Assembly (NCBI GenBank): GCA_044370205.1
Contig: JBILVW010000001.1
Span: forward strand, 1 to 47,521
Direction: 5' to 3'
Length of the DNA: 47,521 nucleotides
Source: Pirellulales bacterium
Lineage (GTDB): Bacteria > Planctomycetota > Planctomycetia > Pirellulales > UBA1268
Positions 1 through 47,521 of the stretch are shown one piece after another; the first letter of the stretch is position 1; every line of letters begins with the position of its first letter. The notes under the pieces were generated by a model. That model ran no database searches. It was not told the origin of the DNA and saw only the letters and a program-made list of their open reading frames with translations. A program made the position numbers and the translations under genes.

Positions 1-75
1 GGCGAGCAGCATCTTGCGTGGGAGCCGCGTGCTCGACAGCCGCGCGGGGATCACGATGAGGGCGGGAGATGACAT
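1..75 (-). CDS. kdsB: 3-deoxy-manno-octulosonate cytidylyltransferase (CMP-KDO synthetase), N-terminal fragment running off the window
   Basis: Reverse-strand ATG at 75. Translation MSSPALIVIPARLSSTRLPRKMLLA matches the IIPAR-x-S-TRLPGK N-terminal signature of KdsB-type cytidylyltransferases. Only 25 codons are visible. Confidence 0.55.
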   Translation of the reverse strand, partial: MSSPALIVIPARLSSTRLPRKMLLA

Positions 76-122
76 GCGGGAAAGTGTATGCGAATTTCGC
101 GTCGACGGGGCCGGCGACGCCT

Positions 123-263
123 CATACAAGCCCCCATGCGCAAGCAGGGGGATCATGCGGCCGCAAGCAGAGTGATCGGCGCGCCGGTTGAAGCAGCGCG
201 GATTATCCCCCGGCTTGCGCCTGGGGGCTTGTATGGGAAGGTCGCGAGCCTGGGGGCTTTTAT
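123..263. repeat. Family-1 GC-hairpin (REP-like) cluster: forward unit 123-154, inverted unit 201-236, partial inverted unit 244-263
   Basis: catacaagCCCCCatgcGCAAgcaGGGGGatc (123-154) and its near reverse complement gattatCCCCCggcTTGCgccTGGGGGcttgtatgg (201-236). Same unit type as at 9011-9372, 10282-10368, 20128-20295, 40950-41175, 43613-43836 and 47262-47468. Confidence 0.85.
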
Positions 264-1303
264 CCCAGCTGCGCGTGGGCTTCGAGGAGCAACTCTTCGG
301 TCTCGCTCCACCCGATGCAGCCGTCGGTGATCGACACGCCGTAGGCCAGCTTCGAACGGTCGCTCGTCGCCGGCTGGCTGCCGGCGTTGATGTTGCTCTC
401 GAGCATCAGCCCCACGATCGACCGATCCCCCTCCACCCGCTGGGCGAGCACGTCCCGCCACACGATCGACTGGCGGCGGTGGTCCTTGCCCGAATTGGCG
501 TGGCTGCAATCGACGATCACGCGGGGCGGCAGGCCGGCCGCCTCGAGCCGCTTCCGGGCCTCCTGCATGATCTCCGGCGAATAGTTCGAGCCACTCCGGC
601 CGCCACGGAGCATGAGCACGCCCCAGGGATTGCCCGTGGTGGAGACGACCGCCGTGCCACCGTCGTTGTCGATGCCCAGGAAGCTGTGGGGCGTGCGGGC
701 CGCCTGCATCGCATCGACCGCCGCCTGCAGCGAGCCGTCGGTGGAGTTCTTGAAGCCCACCGGCATCGAGAGGCCGCTGGCCATCTGGCGGTGCGTGGGG
801 CTCTCGGTCGTTCGGGCCCCGATCGCCCCCAGCACGATCGTGTCGGCGATGTATTGCGGCGTGATCGGCTCCAGGAATTCCGTGGCCGTGGAGAGGCCCA
901 TGCTGCCGATCTCGATCAGCAGGCCGCGGGCGATCCGCAGGCCCGTGGCCACGTCGAACGTGTCGTCGAGGTGCGGATCGTTGATCAGGCCCTTCCAGCC
1001 CACCGTCGTCCGTGGCTTCTCGAAATAGACCCGCATGATCACGAGCAGCCGGTCGGCCACCCGGTCAGCCAGCTGCTTGAGCCGGCCGGCGTAGTCGCGG
1101 GCGGCGTCGAGATCGTGGATCGAGCAGGGCCCCACCACCGCCATCACCCGCGGGTCGGCGCCGGCGAGCACCTGCTCCACGGCGTGGCGGCCCGCCACGA
1201 TCGTGGCCCGGGCGGCGTCGTCGAGCGGCAGCAGGTTGCACAGCCGCGACGGCGGCACGAGCGACTCCAGGCTCTTGATGCGTAGGTTGGATGTGGCGAG
1301 CAT
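260..1303 (-). CDS. aroG: 3-deoxy-7-phosphoheptulonate (DAHP) synthase, class I-alpha
   Basis: 347-aa ORF carrying the class I DAHP synthase signature EKPRTTVGWKGLINDP, plus IVDCSHANS and GLMLESN motifs. Full length for the family. Confidence 0.93.
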   Translation of the reverse strand: MLATSNLRIKSLESLVPPSRLCNLLPLDDAARATIVAGRHAVEQVLAGADPRVMAVVGPCSIHDLDAARDYAGRLKQLADRVADRLLVIMRVYFEKPRTTVGWKGLINDPHLDDTFDVATGLRIARGLLIEIGSMGLSTATEFLEPITPQYIADTIVLGAIGARTTESPTHRQMASGLSMPVGFKNSTDGSLQAAVDAMQAARTPHSFLGIDNDGGTAVVSTTGNPWGVLMLRGGRSGSNYSPEIMQEARKRLEAAGLPPRVIVDCSHANSGKDHRRQSIVWRDVLAQRVEGDRSIVGLMLESNINAGSQPATSDRSKLAYGVSITDGCIGWSETEELLLEAHAQLG

Positions 1304-1309
1304 CCCACA

Positions 1310-1315
1310 ACTTTA
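1310..1315 (-). promoter_or_regulatory. -10-like hexamer TAAAGT, 6 nt upstream of the aroG ATG (possible leaderless or very short leader transcript)
   Basis: Reverse strand reads gtcgggTAAAGTtgtgggATG. Same hexamer-to-ATG spacing as TAGAAT at 38953-38958. Confidence 0.25.
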
Positions 1316-1361
1316 CCCGACAAATCCGCCGCGCGCAGGCCTCATAGTGCGGGAGCCGACG

Positions 1362-1469
1362 GAATCGGCGAAAGCTCGAGGAGCATTGGGAACTTTCGAC
1401 CTGTCAGGCAAGGCAGCTTCGCAGGTCGTGAAAGGAGAAAGTTTCCACGCGACGAGACTTTTGCCGTTC
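1362..1469 (-). repeat. Family-3 structured hairpin element, copy 1 (long central helix)
   Basis: Reverse strand: GAACGGCAAAAGtCTCG-TCGCG-TGGAAACTTTC...GAAAGTTCCCA-ATGCTCCT-CGAGCTTTCGCCGaTTC. Same outer arms and internal loop as copies at 37257-37335 and 38838-38903. Confidence 0.8.
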
Positions 1470-1496
1470 CGGCGGCGGTGCCGACGTGGCATTTGA

Positions 1497-3237
<1,741 letters not shown>

Positions 3238-3262
3238 TCGCTCAGCGGTTGGCGCCGCCTCA

Positions 3263-3392
3263 GGGCTACCCATGCCATGTCGCCGGACGTTCGCTGCGCC
3301 CATCCTGGGCTCCGCTCTCTCGATGCTGCCTGCGCTTCGGCATCCATGCCTGCGCTGGTCAGCAACGCCGACGCCACGGCACGGGTAGCCCC
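3263..3392 (+). repeat. Family-2 element (about 130 bp, terminal inverted repeats), copy A
   Basis: Ends GGGCTACCCATGCC...GGCACGGGTAGCCC are reverse complements. The interior aligns with copies at 3433-3560, 13636-13767 and 30685-30825. Confidence 0.85.
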
Positions 3393-3432
3393 GAGGCTTC
3401 CTCTTCAGATTCGCAGGGGGAGGCGAGGGGCC

Positions 3433-3560
3433 GGGGCTGCCCATGCCCCGGGAGTCGGCGTTGGCGGCGAGCGGAGCCATGGATGGCGGAGCGAAGACGC
3501 CATCGAGTGAGCGAAGGGCAGGATGCCCGTAGCGAACGTCCGGCGACGGGGCGTGGGCAG
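3433..3560 (-). repeat. Family-2 element, copy B (inverted relative to copy A)
   Basis: GGGGCTGCCCATGCCCC...GGGGCGTGGGCAG termini. Interior carries AGCGAA three times at about 21-nt spacing. The reverse complement aligns with copy A over most of its length. Confidence 0.85.
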
Positions 3561-3632
3561 TTCCGGCCTCTCGCCGGCTGGATGCTTGCAGGCGTCAGCT
3601 ACACTACGGAGCATTCACCCGAAGAGACATCC

Positions 3633-3911
3633 ATGACTACAGACGACCTGACGTCCGAGCCGCAGGCGCCGCCGGCGACGTTCGACTTTTTGATCCACAC
3701 GCTCTTCACCCAGGCGCTGATGGCCCTGGGGCGGATTCCCAATCCGATCACCAATAAGACGCACAAGAACCTCGCCTCCGCGCGGCACTTCGTCGCGATG
3801 CTCGCGATGCTCGAGCAGAAGACGGCCGGCAACCTCACCGAGGAGGAGCGGCGGGTGCTCGAGGAGATGCAGCACCAGCTGCGGATGCAGATCGTCGCGG
3901 AGCAGGAGTGA
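3633..3911 (+). CDS. DUF1844-like small protein
   Basis: 92-aa ORF from the internal ATG at 3633 (MTTDDLTSEPQAPPATFDFLIHTLFTQALMALG...). The upstream part of ORF 3249..3911 is translation of the family-2 repeats. Stop lies 7 nt before folD. Confidence 0.6.
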   Translation: MTTDDLTSEPQAPPATFDFLIHTLFTQALMALGRIPNPITNKTHKNLASARHFVAMLAMLEQKTAGNLTEEERRVLEEMQHQLRMQIVAEQE

Positions 3912-3918
3912 GCGTCGC

Positions 3919-4794
3919 ATGACCGCCCTGCTGCTCGACGGCCGTGCCCTGGCCGGAAAGATCGAGGACTCCCTCCGCGCCGAGGTCGAGACCTTCGCCG
4001 ACATGTTCAAGCGGCGGCCGCGGCTCGTGGTCGTGCTCGTGGGCGACATGGCCGCGAGCGCGAGCTATGTGAAGAGCAAGGCGGCCGCGGCGGACCGCGT
4101 GGGCATCGATGCGGAGGTGGTGCGGGTGCCGGCGACGATCGACACGGCGGCGCTCGTGGCTCTCGTGCGGGCGATCGCTCACGACGAGCACGGGCCGGCC
4201 GACGGGATCCTCGTGCAGCTGCCGTTGCCCGAACACGTCGACTCGATCGCCGTGCTCGATGCCGTGCCGCCTGACCGTGACGTGGACGGCTTCCATCCGG
4301 AGAACGCCGGCCTGCTCTCGCAGGGGCGGCCACGGTTCGTGCCCTGCACGGCGGCGGGCGTGCAGCGGATGCTGATCGACGCCGGGATCGAGACCGCCGG
4401 CCGGCATGCCGTGATCATCGGCCGCAGCGACATCGTGGGGAAGCCGCTGGCCCTGCTGCTCTCGGCGAAGGGTACGGGCGGTGACGCCACCGTGACGATC
4501 TGCCACAGCCGCTCGGCCGATCTGCCGGCGATCACCCGTTCAGCCGACATCCTCGTGGCCGCGGTGGGCCGGCCGCGGCTCGTCACGGCCGACATGGTGC
4601 GGCCGGGGGCGGCCGTGATCGACGTCGGCATCAACAGAGTGGACGGCAAGCTCGTGGGCGACGTCGACTTCGAGCCGGTGCGGAAGGTGGCCGGCTGGAT
4701 CTCGCCCGTGCCGGGGGGCGTGGGGCCGCTCACGGTCGCCATGCTCATCTCCAACACGCTGCTCGCCGCCGAATTGCGGCTTGGCAGGCGGTAA
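3919..4794 (+). CDS. folD: bifunctional methylenetetrahydrofolate dehydrogenase / methenyltetrahydrofolate cyclohydrolase
   Basis: 291 aa. LLDGRALA N-terminus, YVKSK, GRSDIVGKP and PVPGGVGPLT motifs typical of FolD. Confidence 0.95.
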   Translation: MTALLLDGRALAGKIEDSLRAEVETFADMFKRRPRLVVVLVGDMAASASYVKSKAAAADRVGIDAEVVRVPATIDTAALVALVRAIAHDEHGPADGILVQLPLPEHVDSIAVLDAVPPDRDVDGFHPENAGLLSQGRPRFVPCTAAGVQRMLIDAGIETAGRHAVIIGRSDIVGKPLALLLSAKGTGGDATVTICHSRSADLPAITRSADILVAAVGRPRLVTADMVRPGAAVIDVGINRVDGKLVGDVDFEPVRKVAGWISPVPGGVGPLTVAMLISNTLLAAELRLGRR

Positions 4795-4995
4795 AACCGC
4801 CTTGTTCGGTCGGGGGGCGATCGGTACCCTCCCCGCCCGCATGGTCGGTCAGGTCGGGCGAAACCGCCCACCTTGCCCGTCCGTGTGCAGACCCCGCGGG
4901 CGGTCCTAGCGGGACCGGCGGTGGGCCGATAGCGGCGTCCGGACCGATGCAGACCGGCAGTCGATCGGCACGGACGAGGTGAGAACACAGATTCC

Positions 4996-6945
4996 ATGCA
5001 TTATTTCCTGCGTGCGTTGCGTGAGGCCGCCAAGAGCTGGCCCCTTTTGGCCGCCGCTCTTCTCTGCTCCGCCGGCGTGGCCGCCCTCTGGGGCGCCAAC
5101 ATCGCGGCCCTCTTTCCGATCATCGAGGTGACGCTCAAGGGCGAGTCGCTCCAGTCGTGGAACGAGCGACGGATCGTCGATGCCCGGGGCCGCGTGGAGG
5201 CGGCGGATGCCGACCGGGTGAAGATCGAGGAGAAACTCGCCGGCGACGGCCTCGACGCCGCCGCCAAGGTCAAGCTCCGCAACCGCCTCGACTCGCTCGA
5301 TCTCACCCGCCGCGGCGAAGAGGCCATCGTCTACTCGGGCGAGAAGCTCCGGCCCTGGCTCGACCGCTTCCTGCCCGTCGACCCGTTCAAGACGGTGCTG
5401 CTCGTCGTCGTGTTCGTCGTCGTGAGCACGTTCCTCAAGCACCTGCTGCTGCTGGGCAGCACGCTTCTCGTCGGCTGGGTGGCGATGAACATCAGCCGCA
5501 ACATCCGGCTCAAGGTGTTCGACAAGGCCCTGGAACTCGACCGGGCCCAGTTCATGAGACACGGCTCGGCCGGGTTCATGGCCCAGGTGACGAGCACCTC
5601 GGAGATGCTGGCCAGCGGCATCACGAGCGTGTACGGCGGGGCCGTCACGGAGCCCCTCAAGATCCTCGCCTGCCTCGGCTGTGCGATGATGGTGTCGTGG
5701 CGGCTGACACTCGCCTGCCTGCTGCTCGCCCCGGTGGTGGGCTTCCTGATGGTCTGGCTCAACCGGCGAATCCGGACCATTTCGAAGGGCGTGCTCGCCC
5801 GCTCGAAGGGCTTCCACCACGTGCTGCTCGAAGCGCTCAACAACGTGCTCACCGTGCAGGCCTACACGATGGAGGAGTTCGAGCGACAGCGGTTCCGCAA
5901 CTGCACGGCCGACATGCTGCGGACGGGCATGTGGCACACCTTCTATCACGCCCTGGCCAACCCGATCACCGAGATCCTGGGCATCGGGATGGTGGCCACG
6001 TCGATCGCCGTGGGCGCCTGGCTCGTGATCAACCAAGAGACGCGGATCTTCGGAATCACGATCACCGACCAGCCCATGACCGTGCCCGGCATCATGATCT
6101 TCTTCGGCTTCCTGATCGGGGCGAGCGACCCGGTCCGCAAGCTCTCGGGCGTGATCACCGGGCTCAACGTGGGCACCGTGGGCGCCCAGGCGCTCTACCC
6201 GCTGCTCGACACGCCGTCGAAGCTGGCCGAGCCGGCCCATCCGCGGCAAGTGGCCTCGCCGCACCGCGAGATCCGCCTGGAGAACGTCTCGTTCAGCTAC
6301 GACGGCATCGACACGGTGCTCAAGGACGTCAACGTGTCGATCCGGTTCGGCGAGCGGATCGCCATCGTGGGTCCCAACGGCGGCGGCAAGAGCACGCTCG
6401 TGAACGTCATCTGCCGGTTTTACGATCCGACCGGGGGCCGCGTGCTGCTCGACGGCGTGCCACTCACCGAGATGTCGCTGCACGACCTGCGGCGGCGGAT
6501 CGCGATGGTGACGCAGCAGACCGAGCTCTTCAACGAGTCGATCCACTACAACATCAAGTACGGCCGCTGGGACGCCACCGACGCCGAGATCGAGGAGGCG
6601 GCCCGCAAGGCCCACGCCCACGAGTTCATCGCCGACTTTCCCGACGGCTACCGCACGATGGTCGGTCCGAACGGCTTCCGCCTTTCGGGCGGCCAGCGGC
6701 AGCGGATCTCGCTGGCCCGGGCGTTCCTCCGGAATGCCGAGATCCTCGTGCTCGACGAGGCCACCAGCCAGATCGACGTGGAGAGCGAACGGCTCATCCA
6801 CGAGGCCCTCGCGAAATACGTCGAGAACCGGACGGTGATCATGATCACCCACCGGGCGAGCACGCTGGCCCTGGCCGACTCGATCATCGAGGTGGAGCAC
6901 GGCCAGGCGACGAAGCGGCCTGCCGCACAGCACCGGGCCGCATGA
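4996..6945 (+). CDS. ABC exporter, fused permease/ATPase (MsbA-like)
   Basis: 649 aa. N-terminal multi-TM exporter domain, then Walker A GPNGGGKST, signature LSGGQRQR and Walker B ILVLDEATS. About 95-aa hydrophilic insert between TM1 and TM2. Confidence 0.9.
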   Translation: MHYFLRALREAAKSWPLLAAALLCSAGVAALWGANIAALFPIIEVTLKGESLQSWNERRIVDARGRVEAADADRVKIEEKLAGDGLDAAAKVKLRNRLDSLDLTRRGEEAIVYSGEKLRPWLDRFLPVDPFKTVLLVVVFVVVSTFLKHLLLLGSTLLVGWVAMNISRNIRLKVFDKALELDRAQFMRHGSAGFMAQVTSTSEMLASGITSVYGGAVTEPLKILACLGCAMMVSWRLTLACLLLAPVVGFLMVWLNRRIRTISKGVLARSKGFHHVLLEALNNVLTVQAYTMEEFERQRFRNCTADMLRTGMWHTFYHALANPITEILGIGMVATSIAVGAWLVINQETRIFGITITDQPMTVPGIMIFFGFLIGASDPVRKLSGVITGLNVGTVGAQALYPLLDTPSKLAEPAHPRQVASPHREIRLENVSFSYDGIDTVLKDVNVSIRFGERIAIVGPNGGGKSTLVNVICRFYDPTGGRVLLDGVPLTEMSLHDLRRRIAMVTQQTELFNESIHYNIKYGRWDATDAEIEEAARKAHAHEFIADFPDGYRTMVGPNGFRLSGGQRQRISLARAFLRNAEILVLDEATSQIDVESERLIHEALAKYVENRTVIMITHRASTLALADSIIEVEHGQATKRPAAQHRAA

Positions 6946-7523
6946 GGCGTGCTACAATTCCCGGCATGTCAGCCATGATTTCGTGCGTGTGTGGCTATCG
7001 TGGTGCCGGCATCGGCGACGGATCCACGATGGTCTGCCCGATCTGTCGCACGCCGGTCGCGGCGACGCCGGCCGCGCCAGCGTCGCCGGCACCGATGCCG
7101 TCGGCTCCAGCGCCCGCCTTCGCTCCGCCGCCGGCCCCGGCTGGCGGGCTGCGGATGCCTCCGCCGCCGGGCGTCCTGCCGCCGGCCCCCGCTCGACCGG
7201 CCTCCGCCCCCGCAGCGGCCGTCGCTCCGCGATCCGCCAGTGGCGGCATGCTGCGGATTCCATGCCCCAACGGCCACGTGCTCAAGACGAAGCGATCGAT
7301 GCTCGGCCAGCAGGTCGTCTGCCCCAGCTGCAACGAGTTCTTCACGCTCGAGGAGACGGCGAGCCTCGAGTACAAGGAAGAGGCTGCCCGCCGTCGGGCC
7401 CACGAAGACGAGGAGCGGGCCCAGAAGTGGCTCTGGCGGGCGATCTACTCGGCGATCTTCATCGTGCTGTCGTTCATCGTGATGGCGGTCATCGGCTCGA
7501 ACCCGCAGTGGTTCCAGAAGTGA
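6942..7523 (+). CDS. membrane-anchored double zinc-ribbon protein with Pro/Ala-rich linker
   Basis: ATG at 6942 overlaps the ABC exporter stop (ATGA). Motifs CVCG...CPIC and CPNGH...CPSC are separated by a PA-rich low-complexity tract, with a C-terminal TM helix (AIYSAIFIVLSFIVMAVIG). Alternative starts at 6966 and 6975. Confidence 0.55.
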   Translation: MRRATIPGMSAMISCVCGYRGAGIGDGSTMVCPICRTPVAATPAAPASPAPMPSAPAPAFAPPPAPAGGLRMPPPPGVLPPAPARPASAPAAAVAPRSASGGMLRIPCPNGHVLKTKRSMLGQQVVCPSCNEFFTLEETASLEYKEEAARRRAHEDEERAQKWLWRAIYSAIFIVLSFIVMAVIGSNPQWFQK

Positions 7524-8988
7524 GCCGCTGGTTCCAGCGGGCGGCGTCCCGCGGCTCGTAGGTTGCCAGTTCGAAGCTGTCGCGGACGATCGACCGCACG
7601 GCCCGCAGATCGACCTCGTGCCCCTCCCGGGCGGTGAGCTGCACGAGCAGGTTGCCGATCGCCGTGGCCTCGACGGGACCGGCCACCACCGGGCGATCGC
7701 AGGCGTCGGCGATCATCTGGCAGAGCAGACGGTTCTTCACGCCTCCTCCCACCACGTGGATCCGGCCCACCCGCCGGCCCAGCAGCTCGTCGAGTTCCTC
7801 GAGCGTCCGCCGCACGGCCGCGGCCATGCTCTCGAGCGCGGTGCGGACGATCGCCGCCGTCGATTCGGGCACCGGCTCCCCCGAGGCCTTCGCCAGGCCG
7901 CGAATCGCCTCGGGCATGTCGGTCGGGGCGACGAGCGCCGGATGATTGGGATCGACGAGCGTGACCAGCGGCGGAGCCTCGGCCGCGAGGGCCGTGAGCT
8001 GGTCCCAGGTCCAGCCCTTGCCCGCCCGCTGCCAGGCGGCCCGGCACTGCTGCACGAGCCACAGGCCGCAGACGTTCTTGAGCAGACGGGTGGTGCCGCC
8101 GACGCCCCCTTCGTTGGTGAAGTTGCGGGCCAGACACTCGGGTGTGACGAGCGGGCGATCCAGCTCGGCGCCCACCAGCGCCCAGGTACCGAGGCTCACG
8201 TAGCACCAGTCGGGCCTGGCGCTCGCGGGGGCGAGGGCCGGCACGGCCGCGACGGCGCTGGCGGTGTCGTGGGTGCCGGGCACGATCACCTGCGCCGCAG
8301 TGAGGCCGGTTTCGGCGGCGAGCTCCGGCCGCAGCGATCCGAGGCTCGCGCCCGGCTCGACGATCGGGCCGAAGATCCGCCGCGGCAGGCCGAACCGCTC
8401 GAGCATGCCGAAGGCCCAGTCGTTGGCCTGTGGATCGAAACACTGCGAGGTCGTGGCGTTCGTCCGTTCGTTCGACCGCTTGCCCGAAAGGAGCCAGTGA
8501 AACAGATCTGGGATCATCAGCAGCCGGTCGGCGGCGGCGAGCACGGTCGAGTGGGCGTCGCGCATGGCCAGGAGCTGATAGAGCGAATTGAGCTCCATGA
8601 ACTGCAGGCCCGTGGCCGCGAAGATCTCCGCGCGGGGCACCGTCGCCTCGGCCTTCGCGAGCATTCCGCGGGTGCGCGGATCGCGATAGCAGACGGGCTG
8701 GCCGAGCAGCTCGTCGTCGGCACCGAGAAAGGCGAAATCGACGCCCCAGGTATCGACGCCGACGCTCGACACGTTCGCGCCGTACCGACTTCCCGCGAGC
8801 CGCAGCCCCTCCACCACTTCCTGCCACAGCCGCGGCAGATCCCAGACGAGCCTGCCGCCAAGCGACACCGGCCCGTTCTCGAACCGATGAATCTCCTCGA
8901 GTTCGAGCAGCCGCCCGTCGAACGAGCCGGCCACCACCCGGCCTCCCGAAGCTCCCAGATCCACCGCCAGGGCGACCGATCGCGTCAT
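7489..8988 (-). CDS. FGGY-family carbohydrate kinase, rhamnulokinase-like
   Basis: 499 aa from the internal ATG at 8988 (MTRSVALAVDLGASGGRVV...). GVDTWGVDF and HVVGGG motifs. The longer ORF to 9495 reads through the family-1 repeat array. Confidence 0.82.
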   Translation of the reverse strand: MTRSVALAVDLGASGGRVVAGSFDGRLLELEEIHRFENGPVSLGGRLVWDLPRLWQEVVEGLRLAGSRYGANVSSVGVDTWGVDFAFLGADDELLGQPVCYRDPRTRGMLAKAEATVPRAEIFAATGLQFMELNSLYQLLAMRDAHSTVLAAADRLLMIPDLFHWLLSGKRSNERTNATTSQCFDPQANDWAFGMLERFGLPRRIFGPIVEPGASLGSLRPELAAETGLTAAQVIVPGTHDTASAVAAVPALAPASARPDWCYVSLGTWALVGAELDRPLVTPECLARNFTNEGGVGGTTRLLKNVCGLWLVQQCRAAWQRAGKGWTWDQLTALAAEAPPLVTLVDPNHPALVAPTDMPEAIRGLAKASGEPVPESTAAIVRTALESMAAAVRRTLEELDELLGRRVGRIHVVGGGVKNRLLCQMIADACDRPVVAGPVEATAIGNLLVQLTAREGHEVDLRAVRSIVRDSFELATYEPRDAARWNQRLTSGTTAGSSR

Positions 8989-9010
8989 TGCACATGCCTC
9001 CGAGGAACGT

Positions 9011-9372
9011 CCCCGTCGAACCGGGGATGCAGGATCACAACACGCCCTCGCGTCGAATAAAAGCCCCCAGGCGCGAGCCGGGGGATCGCCTTCCCATACA
9101 AGCCCCCGGCGCAAGCCGGGGGATCGCCTCCTCATAGAAGCCCCCAGGCGCAAGCCGGGGGATCGCCTCCTCATAGAAGCCCCCAGGCGCGAGCCGGGGG
9201 ATATCTGGCATGGAGGCCGCATTGATCCCCCTGCTTGCGCATGGGGGCTTGTATTGGAAAGTCGAAAGGAAGCCCCCAGGCGCAAGCCGGGGGATCGCCT
9301 TCTCATAGAAGCCCCCGGCGCAAGCCGGGGGATGCTGGACGGAACGTCCAGCCAGCAAGCCGGGGGATCGCC
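9011..9372. repeat. Family-1 GC-hairpin array, about 9 units (largest in the window)
   Basis: Tandem units aagCCCCCaGGCGCAAGCCGGGGGatcgcctcctcatag with 38-39 nt period (9061-9203). One inverted unit at 9224-9256 forms a doublet with the unit ending at 9203. More forward units at 9270-9335 and a partial unit at 9352-9372. Confidence 0.9.
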
Positions 9373-9533
9373 GGAATGCAGGGACGGCGGGGCCACGCTG
9401 GCGGGATTCACGCAAACGGGTGAAACTTTGCGGGTTCCGACGATCGGCCTGCGTCGGCCCGCTGCCCGGGGTCGATGGAACCGTTCGGCCGGCATATTCT
9501 GAAAAGCCTTCCATCACCAGCCACGGGACATTC

Positions 9534-10277
9534 ATGGCCGCCGGCGAGCCCGAGACGATTCCAGGCGAGCCCGCCGCTCCGTCCGCCACCGTTCGCGAGG
9601 AACTGGCCCGGGCCAGCCGGGCCCTCGAGTCGGCCGAGCCGATCGAGATCGTCCGCTGGGCGGCTGAGCAGTACGGCGACCAGCTCACGATGGCCACGGC
9701 CTTCGGCCCCGAGGGCTGCCTCATCATCCACTGGCTCGCGGCCGTGGCACCGCGGACCTACGTCTTCAACCTCGACACGGGCTACCAGTTTCCCGAGACG
9801 CTCACCCTCCGCGAGCGGATCCTGAAGCGCTACGGCATCGACGTGGTGCTGGAGCAGCCGGAGACGACCGTGGCCGAGTACGAGCGGCTGCACGGCGGCC
9901 CGCTCTATCGCCTCGACCCCGACCGCTGCTGCGGCGACCGGAAACTGGCGGTGGTGAAGCGGGTGCTCACCCGCTTCAACGCCTGGATGAGCGGCATCCG
10001 CCGCGACCAGAGTCCCGACCGGGCCGCCGCTCCGATCGTGGGCTGGGATCACAAGTTCGGCGTCGTGAAGATCTCACCGTTGGCCAACTGGACGAAGGCC
10101 AAGGTGTGGGACACGATCCTGCGGGAAGACGTGCCCTACAACCCGTTGCACGACCAGGGCTACGTCAGCATCGGCTGCCAGCCCTGCACGCGGGCGATCG
10201 GCGCCGACGAAGATGAGCGGGCCGGCCGCTGGAGCGGCTCCGCGAAGACCGAGTGCGGCCTTCACTCCCGCGGGTAG
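9534..10277 (+). CDS. cysH: adenylyl-sulfate / phosphoadenylyl-sulfate reductase (thioredoxin-dependent), Fe-S type
   Basis: 247 aa from the ATG at 9534. PAPS_reduct fold. Cys-Cys pair (DRCCGDRK) plus CQPC, as in APS-type CysH. C-terminal ECGLH catalytic motif. Confidence 0.9.
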   Translation: MAAGEPETIPGEPAAPSATVREELARASRALESAEPIEIVRWAAEQYGDQLTMATAFGPEGCLIIHWLAAVAPRTYVFNLDTGYQFPETLTLRERILKRYGIDVVLEQPETTVAEYERLHGGPLYRLDPDRCCGDRKLAVVKRVLTRFNAWMSGIRRDQSPDRAAAPIVGWDHKFGVVKISPLANWTKAKVWDTILREDVPYNPLHDQGYVSIGCQPCTRAIGADEDERAGRWSGSAKTECGLHSRG

Positions 10278-10281
10278 GCCG

Positions 10282-10368
10282 CCAGCCGGGGAATCGCCTT
10301 CTCATACAAGCCCCCAGGCGCAAGCCGGGGGATGTCGGGCGCAAGCCTGACCGCAAGCCGGGGGATCG
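10282..10368. repeat. Family-1 hairpin cluster filling the cysH/argF convergent spacer
   Basis: Partial unit 10282-10307, full unit 10308-10333 and composite unit gtcgggcgcaagcctgaccgcaagccgggggatc at 10334-10368. The composite is the same unit, reverse-complemented, as the 33-nt repeats at 20128-20193. Confidence 0.85.
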
Positions 10369-10377
10369 TCCGCCGCT

Positions 10378-11292
10378 TCAACTCTGCCCGAGCAACCAGG
10401 CGAGCAGGCCCTTCTGCACGTGCATCCGGTTCGCGGCTTCTTCCACCACCACGCTCTGCGGCCCGTCGATCACTCCGTCGGTCACCTCCTCGCCGCGGCG
10501 GGCCGGCAGGCAGTGCATGAACAGCGCCGCGGGGCAGTGCTTCATCAAAGCCTCGTTCACCTGGTAGGCGGCGAGATCGGCGAGCCGCTTCGCTCGCTCC
10601 TGCTCCTGCCCCATGCTCGTCCAGACGTCGGTGTAGACCACGGCGGCATCCTTCACCGCCGCGACCGGATCGGTCGTCTCGACGATCTCCGCGTCAGGCA
10701 GGATCTTCGCCAGATGCACGCGGAACGCCTCGTCGAACTGGTAGGCAGGCGGAGCCGCGAGCACGAACCGCATGCCGAGCAGTCCGCAGATGACCGCCAA
10801 CGAGCGGGCCATGTTGTTGCCGTCGCCCACGAAGGCCAGCGTAAGGCCGGCCACGCGGCCCACCCGCTCGCGAAGCGTGTAGATGTCGGCCAGGGCCTGG
10901 CAGGGATGGCAGTAGTCGGAGAGACCGTTGATGACAGGCACGCTCGACACCTCCGCCAGCTGCACGATCGTGTCGTGGGCCTTCGAGCGGCAGACGATCA
11001 CGTCGACGTATTCGCTGAGCACACGGCCGAAGTCCGCGATGCTCTCCCGCGACGAGGCGAAGCCCGTGTCGGCCCCGAGGAACAGGCTCGACCCGCCGAG
11101 GTGGGCCATCGCCGCCTCGAAACTCACGCGGGTTCGCAGGCTCTGCTTCTCGAAGATCAGGCCGAGCACGCGGCCGGGGAGGAGCGCGTCTCGCCGGCCG
11201 GCGGCGAACTTCTCCTCCAGGTCGCGGGAGATGGCGAACACCGCCTCGATCTCCGCCGCCGACAGATCCTCGGGAACGATGACGTGCCGCAT
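10378..11292 (-). CDS. argF: ornithine carbamoyltransferase
   Basis: 304 aa. Motifs SLRTR, HPCQALAD and HCLPA. Confidence 0.93.
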   Translation of the reverse strand: MRHVIVPEDLSAAEIEAVFAISRDLEEKFAAGRRDALLPGRVLGLIFEKQSLRTRVSFEAAMAHLGGSSLFLGADTGFASSRESIADFGRVLSEYVDVIVCRSKAHDTIVQLAEVSSVPVINGLSDYCHPCQALADIYTLRERVGRVAGLTLAFVGDGNNMARSLAVICGLLGMRFVLAAPPAYQFDEAFRVHLAKILPDAEIVETTDPVAAVKDAAVVYTDVWTSMGQEQERAKRLADLAAYQVNEALMKHCPAALFMHCLPARRGEEVTDGVIDGPQSVVVEEAANRMHVQKGLLAWLLGQS

Positions 11293-11295
11293 GGG

Positions 11296-12525
11296 TCAGC
11301 CCTCGGACCTTTCGGCCACCTCGACGATGGCCTCGGCCAGTCGGTCGCAGCCCTCGTGGACCTCGGCCTCGGTGAGCGTCATCGCCGGCAGGAGCCGGAT
11401 CACGCGGCCCTGCGTGCTGTTGACGAGCAGGTTCTTGTCGAGACAGGCCTGCACCACCGGGGCGCCGTCGATCGACAACTCGATGCCGATCATCATGCCC
11501 ATCACCCGCACGTCGCGCACGGCGTCGCACCGTGATTTCAGCTCCAGCATCCGCTCGCGGAAGATCGCGGCTGTGTGCTCCACATGATCGAGCAGCTTCT
11601 CCCGCTCGATCATCTCGATGGCCGCGATGCCCGCCGCCGCCGCGATCGGATTGCCGCCGAACGTGGCCGCATGCATGCCGGGCCGCAGGTGCTTCGCCAG
11701 CTCGACGGTGGTGAGCATCGCACCGCCGGCGATCCCGGCACACAGGCTCTTGGCGAGCGTGATCACATCGGGCGTGACCCCGAAATGCTGGTAGCCGAAC
11801 CACTTGCCGGTGCGGCCGCAGCCGCACTGCACCTCGTCGAACACGAGCAGCAGATCGCGCTCGTCGCAGATGCGTCGCAGCCCCTGCAGGAAGCCCTCCG
11901 GCGCGGGCACCACGCCGCCTTCGCCGAGGATCGGCTCCACGAGGATGCCGCCGGTCTGGTCGTCGATCAGCCGCTCGACCGCGTCGAGATCGCCATGCGG
12001 GGCGTACTGAAAGCCCGCGAGCATCGGTCCAAGGCCTTCGTGATACTTCGGCTGGGCCGTCGCCGTCACGCTACCCATCGTGCGGCCGTGGAAGCCGCCT
12101 TTGAACGTCACGATCTTGTACTTGCGGCCGTCGGTCCTGAGCCGCACGAGCTTGATCGCCGCCTCGTTGGCCTCGGTGCCGGAGTTGCAGAAGAACGCCT
12201 GGCCGCCAAACGACCGCTCCGAGAGCAGCCGCGCCCATTCGCCCTGGGGCTCGGTGTACCAGGTGTTGGGCACGTGGATCAGCTTCGCCACCTGCTCCTG
12301 CACCGCCCGCACGACCGGCTCGGGGCAGTGACCAAGCAGGTTGCAGCCCCAGCCCGGAAAGAGGTCGAGGTATTCCGTGCCCTCGGCGTCCCACACCTTC
12401 GAGCCCTCGCCGCGGACGAGGCAGACGGGGAACCGCCTGTAGTTCGGCACGACGTAGCGTTCGAAGACGTCGATCACCGACTGCGTCTTGGCACCGATGT
12501 CAGGCGTCGAATCGATCGTGGCCAT
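11296..12525 (-). CDS. argD: acetylornithine aminotransferase (class III PLP aminotransferase)
   Basis: 409 aa. GGFHGRT, FDEVQCGCGRTG and TLAKSL (PLP lysine) motifs. Stop lies 3 nt before the argF start. Confidence 0.92.
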   Translation of the reverse strand: MATIDSTPDIGAKTQSVIDVFERYVVPNYRRFPVCLVRGEGSKVWDAEGTEYLDLFPGWGCNLLGHCPEPVVRAVQEQVAKLIHVPNTWYTEPQGEWARLLSERSFGGQAFFCNSGTEANEAAIKLVRLRTDGRKYKIVTFKGGFHGRTMGSVTATAQPKYHEGLGPMLAGFQYAPHGDLDAVERLIDDQTGGILVEPILGEGGVVPAPEGFLQGLRRICDERDLLLVFDEVQCGCGRTGKWFGYQHFGVTPDVITLAKSLCAGIAGGAMLTTVELAKHLRPGMHAATFGGNPIAAAAGIAAIEMIEREKLLDHVEHTAAIFRERMLELKSRCDAVRDVRVMGMMIGIELSIDGAPVVQACLDKNLLVNSTQGRVIRLLPAMTLTEAEVHEGCDRLAEAIVEVAERSEG

Positions 12526-12566
12526 GGGGTCCTCCTGGACGGACGAGACAGACTGAACGGATGGGA

Positions 12567-13523
12567 TCAGCGGGCCGTCGCCGCCGCCGCCTGCAGCGCC
12601 GCCGAGGCCTGGGCCGTATCGCGGGTGACTTCGGTGCCGACGCCGCTGGTCGTGTAGATCTCGAGCAGCAGCGAATGCCGCAGCCGCCCGTCGATGATGT
12701 GGATCTTCTTCACGCCCCGGTCGAGCGTCTCCAGGCAGCCCTCGATCTTCGGGATCATGCCCGAGGCGATCGTGCCGTCGGCGATCAAGCGCCGCGCCTC
12801 GGATGCCGTGAGCGAGTGGATCAGGCTCTCGGGGTCGTTCACGTCGCGAAGCACACCCGGGATGTCACTGAGCACGACGAGCTTCTCGGCGCCGATTGCG
12901 GCGGCCACGGCGGTGGCGGCCGTGTCGGCGTTGACGTTGAGCTTCCGGCCGTCTTCCGTCATCGCCATCGACGGGATCACCGGCACCTGCCCGGCATAGG
13001 CCAGGTTGTCGATCGTGAGCCGATCGACCCGCGTCACCTCGCCCACGTGGCCGAGATCGAGCGGCTCGCCGTTCGGTCCGTCGAGCGTGAGCCGCTCGCC
13101 GAACAGCACGTTGGTCGAAAGGAAGTTGAGCGACATCGCCCGGCCGCCGAACTCTTCGAGCTTGGCCACGAGATCATGGTTGAGCTCCGTCGCCACCACC
13201 CGCTCCACGATTGCGAGCGTGGCATCGTCGGTGTACCGCCGCCCCTGCACCCAGCGGGGCTCGAGGCCCGCCTCGTCCATCGCCCGACTGATCGCCTTGC
13301 CGCCGCCGTGCACGACCACGATCCGCATGCCCAGCGTGGACATGAACACGATGTCGAGCAGCAGATGCCGGAGTGAGTCGGGATGCTCGACGACGCTGCC
13401 GCCGAGCTTGATGACGGTGGTCGTGTCGCGGAACTTGCGAATCCAGCCGAGGGCCTCGATGAGCGTGTCGGCCTTCTGGATCGCCTTCTGCTGGGCCTTG
13501 GTGATGGAGGGCGTGGCGGGCAC
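12567..13523 (-). CDS. argB: acetylglutamate kinase
   Basis: 318 aa from the GTG at 13523. [10 protein letters not shown]...[14 protein letters not shown] and NVNADTAA motifs. No in-frame ATG is available without reading through the family-2 repeat, so the start is uncertain. Confidence 0.85.
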
Positions 13524-13635
13524 GGTCGCGAGCGGTCCTGGCGGGGGTGGGACGAAACCACGTATTTTAGCAAGGGGCGGCGAAATGGATATCAGCCGGA
13601 AAAAGGGGCTTTCAGGGCGGGCGTTCGCGTGGGTC

Positions 13636-13767
13636 GGGGCGGCCCGTGCGGTATCGCCGGACGTTCGCTTCGGGCATCCATGCCCTCCGCTCACTCGATG
13701 CTGGCTGCGCTCTCGCCATCCTGGCTTCGCTCGCCAGCAACGCCGTCGATACCGCACGGGCAGCCCC
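13636..13767 (+). repeat. Family-2 element, copy C
   Basis: Termini GGGGCGGCCCGTGCGGTATCG...CGATACCGCACGGGCAGCCCC. Interior (cgccggacgttcgct...catcc...ctcactcgatg...) aligns with copies A, B and D. Lies between the uvrC stop and the argB start. Confidence 0.85.
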
Positions 13768-13804
13768 TCCGAAGTTCGACCCATACTCCCCAAGAAGCCC
13801 TACG

Positions 13805-15181
13805 TCACTCCTCGAATGCCCGCTTGCCGCGGAGGAGGTGGTGGTAGTGCTGGGCGAAGCGGTGGGCTTCGTCGCGGACGTATTCGAGGAGGCGGAGCGA
13901 GTAGGAGTCGCGGGAGAGGCGGAGGGGTTCGCTGCGGCCCGGGAGGAAGACCTCTTCCTCCCGCTTGGCCAGCGAGATCACGCACGGCGGTTCGATGCCG
14001 AGGGCGTCGAGCGCGTCGAGGGCGGCGGAGAGCTGCCCCTTGCCGCCGTCCACGAGCAAGACGTCGGGGAACGAGGCTCCTTCCCGGGCCAGACGCGCGA
14101 ACCTTCGCGACACCACTTCGTGGATGCTCTTGAAGTCGTCGATGCCGTCCACCGTCTTGATGCGATACCGCTTGTAGCCCGGCTTGAACGGCAGGCCGTC
14201 GATAAACTGAACGAGGCTGGCCACCGTCTCGTTGCCCGCGAGATGAGCGATGTCGACTCCCTCGATCACCCGCGGCGGACCCTTCAGGCCGAGCACCTTC
14301 TCCAGGCCGGCGAGGCCCTTCTTGGGATCGACGAGAAACACCTCGGGCTGCACGTTCTCCTCGAGGTCGCCCCGCTGGTCGAGCGTTTCCAGGAGCCGGA
14401 TCTCGTCGCGGAGCCGGGCCGCCCGCTCGAACTCGAGCTTCGCCGACGCCTCGAGCATGTCCTTGTGCATCTCGGCGAGCAGCCGCTTCTTGCCGCCGTC
14501 GAGGAACGTCTTGAGCCGCTCGATGTCGCGGCGGTAGTCCTCCTTGGAGATCCGCAGGTTGCAGGGGGCCGTGCACTGGTCGATCGAGGCCAGCAGACAG
14601 GGGCGGAACCACCGCCATTGCTCGTCGTCGGCATCGATGTCGAGCGTGCAGGTGCGGAACTTGAAAATCCGCTGGAGCACCACGATCGCGCCGCGAAGGC
14701 TTCCCGCGCTCGTGAACGGCCCGTAGAGCTTCACCCCCTTCCGCTTCGGCGTTCGGGTGAACTCCACCCGGGGGTAGTCCTCGTGGGTCGTGATCTGCAG
14801 ATAGGGAAACGTCTTGTCGTCCTTGAGGTCGCTGTTGAACCGCGGCTGAACGTCCTTCACGAGCCGGCTCTCGAGCAGCAGGGCATCGACCTCGCTCTCC
14901 GCCTCCAGGTAGTCGATGTCGCGAATCTCGCGGACGAGGTCGGCCGTGCGGCGATCTTCGGCGGCCGCCTTGAGGAAGTAGCTCCCCGCCCGGGCCCGGA
15001 GGTTCTTCGCCTTGCCGACGTAGATCACGCGGCCGGCGGCGTCCTTCATCAGATAGACGCCCGGCGTCTGCGGGAACGACCGCACCTTCTCCGCCGCGAG
15101 CGACCGGTCGCGGGCCGCCGCAGCGGCATCCGTGTCGGCCGGCGTGGTCTCGGCGAGGGCGTCGCGTTCCGTGTCGCTCAT
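13805..15181 (-). CDS. uvrC: excinuclease ABC subunit C (short form without C-terminal HhH domain)
   Basis: 458 aa from the ATG at 15181 (alternative 15232). GIY-YIG (GVYLMKDAAGRVIYVGKAKNLRAR), UVR motif (LEFERAARLRDEI) and endonuclease domain (LVDGGKGQL, RDEAHRFA). The ORF stops directly after the endonuclease domain. Confidence 0.85.
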   Translation of the reverse strand: MSDTERDALAETTPADTDAAAAARDRSLAAEKVRSFPQTPGVYLMKDAAGRVIYVGKAKNLRARAGSYFLKAAAEDRRTADLVREIRDIDYLEAESEVDALLLESRLVKDVQPRFNSDLKDDKTFPYLQITTHEDYPRVEFTRTPKRKGVKLYGPFTSAGSLRGAIVVLQRIFKFRTCTLDIDADDEQWRWFRPCLLASIDQCTAPCNLRISKEDYRRDIERLKTFLDGGKKRLLAEMHKDMLEASAKLEFERAARLRDEIRLLETLDQRGDLEENVQPEVFLVDPKKGLAGLEKVLGLKGPPRVIEGVDIAHLAGNETVASLVQFIDGLPFKPGYKRYRIKTVDGIDDFKSIHEVVSRRFARLAREGASFPDVLLVDGGKGQLSAALDALDALGIEPPCVISLAKREEEVFLPGRSEPLRLSRDSYSLRLLEYVRDEAHRFAQHYHHLLRGKRAFEE

Positions 15182-15197
15182 CCCCTGATTGTAGCGC

Positions 15198-17063
15198 TCA
15201 GCCGCCGACGACGGCCCGCAGGTCGCGTTCAAGGGCGTCGAGCCGCGTCTGAAGCAATTGCTTCACGGCCGGCAGCTCGGCGGCGGAGCAGGGGGCCGCG
15301 GCGGCGAAGAGATAGAACTTGATCTTGGGCTCGGTGCCCGAGGGGCGGGCCGCGACGGCGTTGGCAAGCGCGGGGAAGCGGCCGTCGGGCAAGAGGCTAC
15401 CGGCTCCAGGCAGCCCGGCGAGATCGAAGATCACGAGGTCGCTCTTCACGCCCTCGTAGGCGACCGGCTTCGAGCCCGGCGTCCAGGTCGTGAGGCTCGC
15501 CTGGTCGCGGGTGCGGACGACGTCGAGCCCGCCGATCGCCGCCGGCGGCTTCGCCCGCAGTGTGGCCATGATCTCTTTCATCCGATCCATGCCCGTCGCG
15601 CCCGGCAGCATGATGCTGATCTGCCGTTCCTGATGGCAGCCGTGCAGGGCGTAGAGCTCGTCGAGCCTCTCATGGGGCGTGCGATCCTCAGCCTTGAGCC
15701 CGGCCGTGAGCTCGCTCATGAGCAGCGCCGCGACGCTCGCGTCCTTGTCGCGCACGTGCGTGCCGGCGAGGTAGCCGTGCGACTCCTCGCAGCCGAACAC
15801 GAACCGCTCGGGGCCGAGCCGATCGACCGCCGAGCAGATCCACTTGAAGCCCACGAGCTCGGTGTCGTCCACGGCGAGCCCCTGCGACTCCGCGATTCGC
15901 CGCACGAGGCCGCTCGTCACGAGCGTGGTCACCAGGTAGTCGCCGGGCCGGGAGGCACCGCGGGCCCGTCGGCCGGCGATCGCCTGATCGCAAAGCAGGG
16001 CACAGAGCTGGTTGCCCGTGAAGGTTTGCCATGCGCTGCCCGTTGCCCGCGTGAGCGGCGCGGCGGCGCCGAGCCGGTCGCAGTCGGGATCACTCGCCAG
16101 CACGAGGTCGTCGCCGCGGGCCTTCGCCTCGTCGATCGGGCCGGTGAGCACGGCTGGATTCTCGGGATTGGCCACGTGTCCCGGCACGTTGGGAAAATCC
16201 CCGTCGGGCCGCTCGTGCGGGGCGTAGAGCCGCACGGATGCAAACCCCGCGGCCGCGAGCACCGGCACCACCGCCGATGCGCCGACGCCATGGAGCGGCG
16301 AGTAGAGGATCGAGACGTCCCGGGGGCCGGGCGCCGCCTGCTCGAGCACCGCCGCCACGAAGGCCGGATCGATTTCCTGCTCCACGAACTGCACGCGGCC
16401 GCTCGCCACGCCGGCCTCGAACGACTCGCGGCGGACCATATCCACCCGCATCACGCAGTCGATGATCCCCTTGTCGTGAGGCGGCAGCACCTGCACGCCC
16501 CCGGCCCAGTAGACCTTCACCGCGTTGTCGCTCGGCGGATTGTGGCTGGCCGTGACCATGATCCCGCAGGTGCTGTGCGTATGCCGCACGGCGAATGAGA
16601 GCTCGGGCGTGCTGCGGAAGCCGCGGAGGAAGAACACGCGGAAGCCCGCGGCGAGCAGCACCTCCGTGCAGAGCTTGGCGAAGTGCTCGGAGCGGTGCCG
16701 GGTGTCGTAGGCGATCGCACAGGTGGGCGTCTCGCCGGGGGGCAGCACACTCCGCACGTAGTCGGCCAAGCCCTGGGCGCTCTCGCCGATCGTGCGGTCG
16801 TTGATCGCGTTGGAGCCGACCGGATACATCGTGCCCCGCCGGCCGCCGGTGCCGAACGGGATCACCGTCCAGTAGGCGTCGTCGAGCTCCTTCCAGAGGC
16901 CGCGGTCGATTCGGTCGCCCAGCTCGGCGGCGAACTCCGCATACCGCGGCTCGGTGAGCCAGGCCTGCATGGTGGCCGCGGAATGATCGGTGATCCTGCC
17001 CGCGGCGCGGGCGGCCGCGAGGGCCTCGAGACGGCGTGACTGGTCGGCGGCGGACGTGCTCAT
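15198..17063 (-). CDS. phosphoglucomutase-type alpha-D-phosphohexomutase (long form)
   Basis: 621 aa. Active-site loop TASHNPPSDNAVKVY, metal loop SDPDCDR and sugar loop CEESHG. Confidence 0.85.
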   Translation of the reverse strand: MSTSAADQSRRLEALAAARAAGRITDHSAATMQAWLTEPRYAEFAAELGDRIDRGLWKELDDAYWTVIPFGTGGRRGTMYPVGSNAINDRTIGESAQGLADYVRSVLPPGETPTCAIAYDTRHRSEHFAKLCTEVLLAAGFRVFFLRGFRSTPELSFAVRHTHSTCGIMVTASHNPPSDNAVKVYWAGGVQVLPPHDKGIIDCVMRVDMVRRESFEAGVASGRVQFVEQEIDPAFVAAVLEQAAPGPRDVSILYSPLHGVGASAVVPVLAAAGFASVRLYAPHERPDGDFPNVPGHVANPENPAVLTGPIDEAKARGDDLVLASDPDCDRLGAAAPLTRATGSAWQTFTGNQLCALLCDQAIAGRRARGASRPGDYLVTTLVTSGLVRRIAESQGLAVDDTELVGFKWICSAVDRLGPERFVFGCEESHGYLAGTHVRDKDASVAALLMSELTAGLKAEDRTPHERLDELYALHGCHQERQISIMLPGATGMDRMKEIMATLRAKPPAAIGGLDVVRTRDQASLTTWTPGSKPVAYEGVKSDLVIFDLAGLPGAGSLLPDGRFPALANAVAARPSGTEPKIKFYLFAAAAPCSAAELPAVKQLLQTRLDALERDLRAVVGG

Positions 17064-17133
17064 GGCGTGGCCCTTGCTGAAGCGTGAGAAAACATGAAAA
17101 AAGCTGGGGCAGCAGGATTGGAAGTCAGCGTTT

Positions 17134-17139
17134 TATACT
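17134..17139 (+). promoter_or_regulatory. -10-like hexamer TATACT, 8 nt upstream of the ATG at 17148
   Basis: ttttTATACTccgaggtcATG. Supports 17148 rather than 17094 as the start. Confidence 0.25.
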
Positions 17140-17147
17140 CCGAGGTC

Positions 17148-18539
17148 ATGTCCGTCACCGCCGCCGAGCCGCCGCCTGAAGAACCGCTGATCGTGAGCGT
17201 GTCGGGGCTCCGCGGCATCGTGGGCACAACGCTCACCCCCGACGTGGCGATCCGGTATGCCCGGGCGTTCGCCGCCACGCTGCCTCCGGGCCCGGTCGCG
17301 ATCGGCCGCGACGGCCGGGCGAGCGGGCCGGTCTTCGCGCAGGCGATCGCCGAGGCGCTCGCGGCGCTCGGCCGTGACGTCTTCGACCTCGGGCCCGCGG
17401 CCACGCCCAGCGTGGGCGTCGCCGTGCGGGAGCTGGCCGCGGCCGGCGGCATTCAGATTTCGGCGAGCCACAATCCCGCGGCCTACAACGGCCTCAAGCT
17501 CTTCTCCCGCGAGGGCCGCGTGATCCCCGCGGCGGCGGGCCGCGACGTGCTGGCCCGTTTCGAACGGGCGACCGACCTCGGGCCTGCGGCTGGCACCGGT
17601 CGTGGCACCGTCACGTCGTTCGATGCGGCTCCGGCCCACGTGAAGCTCATCGCAGGCATCGTCGATGTCGCCGCGATCCGTCGGCAGCGGCCGAAGGTCT
17701 GGCTCGACAGCGGCCACGGCGCCGGCAGCTGCGTGGCCCGGCCGCTCTTCGACCACCTCGGCTGCGACCTCGTGATCGAGGGAGGCGAGCCCGACGGGCA
17801 GTTCGAGCACGAGCCGGAGCCGACGGCCGAAAACCTCGCCGGGATGCTGCCCCGCATCAGGCAACAGCACGCCGATATCGGATTCTTTCAGGATCCCGAC
17901 GCCGACCGGCTCGCGATCGCGACGGCGGACGGCCGCTACATCGGCGAGGAGGCGACCCTCGCGCTCTGCGTGGATCACGTGCTCGCGAAGACGCCGGGCA
18001 CGGTCGTCGTGAACTGCTCGACGAGCGGCATGACCGCTGCACTCGCCGCGCGGCGGGGCCTGCCGTGCGTCGTATCGGCCGTGGGCGAGGCGAACGTCGT
18101 CGATCGGATGCTGGAAGTCGCCGCCGTGATCGGTGGCGAGGGCAACGGCGGCGTGATCGATCCGCGGGTGGTGCTCGTGCGGGACAGCTTCGTGGCGATG
18201 GCCCTGGTGCTCGACCGGATGTGTGCCGGCGAGCGGCTCACGACCCTCGAGAGCCTCGCGGCTGCATTGCCCCGGCTCGTGATGAAGAAGACGAAGCTGG
18301 CCGTGTCGCCGGGGCTGCGCGGTCCGGCCTTGGCCGCGGCGTTCGATCGCGTGGCCAAGGCGTTTCCCGAGGCCACGCCCGATCGGCTCGACGGGCTCCG
18401 CGTCTCGTGGCCGGGCGGCTGGCTGCTCGTGCGGGCGAGCAACACCGAGCCGATCGTGCGGCTCGTCGCCGAGGCTGCCGACGAGACGTCCGTGGATGCG
18501 GCCATCGCCCGGGCCGGCGCCGCGCTGGCGGAGGCATGA
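17148..18539 (+). CDS. phosphoglucosamine mutase / phosphomannomutase family protein
   Basis: 463 aa from the ATG at 17148. SGLRGIVG, active-site SASHNPAAYNGLKLF, metal loop QDPDADR and GGEGNGG sugar loop. Divergent from the paralog at 15198-17063. Confidence 0.8.
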   Translation: MSVTAAEPPPEEPLIVSVSGLRGIVGTTLTPDVAIRYARAFAATLPPGPVAIGRDGRASGPVFAQAIAEALAALGRDVFDLGPAATPSVGVAVRELAAAGGIQISASHNPAAYNGLKLFSREGRVIPAAAGRDVLARFERATDLGPAAGTGRGTVTSFDAAPAHVKLIAGIVDVAAIRRQRPKVWLDSGHGAGSCVARPLFDHLGCDLVIEGGEPDGQFEHEPEPTAENLAGMLPRIRQQHADIGFFQDPDADRLAIATADGRYIGEEATLALCVDHVLAKTPGTVVVNCSTSGMTAALAARRGLPCVVSAVGEANVVDRMLEVAAVIGGEGNGGVIDPRVVLVRDSFVAMALVLDRMCAGERLTTLESLAAALPRLVMKKTKLAVSPGLRGPALAAAFDRVAKAFPEATPDRLDGLRVSWPGGWLLVRASNTEPIVRLVAEAADETSVDAAIARAGAALAEA

Positions 18540-18546
18540 AGGACCG

Positions 18547-19356
18547 GTGAACACCCCACCGCCAACGGAAGTGCGTCACGCGACGACTGCTCGGGCGTCA
18601 CGGTCTTTGCAGTTCGTCGTCTGCGAACGACACCGACTCGTCTACCGTCCGCTCGCGAAGTGCGCCTCGACCACCGTCATCGATTTTCTCGGCGACCTCG
18701 GCGGCCACGGGCAAAAACGCGACCGCCGCAGCTTCCTGCCGCTCAGGTCCGGTGATGTCGTCCCGGGCAGTGGCGACACCTACGAGATTCGGTGTCCGGC
18801 CGACATGCTTGCCGGCCTGGTCGAACGGTATGCCGGCTATGTCTGGTTCTCGGTCGTTCGCGAGCCCTACGGTCGCGTGACGTCGAACTACTTCAACAAG
18901 CTCAACCGCTATGCCAAGCAGTTCGAGCCGAGGGTGTATTTCGCCACCTATGTGCGGCAGCTGCTGGCGGGGCGAGCCGTCTGGCGGCAGGGACACGAAG
19001 AAGATCGAGCCGCTCGGTTGCAGACTCGCATTTCCTTTCCCCGATTCGTCACCGGGCTGCAGGAGCACGGGATCGACTGGGACATCCACTTCGCCCTGCA
19101 GACCGACCTCCTCCGTGGAGACCTCGTGCCGTATCGCCGAGTCATCCGCATGGAGAACCTTGCCGCCGGCCTGCGCGAGGTCGTCGCCGAGGCTGGTGCG
19201 ACGGCGGCTGCGACGGCTGCTCTCGAGGGACTCAAGCGGCTCAATCAGTCGTCGGCCAACGGCGGCCGCAACGCCAGTCTGTGGACGCCGGAGTGCCGCC
19301 GGATCGTGGCCGACCTCTACCGCCTTGATTTCGACGAACTGGGCTACGACGCCTGA
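18547..19356 (+). CDS. sulfotransferase family 2 protein
   Basis: 269 aa from the GTG at 18547. 5'-PSB-like loop PLAKCASTTVIDFL and 3'-PB-like VREPYGRVTSNYFNK. Family assignment is from motif recall only. Confidence 0.65.
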   Translation: MNTPPPTEVRHATTARASRSLQFVVCERHRLVYRPLAKCASTTVIDFLGDLGGHGQKRDRRSFLPLRSGDVVPGSGDTYEIRCPADMLAGLVERYAGYVWFSVVREPYGRVTSNYFNKLNRYAKQFEPRVYFATYVRQLLAGRAVWRQGHEEDRAARLQTRISFPRFVTGLQEHGIDWDIHFALQTDLLRGDLVPYRRVIRMENLAAGLREVVAEAGATAAATAALEGLKRLNQSSANGGRNASLWTPECRRIVADLYRLDFDELGYDA

Positions 19357-19486
19357 AGCAATGTGAGGCTCGGCATCCTCACGCCGACCTGCTCGCCTCC
19401 CGTCTCCGGGTTCTCACACCGTCGCTTTCCGCGGTGGTCATTCGCGGGCCCAGCGTGCGATACTCCCGGCCGCCGCACGGAGGCGA

Positions 19487-20107
19487 GTGTCGTACATCGG
19501 AGGGCGATCCAGCGTGGAAGGTGTGGCCGGTGACGGCGGGCTGGCCCGACTCAGCGACGAGGAGCTGGCCGCGCAGGCGGCGCGTGAGGGCTCCGACGGT
19601 GTCGCCTTCACCTCGCTCATGGAGCGGTTTCGCGATCGCGTGTGGCGGGTCTGCTGGCGGCTGATGGGCAGCCGGCACGACGCGGAGGATGCCGCTCAGG
19701 AAGTGTTCGTGCGGCTGTTCTTCGAGCGGGCCAAGTTCGCGGGCCGCAGCCGCTATTCCACCTGGCTGCATGGCGTGGCGATTCGCACCTGCCTCACGCT
19801 GCGGCGGTCGCGGTCGCGGCGGCGGCGGCGGGAGGTGCCGGGCTCCGCGTCGGGCGAGGACGGACACGATCAGATCACCGCGCGGGCGGACGAGCGGCCG
19901 GTGCAGGCCGACGCCGTGGATGCGGCCGACGCCGCGGCGAAACTGCTCGACGGGCTCGACGAGGAGGACCGAGCCCTCGTGCTGATGAAGTTCGCCGAGA
20001 ACCACGACTACGAGGCCCTCGCGGAGATGTTCGACTCCACCCCGGGGGCCCTGCGGATGCGGATCAGCCGCATCCGGGAAAAGCTGGCCGGGAAGTCGAC
20101 GGGGTAG
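19487..20107 (+). CDS. ECF-type RNA polymerase sigma factor
   Basis: 206 aa. Region 2 (DAEDAAQEVFVRLF...STWLHGVAIRTC) and region 4 (LMKFAENHDYEALAEMFDSTPGALRMRISRIREKL). Start uncertain. Confidence 0.85.
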   Translation: MSYIGGRSSVEGVAGDGGLARLSDEELAAQAAREGSDGVAFTSLMERFRDRVWRVCWRLMGSRHDAEDAAQEVFVRLFFERAKFAGRSRYSTWLHGVAIRTCLTLRRSRSRRRRREVPGSASGEDGHDQITARADERPVQADAVDAADAAAKLLDGLDEEDRALVLMKFAENHDYEALAEMFDSTPGALRMRISRIREKLAGKSTG

Positions 20108-20127
20108 CACGCCGTGGCGGCCCGGAC

Positions 20128-20295
20128 CATCCCCCGGCTTGCGGTCGGGCTCGCGCCCGACATCCCCCGGCTTGCGGTCGGGCTCGCGCCCGACATCCCC
20201 CGGCTTGCGCCTGGGGGCTTCCTTTCGTCTTTCCAATACAAGCCCCCAGGCGGAAGCCTTTCCAATACAAGCCCCCAGGCGGAAGCCGGGGGATC
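20128..20295. repeat. Family-1 hairpin cluster immediately downstream of the ECF sigma stop
   Basis: Two perfect 33-nt units catcccccggcttgcggtcgggctcgcgcccga (20128-20160, 20161-20193). One inverted canonical unit (20194-20222). Two forward units tttccaatacaagcccccaggcggaagcc (20230-20295). Confidence 0.88.
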
Positions 20296-20310
20296 AGTGC
20301 GGCACAGCCT

Positions 20311-20328
20311 TCAAAAAAATTTTTGTGA
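20311..20328. promoter_or_regulatory. 18-bp A/T palindrome TCAAAAAAATTTTTGTGA (UP-element-like or protein-binding site)
   Basis: The most conspicuous A/T run I noticed in the window. Its right end forms TTGTGA, a -35-like hexamer. I found no convincing -10. Confidence 0.3.
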
Positions 20329-20417
20329 CACGCCGCCCGGGGGCGGCTACTCACCTGGTGTCGACCGGAGTGCGGCCGCGTGGCCGCCCGGGCGAGGCAG
20401 TGGTGAAAAAGCACGGG

Positions 20418-20666
20418 ATGGACCTGCTCGAACACCTGGCCGACGTGGACGTGCCGCCGACCCCGGCGGCCCGGGTCATCAACGACGGCGTGCGGCGGAA
20501 GCTGCACCCGCGGCTGCTGGCCGTGCACGTGGCCGAGTTCGCGCTGGGGGCCACCGTGTGGGCGGCAAGGCACATGCTCGTGGCGTTGTTTGCGGCGATC
20601 GTGTTTTCGATGACCGGTGCGTGGCCACGAGGGCCGCGCGTCAAAGGAGGAGAAGGCAATGGCTGA
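20418..20666 (+). CDS. hypothetical small membrane protein
   Basis: 82-aa ORF (MDLLEHLADVDVPP...) with a hydrophobic segment LLAVHVAEFALGATVWAARHMLVALFAAIVFSM. Overlaps the next gene start by 8 nt. No homology recognised. Confidence 0.3.
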   Translation: MDLLEHLADVDVPPTPAARVINDGVRRKLHPRLLAVHVAEFALGATVWAARHMLVALFAAIVFSMTGAWPRGPRVKGGEGNG

Positions 20667-21534
20667 TTTCGTGGTGCTCGGTCAGACGGCGGCCGAGACG
20701 GCTCGGGAAACGGTGAACGCCTCGAAGCAGGCGCTCGTCGACAGCTTCACCCAGGCATGGAGCCAGGTGATCCTGCTCGCCCCGAAGATGGTGGCGATGG
20801 TGGCGGTGCTCGTGATCGGCTACGTGCTCGCCCGCTGGGTGGGCGGCCTGATCGCGGTGGTGAGCGAGAAGATCGGCCTGCAGACGGCCGCCGAGCGGAG
20901 CGGTCTCGCCAAGAGCATGCACGACGTGGGCATCCGGCGGCCGGTGCCGGCGATCGTGGGCGGCATCGTGTTCTGGCTCTTGATGAGCGTGTTCGTGATG
21001 GCGGCGTTCAACATCCTCGGCCTCGAGACCGTGTCGAACGCGATGGGCGAGGTGGTGAACTACATTCCGCGGTTGCTCGTGGCGACCGTGGTCGTGGTGG
21101 TGGGCCTGCTGGCGGCGACCTTCCTCCGCGGCGTGGTGGCGACCAGCGCCGACCGCGTGGGGCTGTCGTATGCCGAGTATCTGGCCGGCGGCTGCTACTG
21201 GGTGCTCTCGCTGCTGACCTTCATCGCGGCCTTCAACCAGCTCGGCATCCAGTTCGCGCTGCTCGAGAAGCTGATCCTCATCGGATCGGCAGGGCTGTCG
21301 GCCGGCTTCGCCCTGGCCTTCGGCCTCGGCGGCCGCGACGTGATGAGCGGCATCCTGTCGGGCTACTACGTCCGCCAGCGTCTCCAGGCGGGAGACACGG
21401 TGAGCGTGGCCGGCCTCGAGGGCACGGTTCGCGAGGTGGGTCCGGTGGCGACGGTCATCGAGACCCACGACAACGGCCTCGTGTCGCGGCACTCGGTACC
21501 GAACGCGAAGATGCTGCAGGAGGCGGTGCGGTAG
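20659..21534 (+). CDS. multi-TM membrane protein, mechanosensitive-channel-like (conserved TM-helix repeats plus MscS-type beta-domain segment)
   Basis: 291 aa from the ATG at 20659, preceded by AAAGGAGGAGAAGG. Repeated TM helices. C-terminal GDTVSVAGLEGTVREVGPVATVIETHDNG resembles the MscS beta-domain. Confidence 0.7.
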   Translation: MADFVVLGQTAAETARETVNASKQALVDSFTQAWSQVILLAPKMVAMVAVLVIGYVLARWVGGLIAVVSEKIGLQTAAERSGLAKSMHDVGIRRPVPAIVGGIVFWLLMSVFVMAAFNILGLETVSNAMGEVVNYIPRLLVATVVVVVGLLAATFLRGVVATSADRVGLSYAEYLAGGCYWVLSLLTFIAAFNQLGIQFALLEKLILIGSAGLSAGFALAFGLGGRDVMSGILSGYYVRQRLQAGDTVSVAGLEGTVREVGPVATVIETHDNGLVSRHSVPNAKMLQEAVR

Positions 21535-21547
21535 CCGATTGAAGACC

Positions 21548-21577
21548 GATCCCCGGGCTCCCGTCCGGGGCTTGTTG
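21548..21577. repeat. single family-1-like hairpin unit (inverted orientation)
   Basis: gatCCCCGGgctcccgtCCGGGGcttgttgg has the same GATCCCC...GGGGCTTGT flanks as the other units. Confidence 0.6.
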
Positions 21578-21594
21578 GCGAAGTGATCACGAGC

Positions 21595-21636
21595 GGGCCC
21601 GCGGCGCAGGAAGCGCCGCGGGCCTGCGGCTTTTTT
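21595..21636. terminator. intrinsic terminator between convergent genes (T-tract follows the stem on the + strand only)
   Basis: GGGCCCGCGGCGC-aggaa-GCGCCGCGGGCC followed by tgcggcTTTTTT. Lies between the stops at 21534 (+) and 21639 (-). Confidence 0.65.
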
Positions 21637-21638
21637 GA

Positions 21639-22880
21639 CTACTGCCTGACGAGGATGCGGGAGCCGGGGCCGAGGATGTCGATGAGTTCGGCCAGGTCGC
21701 GCGGCGAGACGACGAGGCTCGACGACGGCGCAACGTCGGCCACGGCGCCGGGATCGTCCACGGCCTCGATCGTCATGCCGTCGCCGAGGGCGATCGCCAG
21801 CTTGGCTGATGCCGCCGGGCCCCCCGGGAGGGCATTGGGGTCGATGCCGTTGACCGCGACCACCGGGATCGAGCTGCCCACCCGCTCGAGATACTGCCGG
21901 CCGACGACCACGGGAAAGCTGCCGGCGTAGTTGCCCTGCAGCTGCATGCTGATCCGGCGGCGTGACACGCTCACCACGGCATCGAAGGGGCCCCGCACGA
22001 GCTTGAGCCGTTCGCCGGGGATCAACCGGCTGGGATCATCGACGCCGTTGATCTTGGCCAGCAGCTGCCAGGAGACACCGAGCGGTGTGGCGATCGTCTG
22101 CAGCGTCTCGCCCGGTGCAACCACATGCGGCGGCAGCAGCAGGTCTTCCTGGGAGTAGATGACCGTGCCGGCGAGCTGGCCGAGCAGGTCTTCGAGCCGC
22201 TGGCTCTCCTCGAGCCCCAGCGACGGATCGTCGTACCACACCGACAGGCCGGAGAGCGCCTCGGCATAGCGGCCGGCGGCGAGCTTGTCGTGGGCGTCGG
22301 CCCAGGCCGAGGCGAATGCGGCCGACGACGGCGTGGTTGACGGTGCGGCGGGCGGCACGATGGCGGCGGCCGCGCTAGCCGGCACCGAAGCGGGCATCGT
22401 GGCCGGCAGCTGCGGCACCGGCAGCGAGGCGAGTCGGTCAGGCCGTGCATTCGGATCGGGGAGCGTTGCGGCCACCGGCTCGGCGACCGGCGGCGGCGCC
22501 GATTCGGCCGCCAGGTAGGTCGGCTGCTGGGCGGGCGGCGTTGGCGTTGCGGCCGGCGTCGCTGGGGCGGCATCCACGGGCGCGATCGCCGGCGGTGCAG
22601 GCGGCGGCGTGACCGCGGCCGCGGCGGGGTGAGCCGGGAGTGCCGGCAGGTTCGCGTCGCCCGGGGCCGGCAGCTGCACGGCTGGTGGCGCGAATGCAGG
22701 TGCGTCAGCGGCGATGCTGGCGGCCGCAGGCGACTCGCTGCCACCCGGCCCCTTTTGCACGACCGAGTAGGCACCGTAGAGGATCGTGCCGAAAAGTCCG
22801 AGCACGAGGAGCGGCTTGAGGGCTTCCATGGAGTCGGACTCCCGACCGCGGCGGTTCCGGCTGTTCGACTGGCGGGACAT
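21639..22880 (-). CDS. LysM domain protein with N-terminal TM anchor and Pro/Ala-rich region
   Basis: 413 aa from the ATG at 22880 (alternative 22829). TM helix LLVLGLFGTILYGAYSVV and a long PA-rich tract. LysM motif HVVAPGETLQTIATPLGVSWQLLAKINGVDDPSRLIPGERLKL. Confidence 0.75.
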   Translation of the reverse strand: MSRQSNSRNRRGRESDSMEALKPLLVLGLFGTILYGAYSVVQKGPGGSESPAAASIAADAPAFAPPAVQLPAPGDANLPALPAHPAAAAVTPPPAPPAIAPVDAAPATPAATPTPPAQQPTYLAAESAPPPVAEPVAATLPDPNARPDRLASLPVPQLPATMPASVPASAAAAIVPPAAPSTTPSSAAFASAWADAHDKLAAGRYAEALSGLSVWYDDPSLGLEESQRLEDLLGQLAGTVIYSQEDLLLPPHVVAPGETLQTIATPLGVSWQLLAKINGVDDPSRLIPGERLKLVRGPFDAVVSVSRRRISMQLQGNYAGSFPVVVGRQYLERVGSSIPVVAVNGIDPNALPGGPAASAKLAIALGDGMTIEAVDDPGAVADVAPSSSLVVSPRDLAELIDILGPGSRILVRQ

Positions 22881-23170
22881 GCAGCGCCTCGTGGGCGGAA
22901 GGGACGGATGCAAACGGCCCGCCGGAGGGCCGACGGGCGGGGGATCGTACGGAACGGTCTGCAGCCGCCGCCAGACCGGCTTTTCCCGATTCCCGGCCTT
23001 CCGCCCGGGGCTTCTCCGAGGGTGGCTCGAGCGGACTCCGGGGCCGCAGACTGGGGTTTCCATCGCGGTCGATCCGGTGCAGGATACTGTTGGCGGTCTG
23101 AGAATCTCCCCCGGCCGGCATCACGTTGGTGCCCAAGGGATTCGAGATTCGATGTCGCAAAACCGCTCGC

Positions 23171-24577
23171 ATGCCAGCCCGCAACCTCTTCGTCTTGATC
23201 GGCTGCCTGCTCGCCGGCGTCGCCGCGTGGCTCGCCCGGTCGCGGGATCTGCCCGGCGACCGGTTCAACGAGGCGGTCTCGATCATCACCAGCTCGGCCC
23301 TGGAGCCGGTGTCGGCCCGCCAACTCTTCGAGTCTGCGATCGACGGTGCGATTTCCGAACTCGACGAGCATTCCGCCTACATCCGTCAGGACGAGCAAGA
23401 GGGCTTCGAGGCGCTCATCGATCAGCAGTTCGGGGGCGTCGGCCTGGAGCTTGCCCACGACGAGACGACCGGTGATCTCTGCGTCGTGTCGCCGGTGCCG
23501 TCGGGGCCGGCATGGCAGGCAGGCGTCGTCGCGGGCGACCGCATCCTGGCAATCGACGGCCTGCCGACCCGCGGCCTCGCGTTGGGCGACGTCGTCACCC
23601 GGCTGCGGGGCCAGATCGGCACGCCCGTCCTGCTTCGCGTGGCGGCGGCCCGGCCGACCCCTGTTCCGACAACTGTTCCGACCTTCGGTCAGGATCCATC
23701 CGATGCAGGACGCGACGTGCGGCTCACGCGGGCGCTGGTGACGACCGAGACCGTGCTCGGCGATCGACGGGGCACCGACGGCGCGTGGAGCTTCCGCCTG
23801 GCAGACGCGGCCGACATCGCGCTCGTACGGATCAACGGCTTCGGCGAGCGGACGGTCGAGGAATTCGACGCGGCGCTCGCCGCGATCGCGAGCCCGCCGC
23901 CACGGGGCATCGTGCTCGATCTGCGTGGCAATCCGGGCGGGCTCGTTTCGGCGGCCGTCGGCGTCTGCGATCGCCTGCTCGAGAGCGGGGTCATCGTGTC
24001 CACCCGAGGCCGGGCTGGCGCGGCCGGTGATCCGCCGCTCGAGGTGCGGGAGGCGACGGCCGGCGCCGCATTCCCCGACGTGCCGGTGGCCGTGATCATC
24101 GACGGCCTCACCGCCAGCGCGGCGGAAATCGTGGCCGCCTGTCTTCAGGATCACGGCAGGGCCACGGTCGTGGGCAGCCGCACCTTCGGGAAGGGCACGG
24201 TGCAGTCGCTGGTGCCGCTCGGCGGCGGCGACGGGCTGCTCAAACTGACGACCTCGGAATACCTGCGGCCCCGCGGCGCCGGCCTCAATCGCCGCATGAG
24301 CGACGACGACGACGCCGCATGGGGTGTCGCCCCGGATCGCGGCTACGAAATCTCGCCCACGGCGGCGAGCCTCGAACGCCTCCGCCGCTGGCGGCGGCAA
24401 CGTGATGCGGTCGCGGCGCTGGGCCGCGACACCGGCAACGAATCCAGCCGGAGCGTCGACGAGGCGTTGAGCCTGGCGATCGATGCGGTCCACCGCGGGT
24501 CAGCCGCCCGGTCGGAGCTCGGTCGCCAGAAAGAAGCTGCCCGCGATGCAGACGATGCCCTTTCGGCCGGCGAGTGA
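23171..24577 (+). CDS. S41 family C-terminal processing peptidase with PDZ domain
   Basis: 468 aa from the ATG at 23171. PDZ segment (GGVGLEL...SPVPSGPAWQAGVVAGDRILAIDG). Catalytic region LDLRGNPGG...DGLTASAAEIVA...GSRTFGKG. Confidence 0.88.
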   Translation: MPARNLFVLIGCLLAGVAAWLARSRDLPGDRFNEAVSIITSSALEPVSARQLFESAIDGAISELDEHSAYIRQDEQEGFEALIDQQFGGVGLELAHDETTGDLCVVSPVPSGPAWQAGVVAGDRILAIDGLPTRGLALGDVVTRLRGQIGTPVLLRVAAARPTPVPTTVPTFGQDPSDAGRDVRLTRALVTTETVLGDRRGTDGAWSFRLADAADIALVRINGFGERTVEEFDAALAAIASPPPRGIVLDLRGNPGGLVSAAVGVCDRLLESGVIVSTRGRAGAAGDPPLEVREATAGAAFPDVPVAVIIDGLTASAAEIVAACLQDHGRATVVGSRTFGKGTVQSLVPLGGGDGLLKLTTSEYLRPRGAGLNRRMSDDDDAAWGVAPDRGYEISPTAASLERLRRWRRQRDAVAALGRDTGNESSRSVDEALSLAIDAVHRGSAARSELGRQKEAARDADDALSAGE

Positions 24578-25894
24578 CTTCGCCTGCCGCAGGGCTTCCT
24601 GCGGCGCGGCCGCGGTCCGTGGCTCCGGCAGACCGGCCGCACGGCTCGCGGCCACGAGCCGCTCGAGGCTTGCGCCCCGCTGGTTCGTGGCGTAGCGGGT
24701 GAGCACGACGTGGTCGAACCGGCCGCGGGCGAGGGCGAGCATCTGCTCGATCTGCTTGTCGTTGCTGGCCGCGAACACGAGCACCCGCGGAGCCTTCTCG
24801 GCCAGCACCGGAGCGAGCGTGTCGAGCAGCGACTGCATCGAGGCGACGTTGTGGGCCGCATCGATCACGACGAGTGGACTGGTCGCCAGCCGCTCGATGC
24901 GGGCCGGCAGCCGGGCCTGGGCGAGGCCGCGGGCGATCGCAGCCTCGGTGACCCGGTATCCCAGCGTGTCGAGCCGCCGTGCCGCCATCACCGCGACCGC
25001 CGCGTTCTCGCCCTGATGCCGCCCCGGCATCGCATGGCGATACCGCCGTGGCTGGTCAGGCTCCGCGGTCGTCGTCAGTTCCATCAAGCCTCCCGAGAGC
25101 GAGTCGGCAGTGGACGCCGGGGGCACCGTGACCTGAAAATCGCGTTCGAGTTGAAGCAGCGGTGCGCGGCGGCGACGGGCCGTGGCGGCGATCACGCGGC
25201 GGGCGGATGGATGCAGCGCCCCGGAGATCACGGGCCGGCCACGCTTGATGATGCCGGCCTTCTCGGTCGCGATCCGGCCGATCGTGGGGCCGAGGATCGC
25301 CATGTGGTCGAGGCTGATGCTCGTGATTACGGAGAGGATCGTGCCGGCCACGTTCGTCGCATCGAGCCGACCGCCGAGCCCCGTCTCGAGCACGGCGATG
25401 TCGACTCCCACGCGGGCGAAATGGACGAAGGCCGCAGCCGTCACCGACTCGAACCAGGTGGGGCCGCGTGCCCCGCGCCGCGCGGCAGCGAGGTCGAGCC
25501 GTTCAACCGCCGGGATCACGGCGGCAAAGGCGGCCACGAGCTCGGCCGCCGAGATCGGCCGGCCGTTCACGCAGATGCGTTCCTCGAGGGTGTGCACGTG
25601 GGGCGACATGTAGCGGCCCACGCGGTGCCCCGACTCGGTAAGGATGTCGGCGAGCATCGCGACGGTCGAGCCCTTCCCCTTCGTGCCGGCCACGTGCACG
25701 ACCGGGAACCGCCGCTGCGGCATGTCGAGGGCGGCGAGGAGCCGGCGGATGCGGGCGAGGCCGAACACGCTCTTCGCCCCGCGGGCCTGCGGCGCCCGCT
25801 CGAAGTCGATCCGCCGGTCGAGCCAGGCCAGCACGTCGGCCCGCGTCGCCGGCGTGGACGACCCGCTCGCACGTATTCTTCGAGGTTTCCGCAT
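24500..25894 (-). CDS. folC: bifunctional folylpolyglutamate synthase / dihydrofolate synthase
   Basis: 464 aa. Mur-ligase P-loop HVAGTKGKGST and FolC-like middle and C-terminal domains. Confidence 0.9.
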   Translation of the reverse strand: MRKPRRIRASGSSTPATRADVLAWLDRRIDFERAPQARGAKSVFGLARIRRLLAALDMPQRRFPVVHVAGTKGKGSTVAMLADILTESGHRVGRYMSPHVHTLEERICVNGRPISAAELVAAFAAVIPAVERLDLAAARRGARGPTWFESVTAAAFVHFARVGVDIAVLETGLGGRLDATNVAGTILSVITSISLDHMAILGPTIGRIATEKAGIIKRGRPVISGALHPSARRVIAATARRRRAPLLQLERDFQVTVPPASTADSLSGGLMELTTTAEPDQPRRYRHAMPGRHQGENAAVAVMAARRLDTLGYRVTEAAIARGLAQARLPARIERLATSPLVVIDAAHNVASMQSLLDTLAPVLAEKAPRVLVFAASNDKQIEQMLALARGRFDHVVLTRYATNQRGASLERLVAASRAAGLPEPRTAAAPQEALRQAKSLAGRKGIVCIAGSFFLATELRPGG

Positions 25895-26206
25895 GTCTCG
25901 CAGCTTGCCAGGTTCCGTGCCGCGGCCCGAGCCGGCCGCAGGTCGATCAGTCTATCCCCGAGTCGCCCGGGAAGCGGGCTTGACGGTGGCGGGCGGTTTC
26001 CCGAACGTCCCGAACAATGCATTCAAACACCACCAGCAGTACGCGGAGCCGGCCAGGGGCCGCACGCAGCCGCCGGTGAATTTTGACTGCCAGAGTTGAC
26101 GCACCATTTCCATCGAGCATGAGTCGTCAAAATCCGCCGGCGGCGAGCACGTGCCCCTGGACGGCGGTGTGAGCGAGTTGACCCGCAAGCTGAAAGCTTC
26201 AAATCG

Positions 26207-27412
26207 TTGAATAACGACCGGCACACGTCAGCCGCAGATCGTGCACACCGCACAACGAGAAACTCCCCTGCGAGAGTCCTCCGCGGCATCTGCTGCGCGC
26301 TGGTCGTGTGCGTCACCGCGGCGACCACCAGGGCCCAGCAAACGACCGACCCGCTGCCGTCCGTGGGCGAGCCGCCGCCGATGTATGTCGCGGAGCCGTT
26401 CGCCGGCCCAGGCCTCGCTGGGATGCCCGGCAGCGTGGTGCCGGAAATGCTGCCCGATTGGCCGCGGTGGTTCGCAGGGGCGAGCGGCCTCGTGATGACC
26501 CGCACGCTGCCGTCCGGCGCCGCCACGATGCAGCCGCTCGACGGCCGGCAACTGTTCACGAGCGACGCATCGGCCAACTGGCCGGGGGGCGTCGATCTGC
26601 ATCTCGGCCGCTGGTTCGGACCGCGGCAGCACCATGCCGTCGAGCTGATCTACTGGGGCGTCTACAACATGGGCTCGTCGGCATCGCTCCTGGCCGACCC
26701 GGCCGGGATCACGGCGATTCCGCAGGCTCCGGGCGTGACGGTGAGCGGCACCGCGGCGAGCAGCTGGCTGACGAATGCCTCGGGCCAATGGATCAGCCGG
26801 TCCGACGTGGTGAACGACATCGAGATCAACTGGGTCTACGCTCTTTGGGACCGCCCGGAGTTTCTGCCTCGCGATCGCGCGGTGAGCCTGCAGTGGCTGG
26901 CCGGCTTCCGGTTCTTCCAAGTCGGCGACACGCTCACGCTGGCGACGGCATCGGCCACACCCGGCCTCGACAGCCTGTCGCTCGGCGTGGCGACGAACAA
27001 CAACCTCTATGGCGGGCAGGTGGGGGCCAAGTTCGACTGGATGTTCATGCCCCGGGTCCGTTTCACCGTCGTGCCGAAGTTCATGATCGGCGGCAATGCG
27101 ATCACCAACACCACGTCGCTGGTCGGGCCGGGCGACGTCGATGCCGAGTTCACGGGGGGCGATCCCGTGAACGTGCGCTCCAGGCTCGGCGTCTTCTCCT
27201 GGCTCGGCTCGGTGGATACCGGCGTGGCCTGGGACATCAGCGACCGCTGGAGCCTGTCGATCGGCTACCGTGTGGTGGGCGTGGGCAACATCGCCCAGGC
27301 CGACGGCCAGTGGCCGGTCACGCTCGACTCGCCGGATTCGCTCACCGGTATCGACGCCGGCTCGAGCACGATCGTCCACGGTGGCTTCGCCGGCTTCGAG
27401 AGCCGATACTGA
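26207..27412 (+). CDS. putative outer-membrane beta-barrel protein (BBP7-like)
   Basis: 401 aa with a TTG start in the ORF track. Signal-like segment ICCALVVCVTAATTRAQQ, alternating beta-strand pattern and a C-terminal aromatic residue (...GFAGFESRY). The BBP7 assignment is from recall. Confidence 0.7.
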   Translation: MNNDRHTSAADRAHRTTRNSPARVLRGICCALVVCVTAATTRAQQTTDPLPSVGEPPPMYVAEPFAGPGLAGMPGSVVPEMLPDWPRWFAGASGLVMTRTLPSGAATMQPLDGRQLFTSDASANWPGGVDLHLGRWFGPRQHHAVELIYWGVYNMGSSASLLADPAGITAIPQAPGVTVSGTAASSWLTNASGQWISRSDVVNDIEINWVYALWDRPEFLPRDRAVSLQWLAGFRFFQVGDTLTLATASATPGLDSLSLGVATNNNLYGGQVGAKFDWMFMPRVRFTVVPKFMIGGNAITNTTSLVGPGDVDAEFTGGDPVNVRSRLGVFSWLGSVDTGVAWDISDRWSLSIGYRVVGVGNIAQADGQWPVTLDSPDSLTGIDAGSSTIVHGGFAGFESRY

Positions 27413-27520
27413 CTTCACGCAAAGCCTCGGCATCGTGCCTCGCTTTGCTTGGCCGGCCTCCGCCGGCTCTCGAGGGTCCGCCTTCCGGGCGGCCGGTCTT
27501 CTTCAAAAGGAACCCCACCG

Positions 27521-27874
27521 ATGCAGCCCCAGCAAGCCTGTGACCTGACGGCGAAGAAGTGCGTGCCCTGCGAAGGGGGCGTGCCGAAGTATTCGACGGC
27601 GGAAGCCGAAGCCCAGCTCGCGATCCTTCCCGGCTGGCGGCTCACCCACGACGCCACGCGGATCCGCCGCGACTGGCGGTTCAAGAACTTCCGCGAGTGC
27701 GTGAAGTTTCTCAACAACGTCGCCGCCGTCGCGGAGCGGGAGCAGCACCACCCCGACCTCCACCTGGAGGGTTACCGCAACGCCTGGGTCGAGATCTTCA
27801 CCCACGCGATCGGCGGCCTCTCCGAGAACGATTTCATCCTCGCCGCCAAGATCGACTCTTTCGCGCCCCAGTGA
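27521..27874 (+). CDS. phhB: pterin-4-alpha-carbinolamine dehydratase
   Basis: 117 aa from the ATG at 27521. The PCD core FKNF...A..FLN.VA..AE...HHPDL...Y..V.I...TH is present. Confidence 0.9.
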   Translation: MQPQQACDLTAKKCVPCEGGVPKYSTAEAEAQLAILPGWRLTHDATRIRRDWRFKNFRECVKFLNNVAAVAEREQHHPDLHLEGYRNAWVEIFTHAIGGLSENDFILAAKIDSFAPQ

Positions 27875-27931
27875 GGGCTCCCGGACCGACGATCGTGGCA
27901 TCCTGCGACCGCAGACGCATTCCGCTGTCTG

Positions 27932-28828
27932 CTAGCGCTTCTCGACCGGCACGAGCAGCACGCTCGACGAGCCGTGGGTGAGCACGGCCTCGGAGGTGCT
28001 GCCGAGCAGCCAGCGGGAGAGCGGGTCGGTCGGGGTGCGGCCCATGATCACGAGGTCGGTGCCGTCGGCCTTGACCTGCTCGAGGATCTTCTCGCCCGGA
28101 TTGCCCTGGGCCACGATCGGCTCGTGCGTCCGGAACGGGGCCGGGAGCGTGCCCTGAAACGTTTTCAGCGTCCCACCGAGGGCGGCTACTTCGTCGTCGT
28201 GCTCATGCTGCCAGGCCGCGGCGATCGCTGCCGTGTCGGGGTCCCGCATCCGCTGCTTCACCCACGCGGGCACGGGGCCGGCGAGCATCGACTCCGTCAC
28301 GCCGATCACATGGCCGGCAGTGTCGGCCGGCCAGTGCAGCTGCTGCACCACGCCCGCGACCGCTGCGGCGCTCGCCGGGTGATGCCCCACGAGCACCCGC
28401 ATCGCCCGGCCTGGCGGCGGCGCCGCGCGGGCCACGAGCACCGGGAGGTGGGCGCCGTGTACCACGGCCCGCGACACGCTGCCGAGCAGAAAGCTCTCGA
28501 TCGCTCCGTGGCCGCGGGCGCCGACCACGAGCAGGTCGGCCTGCGATCGGGCGGCCGCATCGAGGATGCCCACGGCCGCCGTCTGCGAATCGGTGATCAG
28601 CTCCGGCTCGCTGGCAAACCCGGACGGCAGCAGCTTCCAGGCCTCCTCGCGGACCGCTGCGATCGCCCCGTCGATTACCGCATGCGACTTGCCGGGGAGC
28701 TGCCGCTCCAACTCGGCGGCCGAGAAATACACGGCGACCGTGTCGGCGGCGGGATCGACGAGCCGGCCCACGAGCCGCACCGCATCGAGCGACTTGGTCG
28801 AACCATCGACGGCGACGAGAATCTTCAT
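27932..28828 (-). CDS. universal stress protein, tandem UspA domains
   Basis: 298 aa. Two Usp repeats, each ending in a G-x2-G-x9-G(S/T)-type motif (GARGHGAIESFLLGSVS and MGRTPTDPLSRWLLGSTS). Confidence 0.8.
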   Translation of the reverse strand: MKILVAVDGSTKSLDAVRLVGRLVDPAADTVAVYFSAAELERQLPGKSHAVIDGAIAAVREEAWKLLPSGFASEPELITDSQTAAVGILDAAARSQADLLVVGARGHGAIESFLLGSVSRAVVHGAHLPVLVARAAPPPGRAMRVLVGHHPASAAAVAGVVQQLHWPADTAGHVIGVTESMLAGPVPAWVKQRMRDPDTAAIAAAWQHEHDDEVAALGGTLKTFQGTLPAPFRTHEPIVAQGNPGEKILEQVKADGTDLVIMGRTPTDPLSRWLLGSTSEAVLTHGSSSVLLVPVEKR

Positions 28829-28896
28829 GGATACGGCCTCTGGGGTGTACGAGGAGCGTTAGCGTAAAGGATTTCGGTGAATGGTGCCTCGCCGCC

Positions 28897-29940
28897 TCAT
28901 GCCAGCCACACCTTGGCCGGCTCGCCGGGCAACTCGCGGGCAAGCCGAGGCACCGCGTAACCGGGGAGGGTGTCGCGGAGCTGACGGTGGAGTTCGAGCG
29001 CCCGGGCCTCGGCCACCTCGAAGTGCCCCGCCCCGCGGACGCGGTCGAGCAGGTGGAGATAGTAGGGCGCCACACCGATCTCGACGAGCCGCTCCGAGAG
29101 ACCGCGGAGTGCGGCGAACGAATCGTTCACCCCGGCGAGCAGGACGGCCTGGTTGAGCACGATGGCCGGTGCCGCCGCCAGCCGCCGCACCGCCGCGGCC
29201 ACGCCGTCGTCGAGTTCGGCCGCATGGTTGGCGTGCACCACCACGACACAGGCCAGCCGCGTGGCTGCCAGCGTCGCCACCAACTCGTCGGTCACCCGCT
29301 CGGGCAGCACGATCGGGAGCCGCGTGTGGATGCGAAGCCGGCGCAGGTGCGGGATGGCGTCGAGCCGCTGGATGAGTTCGGCGAGCCGTACGTCGTCGGC
29401 CATGAGCGGGTCGCCGCCGGAGAGGATCGCCTCCGAAAGCGAAGGATCGGCTGCGATGGCCGCGATTGCGGCGGCCGTGCCAGCCCGCGTGGCCCCGTTG
29501 TCGGCATAGGGAAACTCCCGCCGGAAGCAGTAGCGGCAGTGCACGGCGCAGGCTCCCGACACGAGCACGAGTGCGCGGCCGGCATACTTCTGCACGAGTC
29601 CCGGCGCAGCGAGAGCCGCGGCCTCGTTGAGCGGATCGGCAGTGAAGCCCGGCAGGTCGGTCCCCTCCGCTGCGACGGGGAGCACCTGAAGCAGGAGCGG
29701 GTCGCGAGGGTTACCCCGCTCCATCCGGGCCACGAACGGCCGCGGCGCGAGCAGCGGAAAGCCGGACGGAGCGTTGGCGGCCAACGCCGGATCGAGTCCG
29801 AGGAGACGGCAGAGTTCGGACGGATCGCGAATGGCACGGGCCAGTTCCCGCTGCCAGCGGGGCGAGTCGTCACCGACGGCTCCGCCACGCGTCGAGGCCG
29901 TGGGTATGGGGGGCAACACGGCGTGGGGCGTGGCGTGCAT
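28897..29940 (-). CDS. epmB: KamA-family radical SAM lysine 2,3-aminomutase-like protein (EF-P beta-lysylation protein EpmB type)
   Basis: 347 aa from the ATG at 29940. Radical-SAM cluster CAVHCRYCFRR and SGGDPL motif. Divergent from efp. Confidence 0.85.
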   Translation of the reverse strand: MHATPHAVLPPIPTASTRGGAVGDDSPRWQRELARAIRDPSELCRLLGLDPALAANAPSGFPLLAPRPFVARMERGNPRDPLLLQVLPVAAEGTDLPGFTADPLNEAAALAAPGLVQKYAGRALVLVSGACAVHCRYCFRREFPYADNGATRAGTAAAIAAIAADPSLSEAILSGGDPLMADDVRLAELIQRLDAIPHLRRLRIHTRLPIVLPERVTDELVATLAATRLACVVVVHANHAAELDDGVAAAVRRLAAAPAIVLNQAVLLAGVNDSFAALRGLSERLVEIGVAPYYLHLLDRVRGAGHFEVAEARALELHRQLRDTLPGYAVPRLARELPGEPAKVWLA

Positions 29941-30056
29941 CGGAGGCGGTTGACAGGCCGCGGGGGCTTGGCCACGCTTGTCGGGCTTCGCCCGCGGTTC
30001 GCCCAAGGATACGGCGGCGGGCCACGAAAGAAAAACCATTCCCAGGGGTGTCACCC

Positions 30057-30626
30057 GTGCCTGCCTACAACACGAGCGAATTCAAGAAGGGTCTCAAGGT
30101 CCAGATCGACGGCGATCCCTACATCATGATCGAGTGCAACTTCGTGAAGCCGGGCAAGGGACAGGCTCTCTACAAGTGCAAGCTCCGCAACCTGCTCCGC
30201 AACACGGTGCTCGACCGCACCTACAAGAGCGGAGACTCGCTCGACGCAGCCGATATCGCCACGATCGAGGCCCAGTATCTCTACAAGCAGGGCGAGGCGT
30301 TCGTGTTCATGGACAACTCGAACTACGAGCAGTATGAGCTCTCGAAAGAGCAGGTGGACGATGCCTGGAAGTGGATCAAGGAGGGTACCGTCTGCTCGAT
30401 GCTGCTCTACAACGGCAACCCGATCTCGATGGAGCCACCGAACCACATGGTGCTCAAGGTCGAATACGCCGAACCGGCCATGCGGGGCAACACGGCGACG
30501 AACCTGACGAAGCCGGTGAAGCTGGAAACGGGTGCCGACGTGATCGTGCCCGCGTTCATCGAGCAGGACGACATGATCAAGGTGGATACCCGCACGGGCG
30601 AGTATCTCGAACGGGTGAAGGTGTAA
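30057..30626 (+). CDS. efp: elongation factor P
   Basis: 189 aa from the GTG at 30057 (ORF track start 30048). The KPGKGQA loop carries the modifiable lysine. Three OB-like domains are recognisable. Confidence 0.95.
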   Translation: MPAYNTSEFKKGLKVQIDGDPYIMIECNFVKPGKGQALYKCKLRNLLRNTVLDRTYKSGDSLDAADIATIEAQYLYKQGEAFVFMDNSNYEQYELSKEQVDDAWKWIKEGTVCSMLLYNGNPISMEPPNHMVLKVEYAEPAMRGNTATNLTKPVKLETGADVIVPAFIEQDDMIKVDTRTGEYLERVKV

Positions 30627-30684
30627 GCACCGCCCCTTCAGCGTCCCTCCAGTAACGGTCGCGAGCGGTAGCCCACACTACGCC

Positions 30685-30825
30685 GTGAGGGGCTGCCCAT
30701 GCCCCAGGAGCCGGCGTATGCCGCCGAGCGCAGCCAGGATGGCGGAGCGAAGGCGGCATCCGAGCGAGCGAAGAACAGGATGTTCGTAGCGAGCGTCCGG
30801 CGACGGGGCGTGGGCAACCCCTCAC
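30685..30825 (-). repeat. Family-2 element, copy D
   Basis: GTGAGGGGCTGCCCATGCCCC...GGGGCGTGGGCAACCCCTCAC termini. Interior has CAGGATG twice and AGCGA(A/G) three times at 21-nt spacing. Lies between the efp stop and the convergent gene stop at 30863. Confidence 0.85.
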
Positions 30826-30862
30826 TCCCACCACAGGCGGTCGACCCGCTGAGGACTAGAAA

Positions 30863-32398
30863 CTAATCCCACCACCAGCGGCCGGCTGGAAGGTCCTTCG
30901 CGGCGGCACGCGTGGCGGCAACGTCGCCATTGTCGTCGAGCAGCAGGTTCGGCGAATCGAAGGCCATTCGCGGGTGCATCGTGACGCCACCGCCGATCGG
31001 CGTGATCAGCTTGCTGCCCCGCCACACGGCGTTGATCGCCGTCTCCACCTCGCGGGGCGTCTCGAGCCGCTCGATCCGGTAGGCCTGCTCGTCGCGGAGC
31101 GTCTCGGCACCCCAGTTCGCCTTCCCGTAGGCGTCGTGCTCCTGCATGTAGGCCGCCACGACCGCGAGGTCGATGAGGGTGCGGAGCTGGGCGTAGACCG
31201 GGTTGCGGGCCGCGATCTCGGGATACTTCTTGGTAAAGGTCTGCGTGAACGTGCGGCTGGCGCCGTCGGCCCGGTTGGCATCGAGGCGGCGGCCGTCGGG
31301 CATCACCACCTCGTCGGCGCCGCAGAGCTTCACGCCCTGTCCCACGAGCTGGATGGCGAGGTCGTCTTCGGCCATCTTCACGCATTGGTAGTCGGGCAGG
31401 AAGTACCACCGCTGCAGGGCGTTTTGCCCGGCGCCGCCGCTGGTGAGATCGACCCACGTCTTCATCTTCACCGGTGCCGGCTCGAGGCCGATGCCGATCA
31501 GCTTCATCCGGTAATCGGCCTCCACGAGCACCTGGGCGAAGTGGGTCGCGGGCGACACACCGAACACGCTCACCGTCTGCGTGCCGAGCGCCTGCTTCAT
31601 GCCGCCCACGATCGCATCGGTGCCCCCCTTGGGATTCACGCGGCCGACCTTCTTGAGGTAGGCCTGCATCGCGGCGAGGCCCTCGGGCTTGGGATCGATC
31701 GAGCAGCCGATCTGCCGGTCCTGCGGCTGCCCCGGGGCGAAGGCGCGGATCGCAGCGGCAAGGTCTTCGAGCAGCACCGTCGGCCAACCGGTCTCGACGC
31801 CGCGGACGCGGCCCGTCGCATCGGTGATCCAGGGCTCTGCGGGGCCGGCGACGACGATCTCGCCCGGTCGCCCGTCCTCGGCCGGATACACGAACACATA
31901 CTGCACTCGCGTGAGACCGGCGAGCTTTTCCATCGCGTCAGGCACACCTCGGCCGCCCTCGATCGCCTTTCGCACCTCGGCCTCGAGCCGCGAGAGGGCG
32001 ACCTTGCGGAGCTTGGAGTTCTTCTGCAGGTCTCCCTCGAACGCCGCGACAGCCGCCTTGCGGTGTTCAACGGACAGCCCGCCGTCGGCGACACTCTGCA
32101 TGCGAAGCACGCCGTTGGCATCGATGAGCACGCCGGACGGCGGCGAGAAGCCGAAGCCCATGCGGCCCATGCCGCCCATGCCACCCATGCCACCCATGCC
32201 GCCGCCCATTCCGCCACCCATGCCGCCGCCCATGCCGCCGCCCTGCTGCATGCCACCGCCCATGCCACCGCCACCCATCTGGGCATGGAGCGGTCGTGCC
32301 GCGAGGAAACACGCGGCGACGGCCAGGCTGGCCGCGAGGCGGCTGATTACGAGGGGGGGATGAAAGGATCGCGACGTCAGCGGCTGAGCCTTGGACAT
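30863..32398 (-). CDS. exported DUF1598-like protein with N-terminal Gly/Met-rich repeat
   Basis: 511 aa from the ATG at 32398. Signal peptide ending LHA-QM, then a 44-aa (G3-4M)n tract, then a large globular region ending WWWD. The DUF1598 assignment is from recall. Confidence 0.7.
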   Translation of the reverse strand: MSKAQPLTSRSFHPPLVISRLAASLAVAACFLAARPLHAQMGGGGMGGGMQQGGGMGGGMGGGMGGGMGGMGGMGGMGRMGFGFSPPSGVLIDANGVLRMQSVADGGLSVEHRKAAVAAFEGDLQKNSKLRKVALSRLEAEVRKAIEGGRGVPDAMEKLAGLTRVQYVFVYPAEDGRPGEIVVAGPAEPWITDATGRVRGVETGWPTVLLEDLAAAIRAFAPGQPQDRQIGCSIDPKPEGLAAMQAYLKKVGRVNPKGGTDAIVGGMKQALGTQTVSVFGVSPATHFAQVLVEADYRMKLIGIGLEPAPVKMKTWVDLTSGGAGQNALQRWYFLPDYQCVKMAEDDLAIQLVGQGVKLCGADEVVMPDGRRLDANRADGASRTFTQTFTKKYPEIAARNPVYAQLRTLIDLAVVAAYMQEHDAYGKANWGAETLRDEQAYRIERLETPREVETAINAVWRGSKLITPIGGGVTMHPRMAFDSPNLLLDDNGDVAATRAAAKDLPAGRWWWD

Positions 32399-32535
32399 GG
32401 CAGGTTTCCGGGAAGAATGCACACTCTCCTGTGGCATCGGCGGCCGCGCGGCACGTGCTTGCGGGGAAGCGAAAACTGCCCGCAGAATCCGTCGCACTCC
32501 ACTCCGACGCGACCGGTTGTAACGATTAAACCAGA

Positions 32536-35500
32536 CTACCGCGCCCCGGCCCCGGCCCGTCCCGCAAACTCGCGGCGGCCCCGGCCTGCGTCGTCGCCGT
32601 TCTTCCGTCCCCCGCCCGCGGAGAGCGCCGCCCGCACGCAGCCCGGCCCGAGCAGGCCCACGATCTCGCGGTGCAATTCAGGGTTCCAGGCCACGGCATG
32701 CCGGTCGGCCTCCATCAGCACGCGGCCGCCATCGGTCAGATCGAGCACGAGCCGTAGCGGCACCTTGCCTGGATGGCGGCGGACGATCTCGGCCAGACGC
32801 TCGAGCACGTCGATGCCGTGGTCGGCCTCGGCGACCTTCACCGTCACGCTCCGCGCCGGGAGCCGCCACACGTCGGCAACGGGCAGGATCTCGTTGACCA
32901 CGAGGTTCGTTTCCTCGCTGCCGGCCCGGCGGTCGATCGACCCGGCCACGAGGATCACGGCGTCGGCCACGATGTGGTCGCCCAGCCGGGCATAGTCCTC
33001 GGGCCAGCAGATCGTGCGGACGAGCCCGTCCATGTCCTCGAGGTCGAACATCGCATAGCGGGTGTGGGTCGAGCCCGGCCGCGGCTGCTTCGTGTTGGAG
33101 AGCTTGAGCGCCGCCACGAGGCCGCCGATCAGCACGTCTCCCTTGGCCTTCACCGCGCCGAGGCCCCCCGTGCCGTGCGTGCAGACGGTGTCGAGCAGGT
33201 TCTTGTGCTCGGCGAGCGGATGGCTGTGCACGTAGTAGCCGAGCACCTCCTTTTCGTAGGACCGCATCTCGAGATCGGAGAGCGGCGGCACGTCGGCCAC
33301 GGTGGCGGCGGCCGGCTTCGCGGCCGCTGCCGGCGCCGGCTCGTCGAAGGCGGCGAACAGATTCTTTTGGCCACTCTTCTTGTCGGCGAGCTGGGCGGCA
33401 CCCGATGCCATGGCCCGCTCCACGCCGGCCAAGAGCGCTCCTCGGTGGCTGCCAAGGGCGTCGAGTGCCCCGGCCTTGGCGAGGTTCTCGATCGCCGTCT
33501 TGTTGACCACCGACGGGTCGAGCCGCCCGCAGAAGTCGTGGAGATCGCGGTAGGGCCCGGCCTTCGCCCGCTCGGCCGCGATCGCCTCGGAGGCCTGCAC
33601 GCCGCAGCCCTTGATGGCGGCCAGCCCGAACAGGATCTTCCCGCCGCTCACGAAGAAGTCGGCCATCGACGCATTCACGTCGGGAGGGGCCACCTCGATG
33701 CTCATCCGGCGGCAGTCCTCGATGTGCTCGACGAGCGCGTCCTTCTTCTTGAAGTTGCGGCCCGTGATGTCGCCCGAGAGCAGGGCCGCCATGAACTCCT
33801 TGGCGTAGTGGGTCTTCAGGTAGGCCGTCTGCCAGGCGAGCAGGGCGTAGGCCGTCGAGTGGCTCTTGTTGAAGCCGTAGCCGGCGAACTTCTCGATGAG
33901 CGCGAAGACCTCCTCGGCCTGCTGTTTCGAGAGCCCCTGGGCCTGCGCCCCCTTCACGAACTGCTCGCGGAAGGCGGCGATCGTCTCCAGCTTCTTCTTG
34001 CTGATCGCCTTGATGCAGGTGTAGGCGCTGGAGAGCTCGATGCCACCGAGCCGCTCCAGAATCCGCATCACCTGCTCTTGGTAGACCATCACGCCGTGCG
34101 TCTCGCCGAGCACGTCCTTCATCACAGGATGCAGGAACTCGGGCCGCTTGCGGCCGTGCTTCACGTTGACGTACTCGTCCACCATGCCGCCTTCCAGCGG
34201 CCCCGGGCGGTAGAGGGCGTTGACGGCCACGATGTCGAGGAAGTGGTCGGGCTTCATCCGCTGGAGCAGGTCCCGGATGCCGCCGCTTTCGAGCTGGAAG
34301 ATGCCCTTCGTCTCGCCGCGGCAGAGCGTGGCGAACGTCTCCGCGTCGTCGAGTGGGAAGGCGAACGGATCGGGTTTCTGGCCCCGCGTGGCTGCGATGA
34401 TGTCGAGCGTCTTGGCCACGACGGTGAGGTAGCGGAGGCCGAGGAAGTCCATCTTCATGAGCCCGGCGCGTTCCACGTCGCCCATGGCCCACTGGGTGAT
34501 CACTTCCTCCTTGCCCGTCACCCGCTGGAGCGGCACGTATTCCACGAGCGGCCGATCGGCGATCACGACGGCGGCGGCATGGGTTCCCACGTTGCGGGCG
34601 AGCCCCTCGATCCGCTGGGCGAGGCTCACGAGCTCCCGCACCTCCGCGTCGGAGTCGCAGGCCTCGGCGAGCTGCGAGCCGGGCGCCACGGCCTCTTCGA
34701 GCGAGATGCCGAGCTGGTCGGGCACGAGGGCCACGATCTGGTCGACCCGCGGCAGGGGCATGCCCAGCGCCCGCCCCACGTCGCGGATCGCAGCCCGGGC
34801 CGCGAGCGTGCCGAAGGTGCCGATCTGGGCGACGTTGGCCTCGCCGTACTTCTTCTTGACGTAGTCGATGACCTCGCCCCGCCGCTCCTTGCAGAAGTCG
34901 ATGTCGATGTCGGGCGCCTCGCGGCGATTGATGTCGAGGAACCGCTCGAAAAGCAGGTCGTATTCCAGCGGACAGACGTGCGAGAGGTAGAGCGAATAGG
35001 CCACGAGCGCGCCCACGCCCGAGCCTCTGGCCGCCGCGGGAATATCCCGCTCGCGGGCATGCCGCACGAAGTCCCAGACGATCAGGAAGTAGCTGGCGAA
35101 GCCGAGCGTGTCGATCACCCCCAGTTCGCGGTCGAGCCGATCCATCACGTCGGCATGCAGCTCGCCCCCGATCGCGCCCTCGACCCAGCGCTTCGGCACG
35201 GTGGCATACCGCTCTCGGAGCCCTTCGAGGCAGAGCCGCCGCAGCTCCTGGCTGGCAGTCAATCCGCCGGGCACGTCGAAGCCCGGGAAGTGACGCTTGC
35301 CGAGGTCGAGCTCGATCGCCACCGCGTCGGCGATCTGCTGGCTGCGGGCGACGGCCTCGCCCACGAAATCCCGCTCCAGCCCCACGAACGCCGCATGCAT
35401 CTCCGCGGGGCTCTTGAGATAGAACTCACTCGAGTCCATCTTCATCCGGCTGGCGTCGTTGCGGAATCGGCCGGTATTGACGCAGAGCAGGATGTCCTGG

Positions 35501-36174
35501 GCCTCGGCGTCCTCGCGGTTGATGTAGTGGCAGTCGCAGGTGGCCACCGGCGGGACGCCGAGTTCTCTCGAGATCTCGAGCGCGGCTTCCGTCACCTGCC
35601 GCTGCACGTCGAGGCCGTTGTCCTGGATCTCGATGAAGTAGCGGTCGCCGAACTGCTTCTGGAACCAGCCGGCGACCTCCTTGGCCTTCGCGAGCGACTC
35701 CTGCTGCTCCCGCGACGAGCCGATCAGCGACCGGCTGAACTCGCTCGAGAGACAGCCGGAGAGGCAGATGATCCCTTCGCCGAATTGCTCGAGCAGCTCA
35801 CGGTCGATCCGTGGCTTGAAGTAGAAGCCCTCGAGGTAGGCCTTCGTGGCCAGCTGCAGGAGGTTGGCGAACCCCGTGCGGTCCTTGGCCAGAAGCGTGA
35901 GGTGGTAGCTCGAATCCTTCTGGCTGCCGGCATCCTTCTGAAACCGGCTGCCGGGGGCGATGTAGGCCTCGTAGCCGATGATCGGATTGATGCCCGCGGC
36001 CTTCGCGGCCTGATAAAACTCGAGTGCCCCGTGCAGATTGCCATGGTCGGTGATCGCCAGGGCATTCATGCCCAGTTCGGCGGTTCGCGACACGAGCCGG
36101 TCGATGGGGCTCGCGCCGTCGAGCAGGCTGTAGTGGCTGTGGCAGTGAAGGTGGACGAAAGACTGCGCGGTCAT
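32536..36174 (-). CDS. dnaE: DNA polymerase III subunit alpha
   Basis: 1212 aa from the ATG at 36174. PHP domain FVHLHCHSHYSLLDGA, then polymerase core, HhH and OB-fold regions. Confidence 0.97.
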   Translation of the reverse strand: MTAQSFVHLHCHSHYSLLDGASPIDRLVSRTAELGMNALAITDHGNLHGALEFYQAAKAAGINPIIGYEAYIAPGSRFQKDAGSQKDSSYHLTLLAKDRTGFANLLQLATKAYLEGFYFKPRIDRELLEQFGEGIICLSGCLSSEFSRSLIGSSREQQESLAKAKEVAGWFQKQFGDRYFIEIQDNGLDVQRQVTEAALEISRELGVPPVATCDCHYINREDAEAQDILLCVNTGRFRNDASRMKMDSSEFYLKSPAEMHAAFVGLERDFVGEAVARSQQIADAVAIELDLGKRHFPGFDVPGGLTASQELRRLCLEGLRERYATVPKRWVEGAIGGELHADVMDRLDRELGVIDTLGFASYFLIVWDFVRHARERDIPAAARGSGVGALVAYSLYLSHVCPLEYDLLFERFLDINRREAPDIDIDFCKERRGEVIDYVKKKYGEANVAQIGTFGTLAARAAIRDVGRALGMPLPRVDQIVALVPDQLGISLEEAVAPGSQLAEACDSDAEVRELVSLAQRIEGLARNVGTHAAAVVIADRPLVEYVPLQRVTGKEEVITQWAMGDVERAGLMKMDFLGLRYLTVVAKTLDIIAATRGQKPDPFAFPLDDAETFATLCRGETKGIFQLESGGIRDLLQRMKPDHFLDIVAVNALYRPGPLEGGMVDEYVNVKHGRKRPEFLHPVMKDVLGETHGVMVYQEQVMRILERLGGIELSSAYTCIKAISKKKLETIAAFREQFVKGAQAQGLSKQQAEEVFALIEKFAGYGFNKSHSTAYALLAWQTAYLKTHYAKEFMAALLSGDITGRNFKKKDALVEHIEDCRRMSIEVAPPDVNASMADFFVSGGKILFGLAAIKGCGVQASEAIAAERAKAGPYRDLHDFCGRLDPSVVNKTAIENLAKAGALDALGSHRGALLAGVERAMASGAAQLADKKSGQKNLFAAFDEPAPAAAAKPAAATVADVPPLSDLEMRSYEKEVLGYYVHSHPLAEHKNLLDTVCTHGTGGLGAVKAKGDVLIGGLVAALKLSNTKQPRPGSTHTRYAMFDLEDMDGLVRTICWPEDYARLGDHIVADAVILVAGSIDRRAGSEETNLVVNEILPVADVWRLPARSVTVKVAEADHGIDVLERLAEIVRRHPGKVPLRLVLDLTDGGRVLMEADRHAVAWNPELHREIVGLLGPGCVRAALSAGGGRKNGDDAGRGRREFAGRAGAGAR

Positions 36175-36216
36175 CCGTGGTCCTCGCGAAGGCAACCGGA
36201 TTGTACCGGATGAGAC

Positions 36217-36885
36217 TTACCGCGACTCGCCGATGGAGCGGAGCATTTCGGCGAGGCGGGCCTGGAGGTCGAGCACGCCCTGCCAGTCGGCGAAGTCGAG
36301 TTCCGCCTTCTCCTGCCCCGGACGGACCACGGCCGACTCGCTCGCAGCCCGCAGCACGCCCTGCATGTAGTCGAGGAGCTCACTCAGTTCGGCTGCCTGA
36401 GCCGGGCTCAGCCGTCCGGGCAGCGGCGGCGGACCGCCCGGCAGGAGCGGCGACCGCACGTCGGCCACGTCCTCGATCACGTCCGAATCATGCGTCGCGA
36501 TCCGCTGCATCCGTTCACGAACCTGGATCTCGTGGCCGTTGCCCGCGGCCTTGTGCCGCGCGGCCAGCTCGGCGATCCGCTGGTCGATGTCGCTGTGCGA
36601 CCCGACGAGCAGCAGCGAGCGGCCCAGCGCGATCATGTCGCCGCTGCGCACGATCCGCACGTGGATTTCCTCGCCGTTGACCCGCGTGCCGTTGGTGCTC
36701 TCCAGATCGGTGGCCACGATCTTGTCGTGGTCGTCTTGAATCTTGAGATGGAAGCGGCTGATCCGGTCGTCGTTGAGCTGGATCGAGTTGCCTTCTTCGC
36801 GGCCGATCGTCACCGGCGTGGGCAGCCGCTCGAACACCCGCCCCCGGTCGGCACCATGCAGCACGCGAAGCGTGATAAAGGCCAT
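36217..36885 (-). CDS. FHA domain-containing protein
   Basis: 222 aa from the ATG at 36885. FHA core TIGREEGNSIQLNDDRISRFHLKI...DLESTNGTRVNG. Confidence 0.8.
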   Translation of the reverse strand: MAFITLRVLHGADRGRVFERLPTPVTIGREEGNSIQLNDDRISRFHLKIQDDHDKIVATDLESTNGTRVNGEEIHVRIVRSGDMIALGRSLLLVGSHSDIDQRIAELAARHKAAGNGHEIQVRERMQRIATHDSDVIEDVADVRSPLLPGGPPPLPGRLSPAQAAELSELLDYMQGVLRAASESAVVRPGQEKAELDFADWQGVLDLQARLAEMLRSIGESR

Positions 36886-37074
36886 GGACGTCCGCCGGCC
36901 GCTGGGGTGCTGGAGGGAAACGCTGGGCAAGGCCGCATCCGGGGCGTCGAGAACGCGCGGTGGACCGCTCCTGAAGGTATGCTCGCGCCCGCCGGCCGGT
37001 CAAAGGCCTCTTGCCCGCCCGCCGCGGCACGCCACTGCCGGCCGGCCCCTCCGATCGTTACGATTGATGCACAC

Positions 37075-37147
37075 GCGCCCGTAGCTCAATGGATAGAGCA
37101 TCGGTCTTCGGAACCGAGGGTTGCAGGTTCGAGTCCTGCCGGGCGTA
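37075..37147 (+). tRNA. tRNA-Arg (anticodon UCG)
   Basis: Hand-folded cloverleaf. Acceptor GCGCCCG/CGGGCGT, D stem GCTC/GAGC, anticodon stem TCGGT/ACCGA with loop CT-TCG-GA, T arm GCAGG-TTCGAGT-CCTGC. 73 nt, CCA not encoded. Confidence 0.93.
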
Positions 37148-37206
37148 CTGAAAGCTGTCCAGTGGCGGAGCGAGGCCCGAAGGGATCGCGACGCCGAAAA
37201 GCAGCC

Positions 37207-37232
37207 TGCAGGTTCGAGTCCTGCCGGGCGTA
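37207..37232 (+). repeat. 26-bp exact duplicate of the tRNA-Arg 3' end (T arm plus acceptor 3' strand), att-like
   Basis: tgcaggttcgagtcctgccgggcgta occurs at 37122-37147 (inside the tRNA) and again at 37207-37232. No matching 5' half, so it is not a second tRNA. Confidence 0.9.
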
Positions 37233-37256
37233 TTCCTTCCAAAGCCCGCGCCGGCT

Positions 37257-37335
37257 CGGGGGCGGTACAAGTCTCGTCGCGATGGACCTCGCGGACTCGG
37301 TCCAAATGCTCCTCGAGCTTGCACCGACCCCCTCG
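37257..37335 (+). repeat. Family-3 structured hairpin element, copy 2
   Basis: CGGGGGCGGTACAAGtCTCG-TCGCGA-TGGACC-tcgcggactc-GGTCCA-AATGCTCCT-CGAGCTTGCACCGaCCCCC. Confidence 0.8.
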
Positions 37336-37371
37336 CCTCGTCGTATCGGGCGGGCAGTCGAAGGCGGACGG

Positions 37372-37713
37372 TTACTTTCCCGGCCCGAGGCTGCCGGTGG
37401 GCTCGCCCTGGTCGTCGAAGAATTCGACGCTGCCGGTGCGGCGATCGGGCCGCGTGCCGATCGCGATGGAATCGACGCCGGCTGCGTCCTTGATCTCGAT
37501 TCGGCCGCCACCGTCGCCCACCACGCGGCCGAGATGCACGAGCACCGTGCCGTCGGTGCCCGTCACGATCAGCTCGCGGCAGACGATCTGGCCCGTGTCG
37601 AGGCTATCGACTCGGCTGGCCCGGTCTTCGTCGGCCACGATCGCCGCCCGCACCGCCATCCCGATGGCAAGAAACAAAAGCGGATACACGGTCCAGCGTT
37701 CACGGCTCGTCAT
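37372..37713 (-). CDS. hypothetical membrane-anchored protein
   Basis: 113-aa ORF with an N-terminal TM helix (VYPLLFLAIGMAVRAAIV). Sits downstream of the thioredoxin-like gene on the same strand. No homology recognised. Confidence 0.5.
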   Translation of the reverse strand: MTSRERWTVYPLLFLAIGMAVRAAIVADEDRASRVDSLDTGQIVCRELIVTGTDGTVLVHLGRVVGDGGGRIEIKDAAGVDSIAIGTRPDRRTGSVEFFDDQGEPTGSLGPGK

Positions 37714-37821
37714 CGAGCAGGTTCTCTCATTCGCGTTCGGGGAGGCGACGGGATCGGTGCGAGGATCGCGAGCGTGGCGTGCGGCCGCCAGCGAGCGAAC
37801 TCGTACCGTTCCGTCGCCGGC

Positions 37822-38448
37822 TCACTCACCGTGCAACTGACGCAGGCGGCCCGAGAGCCGGAGGATGAGCTGCACCCGCTCGAACTGCTCGAGCCAGTCG
37901 GCGGTCGTGGCGGCCAATGCGTCGGCCAGCGGCGGGGCCGCGCCGCTGGCGCAGGTGTCGCCCAGCTCCATCGCAGCGGAGGCGCGGTAGGCAGAGAGCG
38001 TGCGATCGCCGTAGAAGAGCACGGGCGTGAAGTCTTCGCTGAAGAAGGCCGCCGTGGGCACCCGTTGCCCGCCGCATACCTTGAGATGGGCAGCGATCTC
38101 GGGGAGCGCGTCGCGGTCGAGGAACCGCAGGTCGATCGCCTTCGTCTCCGCCGCGAAGGCGGCGAAGATCGGGCACTGGTTCACGCAGTCGCCACACCAC
38201 GCCCCGGCGAGCACGAGCACCGGCATCCGCCGCTTGAACGAGGCGAGCAGCTGTTTCTGCGCCGCCGTAAGCGTCACCCGGCCCCGCACACCCTCCCACC
38301 GCGTCCGCTGGTCGGGTGTGGCATGGTTCGCGAGAAAGGCGTCGTAGGGGAGCGCCTGGGCGAAGGCGGCCGACCAGGCGTCGGCGGTGGGCGGCGCTCC
38401 TGCGCCGGCGATCGGCGGGGTGGTGCGGATGGTGGTGGTGGCGGACAT
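37822..38448 (-). CDS. thioredoxin-fold protein (WCGDC motif)
   Basis: 208 aa from the ATG at 38448. VLVLAGAWCGDCVNQCP is a CxxC redox motif in a thioredoxin-like context. Confidence 0.7.
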   Translation of the reverse strand: MSATTTIRTTPPIAGAGAPPTADAWSAAFAQALPYDAFLANHATPDQRTRWEGVRGRVTLTAAQKQLLASFKRRMPVLVLAGAWCGDCVNQCPIFAAFAAETKAIDLRFLDRDALPEIAAHLKVCGGQRVPTAAFFSEDFTPVLFYGDRTLSAYRASAAMELGDTCASGAAPPLADALAATTADWLEQFERVQLILRLSGRLRQLHGE

Positions 38449-38837
38449 GACGAGTGCTCCGTGCAAGAGACATGGTTCAAGGGGGGGCCAGGGTTCGCGG
38501 GCCGCATCATATCGGGCTGGCGACAAACTGGAGAAAGTACGGGCAACGCGGCAATTTTTGGCCGCAAAAAATCATGCCAAAACACCCTTGGAACGGCCTT
38601 GACCCGGCCTCTGGGGCATCCCTACTTTCCGCCCCGCCTGAAGGCCATGGGGCGGATCCCACCAGATCAGCCCCCTCGATGTCCGCGGCAGCACGGATGC
38701 TCGCCGCCGACATCGAGTGACCGGCCCTCGGCAGATTGCCGTCCAATCGCTCCCGGAAACGGTCCAGGTTCTCCGCCCCCCTGGTACCTGGGCCGTTCCG
38801 GGGGCCTTTGGGCAGGTCTCTCTCGCGCGCTGCTCGC

Positions 38838-38903
38838 GAACGGCGAAAGTCTCGTCGCGGTGGGCCGCGGCGGCCCAAATGCTCCTCGAGCTTTCGCCGA
38901 TTC
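38838..38903 (+). repeat. Family-3 structured hairpin element, copy 3 (minimal form)
   Basis: GAACGGCGAAAGtCTCG-TCGCGG-TGGGCC-gcggc-GGCCCA-AATGCTCCT-CGAGCTTTCGCCGaTTC. Confidence 0.8.
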
Positions 38904-38952
38904 GCTCGCTCGGCCTGTGGGTGGTGGAAGAGGCGGCGTCGCTCGACGTGCG

Positions 38953-38958
38953 TAGAAT
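38953..38958 (+). promoter_or_regulatory. -10-like hexamer TAGAAT, 6 nt upstream of the ATG at 38965
   Basis: gtgcgTAGAATgatcgtATG has the same geometry as upstream of aroG. Confidence 0.3.
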
Positions 38959-38964
38959 GATCGT

Positions 38965-39177
38965 ATGAGCAATCCTTCGCCGCCCGGTGCCGAAAAGATC
39001 ATTCGTTGGATCATGGTCGGCGTCGTGGCCTGGGGCGTGTTTCATGCCGTCGGTGCCTGGCGGCTCAACCATGATCCGCGGCGAATGCTCGTCGTGCTCG
39101 GCTGCGTGGCGGCGTTCCTGGGATTTTGGGCCGCGATGCTCTCGGCACGCACGCGGAGACTCCGCGGCAAGGCCTGA
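38965..39177 (+). CDS. hypothetical small two-TM membrane protein
   Basis: 70-aa ORF with two hydrophobic segments (IIRWIMVGVVAWGVFHAVGAW and MLVVLGCVAAFLGFWAAML). Ends 30 nt before the decarboxylase gene. Confidence 0.4.
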   Translation: MSNPSPPGAEKIIRWIMVGVVAWGVFHAVGAWRLNHDPRRMLVVLGCVAAFLGFWAAMLSARTRRLRGKA

Positions 39178-39207
39178 TCCGACCTTCGACGCTCGAGGAG
39201 GTGACCT

Positions 39208-40944
39208 ATGTCGACCATGAAGGGGTCGATCGTACTGGGAGCGAGCCTCGACAACGGCCTTTTGCCGCTCACGAAGCCGCGGCCGGCCGTGCAGCGGGCG
39301 GAAAGCGTTACCAGCCTCTCGATCGGGCAGTACCTGATCCGCAGGCTCTCCGATTACGGCATCCGCCACGTGTTCGGCCTGCCGGGCGACTACGTCCTCT
39401 CCTTCTATTCGATGCTGGAGAACAGCCCGCTCGACCTCGTGAACTGCACGCGGGAAGACTGCGCGGGCTTCGCCGCCGACTCCTACGCCCGAGTGAGCGG
39501 CATGGGCGCCGTCTGCGTCACGTACGGCGTCGGCGGACTGTCGCTGGCCAACTCGATCGCCGGCGCCAGCGCCGAGAAGAGCCCCGTCGTGCTGATCTCC
39601 GGCGCGCCCGGCATCGCCGAGCGGGCCGACAACCCCCTGCTCCACCACCGCGTGCGGGAATGGCGGACGCAGCTCGAGGTGTTCGAAAAGATCTGCCTGG
39701 CCAGCGCCGAGATCGTCGATCCGGCCACGGCGTTTCGCGAGATCGACCGGCTCCTCGACATCTGCCATCGCCTCAAGGGTCCGGTCTACATCGAACTGCC
39801 CCGCGACATGGTGGCCGTCGTGCCCGATCAGATCCGCCCGTTCGTGCCGCCGCCGCGGGAGAGCGACCCCGACGCGCTCGCCGAGGCGGTCGCGGAGGCG
39901 GTCGCCCGGATCGAGGCGGCGAAGCGGCCCGTGATCGTCGCCGGCGTCGAACTGCACCGCTACGGCCTGCAGGCCGACACGATCGCCCTGGCCGAGGCGG
40001 CGAGGCTGCCGATCGCCGCCACGATGCTCGCCAAGAGCGTGATCAGCGAGGTGCACCCGCTCTACATCGGTCTCTACGAAGGCGCGATGGGCCGCAAGGA
40101 GGTGACCGACTTCGTCGAGGAGAGCGACTGCATCATCCTGCTCGGCACGCTGCTCACCGACATCGACCTCGGCATCTTTACCGCCAAGCTCGACCCCACC
40201 CGCACGATCTTCGCCACCAGCTCCGAGCTGCGGATCAGCCACCATCACTACCACGACGTGCTGCTCGACGACTTCATCCGTGGAGTCGCCGCGGCGCGGC
40301 CGACGGCGGCGCAGCGGCCGCTGCCCCCCGGGCCCGAGGCGGCCGCGGGCGAGTTCACGCTGGTGCCCGACGCACCCCTCACGACCACCCGGCTCGTGCG
40401 GCGGCTCGACGAGTCGCTCGACGATCGCACGCTCGTGGTGGCCGACGTGGGCGACGCGCTCTTCGCGTCGAGCGAACTGGTGATCCGCGGGCAGACGGAG
40501 TTCATCGCCCCGGCCTACTACACCTCGATGGGCTTCGCCACGCCGGCGGCGCTCGGGGCGAAGATGGCGCGACCCGATCTCAAGGTCGTGGCACTGGTGG
40601 GCGACGGCGCCTTTCAGATGACGGGCATGGAGCTCTCCACGATCGTGCGTCGCGGCCTGCCCGTCGTCGTGATCGTGCTCGACAACAAGGGCTACGGCAC
40701 CGAGCGGCTGATTCACGAAGGAAGCTTCAACGACATCAACCCCTGGCAGTATCAGCTTCTGCCGCAGGTGCTCGGCGGTGGCACGGGCTACGAGGTCCGC
40801 ACGGAGGGTGAGTTCGACGCGGCGCTCGCGCGGGCCCTTGCCGACACGTCGGGCATGAGCATCATCCGGGCCCACATCGGCGTCGACGACCGCAGCGTCA
40901 CGCTCGACCGGCTCGCCGCCGGCTTGGCCCGCCGCGTGAAATGA
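39208..40944 (+). CDS. thiamine-diphosphate-dependent 2-keto-acid decarboxylase (indolepyruvate/phenylpyruvate/pyruvate decarboxylase family)
   Basis: 578 aa. ATG preceded by GAGGAGGTGACCT. N-terminal Pyr domain (HVFGLPGDY...NCTREDCAGFAADSYAR) and TPP-binding motif GDGAFQMTGMELST...NN. Substrate not assignable from sequence alone. Confidence 0.85.
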   Translation: MSTMKGSIVLGASLDNGLLPLTKPRPAVQRAESVTSLSIGQYLIRRLSDYGIRHVFGLPGDYVLSFYSMLENSPLDLVNCTREDCAGFAADSYARVSGMGAVCVTYGVGGLSLANSIAGASAEKSPVVLISGAPGIAERADNPLLHHRVREWRTQLEVFEKICLASAEIVDPATAFREIDRLLDICHRLKGPVYIELPRDMVAVVPDQIRPFVPPPRESDPDALAEAVAEAVARIEAAKRPVIVAGVELHRYGLQADTIALAEAARLPIAATMLAKSVISEVHPLYIGLYEGAMGRKEVTDFVEESDCIILLGTLLTDIDLGIFTAKLDPTRTIFATSSELRISHHHYHDVLLDDFIRGVAAARPTAAQRPLPPGPEAAAGEFTLVPDAPLTTTRLVRRLDESLDDRTLVVADVGDALFASSELVIRGQTEFIAPAYYTSMGFATPAALGAKMARPDLKVVALVGDGAFQMTGMELSTIVRRGLPVVVIVLDNKGYGTERLIHEGSFNDINPWQYQLLPQVLGGGTGYEVRTEGEFDAALARALADTSGMSIIRAHIGVDDRSVTLDRLAAGLARRVK

Positions 40945-40949
40945 CCCGG

Positions 40950-41175
40950 CCGCGGCTGCCGCCGCGGGATCCCCTCGCTCGCGCTCGGGGCTTGTATGAG
41001 GCGATACAAGCCCCAGGGCGCGAGCCCGGGGATCCCCTTCCCATACAAGCCCCAGGGCGCAAGCCCGGGGATCGCCTTCCCATACAAGCCCCAGGGCGCA
41101 AGCCCGGGGATCCCCTTCCCATATAAGCCCCAGGGCGCAAGCCCGGGGATCCCCGCCGCGGAAGCGGCGGCAACG
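40950..41175. repeat. Family-1 hairpin array occupying almost the entire convergent intergenic spacer
   Basis: CCGCGGC-tgcc-GCCGCGG (40950-40967). Inverted unit (40967-40998). Four forward 39-nt units atacaagCCCCaGGGCGCAAGCCCGGGGatccccttccc (41002-41153). Terminal GCCGC-GGAA-GCGGCggcaacg (41154-41175). Confidence 0.9.
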
Positions 41176-42378
41176 TCAACGTTTCAACCCCGGCACGCCG
41201 ACGGCCTTGCCGTACGCGGCCACCAGCTCGTCGAACGTCGCACCGTAGGCCGCGCGAAGGCTCTCCTCGACCGGCATGCCCTCCTTGATGGCCCGCACGA
41301 AGGCGGCGAACTTCCGCGGGTCGCGGGCCGTCAGAAACTTCACGAGGCTCGACGCCATGCCGTATTGCACGGCCTGGATGTTGGCGGCCGTAAAGAAGTC
41401 GGCGCCGAGGTCGCCGCGGGCCCGCATCACCTCCAGGGCCTGGGCCTCCTTGAGCGGCACCTGATTGCTCTGCGGCACCACCTTCGTGCCCACCCACTCG
41501 GCGATCCCTTCGTTGAGCCAGTTGGGAAGCCGCGTGGGCGACATCCAGCGGTGGTTGAAGCCGTGGCTCGTCTCGTGCACGAGCATGTGGGCGAATGCCG
41601 ACGCGTCACTGCCCTGATGACAGGCCGTGATCACTCGGCCGTCGCTCCGCTGATGGCAGAGTCCGTGCACGCCCTCCGCATCCGCCTGCATGAACCTCCC
41701 CTCGAAGGCCACGAAGTCGGCCTGGTCGCGAAAGGCGATGACGAGGCACTTCCCCTTCCACACCGGCTCGCCCCGCGGGATGCCGTAGAGGTCGCAGAGG
41801 AAGTCGTGCATCCGGTCGAGCCCCGCCGTAAAGGGCCGCATCTGCTCGGGCGGAATGTCGGTGGCCACGAGGAACTCGTGGGTCGAGTCGAGCACGAGCT
41901 TGGGAAACGCCTCCTGCACCTGCTTCACGAAGGCCTCGAGCGCCGCCACCTCATCGGCATGCTCGTCGGCCGAGAGCTGCGGCCACGGCTCGACGCCGCG
42001 CCCCTGCATTCGCTCCAGCGATTCGGCGACCGATTGCTCGTAGGCCTGCCGCGCCCGCTGGCTGCGGAGCTCCGCCGCGTTGGCCCCCTTCGCCGCGGCC
42101 TCGTAAACGGTCTCGCGATCGGCCACGATCCGGCGGATGGCCGGCGGCAGCACGGTCGTGGCCCGGGCTTCCCCCTCGGGCTTGAGCCGCAGCGACGCCA
42201 CCTTGCCGTCGCGCACGACGAGCTTCTCGAGCGTCGGCCGCACGAGCCGCTTGCCGGTGCCGAGTTCCACGAGATCGAGCACCTGCCCCTCCCGGTCGGC
42301 GAGCGCCTCGGCCAGATCCGCCCCCGCCGCGGTCGCAGCCACGAGCGCCAGTGCGATCCATGCAACGCGTGCGATCAC
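41176..42378 (-). CDS. exported HExxH metallopeptidase-like protein (DUF1570-like)
   Basis: 400 aa from the GTG at 42378, preceded by GGAGGAGGGATC. Signal-like N-terminus VIARVAWIALALVAATAAGA and a zincin motif LVHETSHGF. The start overlaps the upstream stop (GTGA). Confidence 0.7.
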   Translation of the reverse strand: MIARVAWIALALVAATAAGADLAEALADREGQVLDLVELGTGKRLVRPTLEKLVVRDGKVASLRLKPEGEARATTVLPPAIRRIVADRETVYEAAAKGANAAELRSQRARQAYEQSVAESLERMQGRGVEPWPQLSADEHADEVAALEAFVKQVQEAFPKLVLDSTHEFLVATDIPPEQMRPFTAGLDRMHDFLCDLYGIPRGEPVWKGKCLVIAFRDQADFVAFEGRFMQADAEGVHGLCHQRSDGRVITACHQGSDASAFAHMLVHETSHGFNHRWMSPTRLPNWLNEGIAEWVGTKVVPQSNQVPLKEAQALEVMRARGDLGADFFTAANIQAVQYGMASSLVKFLTARDPRKFAAFVRAIKEGMPVEESLRAAYGATFDELVAAYGKAVGVPGLKR

Positions 42379-43550
42379 GATCCCTCCTCCGTGGCGAGCG
42401 TCCGGCGGCGGATGTCGGTGCTCGAAAGATCCATGCGAAACTCCCGCTGCGACACGAAATAGGTCACGCCCCGCAGCTCCGCGGGCACGTCGAGCTGGGC
42501 CGGATCCTGAAACGCGCCATCTTTCACCCGGCCAAACACGATCAGGCCGCGGGTCCGCCGGGCGATCGTCTTGACAGCCGCGGCCGCCGCATCGGCCGAG
42601 CCCCCGTAGTAGCGCGGATCGGCGAGCCGCAGGTAGGTGTCGGTCCCCATCACGAACGTGCTCTCGGGAAATACCTCGAGCTTCTCGAGGAACGTGGCGG
42701 CCCGCGTCAGCCAGAGCCGCGGCTGGCCGTCGGCGGCCGCGGCGAACTGGGCGGCCCGATCGCGGAGCTCCAGCCAGTCGAGGGCCGGCTTGTCGACGTT
42801 CGTGATCGAGAGCTCGAAGGCCACGGGCCGCTCGGCGATCTCCGCGGCGATGGCCGCCATCCGCCGATGCCCGTCGTGCAGCGGATTGAACGAGCCGGGA
42901 AACACGAGTGCGCCGGACTGGGGCACGGCATCGTCTGGCCCTCCCGCTGCCACGGCCGTGCGTTCGCCTGCCGCAAGCTTCCGCCAGGCAGCCGGCGGCT
43001 CGACCCGCTCGCGGATCAGGTGCTCGCCCGCGCGGAGCATGCCAGCCGGCAGTTCGGCATCGCCGCCGGCCGCACCGTTCACGACGGCGAGCGCCAGCGC
43101 CGCCGCGATCGCCTCCTCGTCGGCCCGCGACCGGGCGTCCTTCTCGAGCACGAGTTCGGCCATGTCGGTCGCGGCAAGCGAGTGGGCCGCGGCGAACACG
43201 CGATGCTGGCCGCGCTTCGGCGCGACCGTGCGGAGGCTCGCGGTCACGGCGACGCCGAGGCAGGCGTCGGTGCGTGCGGACGGGCCGCAGAGCCGAATCG
43301 CACGCTGCCAGGCGGCCACGGCCAGCCGCCGCGCCGTTCGAGACGAGCAGTAGGATTCCTGCGGACCCCCGAGGAATGCATCGACCGCCTCGCGGGCGTA
43401 GGGCACGAGCCCCTCGAGCACGACGGCACTGGCGCCCGGCGTGCCCGCGAGCGAGGCGATGGCCGCCGCGCCGCCACCGCTCGACACGATCACGAGCCGG
43501 CGTTCCTGCGCTGCGAGCCGTTCGATGAGTGCCGTCGGGTCGGGGCGCAT
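42375..43550 (-). CDS. two-domain protein: N-terminal CinA/PncC-like (NMN amidohydrolase-like) domain fused to a NadD-like nucleotidyltransferase domain
   Basis: 391 aa. N-terminal SSGGGAAAIASLAGTPGASAVVLEGLVPYAREAVDAFLGG resembles the PncC signature (ESCTGG...L....PG.S..F.GG.V.Y....K...LGV). C-terminal half has FPGSFNPLHDGH ((H/T)xGH motif) and LSSTDIRRR (ISSTxIR-type motif). Confidence 0.7.
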   Translation of the reverse strand: MRPDPTALIERLAAQERRLVIVSSGGGAAAIASLAGTPGASAVVLEGLVPYAREAVDAFLGGPQESYCSSRTARRLAVAAWQRAIRLCGPSARTDACLGVAVTASLRTVAPKRGQHRVFAAAHSLAATDMAELVLEKDARSRADEEAIAAALALAVVNGAAGGDAELPAGMLRAGEHLIRERVEPPAAWRKLAAGERTAVAAGGPDDAVPQSGALVFPGSFNPLHDGHRRMAAIAAEIAERPVAFELSITNVDKPALDWLELRDRAAQFAAAADGQPRLWLTRAATFLEKLEVFPESTFVMGTDTYLRLADPRYYGGSADAAAAAVKTIARRTRGLIVFGRVKDGAFQDPAQLDVPAELRGVTYFVSQREFRMDLSSTDIRRRTLATEEGS

Positions 43551-43612
43551 GGCGGCCGCAGCGGGGCGTTCCTGGGGGCGGATATGAAATAATCATACTG
43601 GGGAGGTCGGGC

Positions 43613-43836
43613 GAGCCGTCCGCGGCTTGCGCCGCGGGATCCCCTCGCTTGCGCTCGGGGCTTTTATGGGCAACGCATCAAGCTCGGGGCTTTTATGGGC
43701 AACGCATCAAATGGAAGCCCCCAGGCGCAAGCCGGGGGATCCCCGACGCGGAAGCGTCGGCAACGCCGATGCACGGGGGAGCCGTCCGCGGCTTGCGCCG
43801 CGGGATCCCCTCGCTTGCGCTCGGGGCTTTTATGGG
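43613..43836. repeat. Family-1 composite cluster bounded by a perfect 58-bp direct repeat
   Basis: gagccgtccgcggcttgcgccgcgggatcccctcgcttgcgctcggggcttttatggg occurs at 43613-43670 and 43779-43836. Between them lie a 29-nt tandem duplication, one canonical forward unit (43715-43744) and CCGACGC-GGAA-GCGTCGGcaacg. Confidence 0.9.
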
Positions 43837-43901
43837 AGGGTGCGAGCAGCCACACTGTGGACTTTTACCGCCGCGGTGGCGGCATCCACGGAGCACGATT
43901 C

Positions 43902-44987
43902 ATGCGGGCGGCCATCATCGGCATCGGTGCGATCGCGGGCATGCACGCCCGCGCCCTGCGCGACATCCCCGGCGTCGAGCTCGTGGCGGCCTGCTGCCGC
44001 ACCGAGGAGAAGGGCCGGGCCTTCGCCGAGCAATTCGGCTGCGAGTGGTTCGCCGACGCCGCGAAGATGATCCGCCGGGCGAAGCCCGACTTCGTCACCG
44101 TGGCCACACCGTCGGGCGCCCACCTCGACGCGGTGCTCGCGGCGGCCCGACGCGGCGTGCACGTGATCTGCGAGAAGCCGCTCGAGATTTCGCTCAAACG
44201 GATCGACAGGATGATCGCCGCCTGCGCGAAGGCCGGCGTCACGCTCGGCGCCATCTTCCCGCAACGGTTCAATCCCGTGATCCGCACGGTGCACGAGGCG
44301 GCCGCAGGCGGGCGGTTCGGTTCGCTCGCGATCGCGGCGAGCTACGTGCCCTGGTGGCGCGACGACGCCTATTACGGTCCGGGCCGCTGGCAGGGCACCA
44401 AGGCCCTCGACGGCGGCGGCGCCCTCATGAACCAGTCGATTCACGGAGTCGATGCCCTGCAGTGGATCGTGGGCTCCACGATGCCCGGCCTCGCCCCCGG
44501 CGAAAACCCCGTCGAGTCGGCCATCGCCTTCACGGCAATCCGGGCCCACGACGCCGAGCGACTCGAGGTCGAAGACACCTGCGTGGCCGTGCTGCGATTC
44601 AAGAATGGCGCCCTCGGCCAGCTGTTGGCCGCCACGAGCCTCTATCCGGGCCAGCTGCGGCGGTTCCTGTTCGGCGGCCGCGACGGCACCGCCGAGATCA
44701 TGGAGGAGCAGCTCCTGACCTGGCAGTTCCGCACGCCGCATGCCGACGACGAGGCCACGCGGGCCCGGCTCTCCATCACGAGCAGCACCTCGGGCGGCGC
44801 CGCCGACCCGATGGCCATCAACTACGATTGCCACACCCGCAACTTCGAGGATTTTCTGGCCGCGGTGAAGGAGGGCCGCCGTCCCGCGCTCGACGGCCTC
44901 GAGGGCCGCAAGGCCGTGGCGATCATCGAGGCCTGCTATGCGTCGGCCCGCACTGGTCGTCCCACCCGCGTCAAGGATTCCGCATGA
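43902..44987 (+). CDS. Gfo/Idh/MocA family oxidoreductase
   Basis: 361 aa from the ATG at 43902. Rossmann N-terminus MRAAIIGIGAIAGMHA, EKP motif (VICEKPLE) and C-terminal alpha/beta domain. Confidence 0.88.
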   Translation: MRAAIIGIGAIAGMHARALRDIPGVELVAACCRTEEKGRAFAEQFGCEWFADAAKMIRRAKPDFVTVATPSGAHLDAVLAAARRGVHVICEKPLEISLKRIDRMIAACAKAGVTLGAIFPQRFNPVIRTVHEAAAGGRFGSLAIAASYVPWWRDDAYYGPGRWQGTKALDGGGALMNQSIHGVDALQWIVGSTMPGLAPGENPVESAIAFTAIRAHDAERLEVEDTCVAVLRFKNGALGQLLAATSLYPGQLRRFLFGGRDGTAEIMEEQLLTWQFRTPHADDEATRARLSITSSTSGGAADPMAINYDCHTRNFEDFLAAVKEGRRPALDGLEGRKAVAIIEACYASARTGRPTRVKDSA

Positions 44988-45817
44988 ACTCGCCGCTTCG
45001 CTACGCCATCTGCAACGAGACCTTCGGCGACTGGCCGTTCGCAAAGGGCTGCGACTTCGCCGCGGCCTGCGGCTACACGGGGCTCGAGGTCGCCCCCTTC
45101 ACGATCGCATCACTCGCTACGGAGCTCTCGCCGGTCCAGCGCGGCGAGCTGCAGCGCACGATCGCCCGCGCGGGCCTCGATTGCGTCGGGCTTCACTGGC
45201 TGCTCGCCAAGACCGAGGGCTTTCACGTGGCCCACCCCGATGCCACGGTGCGGCAGCGGACGGTCGACTACCTCGCGGAGCTCGCCCGGCTGTGCCACGA
45301 CCTCGGCGGCCGCGTGCTCGTGTTCGGCTCGCCCAAGCAGCGGAGCCTGCTCCCCGGCGTGTCGCTGGCCGAGGCGGAGAACCACATTCACGAGGTGTTC
45401 TCCAAGCTCGTGCCGGTGCTCGAGACGACCGACACGGTCGTGGCCCTCGAGCCCCTCTCGACGGCCGAGACCGACGTACTCACCACGGCCGCCGACACCT
45501 GCCGGATGATCGACCGCATCGGCTCGCCCCACGTGCGGCTCCACCTCGACGTGAAGGCGATGTCCAGCGAAGAGACGCCGATTCCCGAGATCATCCACTC
45601 GAGTGCCCGCCACCTCGAGCACTTCCATGCCAACGACGAGAACCTCCAGGGCCCGGGCTTCGGGGCCGTCGATTTCCTGCCCATCTTCCGGGCGCTCGAC
45701 GACGTCCGCTACGCCGGATGGGTGAGCGTCGAGGTCTTCGACTATGCTCCCGGGCCGGAGCGGCTGGCCCGCGACAGCATCGACTACATGCGCCGCATCG
45801 AAACCGAACTCGAATAG
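44984..45817 (+). CDS. sugar phosphate isomerase/epimerase (xylose-isomerase-like TIM barrel)
   Basis: 277 aa. The ATG overlaps the upstream stop (ATGA). AP-endonuclease-2 / TIM-barrel pattern (GLEV...VGLHWL...ALEPL...HLDV...HFHAND...VSVEVF). Confidence 0.85.
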   Translation: MNSPLRYAICNETFGDWPFAKGCDFAAACGYTGLEVAPFTIASLATELSPVQRGELQRTIARAGLDCVGLHWLLAKTEGFHVAHPDATVRQRTVDYLAELARLCHDLGGRVLVFGSPKQRSLLPGVSLAEAENHIHEVFSKLVPVLETTDTVVALEPLSTAETDVLTTAADTCRMIDRIGSPHVRLHLDVKAMSSEETPIPEIIHSSARHLEHFHANDENLQGPGFGAVDFLPIFRALDDVRYAGWVSVEVFDYAPGPERLARDSIDYMRRIETELE

Positions 45818-45840
45818 CCCCCTCACGAAAGCCCCGCGTC

Positions 45841-47247
45841 ATGGCCGACCTCCCCCACTTCTCGTCGTCGTCCGCCCCGTCATCTCCGGCCGACGGCCCC
45901 TGGTATCGCGGCATGACCCGCTACCACTGGTTCGTGCTCGTCGTGGCCGCGCTCGGCTGGCTGTTCGACTGCCTCGATCAGCAGCTCTTCAACCTCGCCC
46001 GCAAGCCGGCGATGGAGACGCTCCTGGCGACGGCCGGTGCCGCCGCCGATTCGAAGGCGGTGGACTTCTTCGGCGGCCTTTCGACCTGCATCTTCCTGGC
46101 CGGCTGGGCGACGGGCGGCCTCATCTTCGGCGTCGTGGGCGACCGGATCGGACGGGCGAAGACGATGATGATCACGATCCTCATCTATTCGCTCTGCACC
46201 GGCCTCTCGGCCCTCTCGCGGGGCTTCTGGGACTTCGCCTTCTACCGGTTCATCACGGGGCTCGGCGTGGGGGGCGAGTTCGCCGTCGGCGTGGCGCTCG
46301 TCGCGGAGGTGATGCCCGAGCGGGCGCGGCCCTACGCGCTCGGCCTGCTGCAGGCCCTGTCGGCCGTGGGCAACTTCGGCGCGGCCCTGATCGGCATCGG
46401 CCTCGGCCTGGCCCAGAAGTCGTTCGAGAACGGCCTGATCGGCGGCTGGGAGCCGTGGCGTTGGAAGTTCGTGATCGGGGCGCTGCCCGCGGTGCTGGCG
46501 CTGGTGATCCGGTCCGGGCTCAAGGAGCCGGAGCGGTGGCAGGAGATGAAGAAGCAAGCGGCCGCGGAGGGCACGTCGCTCGGCGGCTACGGGGCTTTGT
46601 TCGCCGACCCACGCTGGCGGAAGAATGCGATCATCGGCATGCTGCTGGCCTGTGCCGGCGTGATCGGCCTCTGGGGCATCGGGTTCTTCGCGATCGATCT
46701 GCAGCGGAGCGTGCTCAAGAAGTCGTTCGAGGCCCAGGGAGTCACCGGCAGCGATCTCGCCAGTAAGCTGACGATCTGGTCGGGCATCGCCTCCATGATG
46801 ATCCAGGTGGGGGCCTTCACGGGCATGATGCTCGCCGCCCGGATCTGCCAGCGGCTCGGCCGCCGGCCCTTCTTCGCGATCTTTTTCACCGCGGCGATGC
46901 TCTCGACGATGATGGTGTTCAGGTATCTCGACGACATCAGCGACTTCTGGTGGATGCTGCCCATCATGGGTTTCTTCCAGCTCTCACTGTTCGCGGGCTA
47001 CGCGATCTACTTCCCCGAGCTCTTCCCCACGCGGCTGCGGAGCACGGGCACGAGCTTCTGCTACAACGTCGGCCGGTTCGTGGCGGCCAGCGGGCCGTTC
47101 CTGCTCGGCCAGCTTTCGAGCACCGTGTTCTCCGGATCGCCGGAGCCGATGCGGCCGGCGGGGCTGCTCATGTGCTTCATCTTTCTGCTCGGACTGGCCG
47201 TGCTGCCGTTCGCGCCGGAAACGAAAGGCCGGCCGCTGCCGGAGTGA
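45841..47247 (+). CDS. MFS transporter
   Basis: 468 aa from the ATG at 45841. 12 predicted TM segments and the MFS loop motif GDRIGRAKTM between TM2 and TM3. Confidence 0.88.
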   Translation: MADLPHFSSSSAPSSPADGPWYRGMTRYHWFVLVVAALGWLFDCLDQQLFNLARKPAMETLLATAGAAADSKAVDFFGGLSTCIFLAGWATGGLIFGVVGDRIGRAKTMMITILIYSLCTGLSALSRGFWDFAFYRFITGLGVGGEFAVGVALVAEVMPERARPYALGLLQALSAVGNFGAALIGIGLGLAQKSFENGLIGGWEPWRWKFVIGALPAVLALVIRSGLKEPERWQEMKKQAAAEGTSLGGYGALFADPRWRKNAIIGMLLACAGVIGLWGIGFFAIDLQRSVLKKSFEAQGVTGSDLASKLTIWSGIASMMIQVGAFTGMMLAARICQRLGRRPFFAIFFTAAMLSTMMVFRYLDDISDFWWMLPIMGFFQLSLFAGYAIYFPELFPTRLRSTGTSFCYNVGRFVAASGPFLLGQLSSTVFSGSPEPMRPAGLLMCFIFLLGLAVLPFAPETKGRPLPE

Positions 47248-47261
47248 GGCGGCAGGCCCCG

Positions 47262-47468
47262 CCGACGCTTCCGCGTCGGGATCCCCCGGCTTGCGCCTGG
47301 GGGCTTCTATCGACACAAGCCCCGAGCGGAAGCGAGGGGATCCCGTCCACACAAGCCCCGAGCGGAAGCGAGGGGATCCCGTCCACGCAAGCCCCGAGCG
47401 GAAGCGAGGGGATCCCGTCCACACAAGCCCTGAGCGGAAGCGAGGGGATCCCGCGGCAGAAGCCGCGG
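47262..47468. repeat. Family-1 hairpin array, 36-nt-period variant
   Basis: CCGACGC-ttcc-GCGTCGG (47262-47279). Inverted canonical unit (47280-47310). Four forward units acacaagCCCCGAGCGGAAGCGAGGGGatcccgtcc (47313-47452). CCGCGGC-agaa-GCCGCGG (47451-47468). Confidence 0.9.
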
Positions 47469-47521
47469 ACGGGTCGCCGGATCATCAACCCCGTCGACAT
47501 TTTCCCGTACAATCCGGGCTC

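Follow-up and report, generated by a model that had tools for sequence, protein, structure and literature searches.

Rhodopirellula baltica carries families of GTAG REPs together with many tyrosine transposases, and a REP type with a CGTC foot is characterized by an 8–9-bp stem and a CCA tail (PMC3733652). Class 3 HuH-Y1 genes occur mainly in Planctomycetes and are flanked by atypical hairpins that do not follow the GTAG pattern (Quentin et al, 2018; PMC6006769); hairpins of the class 3 type amount to as many as ~600 copies per host genome, as shown for Solibacter usitatus, an acidobacterium (PMC6006769). The 47,521-nucleotide stretch of Pirellulales DNA analyzed here (the window) contains copies of an apparently undescribed, structurally well-defined repeat of Pirellulales (family 3), which resembles several such systems. 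It has in common with REP, BIME, and REPIN elements (with RAYT, that is TnpA_REP, of the HUH-Y1 type) that high-copy intergenic palindromes lie in either orientation, often near the 3′ ends of genes and without target-site duplication, that the hairpins are long and imperfect, and that they form mosaics with, or are nested in, other types of repeats. It is also like the class 3 HuH-Y1 hairpins, which are mainly planctomycetal, atypical structures without GTAG and can number hundreds per genome (PMC6006769), and like ERIC/IRU of Enterobacteria and Correia/CREE of Neisseria, imperfect intergenic palindromes of ~100–150 nt with size variants from internal insertions, which are present or absent between strains and are transcribed as hairpins within mRNAs. 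With integron attC sites it shares an imperfect palindrome of variable length; attC is read as a folded single strand in which unpaired or extrahelical bases and structure define the site. Taken as a whole, family 3 is best explained as a non-autonomous palindromic intergenic mobile repeat (of the REP/REPIN/MITE kind) of freshwater Pirellulales, presumably moved in trans and most likely by an HUH-Y1 route; the probability of this reading is put at about 0.72.

Three copies with a common bulged-hairpin architecture had been recognized in the window by the first-pass annotation, and their positions and architecture were borne out by the sequence, by 16-mer statistics, and by fold z-scores. Copies 1 to 3 share, exactly, the strings AAGTCTCGTCGCG and AATGCTCCTCGAGCTT; a search for the 16-mer with up to three mismatches returned five matches (three of them exact) versus 0.35 expected, a number that none of 100 shuffles reached. 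Genes were called with our own caller, using GC3 and a codon-usage score, and then checked against Pfam. Copy 1 (1355..1475, minus strand), the long form, was located from its sequence, folds with −50.6 kcal/mol (z = −4.96), and scores 64.2–68.5 bits with covariance model R1 at 1345–1486. It contains ~45 nt of extra sequence at its apex and occupies the divergent spacer between aroG (DAHP synthase; 260–1303, minus strand) and pyrG (CTP synthase; 1587–3212, plus strand), both identified by Pfam. Copy 2 (37249..37343, plus strand) is the canonical form, with a GGTACAAG arm and a GGACC...GGTCC apex, scores 96.7 bits on the plus strand versus 11.2 bits on the minus strand, and lies in the convergent spacer between a tRNA-Arg (37075–37148, plus strand; Rfam) and the stop codon of a small gene (37372–37713, minus strand). 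Copy 3 (38831..38909, plus strand; GGCGAAAG arm, GGGCCGCGGCGGCCC apex; 86.1 bits) was found in the divergent spacer between a thioredoxin-like gene (Thioredoxin_9; 37822–38526, minus strand) and a TPP-enzyme gene (39208–40944, plus strand), which were both assigned by Pfam. The three are joined by a fourth, diverged copy at 37828..37734 (minus strand; 35.5 bits, E = 7e-6) that had been overlooked. It belongs to sub-family B, whose loops read CTCGC / CGCTCG, and takes up the spacer between the thioredoxin-like gene, directly at whose stop codon it begins, and the next co-directional gene. Apart from these copies, the 3′ end of tRNA-Arg is duplicated over 26 nt (TGCAGGTTCGAGTCCTGCCGGGCGTA) at 37207–37232, 59 nt past the end of the tRNA and 24 nt before copy 2, where Rfam reports a partial tRNA (model positions 40–71); the relatives L104 and L105 are devoid of the entire 233-nt segment that holds this duplicate, which could be the att-site remnant of an integrated element.

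The full element spans ~95–130 nt (the consensus ~95 nt, copy 1 ~125 nt) and is longer than initially described. Its consensus reads CCGGCTCGGGGGCGG-(T/C)A(C/A/G)AAG-T-CTCG-TCGCG(GT)-[apical hairpin]-(A)AATGCTCCT-CGAG-CTT(G/T/C)C(A/G)CCGACCCCCTCGCCT(C/A)C, the ends CCGGCTCGGGGGCGG and CCGACCCCCTCGCCT forming an imperfect inverted repeat. The apex is modular: it consists of one of three hairpins (GGACCTCGAAGACTCGGTCC, GGGCCGCGGCGGCCC, or GGGCGAGGATACGCCC) or, in copy 1, of a long insert. A longer variant has one more, optional hairpin, GTCCGCCGCTCCAACGGCGGA, which separates the outer helix from CTCG, and one sub-family has the other loops (CTCGC / CGCTCG). The outer-helix strand of copy 1, originally given as GGCGAAAG, is in fact GGCAAAAG, resulting in an A·C mismatch at position 4; the same mismatch, which is G·U on the opposite strand, is found in most copies and across sub-families. 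The CTCG/CGAG helix and the loops are nearly constant, though the seed pattern imposes this for most copies. In the 14 copies recovered by the model only, the loops show scattered single substitutions and are conserved about as well as the CTCG/CGAG helix, while arms, apex, and flanks are more variable than either. The loops had been called invariant, which, given these substitutions and the CTCGC / CGCTCG sub-family, holds nearly but not strictly. A conserved GGTG precedes the element by ~6–9 nt, and the filled sites disagree on whether it originates from the target or from the element.

How widespread the family is was assessed by scanning one genome per species for exact occurrences of CTCGTCGCG-N(12-42)-AATGCTCCTCGAG. 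At least 103 stretches matched; the 80 loci listed represent at least 31 species-level planctomycete MAGs, and the richest MAG had at least 16 copies. Among the matches listed, all lay in planctomycete MAGs (Pirellulales, Planctomycetia), except for two chance matches, one of them in Nocardioides; most of the data come from fragmented MAGs. In the fetched loci (657 kb), model R1 detected 118 copies, including 14 outside the seed-pattern selection. The element pattern had no match in viral contigs. When the window was searched against Rfam (Rfam 15), only tRNA-Arg reached the gathering score and nothing relevant for the element appeared even at E ≤ 10. Several MAGs labeled 'Candidatus Kuenenia' (L016, L017, L033, L036, L039–L041, and others) carry the element in loci of 65–75% G+C. 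Because the G+C content of Kuenenia is ~41%, these records look mislabeled.

Folding each of copies 1 to 3 gave a bulged hairpin (z-scores between −3.5 and −5.0), and none of 200 shuffles folded as well. Across the 118 model-aligned copies, 97.3% of the cells were paired, compared with 88.5% after shuffling and 28–45% when the partners were slid. Changes on both sides were observed in 8 of 10 outer-helix pairs (165 cells), which none of 500 shuffles reached; examples of covarying pairs are CG 78 / UA 34 and AU 47 / CG 37 / GC 31. The covariation in the outer helices, already proposed by the first-pass annotation, is therefore real. However, constraints on pairing would act on an RNA, on a hairpin of single-stranded DNA, and on mobile-palindrome arms alike. 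The strand chosen initially is not the one favored by folding energy: for 101 of the 106 distinct copies, folding the opposite strand gave the more stable hairpin (mean −50.3 versus −44.6 kcal/mol). Because G·U pairs occur on both strands (134 versus 167), the strand is nevertheless not settled.

Copies of the family have been gained or lost at single sites between closely related genomes. The Thioredoxin_9 protein was used to gather 80 orthologous loci (66–90% identity), of which only seven contained family copies (11 matches in total). At this locus the closest relatives are L104 and L105, which are ~90% identical to the window. Copy 2 is confined to the window, the site being without a copy in both L104 and L105. 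Copy 3 is also found in L105, in diverged form and with compensatory changes in the arms, and L104 holds a different repeat at the site. For copy 4, the site is filled in the window and in L104, and empty in L105, where it reads TGA-CGC-ATG. A further site, directly after the stop codon of an FHA-domain gene (36211^36212), is empty in the window and filled in L104 and L105 by different sub-families. The junction between the thioredoxin-like gene and the next gene measures 1–7 nt in ~35 of 76 relatives and is made up of 25–157 nt of unrelated, hairpin-rich inserts in the others; therefore, the short junction looks ancestral and the site appears to have been invaded repeatedly. A comparison of L079 with L060 as a clean empty site was dropped, as a TGCTCCTC remnant is kept in L079; for this reason, deletion may account for some of the absences, with the site having been occupied before. 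The sibling MAG contig L004 (JBILWX010000297.1; 3 kb, ~98% identical) joins window positions 763–3407 directly to the reverse of 36970–37339, and the breakpoint coincides with the repeat end CCCCTCGCCT; either the repeat mediated a rearrangement, or the assembly is chimeric at this repeat.

The spacer holding copy 1 gives a similar picture. Contigs encoding exactly the AroG of the window belong to the same species and have an identical spacer. In relatives whose AroG is 94% (L186, L187) or 89% (L188) identical, copy 1 is absent from the pyrG–aroG spacer even when the model is run unfiltered, the spacer is much shorter, and the aroG reading frame has 11 additional codons at its start, with the arrangement TTGGGC-16 nt-TAGAGT-7 nt-ATG (L186:1819–1963 versus window 1304–1360). 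With TAGAGT only 7 nt before the ATG, aroG of the relatives looks leaderless. In the window, that 5′ segment of aroG is replaced by the element and new sequence, and a −10-like TAAAGT is found 6 nt before the new ATG. The fact that the relatives without the copy have a short spacer and a longer aroG N-terminus indicates that copy 1 is a lineage-specific insertion that remodeled the 5′ end of aroG. Judging from the −10-like TAAAGT, copy 1 is probably located upstream of the aroG transcript rather than inside it. Measured from the end first assigned to it (1362), the distance to the aroG ATG (1303) is 58 nt, not 63 nt as first stated. The hairpin upstream of aroG is a copy of a mobile repeat and not a dedicated regulator of this gene.

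The family is multi-copy and dispersed, and its members lie almost always between genes (112 of 120 copies), in either orientation and beside unrelated genes. Between co-directional genes the element is antisense in 35 copies and sense in 26; 16 copies occupy convergent and 12 (12/89) divergent spacers. Orientation relative to the flanking genes is close to random, and many copies start 10–25 nt past a stop codon. Tabulating orientation and downstream genes, as had been proposed, revealed no tie to aroG (26 sense versus 35 antisense, unrelated neighbors). Scanning 138 neighbor genes yielded 209 Pfam families, the most frequent being DUF1501 with a count of five, and neither an enriched pathway nor an enriched transposase family was seen among them. 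DUF1501 is expanded in Planctomycetes. At the copies between 36900 and 39300, neither a T-run terminator nor a sigma-70-like promoter was called; the consensus ends with CCTCCC on one strand and CCGGCG on the other, which is not the form of an intrinsic terminator. Hundreds of copies in random orientation and at random distance to genes had been named beforehand as an outcome that would refute a functional RNA; with the high copy number, the dispersal over many genomes, and the near-random orientation, the functional framing fails. Of the two functions envisaged for the hairpin, a functional RNA directed at aroG is not supported, and a predicted structure-specific protein-binding site is still the best account of the conserved core.

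Traces of the moving activity were sought at the copies and in their surroundings. Direct repeats flanking 72 copies were no longer than in the shuffled control, and the clean filled versus empty junction of copy 4 showed no duplication. In ~1 Mb of loci, motif searches for RAYT, IS200, and class 3 did not return any HUH-Y1-like ORF, and neither a gene flanked by arms of the element nor a longer element with the same ends was found; isolated arms around a gene turned out to be chance GC-rich matches and degenerate copies only. Filled sites contain ~25–35 nt of extra, non-conserved sequence beside the conserved element and, because of this, the mobile unit and its ends are not defined. The presence of three oppositely oriented copies within a 1.7-kb part of the window fits poorly with strictly strand-specific insertion of the IS200/IS605 type.

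A second palindromic family hosts some of the copies in its apex. This family X, another long palindromic repeat (...CTGCCCACGCCCCGTCGCCGGACGCTCGCT...GCGCTCGGCGGCATACGCCGGCTCCTGGGGCATGGGCAG...), is present in the window at 30682–30854 and 3433–3560 (both minus strand) and in many of the fetched loci, and its apex harbors a family-3 copy in about six loci (e.g., L052:1289, L009, L026, L031, L040, and L050). In addition, tandem arrays at 9057–9202, 41004–41154, and 47313–47453 (also 20128–20287) consist of ~3.8–3.9 head-to-tail copies of a 36–39-nt hairpin unit, ATAGAAGCCCCCAGGCGCAAGCCGGGGGATCGCCTCCTC and its variants, with 92–97% matches. Because they contain no spacers, these are not CRISPR arrays. 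Single units of this kind flank family-3 copies in L030 and L040. The octamer TCGCCTCC terminates family-3 copies, family X, and the tandem-array unit alike; it occurs 15 times in the window (e.g., at 3419–3426, 9124–9131, 9163–9170, 19393–19400, and 37741–37748) versus 5.7 expected, which one of 100 shuffles reached, and it may be a junction or cleavage motif common to several repeat families.

Compared with the systems described above, family 3 shares the high copy number, intergenic location, and either orientation of REPs and REPINs. REPs, however, are palindromes of only 20–40 nt with a 5′ GTAG, GT[AG]G, or CGTC foot, and the consensus of family 3 has no GTAG or GT[AG]G foot on either strand. 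CGTC is present inside CTCGTCGCG, but not as the foot of an 8–9-bp stem with a CCA tail. Moreover, the arms are not small palindromes, and therefore the element is not a REP dimer; conservation centers on an asymmetric internal loop. REPs flank a single-copy Y1 (RAYT) gene of their genome, whereas no RAYT adjoining any copy was found in the loci searched. Canonical GTAG REPs do occur in the same spacers of relatives (L105:3963–4031, L105 at ~540, and L112 at ~230–330; e.g., CCGTAGGCCCGTCACTCCGTGACGGGC and GTAGACCGCTTGCTCCGCAAGCGGT), some as inverted pairs, and in L105 the TAG of a GTAG foot doubles as the stop codon of the upstream gene. The class 3 HuH-Y1 hairpins, compared here by description only, differ in being described as weaker and in having a CnGA foot (PMC6006769); a tie between them and family 3 is a lead. 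ERIC/IRU and Correia have TA target duplications and defined terminal repeats, in contrast to the conserved internal loop and the missing duplication of family 3. Integron attC sites come in one orientation, in cassette arrays with an adjacent integrase, and with R/L boxes (GTTRRRY), whereas the family-3 copies are dispersed between housekeeping genes, face either way, and lack these boxes. Terminal inverted repeats are shared with DDE MITEs, target-site duplication is not. Having no GTAG foot, no duplication, and no Rfam match, the family is best filed under bacterial intergenic palindromic mobile repeats.

Several other explanations have to be weighed against a mobile repeat moved in trans. 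A conserved loop framed by covarying helices, in a copy that is on the aroG strand and 51–58 nt upstream of the aroG ATG, would suit a cis-regulatory leader RNA (riboswitch, attenuator, or protein-binding 5′ UTR) controlling aroG. This idea is largely refuted already and retains hardly any credibility, given that relatives with 94% and 89% AroG identity lack copy 1 in the spacer, that the other copies are beside unrelated genes without an enriched pathway, that neither position nor orientation is fixed, the latter being close to random, and that Rfam gave no match at E ≤ 10; the −10-like TAAAGT 6 nt before the ATG likewise suggests, from the sequence only, that the element is upstream of the transcript. 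That the copies are independent genes for small, trans-acting RNAs is just as hard to believe. The many copies of a stable, conserved structure would be expected from such genes, but in the segment 36900–39300 no promoter-like or terminator-like signals accompany the copies, stop codons are touched or overlapped by copies and operon junctions filled by them, the preference for a strand is ambiguous, and individual copies turn over fast.

Less improbable, but still doubtful, is a classical MITE, that is, an internally deleted insertion sequence of the DDE-transposase type moved via its terminal inverted repeats. The whole element is indeed an imperfect inverted repeat with conserved ends (CCGGCTCGGGGGCGG and AGGCGAGGGGGTCGG, the latter being the reverse complement of the 3′ end), and its size, high copy number, and intergenic location are MITE-like; yet target-site duplications are missing, ~1 Mb of sequence contained no longer element with these ends, no transposase family appeared among the neighbors, and the most conserved part is the internal asymmetric loop rather than the termini. 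The strongest of the competing explanations, though unlikely as well, is an RNA hairpin of use to the host that was spread by transposition and kept because, in transcripts, it stabilizes 3′ ends, terminates transcription without a U-tract, or is processed by an RNase, roles that have been proposed for REP, ERIC, and Correia. In its favor, many copies begin 10–25 nt after a stop codon, the hairpin is very stable on both strands (means −44.6 and −50.3 kcal/mol), the core is strongly conserved across species, and in the L105 ortholog of copy 3 the arms have changed in a compensatory way and still pair. Conversely, a T-run or other terminator signature is missing, copies are also found in divergent promoter regions (12/89) and in operon junctions that measure 1–7 nt when empty, and even closely related genomes differ in which sites are occupied. 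Selection for a host function could be an alternative source of near-identical copies across species. Such a function is compatible with the mobile-element explanation and does not exclude it.

If family 3 is a mobile repeat moved in trans, a structure-specific enzyme would recognize its core, that is, the CTCG/CGAG helix together with the asymmetric loop TCGCG(G) / (A)AATGCTCCT. For the arms outside this core and the hairpin at the apex, pairing alone would be required, which would explain that arms and apex covary and are swapped as modules. The intermediate would be a single-stranded hairpin handled by an enzyme of the HUH-Y1 type, either RAYT-like or class 3. Because no target-site duplication was observed, this route is most likely and a cut-and-paste DDE transposase less so. 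Effects on neighboring genes would be by-products of insertion, for instance when a 3′-UTR or an operon spacer gains a stable RNA hairpin, or when a promoter and N-terminus are remodeled as in aroG. A more specific and rather speculative proposal is that the CTCG/CGAG helix and the TCGCG / AATGCTCCT loop, with the A·C (or G·T) mismatch that has been kept, constitute the recognition module of an uncharacterized structure-specific single-strand DNA enzyme, for example, of class 3 HuH-Y1, serving several co-resident families with the TCGCCTCC junction motif. If true, a core recognized by such an enzyme would represent a new REPtron-like system without a GTAG foot.

These results remove a false lead, as the hairpin is not a riboregulator of aroG, and document a repeat family in a phylum whose mobile DNA is poorly studied. 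With clearly filled or empty sites, variants built from modules, and a loop core that is sharply conserved, the family provides a handle for finding the enzyme that moves it. The family also helps to explain the fragmentation and rearrangement of MAGs in freshwater Pirellulales. By inserting, it alters stop codons and operon junctions and, at least in the case of aroG, a promoter and an N-terminus, and thereby contributes regulatory variation to these bacteria, which are abundant in lakes.
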